DNA of 33,209 nt, from the NCBI GenBank assembly GCA_051941275.1, contig JAVEBF010000074.1, positions 1 through 33,209 on the forward strand, read 5' to 3'. Source of the DNA: Dirinaria sp. TL-2023a. Lineage: Eukaryota. The notes under the pieces are model-generated. The model was given only the letters and a program-made list of their open reading frames with translations, ran no database searches and had not been told where the DNA came from. Of this stretch, positions 1 to 33,209 are shown in pieces. Within the stretch, counting starts at the first letter, position 1. Every line of letters starts with the position of its first letter. The translations under genes were made by a program, and so were the position numbers.

Positions 1-152
1 ATAATATGGATGTGTGAGCGTTGGACCCTGATCGGCCGGACCGACCACCACTCCGGATGCGCTAACCCCGATCAGGTCAAAACTCAACACCACACACAAA
101 AACCTTGTAGAAAATGACCCGGGTAACAACAGTGAGAGCCAGGCTCGTAATA
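1..152. mobile_element. Possible truncated LTR fragment (window edge)
   Basis: GC-richer island ending GGCTCGTAATA (a ...CGTAACA-like LTR terminus with C>T), followed by an abrupt switch to AT-rich DNA. Contains a 9-bp inverted repeat (CCTGATCGG 27-35 / CCGATCAGG 68-76). GATCAGGTCA (70-79) is the reverse complement of TGACCTGATC in the solo LTR at 461-665. The other end lies outside the window. Confidence 0.35.
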
Positions 153-460
153 TTTGCAGTGACTCATCGTGATATTTTTTAATATAATCTTCAATCTTGT
201 TCGTCGATATTTGCAACTTTTCTCTCTATATAAAATAATATTCTTGATCGTCTCGAAGTATATGCAGTGTCATACTTAATTTCTATCTCTGATTTATCGA
301 TAATGACTCATTTTAATTTATCTTTAATATGTTGTGATTGAACTCTGTTTTGTCTTTCATATAGTCGCTTCGTCGATTTAGTGCGTTCGTTCTATCATTG
401 TCTTTTTCTAATGTATATCGTATAATAAATTTATACTGTTCAAAAAGTTTCGATCATCTA

Positions 461-665
461 TGTCAGGGTCTGCACAGCGCTCAATGGCATATGGATGCTA
501 GTAGACTAGGACACTAACTATGAAGAAGAAAAGGAAAGGAAATCTATCTACAGGAAGACTCAAATAGGGACCCGGAGCAATATCGGTCCGGGGGGACGCT
601 AGGCCTGATCATGTGACCTGATCATGTGACCTAACCTAAGGTGCTCTAGGTCTAGGTTCATGACA
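461..665. mobile_element. Solo LTR of an LTR retrotransposon (205 bp) with 5-bp TSD
   Basis: Begins TGTCA (461) and ends TGACA (665). Flanked by an identical ATCTA at 456-460 and 666-670. Purine-rich internal tract. GC-richer than flanks. Confidence 0.9.
604..632. repeat. 13-bp tandem repeat CCTGATCATGTGA x2 inside the solo LTR
   Basis: Copies at 604-616 and 617-629 plus a partial CCT. The core TCATGTGA is one C>T away from the palindrome TCACGTGA. Confidence 0.85.
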
Positions 666-693
666 ATCTAATTTGTCTTCGATTCAGCTGCTT

Positions 694-922
694 TGTCATG
701 GTGCTAAGTTGCACAGTCCTTTAGCCAAGCTTGCTAAGCCTTCTACGGGTCGCGTATGCGGCTATAGGGGTTGCTAATGTTATATTCCAGGGCAACCTCA
801 TTCCCTTTCTTCTTTCCTTGCCTTTTATCTTGTATAGTACTCAATACATAGATCTAAGTCCACCTAGTAATAAAACCTCGTTAACCTCTATCTATGGATA
901 GATCCCAGCCCAGCCCTTGACA
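694..922. mobile_element. Second solo LTR (229 bp), opposite orientation to the first
   Basis: TGTCA at 694 and TGACA at 918-922. Its reverse complement starts TGTCAAGGG and ends CATGACA, like the first LTR (TGTCAGGG...CATGACA). A pyrimidine tract mirrors the purine tract of LTR1. TSD is not exact (CTGCTT vs TTGTTC, differing only by transitions). Confidence 0.7.
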
Positions 923-1791
923 TTGTTCAATTTTACGATTGTTTGTTATTTTCACAATCTTTACATTTCTTGTTCGACACCTCAAACTTTAGATTCGAAT
1001 CTCACCTTCAGCGCTCTAAAGATTTGTAATACCGATAGATTTTCTTTGTGTTGAAATCGATCTAGGTTGATGATACTAAAGCTGGACTTTACAGAAGGTT
1101 TTTGTCTTTTGAACATCCTCTAACATCTGAACACTTTTCATATAAGATTTCCTTCCAACACTTTCTCTCTTCTGCGACTCTCTAGTCATCAACATCTAGA
1201 AGACGACACGAGCTTGGAGACACGAACGTTTCCAACATCACATGTCGATGTTACTGAGGAGTAACGACTCTATCAACTGGTTGTGATGTCGGACTTCCTC
1301 TGAGACTCTAACACAGCGGACATATCGATTCGAAAATCTATTCTCAACTCCGCGAAAATGTGACAGCATTGAACAAGAATGATATATACTCTTATACATG
1401 TCCAGAGACTTCACATCAAGACTTCATCACCTTCTTGCACACTCACAATTCCTTTCTCCAGATCTATACGATCGCAAGCGTATACTAGATGATGTTTCCT
1501 TCTCTTAACACATCGGTCATCACTATACTTCCAATATCACATCTTTTCTTCTGACACCTGGACGAGCTCAACTCACCTTGACTCCGGTCGGTTTTGCTTA
1601 TATATCTTGATTCTTCGCTTGCTTCTTCCTATTACATTCCAGACTTCCTTGAACTCTCAATTCTATCGAGATCGAACATCAAAAACTTCACTTACTGGAG
1701 GCAAAATCCTATCAAAACCTACAAAGACTTCAATCCTCGTCATCATTTTGCTTGTCTTAATCATCATCAAGTCAGTTCCATCGGACTAACC

Positions 1792-2650
1792 ATGGTGTTC
1801 AATAAAACAACGAACGTCTATGTGCGACCAACTGTCGAGTACTCTCCTGCCCCATACGATGAAATGCAGGCTCGAATGGAGAACTGCCATCTGTCGCAAG
1901 CTCTATCACGAACGAGTGTACTCCATCGAGCGAGCTCGATACCAGCGACACGTCCTGCGCAACGCAAAAGCCCGCGTTGCGAAAGAGAGCAAGGCTGAGG
2001 GCATAGAGGAGGGTAAGAGACTCGGCTTTCAAGAGGCCATGGATCTTCAACAACTTCGAGACCAATCCATTGAGATTGGTCGACAGCTCGAACGAAATGG
2101 GGGTTCTGCCAACATCGCTTCTTCACAGATGCCGCCCTTGATCGAAGGTCCCAAGACTGTAGCACATGCTAGTCGGCATTCTGGAGCTGCATCGGCAACA
2201 GCTCTAAAGCCAACATCGAATGTGAATCGTTTCCTTGAGGCCCAACCAAGCGTGGTATCCAGGGCTAGTGGGCCAGCTCATAATTCAGCATCTAGAAGCC
2301 GCGCTCCACCACAATCAGGCGTGGCCCAGTTTCTGGGAGCTCAGGGAAGCCAAAATCCACGATCGGACTATCAAACTACTCGTCATGTGGCGCATGCTCG
2401 AGTACCGCAGTCCAATGTCTCGCGCTTCTTGGCCGCGCAAGGAAGTCAAGTCTCAAGAACTAGTCAGCGGACTGTTCGACCTGCTGCCGGTCACCACTCT
2501 GCTCGCGGTTCAGGGAGACAGTCGACACCCCACTTCGGGTAAGTCTTATGGCGGATGTCCTTTTTCGAATTGATCAATAATGTTCTTGGCAGGTATGGCG
2601 CCCTTCATCAGGATGAACAAAGTCGTCACCGTTCATCACATCATGGGTAA
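1792..2650 (+). CDS. Hypothetical protein with three [SN/SG]VxxFLxAQ repeats; 5' end uncertain (ATG 1820, or ATG 1792 with a frameshift near 1900)
   Basis: 240-aa ORF at 1820-2542 runs into a GTAAGT donor at 2539. Intron 2539-2592 (..GCAG) gives a final exon YGALHQDEQSRHRSSHHG* ending at 2650. Helical/coiled-coil-like segment (KARVAKESKAEGIEEGKRLGFQEA) followed by an S/A/R/Q-rich tail. Confidence 0.6.
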
Positions 2651-3761
2651 GCCGTAAGACCGCGCTATCAGTGACCTTCGTCATCAGTACCGCTAAGAAG
2701 TTGTCGTAGAGTCTCGTCAACGATCTCGCCGAGCGACTCCCCCAGCCAACCACCGAAGCCACATCGGCGATAGCTTGAATTCTCGCAGTTGGGACCTCTG
2801 TCAGCACATAGTATGTAGTGAAGACGGACATTAAATGATCTGCTATTTGGACTCCATAGAGACAGTAGTTGCATGTCATCATGTGTTCTCAATATTGCAC
2901 CAGTCCATTATCGTATCTTTGCCGCTGTGAGCTTCGAGTGTGCATGAATACCATCATAGGAAAAAATGACCCAACTAACCCTGTAAATGAAGACACTTCT
3001 CGTCAGTATCTCTGATCTTGCCCCTCTCAGTAATTTTTTTCTGTTCTAACCTGATTTCTGTCGTCTCCATAATCTTTCAGGGAGAAGGTCGTTCCAATCG
3101 AAGAGCCTAAAAACATGAGAAGAACCGGGAGAATAGAATGTGGCCAGTGGGTCCCCTATATCATGGCGGGCGTCACGAGGTCAAGCGACAGAGCTTCGAA
3201 TGGTGCCGAAGCACTGAGGTGGTGCACTTCGAACTCACTCCGGTCAGGTCCAAATTTAGCGCAATGTCTGCGCCTTTGGTGCAGTGCTACTTGACAGGAT
3301 TTCGAGAAGACAGATCGGAGTGACGCACATGAGGTCCCACGGCATTCGTGAAGATAGTAGCGCCACATTATCCTTGATTGCCATGATGAATTTTCCGTCC
3401 CTTGTTCGGCTATGCCCACCTCTCCTGTGCGACTGCCCACTTTCGTCAACTTCCCACGTCCGGCACTACAAGCCACAAGCGCTAACGAGTAAGGGAGCAG
3501 TATGAGCGGAAAATTGATGTGGAACATGATCGTATTGCCGCCACACTGGTGCGGCAGTACCCGTCAATCTCCTTATGCGCTTTAAGCCCTGACAATTTCT
3601 TGGATTGCTTACTATACGCTTCTCAATTTGCATAAACTATCTCCACTTTTGACGCGATCATAGTTCTTCGTACTGTGGTTTTAGACTTTCACTCATATCT
3701 TTATTCGTCAGAGTATGAATCATAACTCTTTAAAGCTTTCAAAATTAGTCTCTCGGCAAAG

Positions 3762-4457
3762 ATGCTGTGCTGGCGAAACCAACCAGTCATCCAGTTGCTT
3801 CTACAAGTTCCTCTATACTCTTTTATGATACAATCGTCACCATTGTCTAGAGTTGTTAGAACACCACCGAGCGAGATTCTATCCAGCCCTTTTGCAACGA
3901 AGTCTTCGAAGCCATCGTAGGTAGGATCTCCTCCATCGAACTCCATTCCATCATTACTCACAGTGTTGGCCCATAGCAACGCTACTACCCTGCCTCTCTC
4001 TTCAAAAAATGACGACGTCAGTCTCTTTACTTACGAAGTTACTGGAACCAGTATGGAGATTGACTTCGTTATATGGAATCAGCGTCCCATTGAGCGCGAG
4101 GCATTGGCTCGTGGGATCCTGAATGGCAAGTTGAGAGTATGGCAGCGACTCAAAGATGAGGGCAACGACTGGCTCACCGCAGATGATGATCCTTTCTTAA
4201 TCACCATACCAGACAAATGCTACATTCGCATTGACTCCCGTAAGGCACCAAATGGACGAAGATTAACGACTTATCAGACCCTGTTGAGCGTCTTCGACGG
4301 TCTGTGGGATGTGCTGTATGTGCGGAAAGATGAAAGAGAAGCGTCCATACGGTTTGAAGTGGCTGGAACCGTTGCTGGTCATGGCGCAACCTCAGTCACT
4401 GAGATCCAACCTTCCACAGGTGTCCAAAATAACGATGAGGCTTTCGCGATCATGTAA
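3762..4457 (+). CDS. Small secreted protein of unknown function (2 exons: 3762-3916, 3977-4457)
   Basis: ATG 3762 gives a signal-peptide-like MLCWRNQPVIQLLLQVPLYSFMIQS|SPL. Intron 3917-3976 (GTAGGT...CTCAC...CATAG) restores the frame into the 164-aa ORF. The C-terminal pattern TYxxLxxVxxGLW...F.V....GHG resembles an ascomycete secreted-protein family (recognised from memory, not searched). Confidence 0.7.
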
Positions 4458-5114
4458 TGTCAAGATTTCACACCATCTTCAAACTTTATCCAGACCAAAA
4501 GTATGGATTCGGCCTTGTCTTGTGGGCTTGTGCCACGCAGCTGGCACGCCTTCACTAGTGACGGCTGTGAGCGCTGCTTAAGCTTATGGCGTACTGATCA
4601 CGTCTTCTATAAGAAGACCTCTCCTTCTCGGTCTTCGTCTCAAGAGCAAGTATTGAACTCATAAAGTTGGGTTCTCTGCTCACAAGCTATGGAGCACTTT
4701 GTGATTTTAGACAGCCGAACGTCACATTCCCTTGAAATGCGGTGAGCTTGGAGGATTTCTAACATACCTGCGAGGAACATGTAGCGCATAGTCTGCTCAT
4801 CTTAACACTCAATCTGATCACTCTGCTGAATAAGAGACAAAGGTAATGGTATCTAGCGGAACCTTTTCCGAGCACGTCAGCTGCACTTCAAGCAATATCA
4901 CGCTATACCCTGTGCTTGTTGCTTTTCATTGAATGAAAGGGTGTCTCGCTTAGACTTGTTCTAATCTCCGACTCCAATATGGGAGATGAAATTTGCGAAG
5001 AACTCCGTATCACAAGTACTAACCCTTCTCAAAAGACACTGTTGCCAGCCTAAAGCTGTCAGTCGCAATGTTATTCCCCTGACTTTGGAGCAACGATAGC
5101 AAGTAGCCGACTTA

Positions 5115-6760
5115 CGATAGTTGTTTCCATTGGTAGCAATGCACGTCTGCGCGAGCAAGGGTAGTCCGACTCCATCGCAATATTAGCTGTTTTAGCGCAG
5201 CTGCGAAGGGCAGAGTGCCAAGTGTAAACGTCGTCCATAGATGTGTAGTTGACTCAAAGAATTTCTCGAGCAGTAATTTCGACTGGTAGCTTTACTATAA
5301 TCGTCGCACGAGACTGCGATGCCTAATTATACGCAGAGCGCTACGATGACCTTGGTTGGTAGAGGAAGGCCGTTCTTCCTGAGCCTCCAGCGCCGCCGGC
5401 CCTAACACAGTGCTCGCAGTAATAGACAGCGGTAAGTCTGGGTCGTACGATTGTTGCTATCAATTCTCTGAACGGTACTCCAGGTTCACCGATTTTGCGG
5501 CTGGAGGATGTTGCTTTGTGATATAAGAGATGCCGTTAACGGCTTTAGCATATGAAGGACCTAGAGGTTTTTTTGTCAATAAGATTATTGTTCAAGTTCA
5601 AGTGATACCGGGAGAATCAGCCGCTATGGTGCCGCCACACTCTTGATCGCGTGCGTCAGCATCGCATGTAGCGTAGCGATTGAAGTCTAAAAGATTGAGC
5701 TGCCGAGGCAAGACTTAGATATCAGTTGGATGCAAGGTACGTTGTATGCCTACCAATTGATAAGCCTACTGATCTTGTAGGTTTTGGCAGAGGTCTGTAG
5801 CCAGCCACGAGACATGCACTTTATTAGATCGAAATGATTGGGACGGAAAGTTGACTTGAGAAAATGATGCTGTGGTAGACATGCGAGATAGTGTCTTGAT
5901 AGCGGGAGGGACCGTAAGAGGTTTCTACTACACCGAGATATTAGCCGTCACTATTGCAGCTTCAGATTAGATTCCCTCGAGGTGCGATAAGCCCGAGCTA
6001 TTTCAAAGCCTGCCGCTTTGTATCACACACCTGGCAGCCAGCACAAGTCAACTGGGTTAATCAATAACCCGTTCAAGCCTCCATGTATTTCAAGAAACCG
6101 CCTGAGATCAAGGCCTTCTCTGGGCTTACGTATCAAACTCCTTTTGATGTTCTCATTCTGTTCGAAGGGCTCTTTGTTTCATTGATGCAGCCCGAAGTAG
6201 CAAGCCTCAGAGCCGCGGGCGTAGTAAATCTGGTGTAATATCTTTTGCAGTGGCTCTACGAACTACGGCAACGATAGCGCATAGAGCTCTCCATTAAATG
6301 TGGTGTTCGTTTGCGCAGCATGATGGCGGAGCAGACCAAATGCTGAGGTTATCTGACTTCGAATTAATCTTCGATAATCATTCGAGTCAGGGGAATTTTT
6401 TTCTGTCTATAAGGCACTAATATTCACTTCAAGTCATGTATTTATGCTTTAAATCCTTCGGATAATCTTCGTTTGACAGCGTAGCGAAGTTACCGCTAGG
6501 GGCGACCCTTAGGGATGGAGGAATCGAGGGTGGTATATTTCGCGATCGTATCTTCGGTGCAAGTCATTAGCCAACAGCTTTTTAGAGCCGCACACGAAGA
6601 AGGGGTAAACTTCAAGACGCACTTTCGTCGGCATCGCACACGATTCTTCTCAGATGTCAATGGGACCACCTGTGACGACATAGAGCTGGATTTTGAAAGT
6701 GTCAAGCCATCGCTTTGCGAAGAGCCGCCATTGTCTGAAGTTGTTTCTTCTTCCAGCCAT
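5115..6760 (-). pseudogene. Probable decayed spliced gene
   Basis: ATG 6760 MAGRRNNFRQWRLFAKRWLDTFKIQLYVVTGGPIDI*EESCAMPTK, then a canonical intron 6622-6552 (GTGCGT...GCTAAT...AAG). A second protein-like frame at ~5516-5116 (…ENxxQQSYDPDLPLSITASTVLGPAALEAQEE…) has TGA/TAG stops at 5462-5457 and 5256-5254 and ends at a GTAAGT donor (5115). Family not recognised. Confidence 0.35.
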
Positions 6761-7214
6761 TTTGTGAGAAGACTTTTATTCTGGTAGGCAATTTTCCAAA
6801 ACTTTCTCGCCACCCAAGTAGGGTAGGTGACGCAGCAGGGTTCTTGCCAATTGATGAGAAGACTATATCGCCGATGGACAGCCAGCCGGTTTTATTTGGA
6901 TGTAGAACCACAGAAAGAAATGTCAGAGGAGTGTGACGAGAAGATACAGCAAGAAGTAATCATGAAACGATCTCTTCTTGGGAGAATGACATGGCTGGAG
7001 AAACAAAGACGGTTGAGGGGCGCGCAACATCGGTGGAATTGTTAGGGTTCAATCAGGCTAAGAACAGAACATCATTGTACCTAAGGTACTTCAATCGACA
7101 CATCGACATCGAGTCAGCTCAAAGATAATAGACAAATATATTGATCAAAACGTAATTTCCAGGTTGATCATTTCCCGCGCAGGAGACGAAAGCCAAAAAT
7201 GTCAGATTGCGAGT

Positions 7215-7324
7215 TGGACCTGGTGGGGGTCGAACCCACGACATTCGCATTGCTGCAATGACAGCCATATCACAACCGTAGTAAATAATATAAGAACGAC
7301 GCGCTACCACTGCGCCACAGGTCC
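7215..7324 (-). tRNA. tRNA-Ile(TAT) with 38-nt intron (7251-7288)
   Basis: Minus strand reads GGACCTG TGGCGCAGTGGTAGCGCG TCGTT CT TAT A [intron] A TGCGA ATGTC GTGGG TTCGACC CCCAC CAGGTCC A. Perfect acceptor stem, A/B boxes, anticodon at 7290-7292, intron after position 37, T5 Pol III terminator at ~7195-7199. Confidence 0.93.
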
Positions 7325-7839
7325 AAGATTAATTAGCTTTTTCTTATTGATAAATATATCGTTATTTTGTTTTAATCGTGAAGCAGATCAATTAGCATAC
7401 CGAGTATGTCGGATTTCGCTCACTCGGCCATTTCTCGGATAACGATTCATTTCGAAAGTCAACAGCCTGACCCTCAGACTCCTCGATTGATCAGAGCAAC
7501 ATTGACTGAAGACCTCGTCCTGCACGGTTTTCGATATCTTGTTTGTCTGTAGCGTCACTCTGGAGGCTTATGAAACGGGATTATCTATTGCGACGGGACC
7601 CCGCAGAGGATCCTTCAAGATCTTACCCTACTGCTTGATTGTTGGCTAAGGGGCTTGGATGAGTCAGCCACCCTCGCCGAGAAAACCGTTATGTCGGCTT
7701 TTTTCTATCTGCTTGGAATTATCACACCAACCTCTCAACACTAGTCTTTGAGCAAGTCATCAAATCCACAAAGTAGCGCCTAGCCTCTTCGTGGTGATAC
7801 TAAGCCTTTGTTCTCCGACCTCAACAGGTCGGATCCGAC

Positions 7840-9601
7840 ATGCAAGATGGAGTCGATCAGACCGACTCCAAATACGCGGGGATACCGTCATCAACTCAAG
7901 GTGAGAAGTGTCACGAAGATGCCTTCGAGAACGTTTGTGATCAGAGTCCCCCAAGGAGCGCCCTCTTGGGTCGGTTTTGGTGGGTGGTTCTTTCAGCCTC
8001 GATGCTTCTAGCAGAAATGCAAGTAGCCCTCGACACCACAATTACTGCCGATCTACAGCCGGCTATAATCAATGCTCTCGGAGAAGTTTCAAAGCTGCCA
8101 TGGATCAATGTTACTTACTCGCTTGTAAATGGCGCCTCGTGCCTTTTATGGTAAGACTTGTTCTCTATGAATATGAGACACCGTCCGCAAACAATGATAA
8201 ACAGGGGAAAGCTGCTCGTATTCTTTGATAGCAAGAAGATCCTACTTGCTGCCCGACTGTTTTTCGCTGTCGGCTCCGCCCTTGCTGCTACTGCGCCTTC
8301 TATGAATGCCTTTATTCTTGGTAAGGCAATCACCGGCGTAGGAGGCAGCGGCACCTATTTATCCATCATCAACATTTTCACTGCGCTCACGGCCGCGGAA
8401 GAGCGCGCTCGATGCTTTAGCTATATCGGCTTCATGTGGGGACTTGGTACCATGTCAGTTTACTGCCCCTTCTTGATACTCTCATATCAGTAACGTGACG
8501 TCCAGTATCGGCCCTGTTATTGGAGGCGCTTTTGCTGCGACTGCCGCTGGTTGGCGTTGGAGCTTTTACTTCAACTTGATCCTTGTCGGTGTCTTTTTTC
8601 CCGTATTTTTATTTATTCTGCCTTCTAGTAAGCCCTCAACTTCTCAAACTAGTCTGTGGAATCGTACTTGTCGCATCGATATTGTTGGTTCTTTGTTATT
8701 CGCCGGCGCTCTCTGCTCTGGGATCATGGCTATACTATTCGGGGGAACATTTTATCCTTGGGGAAGCGGACGCATCATTGGGTTGTTCTGCTGCTCGGCA
8801 GTTCTCTGGATTTTGTTCAGTGTCCAGCAAGCTACTGCCACCTTCACGACGATTGAAGATCGCATAGTTCCCGTTCATATTTTACGTTCGTGGGAAATGT
8901 GGATTCTAATCATCCAAACTGGCTGCGCCATCAGCATGCTCTTCATCACCATCTACTACATTCCACTGTACTTTCAATTCGTACGGGGTGAATCGGCAAT
9001 TCGATCGGCAGTCGACCTTCTACCGTTTCTCTTCACCTCGGTTTTTGCAATGTTGATTTCCGGGCGTCTGATGACTTGGCTAAACTACTATAAGCCTTGG
9101 TTTGTCACCGGTAGTAGCCTAGCATTGATAATGTCTGTATGTCTGTACACGACCGAGATTGATACCTCTCACGCCAAAATCTACGGTTACTTGATTCTTG
9201 GTGGAGTTGGCACTGGTCTCTATGCGATGAATGCCGCACCCGTCATGTCAGCGATAGTGGCGAAAGGAAACACCGCAGCTGCAAGCACTATCTTTGGATG
9301 TGTTGATATCATTTCAAGTTCCTTCTCGGTCGGAATCGCAAACAGTATTTTTGTCAATCGGGCGTCGGACAGCATACAGAAGATACTACCAGCCACTCCA
9401 CGAGCAACCGTGCGCGAAGCGATTACGGGTGTTGGAGGTTCTCTGACTGACCAGCTTCCGCCGCCTGTCAAAGCAGCAGTTCTCCAAGCGGTTCTGAATG
9501 CTATCAAGGACGCTTGGATTCAGATGATAGCCACAGCAGCCCTGTCCCTTGCACTGTCATGCTTCCTACGCAGCCGGAAGCTGAGCCACTTGCCAAAGTG
9601 A
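7840..9601 (+). CDS. MFS efflux transporter, DHA2 (14-TMS) family, patC/DEP3-like
   Basis: Exons 7840-8150, 8205-8453 and 8506-9601. Introns 8151-8204 (GTAAGA..CAG) and 8454-8505 (GTCAGT..CAG) join in frame. Motifs LDTTITAD.QP.I, WGKL, G.AI.G.GG.G, GLGT.IGP.IGGAF....GWRW.FY.NL, YYIPLYFQF.RG.SA..S. Confidence 0.92.
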
Positions 9602-10199
9602 GAAGCGGCATATTTCTATCAAAACACTTGATACTGCTGCATCATCGCTGATGGCGAGGATGTTTTTTGCTCCTCAGCCAGCTCTCTTATTTGCCGATTT
9701 AAAAATATCTCCTTGGAGTCGTTTAATTTGGGAGTTCGGCTTTCCAGTCGGACGCCAATGTAGATATCCATCGGCGCATCGCACAGACCCTTGAAAAAAC
9801 TTGGACCACGCCATTCCGTGCTTAAGTAGAGCCATTTGCTCGTCAATATGATCCAGGTCTCTGCCGAACGTCAGTCAAAACTCGGCGGCCATGACACGGA
9901 TAATTTTCACCTGCATCCATCTCAGATGCGGATTTGTCGGCTATTGATTCGTATGACAGATCCTGCCACTATGGAGGAGAGATGCTTACCTGTAAGAGAT
10001 ATAGATTAGCCATCTCTAAAAGCTAAACTCAATGGTCCTTTTCGTTATAAATGATGCCCCTAAGAAATGAAACTTAGATGGCGAGAGCGTGATGCTTCAT
10101 TAAGTTCGGCAGGGGAATCGAAGCGTAAAGGGCCAGAGAACAGACTCATTCGGAAAATAGCGGAGCACGAAGGTGCGACAAGTAGAGAATTTTGGCGGC

Positions 10200-10997
10200 T
10201 TTCTGGTTCCTACGTTCTCGTCAACAACGACTCAGTTCTAGATGTTGGCGAGTAATATGCATATTCCACTGAACGTAAGAGAAGCGAGTGAGAACCTGAA
10301 AAAATGGGCTTCGAATTGTGAAGGTAGAGAGAGGGTTAAAGTACAAGAGGACGGTTGAAGTAAGAAGGAGCTAGTGAATATAAACGGAGATGATGGTGTT
10401 GAAGAGAAGGAACCGAATGCCGGAAGCGCCTCAAAAGTTGAGGAGGTCGAGCAAGACGCGGCGCAGACCCAGACGTAGGCGGAGGAGGATCAAAATGACA
10501 TTCTTGAGAATGTAGGAGATGAAGGGCGCGATAAGAATGCAGTTGAACAAGAAGACGAGGAGGGCATACGGGAATAGGAAGAGGAAGGTTAAGAAGAAGA
10601 AGCCGGTGCTGGAACCCATACTGAAGCGAAGAGCGAGTATAGTAGGCTGCTTAAGCGGCCAGAGTACGAGGAACACGAAACGGCAGAAAAAGTAGGGTCT
10701 AGTATAAGCAATGGCCTTAAGTAAAGCCTTCTTTAAGAACGCTTTGTGGAGGTTCATATTATTTAATTCGTCATGCTGATCGTATATGTTCATTCTAATT
10801 CCCAGCTCCGCGATGACCTTATCAAGATACTGAAACCACCTTCTCCGAACCGATACCATACTCCTTTCTCTGAACTTTTGATGAGCTCTCGTTTCAGTCG
10901 ACGACCGTTCATTGTAAATCATACTCATGTCATTCCTAGAACGGTCTTCGAAGGTGAATATCCTACTCAAACGAGCGAACACAGCAGTTTTCCTTAG
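10200..10997 (+). pseudogene. Pseudogene of an acidic (E/D-rich) low-complexity protein with RIP-type stops
   Basis: One + frame reads VEEKEPNAGSASKVEEVEQDAAQTQT*AEEDQNDILENVGDEGRDKNAVEQEDEEGIRE*EEEG*EEEAGAG... Stops TAG 10476, TAG 10575 and TAA 10590 sit where Gln (CAG/CAA) fits. The frame continues into ORF 10773-10997. Confidence 0.6.
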
Positions 10998-12015
10998 CTG
11001 CCACATTTCTCTGTTCGCTGGATATATTGAAGCTTTCATCTGCCCACATATATTAGGAAAACGCCCAGCGCAGCGAGGAGGAGGTTGCAAGTTGTCACAA
11101 AATGGACGTGAAGACGATACATGGTCCTATCCATGGTTATTCAAGCCCTGGGCGTCAAGCCAGCCACAAGAACACTAGGTAAGCAACTGGATTCTTGTAG
11201 GCGCTGGATTGTGGGGTAGCGCTCTGCGAAGGTCCGACGATGCAAATGCAATACCTAAGTGTCATCCCATCGACGAGGGCACAAAGCAAATGGTGGTATC
11301 ACTCAGGCTCGAATGACGTCGTGTCTCTCTCCGAAGCGATTTGAATTCTGATATCGTAGGTCGACTTCTCTCTTGTACTTTGTGTAATGCTCGAAGCCCC
11401 TCTCTCTATCAAGGTAGCACTTCTCTTGGAGTATATATGTTATGTGCTACTGCTTCGTAATGCCTTGTGTAGATTGTTGTAGATTTCTGTAGTGGGAGGA
11501 AGCGATTTTGTAAAGAAGATATCATCACAGAACGGTAGCCTCGGGAGAGCAGAGCGGAAGCAGCCTCGATACATGGGCCCGACTCTCTTCGATGTACGAC
11601 GCTCAGCGTCGTGAAACTGTTCGAAAGATAACGTAGATTATCTGTATCATTAAATGATAAGTGCTTGAATGCTTCGGCTTCGACACTCTGACATCGTGTC
11701 CAATGCTCGAGAATACCAGTAGACTTATGTGATTCAGCAAAGGCGGGGTGCAGACTGCTTGATCTTGGCAGCTTGCTCATATAAGCGTTGAAATACCTGC
11801 ACCAGAGAAGGAAGTCCGTATCGTACCACAGGACTACTTGCGCCGGACGTGGCAAGGAGTTAGCGTCCAGCTATGTTGCTTTGATTCGTAGCCACAAGCT
11901 CCTAGGTTTCTGGGGGACGAGAACGCTTCTGCAGCCGGTACATGAAAGTCTGATCTTTTTACCATCTTTTGCAAACCCATGGGCCCAGCACAAATATCAA
12001 CTCTTGCAAGCTTCA

Positions 12016-13776
12016 TTATTTTGTAATCGTGATCTTATTCGAAACCCAGCCGCCCACAGACGCATCATACATTTCCTCGCCCAGAGCTGTACCGTTGAGT
12101 TGATGGTAGAGGACGAACTTTTTGCCCGCAGCTGGACTGAATCCCGCCAATCTTTTGAATGGGAAGGGTGCACTTGGCATCGTTGTTATGGGTACACTGT
12201 AAGGGCTTAATTCTGTGCCGTTGACCCAGAAATAAGAATACGAGAATTGGTCTAGGCCTTCTTCGCCCGGGCTGAGGTTTTGATCTAGGACCAATAAGTC
12301 AGAATCCTGGATAGAGCTCTGGATCGCGCCCGGGGTCAGTATTGTTGACTGTGCCTCTAGAAGATATATTAGTCGATAATCTCCAGGACTAATACCATGA
12401 TCTTCTTGCTGCTGCTTACCAATGCTTCCTGAACTGAAATACGTCAATATTTCATTCCCGCTATACGAGCCGCTCTGGTCTTTCGCAAGGAAAAAAGCCT
12501 CTCCGAAAGCCGTGTGCGCAGTAGCGAACGGCGGAGCGAAAACATCACTTTTATTCGACCTTGCGCCTATCAGATTGCCAGTCACATTCTCCCAAGACCA
12601 CGTGCTTATGGTCAGAGGTTCAGCTGTAGAAAACGATTTATTGTAAAAGGTTCCGTTGAGCATCGTAATATCATTATCAAGTGACTCGTAAAAGAGAATC
12701 GCGTTGAACTGTGTTGCGTTACCCTCTGCCGAGACTGCTAACTGCCGACTTTCCGGAGCTGCGGTAAAGTGCGAAATATTCACGAAAAAGTCCCCCAGGG
12801 TTGTCGGAGTTTTCCATGAGCCTTGGGCTAATTGGAGACTAGCGAGCGAATGATTTTGGTTTACGTAGAAAATGGCGACCTGCGGTCTCGACAGATTAGG
12901 TCGCGAGGTCTTTGGAAATAGGGGGCATGCAATCGAATGAACCACTTACTCCCGCGGGAATTTCTGGCAAGCCGTCAATCGCCGTGTCGCCCTTTTTGGG
13001 GGTAGTAACAGCAGCGATAGGTGTACGATTCCTGGCATCTGAAGCCACAACGTAGCCTGGGTCTGCTGTCCATTCCTTGGTAGACGAAGAGAAAGTAGCC
13101 TGCCGAATGAATCCGGAATCGTCCTGGAAGAATAAACGACGGTCGCCATTTGGAAGCTCCACAGCGGCAAGTGAGGTGTCGCTCATGACCACATCAGGTG
13201 TGGACATGGAGGGATTTGAAGTTTGGCTATACATGTCGCAAATTATTACCGACTGACGTCTAGCTACTATCTAAAAGTCTTACCTTGAACGAGGGACGCC
13301 TGTAGGCGTACCGTTTACCATCGTAGACGGGCTTGTACTGGTTTTCCTTTTTTTGAGTCCAATGCCGACGCCGATCCCGATCGCCGCTCCGAGTATCACG
13401 GCAATAATGACGGTGGCCATGATCATCAAGGTCCGCCGCGATAACCTACGCGATACGGCGATGATTTTGCCATCTCTATCAAGAGAAGTGTTCTTTGGGG
13501 TCGGCTCCTCGCTATCAGAGAAAGTGTTCCTTGCAGGCACGGCAGCAAGCTCCGACGGGCCCTCGCTAAAGAACTTTTCGGAACCCAGGTAAGGGCTTGC
13601 CTGAGTTACACGTCAATATACAAGTGTCTGGCAGGACGGCCGACCTGATGAACCTTTTCGTCTCTAAAGTATTCATTTCGTGCCTTCTCGGGTGCCACTG
13701 CCGAGTAATCGCGTTCTGGAAATCCTGTCGTCAGGTCATGCTTGGAAAGCTCCAGTGTCGAATGTTGTTGCGACAT
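12016..13776 (-). CDS. Type II single-pass membrane protein with extracellular fungal fucose-lectin-like beta-propeller
   Basis: ATG 13776 (MSQQHSTLEL). Introns 13644-13601, 13283-13227, 12949-12880 and 12419-12357 are all GT..AG and join in frame. TM IMATVIIAVILGAAIGIGVGIGL followed by KKRK and an S/T linker. Repeats DTSLAAV..PNGDRRLFFQD..G.IRQ..F....W, NRTPIAA, IFYVN..H.L, LFYE....I, FPF.RLA, LYHQ.NGT.L.E..YD....W. Many NxS/T sequons. Confidence 0.8.
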
Positions 13777-15379
13777 TGGAGACGTTGAAATGGTCCAGGT
13801 GCGAGGAGTCTTCAATTGGGGGGGGATTGGTTATATTATCCGAGAGTCGCATATATCTCGACGCTAGCTGCCGCCTCCAGGATATGCCGTACCTTAGGGT
13901 CTTTAAGCAATTGTGATACACTAGCCTCGCGGAGGTTTTTAACATACGAAACGTCGGCTATATGCACGGTCTCGACAGTAAATGCACGGCAAGCAGTCCA
14001 TCGTTGTATACGAATAGACATTCACCACATAAGAATACATACAATCATCAAATTGGGCGCTCATCTATTTCACTTCATCACGTCTTGTGTGGTATTTCGA
14101 CTGCTCCTCTCGACGAGAGCTCCCAAAGATCGGAATGACCGATTCGAGTAATAGAAAGCTCGAATTTAAACTTTGGGCTCATGATAAGATGTTTAGCAGA
14201 CCCATACATAGAGAAAGTGATGTATCTCTCGAAAATTGAATGAAGCGGGGAATCGCTAGCGCTCGATTTTCACACACGGAACTAGAACATAGGTGAGTAG
14301 CGATGAGAATTTGAGGAATCTCTATGATAGTAGTATTACCTGTGGTTTGGCACTAGGCAAGCGTGCTATGGCGTTTTTGGCTCTGACGTGGTGTTTTGAC
14401 TTTCCCATGGCGCCGCACCATGTGTTTAGCGCATTTCGGATCGAGGTCGACGATGTTATCTTACCTACTCGCAGGTTAAGGCAGGACTACCTTATGTGAA
14501 ATGTGACGCCGGTTGGCTGGTATGTGCCCTGAGGTCGGCCTAGCGTGCCGAGTATTTAGCAGGCGATGGTACCCAGATTTCCCAGAGCATCACCATCGTT
14601 ACATTATACCCATCGTATACTTCATTGGGTTATGTTTAATACTCGTGATCAACCACCTTGCCCAAGGACGTAATTGCAGAGTAGGAAAGGCCAAGAGAGT
14701 CATGCCATTTACCGTTTGTTTCCATGGCTTGACTCTTCAACTTTGTGTGGTCATCAGTAGACCCGCTCAATGCCTTCACGATACTCCAGTCTTCCATCAC
14801 GAATATCTGGATTCACTCCTGTTGGGGTCTTGTGAAGATAGAGGACAAAAAGCTCTGTTATGACAGCATCGGTCCAGCAGGAACAGTACCATTAAATCCA
14901 GCACCCAGCTAATCTCTTCTAAGTATTTGTGAGTAGAGACCTTAGCGAGAAATGTCCACTTTTCACTGACCTACATTTACTGTCTCGCAATCTTGGCAAT
15001 ATCTCGCGCAGAGGCGGAGTACAGGATTAACGAGGCAGAGAGGGGCGGGGGTGCCAAGACCGCTTCCGAGCCAAGACCTCGGCAGTGGAGCATCAAGTCT
15101 TGGCATCGTCCATCATTCCCGCCAAGAGAACTCCGCTCTCTCTTCCCCGAGCTGCCTTCAAATTGGACCGTAATCCATTGGCTGCATCGTTTTGATGCCC
15201 AGCCCTTGGCTACGATGGCTAAGAGGTGCTATGCGGATGAGTCGGCGTTGACTTTGGTTAAAAGGGTCTCCGCGTTGCCGCATCTTCTTCGTCCGGGCTG
15301 TCGATTGTCTTGATACCTTCGCTTCTGATTGAGCTCCGGCTCACTCCGTGAAAAAGACTTCTTCTCATTGATATCAAGC

Positions 15380-16275
15380 ATGCGTGTATATATATATTCT
15401 CTATTCATCTTCCTATCTCAGGCAATAATCACTTTGAGCAGCTCTCTCTGCTACAGCGTCGACCAAGTCGAAAACCCATCTAGCTTTGCCTGTAATAAGA
15501 GCGCCGTGGCCAGCATTTGCTGCTCCGTAGGCGATGTCTGTCTGAGTAACGGCCTCTGTGAGACTAACAATGTCCCGTATTATCACACAAGTGAATGCAC
15601 AGATAGCTCCTGGAACTACCAAGGATGCCCTCAGATCTGCAACAACAACCTCACTGCTGGTTCGTCACGCACACTGACCTTCAATTGGCGCGATAACTAC
15701 TGACATCGCTTGAAGATTCCTCTGCGAGCGGTAGTGACGTCAAGTCTTGTGGAGGAGGTGATTACTGCTGCGACAACATAATCGGCGACTGCTGCGTCAA
15801 TAGAACACACGTTTTCCATTTGGGAGTTGCCACGATCGTTGGCACTATTAGTGCAATACCAACAGGATCAGTAGCCAGTTCTGCGACTGTATCGACGCTC
15901 GTAGCAGGCTCCTCGGTTAGCCCTAGTCGGGTCAGAGAGCACACCTCAACACTCACACCGCAGGCTTCAACCTCTCCGTCCGTACAGGAGAAATCGGCGC
16001 ATGCCTCGAACAATGCCGTATCTATTGGTGTGGGTGTTGGAGTAGGCGTGGCGGTCGTCGTAACTCTAGCTAATGTTCTATACCTCTTGCGACGCCGATC
16101 TCAAAGGCGGAGCGCCAGAGCAGATAGAGCATTGGGCACGATTGTCTATGTCAACGACAATGATAAGGAAATGGTGGCTGCCGTCAACCAGCAGAGATCC
16201 AAACATGCGCTGGAGCACAAGAACATTGCGTACCCGCAAGGTTATCATGCTTACGACGGGATTGTCCCGAAGTGA
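15380..16275 (+). CDS. Type I membrane protein: Cys-rich ectodomain + S/T stalk + TM (Mid2/Wsc-like surface sensor), paralogue A
   Basis: Signal peptide MRVYIYSLFIFLSQAIITLSSS. Cys motif C..C..CC....CLSNGLC...SECTD..W....C..IC. Intron 15660-15715. Second Cys cluster C.GGDYCC....DCC. TM IGVGVGVGVAVVVTLANVLYLL followed by RRR. Confidence 0.85.
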
Positions 16276-16817
16276 CACAGGATCTACCGAACATAAACAC
16301 ATATCGGATATGGCCTTTACTTTTCAGTTCTGTCTCGTTGATCTCGAGCATCGTTGTTAAACCAGCCCGGTTGCCTGAGCCCAAGATACGACAACAATGC
16401 AGGTTTCACGCCCATAGGGAATTGCAAGGGAAGCCCTCCCCCTAGTGAGATGTGGGCACTTTGGAACGGCCTGGCTTTCACGGAAGCGAGAGGGGTACGG
16501 GCCCTCTTTCCACCTTAAGGGCTTTCCGGTCCTCTTGCGACTAGTATAATTAAATCAGCTCCTGCGATACCGGACACAAATTACCCCTATCCGCTTAGAG
16601 CTTCAGTGCGCTGCAGCTGTGTGCACCTTGGGCTCAAACTTCAACCATATATTATAGTATAATCTCTCTTTGTCATGCCCGGTTACTCCTTGATATCCCC
16701 TTCAAACAGCTTCTTTTGAGATCCTCGCCCAGATCAGTCAGAGCTATCATGAAGTTTTCAGCCCCAATGGGAGTGTGACCTCCAAGAAGGGCAGTCAGAA
16801 CAAGTATTAGACTATCT

Positions 16818-17722
16818 TTACAGTTCGTGCGCTTGACGGTCCCCTTGAAGTTCAGATAAACCTCTGTCCTCGGCTAGCTCATGCAGCCTTTGGGTCTCGC
16901 TTGGAGCTGCCGTCTCTTTCTTTTGATTCATGTACGCTAGGGGTATCTGGGTTTCACTCGCGTTTCTCTTTTTTTGTCGCCGCCAAACAATGAAGGCAAG
17001 AGTTCCGAGGATGGCTATTCCAGCGGCGACGCCCACGCCGACCCCAACACCCACTGCGACGTGGTTGTTCGAGCTTTTACTTGGGGAGGAAGTCGGACTT
17101 GGAGAGGTCTGTGGGGCCGCGGTGGGAGTTGGTGAGGAGGATGTGCGTCGGCTTGTAGTGGCTGTGCTGGATGTTGACGTTATTGTAGAAGTCGCTGAAG
17201 AAGTCGCTGAAGCGCTCGCTGTGGGCGGTGCTGTAAGGTGTGTAACGATTGTGGCCACGCCCAAATTGAAGGTTGACGCCGGAGTCGAGCAGCAATCAGA
17301 TTTGGTGAGGTCGTAGCAGCAAAAATTTCCGTCTCCGCATGGCTGCACGCCATTGCCGGTTATGTTAGCTGCCAAGCTGTATTAGCCGCCATCACGACCT
17401 TAGAGAGAGCAGACCACAAACACGTCGTATTCGTGTTGCAAATCTCCAAGCACGAGTTGCTCGCCCACGTATTGTCTGTGCACTCGCTGGTGTAATAGGG
17501 CGTCTCGCCAAAATTCTGCGTTGAATTAGGTTGACAGAGGCCGTTGCTCAGACAGATATTTCCCAAGGAGCAACATGGGCCGTTTTCAGCGCTAGGGTCG
17601 CACGGAAAACTATTTGGGTCTTGGACCAGATCAATTCCATAACATCTGTGCTGCGCTGCTGCTTCCGACAGAGCGACAAGCGTGGTAGCAAAGGCTAAGA
17701 GCTCGAGGAAAAGCCTATGCAT
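16818..17722 (-). CDS. Type I membrane protein: Cys-rich ectodomain + S/T stalk + TM (Mid2/Wsc-like surface sensor), paralogue B
   Basis: ATG 17722 with signal peptide MHRLFLELLAFATTLVALSEAAA. Same Cys motif (CC..GNICLSNGLC...YYTSECTDNTW...CLEIC). Intron 17421-17369 (GTTTGT..CTAAT..GCAG). TM VGVGVGVGVAAGIAILGTLAFIVW followed by RRQKKR. Tail with HEL/SEL motifs. Confidence 0.87.
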
Positions 17723-19796
17723 GGTGGTAGTAGATGGGTTGAACCGAAACAGAGGAAGAAATGCTTCCACGAGGACAGGTGAGAGGCATAGAGAAGAGGT
17801 TGGCAGCATGAACGAGGCTGCGAGTGGGCTATGAAACCCAGAATCCCCCTTCCCAGGATCAGCATCCTTGCGGCAATTGCCTGACAATTGCGGCTCAGTG
17901 TCGTCGGACCCAATCACAGTGGATCGAATTTATGGTGCAAGCCGTCACCACCACAGTGGAGACGAATCATTTCAATCTTCTCATCTCTTATCGTCAGAAC
18001 TTCCGAAATCATTCTCAAAGAAATAATTATGCTGAGATGATAACAGATCTAGAGGCCAGATAGAGCGAGATCAAGGGAAGAGAATACAAGTATCTTGGTT
18101 TCTCGGAACAGAACCCTCGTTGTTCTTATCGAGAACATATTGTTATTTGTGGATGCACAGAATGGTCGCGTGATCCAATACTGCTTTCGATCGAGACGTT
18201 GAGGAACTGCAAGCATGAAGCAGTAGTGCCTAGCACCTTCTTTACTGTGTAGAATGGCTGCAAAGCGATTGGCGCTGGTGGGGTTACCCTGCCCGGACGT
18301 TGTTTCCCGTCTTGAACTAAAGGTTATTTCAAAGCTAACCTTGCATAAAGTAATTGAAAGCTTCAAATGCCACTACGGTACTCTCCGCTCCATCAGCTAT
18401 CAGCCATCCCGCGTGGGGAACATACAGTACCTCCGATCATCGGTTGCGCTCCTTTACTCATTCTGGCCCAATCTCGGTGACGGGCTCATTATTTATTTCG
18501 CTATCCAACCTCTGCCAACATGGAGCATTTCCGCACTTCTAACTAGCCATCTTTACCCGAGTTGCTTTAAAGCTAAGAGATAAGCGGGCCAATGCCAAGA
18601 GGCAAGGAATATGATGAGGAGATTAGGAGATTATTATTACCTACCTAATTGAGCCAAAAGGATCGTGGAAGAGATGGAGAAATGCTTGGCTACCTGCATA
18701 CAAAAACTGCGGCAGTCCTCCCAACTATTCTTTTTCCGGACCACTTCTCTTCTCTCTTCCACCTAATACAGTAGTGCATGATTGCTCAAACATCCGAATC
18801 GCATGAGTAGAGGCGATAATTATCCTTACGGCACCCCGACAATTTTTGCGTGCTTACTGACATCTCTCTGTTGAATGTTGATGTTGGCGGTTATTTCATG
18901 ATTGAGACTATGGAAGCCTTCACATATAGTATTGGCGTTGTGATTGCCTTGCCAAGCTGATACAGCACGAAAATTCTGCTCGATACAGATGACTTCCGCT
19001 TTCGACATCAGAGCTCTATCATGGACTCTTCTCCTATGCTATCTTACTCTGCGCAAGACTCGCACCTCATAAAAATATCGAATAATGGCTTCGTCTTCGC
19101 TGTCAGCCATTATTGCAAAAGCCTGCTTTTTAAAGTAGTCCCTTCCATCCGAGGTCGCGTCCCGCTCTCCTTTGTTTGTCCTTGTTGCAGTATCAGCCTG
19201 TTGCCGTCTTTTGGCTGCGTAGTTTGCGACTTTTTAAATCCCCTCTCCACTTTATAATTGATTCTGCCTAAGCGTCTCTGCCCCGGTCCTTATATTGATT
19301 AAGACCCCTCAACCAGAATTCGTCCGTATTTTTTATTTTTTGTTTTTGTTCTTTTCCCCAAACGGCACATCGATCAACAATGTTGTCAAGACAAAAGCTG
19401 CTACTTTGGAAAACAAACAAAGCCTTTCTTTGCATTTCAACACTGGATAACTTACCGCCAAAATCCGCTAAAATCCACATCACTTTCCGGTTGACAAGCG
19501 TGGCCAAGACAAGCTCACACTGTGGGCAGCGGACAAATCAACCCATGTCCAACACCACTCCAAGATCGATGAGAATGTGAATAGTCATGTACAACACCAT
19601 TGTCTCGCCACTTCACATCGGGTCACTGTTAGGATCATGTATACTATATGTAGAGGCCAAAGTCCCGATCCAGGATGTCTTCTCCAACACAGAAGAGATT
19701 CTTCAAATCGTTCGAAAGTTTGGCTATCCTTCGAACTTCCAACATCATTTCCCCCAAATCAACCTTTATTCACAGAACATAATCTACGTTTTCAAG

Positions 19797-21200
19797 ATGT
19801 CCGGGTCTTCCAATCATGGACAACAGGAGGAGGAGACCATGCTGATCCTGGACCGCGACAATGAGCCGGTCAGGGAAACGCTAGGGCAGCTAATGACAGT
19901 ATTTGCATACGTGCAGATACGCCGTCTAGCGGAGGAGGATCGGACATGTCCCTGCTGCCGCTGCAGGTATATGGAGATTCGGGAGGGTGAGGATCCTCTC
20001 GTGGAGCTCCCTGTAAGAACCTTATGCGGCCATGTTCTTGGAGAAGCCTGCTTAAAGCGCTGGCTTCCGAACAACACATGCCCACTATGTCGAGCCCAAT
20101 TATTTAGCGTTCCCGACGACTCTGCAAGTGAAGATGAGGATGAAGAGGAAGATAGCGACATGGACTCGGAAGAAGAGAATTCACCAGCGCAGGTCCGAGT
20201 GCAAAGCTACAGCCCAGATGCTCGCGACATTCGTGAGGTGGCACAAATCTACCAGTCGTGGCCACGGAGTCGCGCATGGTTAGTGGCTGAAATTCGAAGG
20301 GTAGGGGCTTTTCGAGAAGCGCGGCTCTACGCAGACCTCCTCGCGGACAGAGCAACCCTCCCAGGTCCACGAACATTTGGGCCTGATCTCCATGGCCTGC
20401 TTGACTGGAGACAGGATCGAGCCCTATGCCACGAAATTCGGCGTCTCGGTGGCTTCGAATATGATGGCATGGGCTACGACATTTGGGCCAGCAATTGGCA
20501 AACGGTAGAAGAAAAGTACGAAGAGCTTCGCAACGAAAGGCTCTGCTGGAATCTACGGCACCATGCATGGATTCGACACGACGGCACGGTCGTTTATGCA
20601 AGAGATGGCTCCGGTACCGCACAGGGCGGTGCGGCAAGGTCGCGTCAGGTTGTAGCTCTCGACCTCCAGTCAAGTGAGGAGGATATCCAGTTCTGGTTGA
20701 ACCGGCTTCAATCAAATCTGGGTCCTGGGGAGGAAATCGAGATTTCTCGACATTCGGTCGAGCGACGGAGCGAAAGTGAGGATCTACTTCGACACCGACA
20801 AGTGAGGAGGCCGAGACCGAGGCCCGTCTATTCTCACGACTCGCGTGAGAATATCCAAGACCAGCAGGAGATGAGCGAAGCTGGTGGTGAGGCCACCCAC
20901 CAAGAACACCAAGAACACCAAGATCAGCCAGACCAGGTGGCCGAGGAGGGAGACATGGAGATAGAGGAAGCCGAAGTAGTTGAATCAGTGGAGGCAGATC
21001 AAGGCCACGAAGCTCCAGCACCGACTGTCCAAAGTCGGAACGCCCACGATTACGAGCTCGACCCAGATAACTCCTCTCTTCGTTGGGACTGGCGGGCTTA
21101 TCTCGAGAGAAGGGAGGGCTCGAGCGAAGCGGAAGAGCGGAGAGTTGTAACCGAAAGGTTTAATACTCTAGCGCGATCGGTCGGCACGTGGGAGATCTGA
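19797..21200 (+). CDS. RING-finger protein (putative E3 ubiquitin ligase), intronless; upstream in-frame ATG at 19587 possible
   Basis: CPCC...PVRTLCGHVLGEACLKRWLPNNTCPLCRAQLF is a RING with the fungal CGHxxG variant. Followed by an acidic stretch, a Trp-rich middle domain and a disordered acidic C-terminus (HQEHQEHQD). CAAGATG context at 19797. Confidence 0.8.
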   Translation: MSGSSNHGQQEEETMLILDRDNEPVRETLGQLMTVFAYVQIRRLAEEDRTCPCCRCRYMEIREGEDPLVELPVRTLCGHVLGEACLKRWLPNNTCPLCRAQLFSVPDDSASEDEDEEEDSDMDSEEENSPAQVRVQSYSPDARDIREVAQIYQSWPRSRAWLVAEIRRVGAFREARLYADLLADRATLPGPRTFGPDLHGLLDWRQDRALCHEIRRLGGFEYDGMGYDIWASNWQTVEEKYEELRNERLCWNLRHHAWIRHDGTVVYARDGSGTAQGGAARSRQVVALDLQSSEEDIQFWLNRLQSNLGPGEEIEISRHSVERRSESEDLLRHRQVRRPRPRPVYSHDSRENIQDQQEMSEAGGEATHQEHQEHQDQPDQVAEEGDMEIEEAEVVESVEADQGHEAPAPTVQSRNAHDYELDPDNSSLRWDWRAYLERREGSSEAEERRVVTERFNTLARSVGTWEI

Positions 21201-21439
21201 GGGCCGGCGCGTCTTCCTAAGAAGCACTGTAATGATAGCGGCGCACTTAGATTGGGATGGTTTGGAGTTTTGGGGTAGATGCCAAGATTTAGCAACGAGT
21301 AAATACCTTACATGATAAAGTGATTATAACGTAATGAAGAGTTTTCTTTCATGGCTCGAGTGGGTATCTACAGTATTTCCGGTAACGCCTTGTCCTCGCA
21401 GACCCCCTATATTTGTCCCCTTTCCATTTCTTGGTTTTG

Positions 21440-22847
21440 CTATACTGCTGTAGCAATACTCCTGCCTCCTAGTTCTTCCGTGCTATTCAACACGTCCGCG
21501 TCACCAGGCCGTTCAGCGCTTGAATGTGTTCTCGAATGTGTCCTTGACTGCGTCCTCGAATGCACGGTATCGTCGGTGCTGAATCGTCTCGCCACGAGCT
21601 CCTCCGGTTGCGACATCCCCATGGCTCTCAGAATAAGATCCTTGCACGCCGCTCTCGAAGTGGTGAAGTAGATGACCGAGTTCCAGAAGCCCATGAGGGA
21701 CAGGACGACGCCGGCTGCGTATTCATTCGAGATCGTGATGGTGTTGGGGTACGCCAGGCTGTAGACGCGGTTGATCGATGACGGCACCCAGGTCACCAGC
21801 AGCGACACAAAGAATAGCAGTGCCACTTTTGTATAGCCCCATGCCGCTTTGTTCGCCTCCACGGCCGCGTTGCTCTTGCTCCGCTGCACGGAGACCATGC
21901 TCATGGGATGAGGCCTTGATATGGTGGGGGACGTCCCGATGCTCACTGTGTATTGTTCATAGCCTTCGCTGGACGAAGAGCTTGTATTGCTTGATCGTCC
22001 TTCTTTTGTTTGGTGGTGTGGGGACGGAATATCTCCGATAGGTAGACGGAGACCGGCAAGCTCGCTCGTGATCTGAACATGGGTGGTTTTGTAATTCATA
22101 ACTTCTTTCTCGTTCCTACCGCCCTCATGGAAGAAGCGCAGCTCTTTACGCTTCTTGAATAGCTCGCGGCCAGCCATGACATAAATCGTAAAGGCGGCGA
22201 TGATACTTACCCTGCGCTTTTGTTAGCTTTCACGATGTAAATGGACAATGTTACTTACCAGGCCGGGGCGTAGCATACAGCTAGCCTAAGAAAGTCCCAT
22301 GGTGTTGATATCCAGCACCACAACTTTGCGGCGCTGTTAGCAGTGCGCACTCCATGCTGCTCGTGGTGAGGAAGCTTACCACTGCGGGCCCATAGATCTT
22401 GCCCCTCGAGCTAGTCTCAACGAAGATGAGGACCAAAGCGATGATGAAAGGCCCGCCATAACACATAGCATGGTATCTCCACTCGAGCGCTTTGAGTTGT
22501 TCCGCATTATACTTCTTGAACAAAGTCATGTAGACATTGACCGCCATTGCCAGGTTCCACAACGCATCTGCTGGGACGAACATCTGGATCAAAAAAGCCT
22601 GGAATTGGCACAAGTGCGACCCTTGGCCTGCTCTGATGCCGGACTCGGATATCATTGTTGCAACGTTGCAAAGGGTGTTTCCCCATGAAGCGTAAAATAT
22701 GAGACGGTTGATGGGTTTCCGGAACTTCGAGGAGGACGCAAAGGTCACGAGGATGAGAGTGGTGCCGATGAGAGAGAAACAAGATGCGACTCTTTCAGTA
22801 ATCTCGAGTGCTCTAAGCTGGTGAGCAGTCAATTGGGTGGTGGCCAT
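21440..22847 (-). CDS. cAMP-receptor-like GPCR (Dicty_CAR / fungal class V)
   Basis: ATG 22847 (MATTQLT). Motifs ERVASCFSLIG, FRKPINRLIFYASWGN, CQFQAFLIQMFVPADALW..AMA.NVY, YGPA.LWCWI, AAW.YTKVA.LFF...L.TWVPSS.NRVY, VL.L.GFWN.VIY. Introns 22379-22324 and 22258-22212 join in frame. Confidence 0.93.
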
Positions 22848-23500
22848 TGTGGCCAATTTCCTCCAGCTTTTGTTTCGTCCACTAGAGCAGCGCACGTTGT
22901 GTAACAAGTGCGGTGTACGGCGTCATGAGCGACAGAAGATATTCTAGCAGAGATCCTGGGCTGAGTCGGAGAGTAAGCAGCTTCTTTTCTATAAGGCCAT
23001 TCTGGAAAGAGGACTGGGGCGGGGTATGAAAGGAATACGAATCCACCATGAGCAGCTTAAAGTTCTTACATGTACATGCGAGACCAGCAATGCAAGACCT
23101 ATGCATGTGCCATGCATCTCAGCCTGCTCCCGACGTGGCCGTATCATAGATCTCTTAGACATGGCATCTAAAGCTATGTAAGGTAAGTCAAGCATCGAAG
23201 ATCCTCCCAACGTCACCTCTGCACTTTCTGGCCTCTGTGGCCTCAGTGGCCTCGGAATTGCCTGCATGGCAATGCTGACAAGCTGCAGATATCGAAACGA
23301 GAACACAGCTGTGATCGTCAAACGGGTAAAAGCGAATAGGCTTGAATGGGCCGGTTAGGCGCAGCCTGCGCGGTCTGCGGTCGCAAAGAACGCCAACGGG
23401 ATCGAGCGCTAGCAAGCCTAGCTTTGGCCAAACACAGAACACACGATGGTGTCACGCCACTGGATCTGGCAGCTGGCGTCGGAAATCTTGCACTGCCTTC

Positions 23501-23537
23501 TACTACTGTAGTAGTAATTGTTGTTGTAGTAGTAGTA
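23501..23537. repeat. Compound trinucleotide microsatellite (TAC/GTA/TTG) upstream of the GPCR
   Basis: tactactgtagtagtaattgttgttgtagtagtagta. Confidence 0.7.
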
Positions 23538-26258
23538 CATAACAGTAGTAGATACATGACGCAAATATTGTTTCAAAAATCGATTGCAGGACGAATTGGG
23601 CATTGTAAGATTGAAGAGAAGTACTGGACCCGAAAGAAGCCTTAAACTTGGGCTCAGCCATTCTTCTCTATCAGCCTTGCGAGCAATAATGGCTTGTCAC
23701 TGACCAATCTTGAGCCCCTTTGGCCATGCATGGTCAGCAATCTGACACCTTGGCAATGTAGGAGGGCACAACCAGTCTCTCGGGCGTGGTCTCTTCCCTC
23801 ATACGGAGGACGTTGACGAGGGTCTGCTCAGAAAGGCTAAAACGTGCATGATGCCTGAGAAAGGACAGCGCGGTGCAGAGTTCAGCCCGTAAGCGTACTC
23901 CGTAAGCTACTTTCCTTCGTGGGTATCCATGTTTGCACTGCGAGTTCTTATGCCGCTTACCCATGTGAAAGGTCATTCCTATTTTGACTCCTATGGTACG
24001 AGTAAGCAAGGTTTTTTCATCGGCGATCAGATCATTTAGTAGATTGAATATCGTACGATCCTCGTTCACTTCCAGCTTCAACAATCCTGGGGCCGGTCAG
24101 AATGAGATTGTTATGCTGCGAAAATAAACCCCTAATCCCAGGGTGAAGCAACATTAGATTATCTTGATTATGACCTACCTTGAAGGATAGAATTCTAGGT
24201 GCAGCTGACTGACGTGCAGGCTCGGCGCTTCGCAGGATCATTCATGTGGGGCATCAGCCGTCAAACCACAACAACACTTAACCTCAAGAGTAAATGTCTC
24301 CCACTCTAAAGAAGCATGAAGTCACAGTGCGCGCAGGCCCCTCTTTTCTGCTTTTTCCAATCCTAGTCTTGGAATTTCGCACATGCCAATGATTTGGTGA
24401 ATAGAGGCCGACTCTAGAGACCGATGGTCAAAGCGAGATTATGAAATATTTGCGGAGACGGGGACATAACTTTGTGAGATACAAAGCTTCGGTCAATCAT
24501 ATGCGAAATGCCAAAGAAAATGTGGAGACACGAGAGGACTTTGAACACTCCATTCCAGCACGACACTTCACCCTCATTGCCGAGCTATTTCCGAAACCTG
24601 CCTCTGATAAGAATACTTTGAATTCGCAAACAGAAAAGACAGGAGCAGGCTTGAAAAATGGTTGAAATGACTAGGCGTGCATCAGGCCATGTGGTTAAGG
24701 TAACAATTTGGTTAGATGAGCTGTAGGCGCAGGTTCTTTAGTTTTATGCATGCAAATGCGGTGCCAGATCTTCCCAGCACAGTCGATCCATGCTATTCAC
24801 AATTTCACGAACCCCACGAAGGAGGTAAAATTACATACATCAAGAGAGGGAGAGGAATCGGCAATGTCAAAACGCTATTGTTGCTCTGTGATTTGGTCTT
24901 AAGTGCTGGTTATGCAGTGGACTAAGAACAAGTGCTGTGCGCAAAGGCACCTAGCAAAGCCATGAGAAATCCGAGCTAATCCTTCCGCTGGCGTGCCGAA
25001 GAAGCCGGCTCTAACGCTCGAAGATCTCCCGTCGATGCTGCATGCGATCAACTTTTTACGCGCAGATGGCACTGAATTGTTCCTGCATCGCCAATGTTGG
25101 GCAGCCAAGTAATCTCCATTTCTCCATATCTAGTTGCATGTTTTTAGATCTCCTCCTTTTTTAAGAGCAAAGTAGATGCTGTACCTGTTTTTCTCAGATC
25201 TCTTCGGACGATTGACTAGCAAACGCAACTCCTTAGATCTGGACGTAATGTACGACCCTAAACATCGTCAATCGCACCATTATTTCTCAGCACATGCAGA
25301 GTTATGCTTGATCTTTTTCTAGTGCTTCGACACATCTACCACCATTCCATACCCTTCGGGCACTAATCGTTGTTATAGTGCGCAAGCAGTAGATCCTTTG
25401 AACTCCAGCCCCTCGAAGGCCACCGTTGGGTAAGACCTTGGTATTCACAGCCGCCAATAGATTGGGCTCCACTGCTTGTACAAGCTTTGATATGGCGACC
25501 AATTTCTCAAGACGCGCGCCGCCTGATGTAGCTCCGTTGCTCGTTGAAATCTTCACTTCCAGATTACAAAGTGGTTGAAATTATTCATGTTGCCTTGCTA
25601 TGAGCGTGAATGCGAAGGCGGCAGCGTGGACTGAAGGCTTGGCTTTTCCGCTCATTGAACAGTCTCTGATGAAGGAGCCTGCGGTAACTGAGAATGTCTC
25701 ACTGTCTTCTTTATCGCTGGGAAGGCAAATGCCACTATCTCTGCAACAGCACTGCAAGACCCTTTGAATAAAGAATCCTCGCCGGTACAATGTCTTTGAA
25801 GCAATGATCGGATCTGGCAGTGATGTCTGTTCTCCAGCTGTCTACCAACGAGCACAATTTCGTTGCAGGAACGTGATATCCTTATCCATATCAGTTCGAG
25901 TTTTGAACGAAGGCAACGATTATCGAATTCTGTTGTACGAGCTGGCGATTACGGCTTTGCTCAGTGAACAAAGCCGATGTTAGTGTACAACGATGGGTTG
26001 CGACAGATTTCGCTGCATTAGTGAACAAAGGACTATGAAATTTGTCCTTCCCTTTTTTGTTCAGCAGTAAGGGAACAATGCTGCTGTTACAGCGCCCTAT
26101 CACAGAGTGAGGACTATAAGATACGGTCTCTAGAGCACTAGGACTCAAACATTAGGATTCCAAGTCCTTCATCCTAGCCCTGCTTATACCATATATCGAG
26201 CGCACTCGACCCAGTCCTTCTCACTATCTCTAGAGAGTTTTTGGCGCTGAAAGAGAAA

Positions 26259-27614
26259 ATGGCAGGTCCGTCTTCTCCAACGAGCCCCACGGATTTCGAA
26301 GCCTTCGCAGAGAGCTACCTCGAGACGCGCCATCCTTCCAAAGGATCGCGGACACATCGATCTTCCCGCTGGGAATGGCCTATTTCGTCTAACTCGCTCG
26401 CAAGCCATTCCAGCTTAGGCAGTACCTTGGACGATGATCACGTCAAAGCGTCGTCGCCAGGCTTAGTAAACTCCATCGATCACGCTTCTCGCAGACTCGA
26501 ACGTAAACCTCGATCTCCCTCCTGGTCTGAAATGGGCGATGACATAGAGGACATCCTAGATGAAGACCAGTCGCCATTGATAGGATATTCGTACGAAGAC
26601 ATTGGCGTTCAAGGTATCGGAGGCCGCCCATTCAGGGGTGAAGACTGGTCTGATATTGTTGAACAAGAGAGCTTGGAAGCCCGTGCTCGAAGTTCCAACA
26701 ATACCGAGTTTGGTCGTGGTTTTATTGAGGGGACGCGACAAATGCCTCTTGCGGCTCGCCGGGGCATCCCTCAACCACCAATACTGCAAACTTCCTTCCC
26801 TTGCCCGCCACCGTGTCAGTCGCCGGCGCTCTCACCAGTGGCTAAAGCTGTACCCTCCCTACAATACCCGTTTCCTTCTCCACTGGAAGGAGCTTCACCT
26901 CCTCTTCCGGCTCCAAGCCCGTCGCCTATGTTATCAGCAGGGATATTCAAATCCCCTGAATGCGCGAGTTTCGGAAATGCTCCTTATACCCAGAACCTCC
27001 TCTTCCAAGTCACGCAGCAGCTGGCCAGATTGGCGGAGGCACTTGGAGATCAGCAAGACGAGCTCGAAAAACACCACGTGGAGCCAATCGTGAGCTCTCA
27101 ATATTTTCGTCGGCAACTTGCAGCATTCGACAAGAGGGTGACAGTCTTAGAACAGGAAAAGATAGCGCGTGAAGCAGCTTGCAAGCCCGAGCTAGGACGC
27201 CAACAACCAGTTCGATTTGATGCTGCACAGCATCACCACCGCGTGTATCCTAAAGAGCACTGGCCATCTAGTCATACGACCGTGACCTCCTTTGACCACA
27301 CTAAACGAAGTTGTGAGAATGCCTCATTTGAGCGTCAAGGTGTCGAAAACATGGCTCATGCCGCAGCTCATGATGCTAAATCCCCGATTGAAGCCCATCT
27401 CTGTCTAGCACACGGCCCAATCCCTACATCTTTCGGGAAAAAGAAGTCGGCGGCACATCCGCTCTTACGAGGAACCATATCGACAAACTCGTATGACACT
27501 CGGATCAAAGCCGGCCCTACAGCGGCTGCAAACTTGGTAACGGCAGTCGGAAAGGCAGCAATTACCGTGATAGCAGCTGTATCATTGAAGACTGTGCTGG
27601 AGAATCTGTACTAG
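26259..27614 (+). CDS. Hypothetical Pro/Ser-rich protein with central coiled-coil
   Basis: Uninterrupted 451-codon ORF from ATG 26259 (AAAATGG context). SP-rich disordered N-half. Heptad-like segment QLARLAEALGDQQDELEK...RRQLAAFDKRVTVLEQEK. Hydrophobic C-terminus. No family recognised. Confidence 0.75.
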   Translation: MAGPSSPTSPTDFEAFAESYLETRHPSKGSRTHRSSRWEWPISSNSLASHSSLGSTLDDDHVKASSPGLVNSIDHASRRLERKPRSPSWSEMGDDIEDILDEDQSPLIGYSYEDIGVQGIGGRPFRGEDWSDIVEQESLEARARSSNNTEFGRGFIEGTRQMPLAARRGIPQPPILQTSFPCPPPCQSPALSPVAKAVPSLQYPFPSPLEGASPPLPAPSPSPMLSAGIFKSPECASFGNAPYTQNLLFQVTQQLARLAEALGDQQDELEKHHVEPIVSSQYFRRQLAAFDKRVTVLEQEKIAREAACKPELGRQQPVRFDAAQHHHRVYPKEHWPSSHTTVTSFDHTKRSCENASFERQGVENMAHAAAHDAKSPIEAHLCLAHGPIPTSFGKKKSAAHPLLRGTISTNSYDTRIKAGPTAAANLVTAVGKAAITVIAAVSLKTVLENLY

Positions 27615-27826
27615 AAGAATTGAAGTGAAGCAAATTGACTGTGGGGGGCTGCATTCTTCTGTATGCGAATTTATTGTTCTCTATAATCAATGCATGCATT
27701 TTTATTCGTACCTTTTTCCGCTTAGACATTTTTATTAGACAATTTTTAATGTTTGAGAATCAAAAATTGAACTGCTGATAAGAGAGAGCTTACTACGACT
27801 TATCTGCGAAGGACCCGGGCTTTGCG

Positions 27827-28528
27827 TTACCATGAACTGCAATTCACCAACCCGTCGTAATATCTCAATCTGTCTTCCTCGACCATAAGAACCGAGAAAT
27901 GGTTGAGGAGTGAATCGTCGACGCCATGGCGGTCTATTTTTCGTAAGCCGGTGATCAGCTTACAGAACCGTTGGCATCGAAGCATCACCCACGGACAAAA
28001 AGTTTGCCGTGGTCCACGTTCGTATGCTGAGCGCGCTCGACTGAAGAAAAACACCTGTAATATCAATGCGTAAAGCGGCCTTGAACTGCCGTTGCTCATG
28101 TAGAAGGGGTTTTCCACCATAATGCAATCGCTGCTCCAGGACTCACGGGGGGAAATAGATATTTTCTCGTTATCAAGCGATAGGAAAGCAGACTCCTGAT
28201 CTTCTATATGAAGCCATACAGAAGGCGAGAGAAGCTTCCCCACCGGATCTGGAAATCTCATGATCATACGAACCGTCGGTCGCAGCCTCGCAGGACAACT
28301 ACTACGGTCGACTGGAACCAAAAATCGTATGGCATTTGCGTCTAAGTGGAAATTATGCTTGATCTGGAACGACGAGATGGTGCTTTGTGGATTACGCGAC
28401 CCGTCCCGCACTTTGATTCTGTGACCACTAAGAGCACACTTCAAACCCTTTTTGGAAGAACTGGTTCGATAGTGCGCAAAGACGAAATTTCTGAGTCGAT
28501 ATGATTGGCGCTCAAGTATTGCTCGCAT
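27827..28528 (-). CDS. Uncertain ORF (233 aa), no recognisable domain
   Basis: Supported only by length and an ATG start. Composition is not convincingly protein-like. Confidence 0.2.
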   Translation of the reverse strand: MRAILERQSYRLRNFVFAHYRTSSSKKGLKCALSGHRIKVRDGSRNPQSTISSFQIKHNFHLDANAIRFLVPVDRSSCPARLRPTVRMIMRFPDPVGKLLSPSVWLHIEDQESAFLSLDNEKISISPRESWSSDCIMVENPFYMSNGSSRPLYALILQVFFFSRARSAYERGPRQTFCPWVMLRCQRFCKLITGLRKIDRHGVDDSLLNHFSVLMVEEDRLRYYDGLVNCSSW

Positions 28529-29245
28529 ATTTTATGCAGGGGAATAATACATACCTTACATACCTTAGTCACCTTCATTGGCAGACTCTTGGCGCTTTTC
28601 TCACGTGATATGAATCATTGTGTGCCGCAATGGATCCGCGTTCAGAAGAAATCTTCGAACTTCAAGATACCAAGTTGAAGACTCCTTCGCCTCGGTTGCA
28701 TCTCTCCAAATCATAAAATTCTCTCGCTACTACTCCATATTACCTATCCCTCAACGCTCTGCTGGATCTACGAAGTCCATAATGATTGCGAGATGAGCAG
28801 CCTCTTGAGGGATACGTGCGCTTGTAGCAGACTCGAATTAAAGTTGGTTACGCGCTTCTGTGGCTTTATCTCCTAAAGTGCTCTAATCTACCTTACAGTA
28901 CCTTACACATAGCACACTTCGTGCTTATCCTCAGAAAGGCGCCGTCTCTTCATGGCGTTCTTTTAGAATTTTGCCGGCGTCAATGATGTGTACTTTGGTA
29001 GATAATCTCCTTAATGGCCCGAGTGGGCGTATGAGTCTCTTAAATCTCCATCGCCAAACGTGCATGGGGCATTAATTTCCGCTAATTCCCCGCCTTGCAT
29101 TCTTATTTGGGTTCCATGTCCGAAATTTCCTCTCAGACTATTTGGGTTTCGGAGGTGCCTCCTGTCCAGGAGCGCCTGTCTTTCCCAGAGCAAGCAGGCT
29201 TGTATGCATTGACATCGTAAATATAGGATAGACTGCCGACCCATC

Positions 29246-30989
29246 ATGACTTCAACAGCTCAACAGGCTCAACAAGCATATGACGAAGCATTAGCCAAGC
29301 TACCAGGCCTTGAAGCTCCGCCGGGACAGACCCACAACCTTGTCAATCCGTACTCTCGCGGGTGGCTGATAGTCTTTACGTCTGCTATCACTCTGGTAGT
29401 AACTACGCTCCTAGTCGTCATCAGAACCTATACGAAACGTTTTCTCAATAAGTCAGGCCTTCAATGGGAGGACTGTGAGTAATCTCACTCTCTATATGGA
29501 GTTCTTACGTACTGACTTCAACACTAAGATATATCGATTACCGCTTAGGTTAGTAGCCCGTCTGATAAATATTGTTCTATTTTCTGAACCTCTGTTCTAC
29601 AGCTAGGCTATATCGGCTATACATCCGTGGGTTTCCAGTCTGAGAAGTATGGAGGGTATGTTCACGAGTGGAATGTGCCGGCTATCAAGGTGATGCGCTT
29701 CCTGCAGGTAAGCCCACACAGTTGTCATTCAGCTATTGTTTCTATCATCCGCAGTTACGGCTGCAATATTGACGTTGTCGTCTATCTACCCTAGCAATTC
29801 CAATTAGGTTGCTGCCCTGGCCCTTCCAATTGATATGTTGGGTTCTTTCGTAGTATCTCTATTTATAAATTTATGACAAGATTTTCTACCACGCAAAGGT
29901 TAAAGTCGACGATTACTATGCTCTTGTAATGCTTCTTCGATGTAGTGATCTCATGTGCGTGGTCTTTATGGAAGGATTTTCCCTGTTTCTGCCCGATGAT
30001 TTTTCTAAGAGACTGGCGGCTAATCCTGTCCAGATTGTCAATGACATCGAAATCATCTATGGTCCGGTCATGTTCTTGACCAAACTGTCCCTCGTGTTAC
30101 AGATGATGCACATATTTGCGCCGACGCGCTCCGGCATCACTCATCGTCTCTGCCTCTTCATGATCTTATTCAACTTCTTATTCTACACGATCGTCATGTT
30201 CGTCGCTATATTTGTATGCTCCCCCCGGCGTAAGTTCTGGAATCAGAAGACGCCGGGCCATTGTTTGAATATCGACAGCGTCAATATTATCACATCTGTC
30301 ATCAACGCCGCCTCGGATCTTGTTCTTCTGCTCTTGCCAATAATTTGTGTTTTCAGGCTGCAAATGCCTCTGAGGAAGAAATTTGGGGTCTCTGCGGTTT
30401 TCGCAACTGGTGCATTGTAGGTCACTCGCTGAATGAGCTCACTTTCTTTCAGGAGTATCCGCTGACGGGGTATCAGCGCCTACATATCTAGCATCATGCG
30501 CATACTAGCCAGCGTGCGCGTTCGAGGTGCCAAAGACGTGACGTGGATAATCCTTCCTGAAGGGCTTTGGGCGTAAGTCACCATATTCCTGCTTGGGGCG
30601 CTCCTTTGCTCAACTTCACACGATGTAGACAGGGAGAGATAAGCGGTGGTATCGTTTGCGGCTGCATGGCAACCCTACCTCAATTCTTTCGACATTTTGT
30701 CCCGAAAATCACGTCTAAGTTCAGCTCCGGGAGATCGCACAAACTAAGCGCTGCGAGTTCCAGCAAGCAAAGTGAACGCAAGAGAAAACCAAGCGTGGTC
30801 CCGCATCTTGACTCTCAGGTCTACATGGAATTAGATGATCAGATCCATCTCAAGCCAACAGAAGACAAAGGTATTAGTCCAAGGGTAAGGACTGACGAAG
30901 TTACTGTGGAGGATGAAGAGAAGGCTCTTCCGCCGATTTTGGAAGATTCTATCGCTGATGTATCCCAACGACCTGAGTATTACAAGTAA
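29246..30989 (+). CDS. PTH11-like (fungal rhodopsin-domain) integral membrane receptor, no CFEM; carries an in-frame TAG in exon 2
   Basis: Exons 29246-29474, 29529-29548, 29603-29707, 30034-30416, 30477-30572 and 30629-30989. Motifs PGL..PPG...NL.NP, R.YTK......WED, G...H.WNV, YGP.MFL.KLS..LQ...IF, C.PR.K.WN...PG.C, N..SD...L.LP...V..LQM....K.G...VF..G, SI.R, D.TW......LW...EI..G..C.C...LP. Exon 2 translates YISITA*(TAG 29546-29548). Confidence 0.88.
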
Positions 30990-32112
30990 AGATAAGATAC
31001 CGCCATCAGTTCTTGGTACGTAGTGGAGGGACCTGGTGGCTCTGCCGGCGTGAGCGGTTGAAGGGTGTTTGTCTTAGCCGAGGGATGTCGAAGCGTGTAT
31101 AATTTATTATCTATACGTATTGTACAGACTCCCCTACTTATGTCCAATTTCTAGATCCCGGTACGTTCTCCCGTCTAATGCCTTTAAGACTTTATTAGTC
31201 CGAATACTGTGCTCCTTGCAAAAAGTCGAAAATCTGCAACGGCTGAAAGCTGCAACTTTCCGGGTACATTAGAGAGGCAGTTTACACAGACCTGAAGGCA
31301 GCATTCCTCGAACACGCTGCTCGTCGAGAAAGGCACGAGTTGAGAGTATTTTGTTGTACGCCAAATGAGAAGTGTAGCGTGTTTCTGGGCATCTAGTCCT
31401 GGTCTGACGATTTCCTGAGAGGCGCAAGAAAACAGTCGAGGGAGTCGTGCTTGTTTCTAATCAGCAAACGAGGACGGAATTTCGTTTGAATAGTACGGTT
31501 GCTATAGCGGCATGGCCTCTATTGTGGTTGAAACTGGGCCTCTGTAACAGGAAACAACACAGAAGTTTGCTCATGATACCATGTGGTCGATGTCAAGAGC
31601 AAGTGATGTTGTCCCGCTTCGTCAGTAAGCTAGAGGCAAATGATTCGATAAACAAACAAGAGCTGGGATATCACGCACTAGGCCAGCAATGGTACTTTTC
31701 CAGCATCAAAGAACTTCTCTGGCGACAAGAGCACATGATCCACAGTCTCTCAAACTACCTATTCAAATCACATATCTAACAGCATAGAACGTCCATCTAC
31801 AACATTTATTAACCATGTCCTCGTGGATCGATAACGCATAAGAGTCAATATTTTACTCGCAAAGCACTCGAGAGACAAGAAATTTTGTCACTTGTCCAGA
31901 GTCCCTGAAGGAATGGGAGGAATAGCGTGGTATTGCGCAGGGAATTAAAGATGGATGTGAGTTTTCAATTCGATCTATTCTGAGTATACGCGTCTACTCG
32001 ACCTACATGACCGCAGAACCTGATGGCCTGGTACATGAGTTCCCTATGGCGCCAGTCCGGCCAGTTCGGCTTATCACCCAGCTTGTTTTCTTTCGCTGCT
32101 TGTGTTATTTGT

Positions 32113-32519
32113 TCAACTGGTTCCGACGTATCGGGTTCTGCCTCATGCATGTCAGCGAATATTTCGGAAGTGGACGCCTTGAGTAACGCTCGTGGCTCCT
32201 TTACGCTCATCTCTGATATCAAGTAGCTGAATTCCACTTACACGGCGCGATGGGGTTTCTTGAGTACACGACTACCACATCGTATGCATCTATACGTTGG
32301 CAAATCCTCCGGACTGAGTCTGGTTTCAATCTCGCAGAAGTCGCAAATATAATTCACCTTTTGATGTAGATGATTAGCGCTTGCTATACCAGCATCAAAA
32401 TATTTACCTACGCTTCTCGGGCGGTCGGCTTCGAAGCGCCGGTTCTCCTCCTCCAGACGATCGACGAACGTTTGCAGTTCCGGACTATTGAATCGCCTCT
32501 CGAGAGCTTCAGCTGCCAT
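32113..32519 (-). CDS. Divergent RPB12/RPABC4-like zinc-ribbon protein (possibly N-terminally extended from ATG 32771 through an in-frame TAG)
   Basis: Predicted introns 32411-32358 (GTAGGT..GCTAAT..AAG) and 32241-32138 (GTAAGT..GCTGAC..GCAG). The spliced product ends VNYICDFCEIETRLSPEDLPTYRCIRCGSRVLKKPHRAVTRYVGTS*. This matches the Rpb12/RpoP pattern Y.CxxC...RCxxCG.R.L.K. Confidence 0.6.
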
Positions 32520-32525
32520 GTTGTT

Positions 32526-32771
32526 CTATTCCAGATAGAAGAGTTCTCTAAGAATATTGTTGGTCTGAAGAAGTTTTATCAGACGTTGTGACAGCTGCGG
32601 CTGTTCCCGGAGAGGACTATGCATCCGCGCGGTCTGGGTTTGATCGGCTTCGAGATCTTGATTCACCTGGTCAGCAGGGTCGGATTCGGCTTGAAGTTGT
32701 TCGACTGTCATGTCCGATGCGGTGGTTCCAGATGACTCCTGATGAGTGCTCGATTCGGCTTGATGGCTCAT
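32526..32771 (-). CDS. Upstream in-frame ORF (MSHQAESS...LRELFYLE*): either a uORF or the N-terminal part of the RPB12-like gene
   Basis: Protein-like acidic Q/S-rich sequence. Its TAG (32528-32526) is followed by AAC AAC ATG in the same frame as the 32519 start. Confidence 0.45.
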   Translation of the reverse strand: MSHQAESSTHQESSGTTASDMTVEQLQAESDPADQVNQDLEADQTQTARMHSPLREQPQLSQRLIKLLQTNNILRELFYLE

Positions 32772-33209
32772 GATTGATTCTGTTGAAAAGGCGGGGGCCA
32801 ATGTTAAGAGTGAGCGAAAATGAGAATTTTAGAAGAAGAAAAAGCGAACAGCTCTGGAGATTGGTATCGCAGGAGGTAAGCACTTCCTTTTTGTAGCAAG
32901 AAGTTTTGTGGGAATCTATGACAGCGAAAGCTGGTGTCCAGATCTTTCAAGTTTGCAAAAATAGTACATGACATAGTCACTCGGACGATGCAGCTGAGCA
33001 AGATCTGTTGACTTTTCATTTGTTTGCTGTTGTCTCGAATTTGATATACGTATACAATGCTGCTGTCAATTGGTAGACTCTTTCTGTACAAGACAGTTTA
33101 TATAGTATTGGAAATCGATCTTGCATTTATTGACTGGCTGAGAGACTGGGTGCTCTCTATGGTTTGTATAGTGCGCTGGGAAGGAAACTGAGGCGACAAC
33201 ACATGCATG

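Follow-up and report, generated by a model that had tools for sequence, protein, structure and literature searches.

Rpb12 is a subunit common to eukaryotic Pol I, II, and III, and in yeast it is an essential, single-copy subunit. Does a small zinc-ribbon gene on a Dirinaria sp. TL-2023a contig encode a neofunctionalised second copy of it, as the initial annotation of this locus proposed, or has an Rpb12-like ribbon come to sit in a different kind of protein? We addressed this in the window, that is, the whole 33,209-nt stretch of contig JAVEBF010000074.1 presented above. Our analysis points, by a modest balance of probability, to the second answer, and to a copy that is interrupted here by a nonsense codon.

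Reading frames at the locus

The peptide on which the annotation was built, with its CxxC-x15-CxxC motif, is present on the minus strand (motif 32345-32277). It lies in a 93-codon ATG-to-TAA frame on that strand (32519-32238; ATG 32519-32517, TAA 32240-32238) that reads VNYICDFC, then 15 residues, then CIRCGSRVLKKPHRAV. This stretch belongs to a run of three minus-strand ORFs of 100, 95, and 90 codons that share one frame, with single stops between them. The features discussed below are as follows.

32529-32771, minus strand: upstream same-frame ORF, 81 codons from ATG 32771, encoding an N-terminus that is acidic and disordered, then the first long helix
32526-32528, minus strand: in-frame TAG, which interrupts the family ORF three codons before ATG 32519
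32412-32519, minus strand: rest of exon 1 from ATG 32519, encoding a charged amphipathic helix; GC 0.59
32358-32411, minus strand: probable intron 1, 54 nt, phase 0 (GTAGGT...GCTAAT...AAG), or alternatively an in-frame 18-residue linker
32242-32357, minus strand: Rpb12-type zinc-ribbon exon, recognised by PF03604, PDB profile matches, AF2, Foldseek, and VIA-align
32236-32241, minus strand: GTAAGT over the TAA stop (32240-32238), which is either only a stop codon or the donor of an intron 2
32138-32235, minus strand: candidate intron 2 body, with branch site GCTGAC at 32156-32151 and AG ends at 32142 or 32138
32105-32137, minus strand: candidate short last exon, either 32137-32113 (the version first annotated) or 32141-32105 with the earlier AG
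31968-32237, minus strand: ORF C, which continues the frame for 90 codons right behind the TAA, with coding-like composition

In a six-frame translation of the window, stop-free CxxC-x8-20-CxxC occurs at two sites, the ribbon gene and 19177-19227 (+), and no second Rpb12-type ribbon occurs elsewhere in the 33 kb. The other site lies upstream of an ORF with a RING finger (19581-21200, +; E 8e-6). Further neighbours are ORFs with Fung_rhodopsin (29869-30989, +; E 1e-32), a Dicty_CAR-type 7TM receptor (21440-22922, -; E 5e-10), MFS_1 (8477-9601, +; E 1e-16), and an SKG6-like segment (16818-17381, -), a fungal set in keeping with a filamentous ascomycete; none of the annotated neighbouring ORFs is transcription-related.

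A very small family of relatives

The three same-frame ORFs were translated through as a single protein, P0001, with X at both stops, and phmmer found four matches to it at E <= 1e-3 among 1.84 billion representatives. P0002 (127 aa, E 1e-10) aligns with P0001 residues 74-172, P0003 (102 aa, E 1.2e-7) with residues 34-128, and P0005 (157 aa, E 7.7e-5) with residues 89-172; the fourth, P0004, is a 750-aa repeat protein whose match is confined to residues 61-107. A profile search contributed P0007, whose 157 residues are 64% identical to P0005, along with the P0008 fragment. The relatives in the collections searched number six, all without names (five significant sequence matches and one fragment), and are singletons or one pair, coming from ENA, Logan, or NCBI. 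Nothing scored in a word-based protein search with the 93-aa frame among proteins of near length, nor in a profile search among longer proteins (311-2000 aa), the latter being weak evidence; the ESM Atlas held no match at 0.9 or above to the 93-aa frame or to ORF C, and metagenome contigs searched with a single protein gave no relative.

Two kinds of candidate were rejected as family members. The metagenome locus L001 2046-2273, retrieved with the P0005/P0007/P0008 alignment, has no zinc ribbon, and its match is confined to a coiled coil within a GC-rich ORF of 727 codons. The repeat proteins P0004 and P0006 (750 and 1524 aa) match only over the helix-loop-helix that spans the TAG (residues 61-105; 32457-32591, -). 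That segment resembles the repeat unit of both proteins, four repeats of which match it at pairwise E of 2e-5 to 1e-3. P0006, an NCBI entry, additionally has sub-threshold matches to nSTAND3 and NPHP3_N, so a fungal STAND/NLR-type protein may possess the module as well.

The family itself is real and very rare, with a helical N-terminal part and a C-terminal ribbon nearest to that of Rpb12; the most conserved block of its alignment is the charged-helix segment, 32412-32519. The locus had been presented as encoding a short, Rpb12-sized paralogue beginning at ATG 32519, and here the comparison leads elsewhere. The relatives are 127-157 aa (the read-through window protein is 177 aa) and have a long helical N-terminal part, extending about 80 residues N-terminal of that ATG and matching the upstream ORF 32771-32529. 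P0003 aligns with read-through residues 37-129 without a gap (33/93 identical), and its N-terminus is similar to the start of the upstream ORF. Because the P0002 and P0003 matches both span the position of the TAG, the family protein takes in the upstream ORF, which makes ATG 32519 internal. Where the window has the TAG, P0003 has G, P0002 has S, and P0005, P0007, and P0008 have V. The upstream ORF scores 0.094 in codon usage, above the 95th percentile of null ORFs (0.069).

There is no consensus donor or branch site around the TAG, and we rejected an intron that removes it: the only GT sites are poor (GTCTGA, GTCACA), and no pair preserves the frame. RIP as the cause of the stops was also rejected, the values of TpA/ApT (0.64) and (CpA+TpG)/(ApC+GpT) (1.16) not being RIP-like. 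In the sequence as given, then, the window copy is interrupted by the TAG, for which a sequencing error or a strain variant could instead be responsible, and we infer that it is truncated or decaying. Translation from ATG 32519, on a transcript that also bears the 81-codon upstream ORF, would depend on reinitiation and would be inefficient. An alternative for this part of the locus is a gene that is intact, the TAG being an assembly error, a strain polymorphism, or a codon that is read through, with a full-length protein of ~157-175 residues. The still coding-like upstream ORF, its gapless alignment with P0003, and a TpA/ApT ratio that carries no RIP signature of inactivation would all suit such a gene, but the sequence as given does read TAG, and we regard an intact gene as unlikely.

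Similarity of the ribbon to Rpb12

That the ribbon resembles Rpb12, as first annotated, is borne out by sequence and predicted fold alike. In Pfam the outcome is mixed: the ribbon exon on its own matches PF03604 better than any other family (E 2.1e-4, 21.4 bits; next family E 0.023), but the gathering cut-off of 24 bits is missed by this exon and likewise by the 93-aa frame (19.1) and P0005 (14.2). PF03604 has no match at E <= 10 in P0002 or P0007. Among PDB sequences, a phmmer search with the 93-aa frame gave 13 matches at E <= 10, every one of them Rpb12, POLR2K, or archaeal subunit P, and each of them weak (best E 0.048). We then used a family profile made of the window frame and five relatives, again against PDB sequences at E <= 10; the top 12 of its 42 matches are Rpb12 chains, led by yeast 1i3q_L (residues 20-61, E 7.8e-6), and the first non-Rpb12 protein appears at E 0.015. 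A profile that omits the window (P0002, P0005, and P0007) still has Rpb12 as its top seven of 39 matches (best E 5.3e-4), so the window sequence is not the sole source of the Rpb12 signal.

The four cysteines, and a Y two residues before the first of them, are kept in all four ribbon-bearing members (the window, P0002, P0005, and P0007). Other positions are less constant. The CxxC pairs are separated by 15 residues in the window and in P0002, by 13 in P0005 and P0007; the earlier statement that the window spacer exceeds that of Rpb12 by two residues is correct, since Rpb12 chains have 13 and the HMMER alignment places a two-residue gap there. The equivalent of yeast R47, an Arg before the second CxxC, is present in three of the four members, while G-x-R after the second CxxC is kept in the window sequence only. 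At the position of yeast R60, P0002 keeps R, P0005 and P0007 carry P, and the window carries H followed directly by R.

For the 93-aa frame, AF2 predicts a zinc-ribbon fold of two hairpin knuckles, each with a CxxC, made up of strands 55-59 and 65-68 and a second knuckle (mean pLDDT 70.5; ribbon about 80-85), and the best fold matches are zinc ribbons. The charged N-terminal helix of the initial annotation is predicted too (helices 2-10 and 13-31). In the read-through protein, residues 1-31 are disordered, a long helix covers residues 32-80, and shorter ones follow at 86-94 and 97-115; the TAG is residue 82, within the loop 81-85 between helices, and the ribbon (139-170) reaches a pLDDT of about 87-90. 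The top eight Foldseek matches to the 93-aa model are Rpb12/RpoP (rmsd 1.7-2.9 A over 39-41 columns), none at E <= 0.001. An exhaustive VIA-align search ranked 9mu7_L, an Rpb12 chain, highest (Z 5.0, rmsd 1.6 A over 39 aligned residues), with the ribbons of Pirh2, rubrerythrin, and MCM within 1 Z unit. Since other ribbons come so close in Z and no Foldseek match reaches E <= 0.001, Rpb12 is not singled out by fold alone.

Four-cysteine ribbons converge, and the likeness to Rpb12 might accordingly be something other than homology. Such an unrelated ribbon would agree with Pfam scores that are all below the gathering cut-off and lacking in two of the four ribbon-bearing members, with a spacer that varies, with a G-x-R confined to the window, and with structural Z values that are low and tied with those of other ribbons. 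It fits poorly with the behaviour of the profiles: adding relatives strengthens the Rpb12 signal (from E 0.048 to 7.8e-6), the signal persists when the window is removed, Rpb12 stands about three orders of E-value above the first other protein with the family profile and about two without the window, and yeast-species chains fill the top ranks. We consider convergence unlikely, to about the same degree as an intact gene. Taken together, sequence profile and predicted fold support a ribbon that is Rpb12-like beyond chance, though below curated thresholds.

Introns, C-terminus, and the downstream frame

The segment 32411-32358 is open and in frame over its 54 nt and, by the consensus forms of fungal splice signals, contains a donor (GTAGGT), a branch site (GCTAAT), and an acceptor (AAG) at the right distances. 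Comparable local splice signals are found elsewhere in the window (GTAAGT...GCTAAC...AG between two receptor ORFs, and others). Its GC is 0.35, as compared to 0.59 and 0.47 in its flanks, its GC3 is 0.11, and AF2 gives it a pLDDT below 50. The relatives are ORF calls on ENA and Logan contigs, in which in-frame introns would be read through, and in their peptides conservation within the segment is limited to the columns whose codons would make up donor, branch site, and acceptor. The segment starts with V-[GS] in all six relatives (GTR RGT); positions 12-13 are [AT]-[DN] in the four read-through sequences, window included (nCT RAY), and the same four end in K (AAG). Two of the six relatives stop inside the segment: P0003 does so two codons after N-A-D, and P0008 ends in K-C-stop, which would be GCTGAC in another frame. 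Such splice signals are deduced from peptides, and the length of the segment, exactly 18 codons that stay open in the window and in all three relatives that read through, favours a coding linker. On balance we read 32411-32358 as probably an intron. The spliced gene first described is thus kept in one part, an intron 1 that is probably real given its splice signals and low GC, and revised in another, the gene model having been too short upstream.

Beyond the ribbon, a perfect GTAAGT (32241-32236) overlaps the TAA, followed by GCTGAC (32156-32151) and by AGs that end at 32142 and 32138. The second AG yields the 104-nt intron of the initial annotation and the tail TRYVGTS, whose length had been said to match Rpb12. 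That match hangs on the choice of acceptor, because AG 32142, equally placed, yields a 100-nt intron and a different tail of 12 residues (stop 32107-32105). Neither candidate spliced tail of the window resembles the Rpb12 tail pattern that had been quoted for comparison. The last residues before the stop (G, K, and K in relatives, V in the window) fit a phase-2 NN/GTRAGT donor, which is weak evidence, and the candidate intron has an exon-like GC of 0.48, which counts against it. Past the last cysteine, the four ribbon-bearing frames have only 10, 12, 12, and 12 residues left, with nothing like the basic C-terminal part of Rpb12 in any of them.

These results bear on the originally proposed gene as a whole, namely three exons from ATG 32519 encoding a neofunctionalised Rpb12 paralogue that enters or decoys RNA polymerases. 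It draws on consensus signals at both proposed introns, on an ATG with A at -3 and G at +4, on the profile and fold matches of the ribbon, and on the R47-equivalent Arg of three of the four ribbon-bearing members, a conserved residue according to PMC2680338. Its difficulties are greater: the relatives continue the frame for ~80 residues further upstream, the length of the tail changes with the AG chosen, the second intron looks like exon in composition, and all members are missing the basic C-terminal part that, in that paper, is sufficient in archaeal subunit P. We rate this gene as quite improbable, below both an intact family gene and a convergent ribbon.

ORF C looks coding by composition and is not accounted for by the model that we prefer. 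Its codon-usage score is 0.140 (null ORFs: mean -0.026, SD 0.06, maximum 0.164), a figure to be read alongside scores above 0.1 in some antisense ORFs of the window, and its GC is 0.50 as compared to 0.42 in the flanks. It has no Pfam match, none of the four phmmer matches covers it, and its Atlas recognition of 1793 is below 2300. ORF C might be extended by way of a GTAGGT at 32006 paired with a pyrimidine-rich AG at 31905. The one-frame arrangement of the 100-, 95-, and 90-codon ORFs, with its single stops, and the composition of ORF C would be expected of a larger ancestral gene over 32771-31968 that has acquired two nonsense codons, or of an ORF C that is an additional exon or a small gene in its own right. 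This we hold to be slightly less probable still than the original proposal: the antisense scores blunt the codon-usage argument, the relatives' matches leave ORF C out, and all four ribbon-bearing members end just past the ribbon. The only in-frame acceptor near the donor would join the ribbon exon to ORF C by a 36-nt intron, rejected as too short and as having no branch site.

Origin and possible role of the gene

We conclude, with somewhat better than even confidence, that the locus holds a family gene with an Rpb12-derived ribbon, in a copy interrupted by the TAG. It would be a genuine gene on the minus strand, from a fungal family that is lineage-restricted, very small, and quick to evolve, and whose exon 1 (32771-32412) is predicted to encode a disordered acidic stretch, a helix-loop-helix, and a charged helix. 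A probable 54-nt phase-0 intron (32411-32358) would precede the ribbon exon (32357-32242), and the four-cysteine C-terminal ribbon is most likely derived from that of Rpb12/RPABC4. The protein would end 10-12 residues past the last cysteine, hence without the basic Rpb12 tail. Cut by the TAG, the window copy would be decaying or would give at most a C-terminal product of 75-93 residues from ATG 32519. The ribbon may serve as a small protein-docking knob, with the helices binding a partner.

Because it lacks the tail, the family protein should be unable to replace Rpb12, and it is presumably not a working polymerase subunit. That any contact it makes with a polymerase would be competitive or regulatory is a suggestion to which we give little credence. 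Least probable of all is a lineage-specific chimeric gene that would join a captured RPB12 ribbon exon to a STAND/NLR-like helical module, with a product that would dock at the Rpb12 site of polymerases still being assembled, or at an Rpb2/Rpb3-like surface, as a regulator or decoy; this copy would have been lost recently to a nonsense mutation. If the homology holds, a domain of the core machinery would have been recruited into a young, fast-evolving gene, and the family would supply a naturally occurring Rpb12 ribbon without the rest of the subunit, with which to probe what the ribbon can bind by itself. The practical value lies mainly in the corrected gene model and in a caution against the label of polymerase subunit.

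Comparison with known systems

In Reich et al. 2009 (PMC2680338), the hallmarks of Rpb12 are the ribbon and a basic C-terminal part with a conserved arginine pair (R47 and R60 in yeast), and the subunit touches Rpb2 and Rpb3. For archaeal subunit P, the same paper reports that a 17-residue C-terminal peptide suffices for all basic polymerase functions in vitro, and that the ribbon is dispensable for several basic polymerase functions. The family fails three tested Rpb12 hallmarks: the Pfam cut-off, the C-terminal part, and size and architecture. About 100-135 disordered and helical residues precede its ribbon, whereas the matched Rpb12 chains total 46-76 residues; it is below the Pfam cut-off, has no basic C-terminal part, and has a spacer of 15 in the window and P0002. 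We found no description, in the literature searched, of a fungal protein that reuses the Rpb12 ribbon in another architecture.

Archaeal subunit P/Rpo12 shares the ribbon fold, taking second and third place in Foldseek (rmsd 1.8-2.0 A over 40 columns), and gives weak sequence matches (E 0.15-0.62); its C-terminal 17 residues, the functional part in vitro according to PMC2680338, are without counterpart in the family. The Pirh2 C-terminal domain, the rubrerythrin C-terminal domain, and the MCM N-terminal zinc site score Z 3.6-4.2, as compared to 5.0 for the best Rpb12 chain, and these ribbons have no sequence-profile signal, being absent from the 42 family-profile matches at E <= 10. With Rpb12/RPABC4/ABC10-alpha (PF03604, Zn_ribbon_RPAB4) the family shares the four-cysteine ribbon, the Y-x-C-x-x-C of the first knuckle, and, in three of its four ribbon-bearing members, the Arg before the second CxxC, and Rpb12 is the best Pfam, PDB-sequence, and fold match of the family ribbon.
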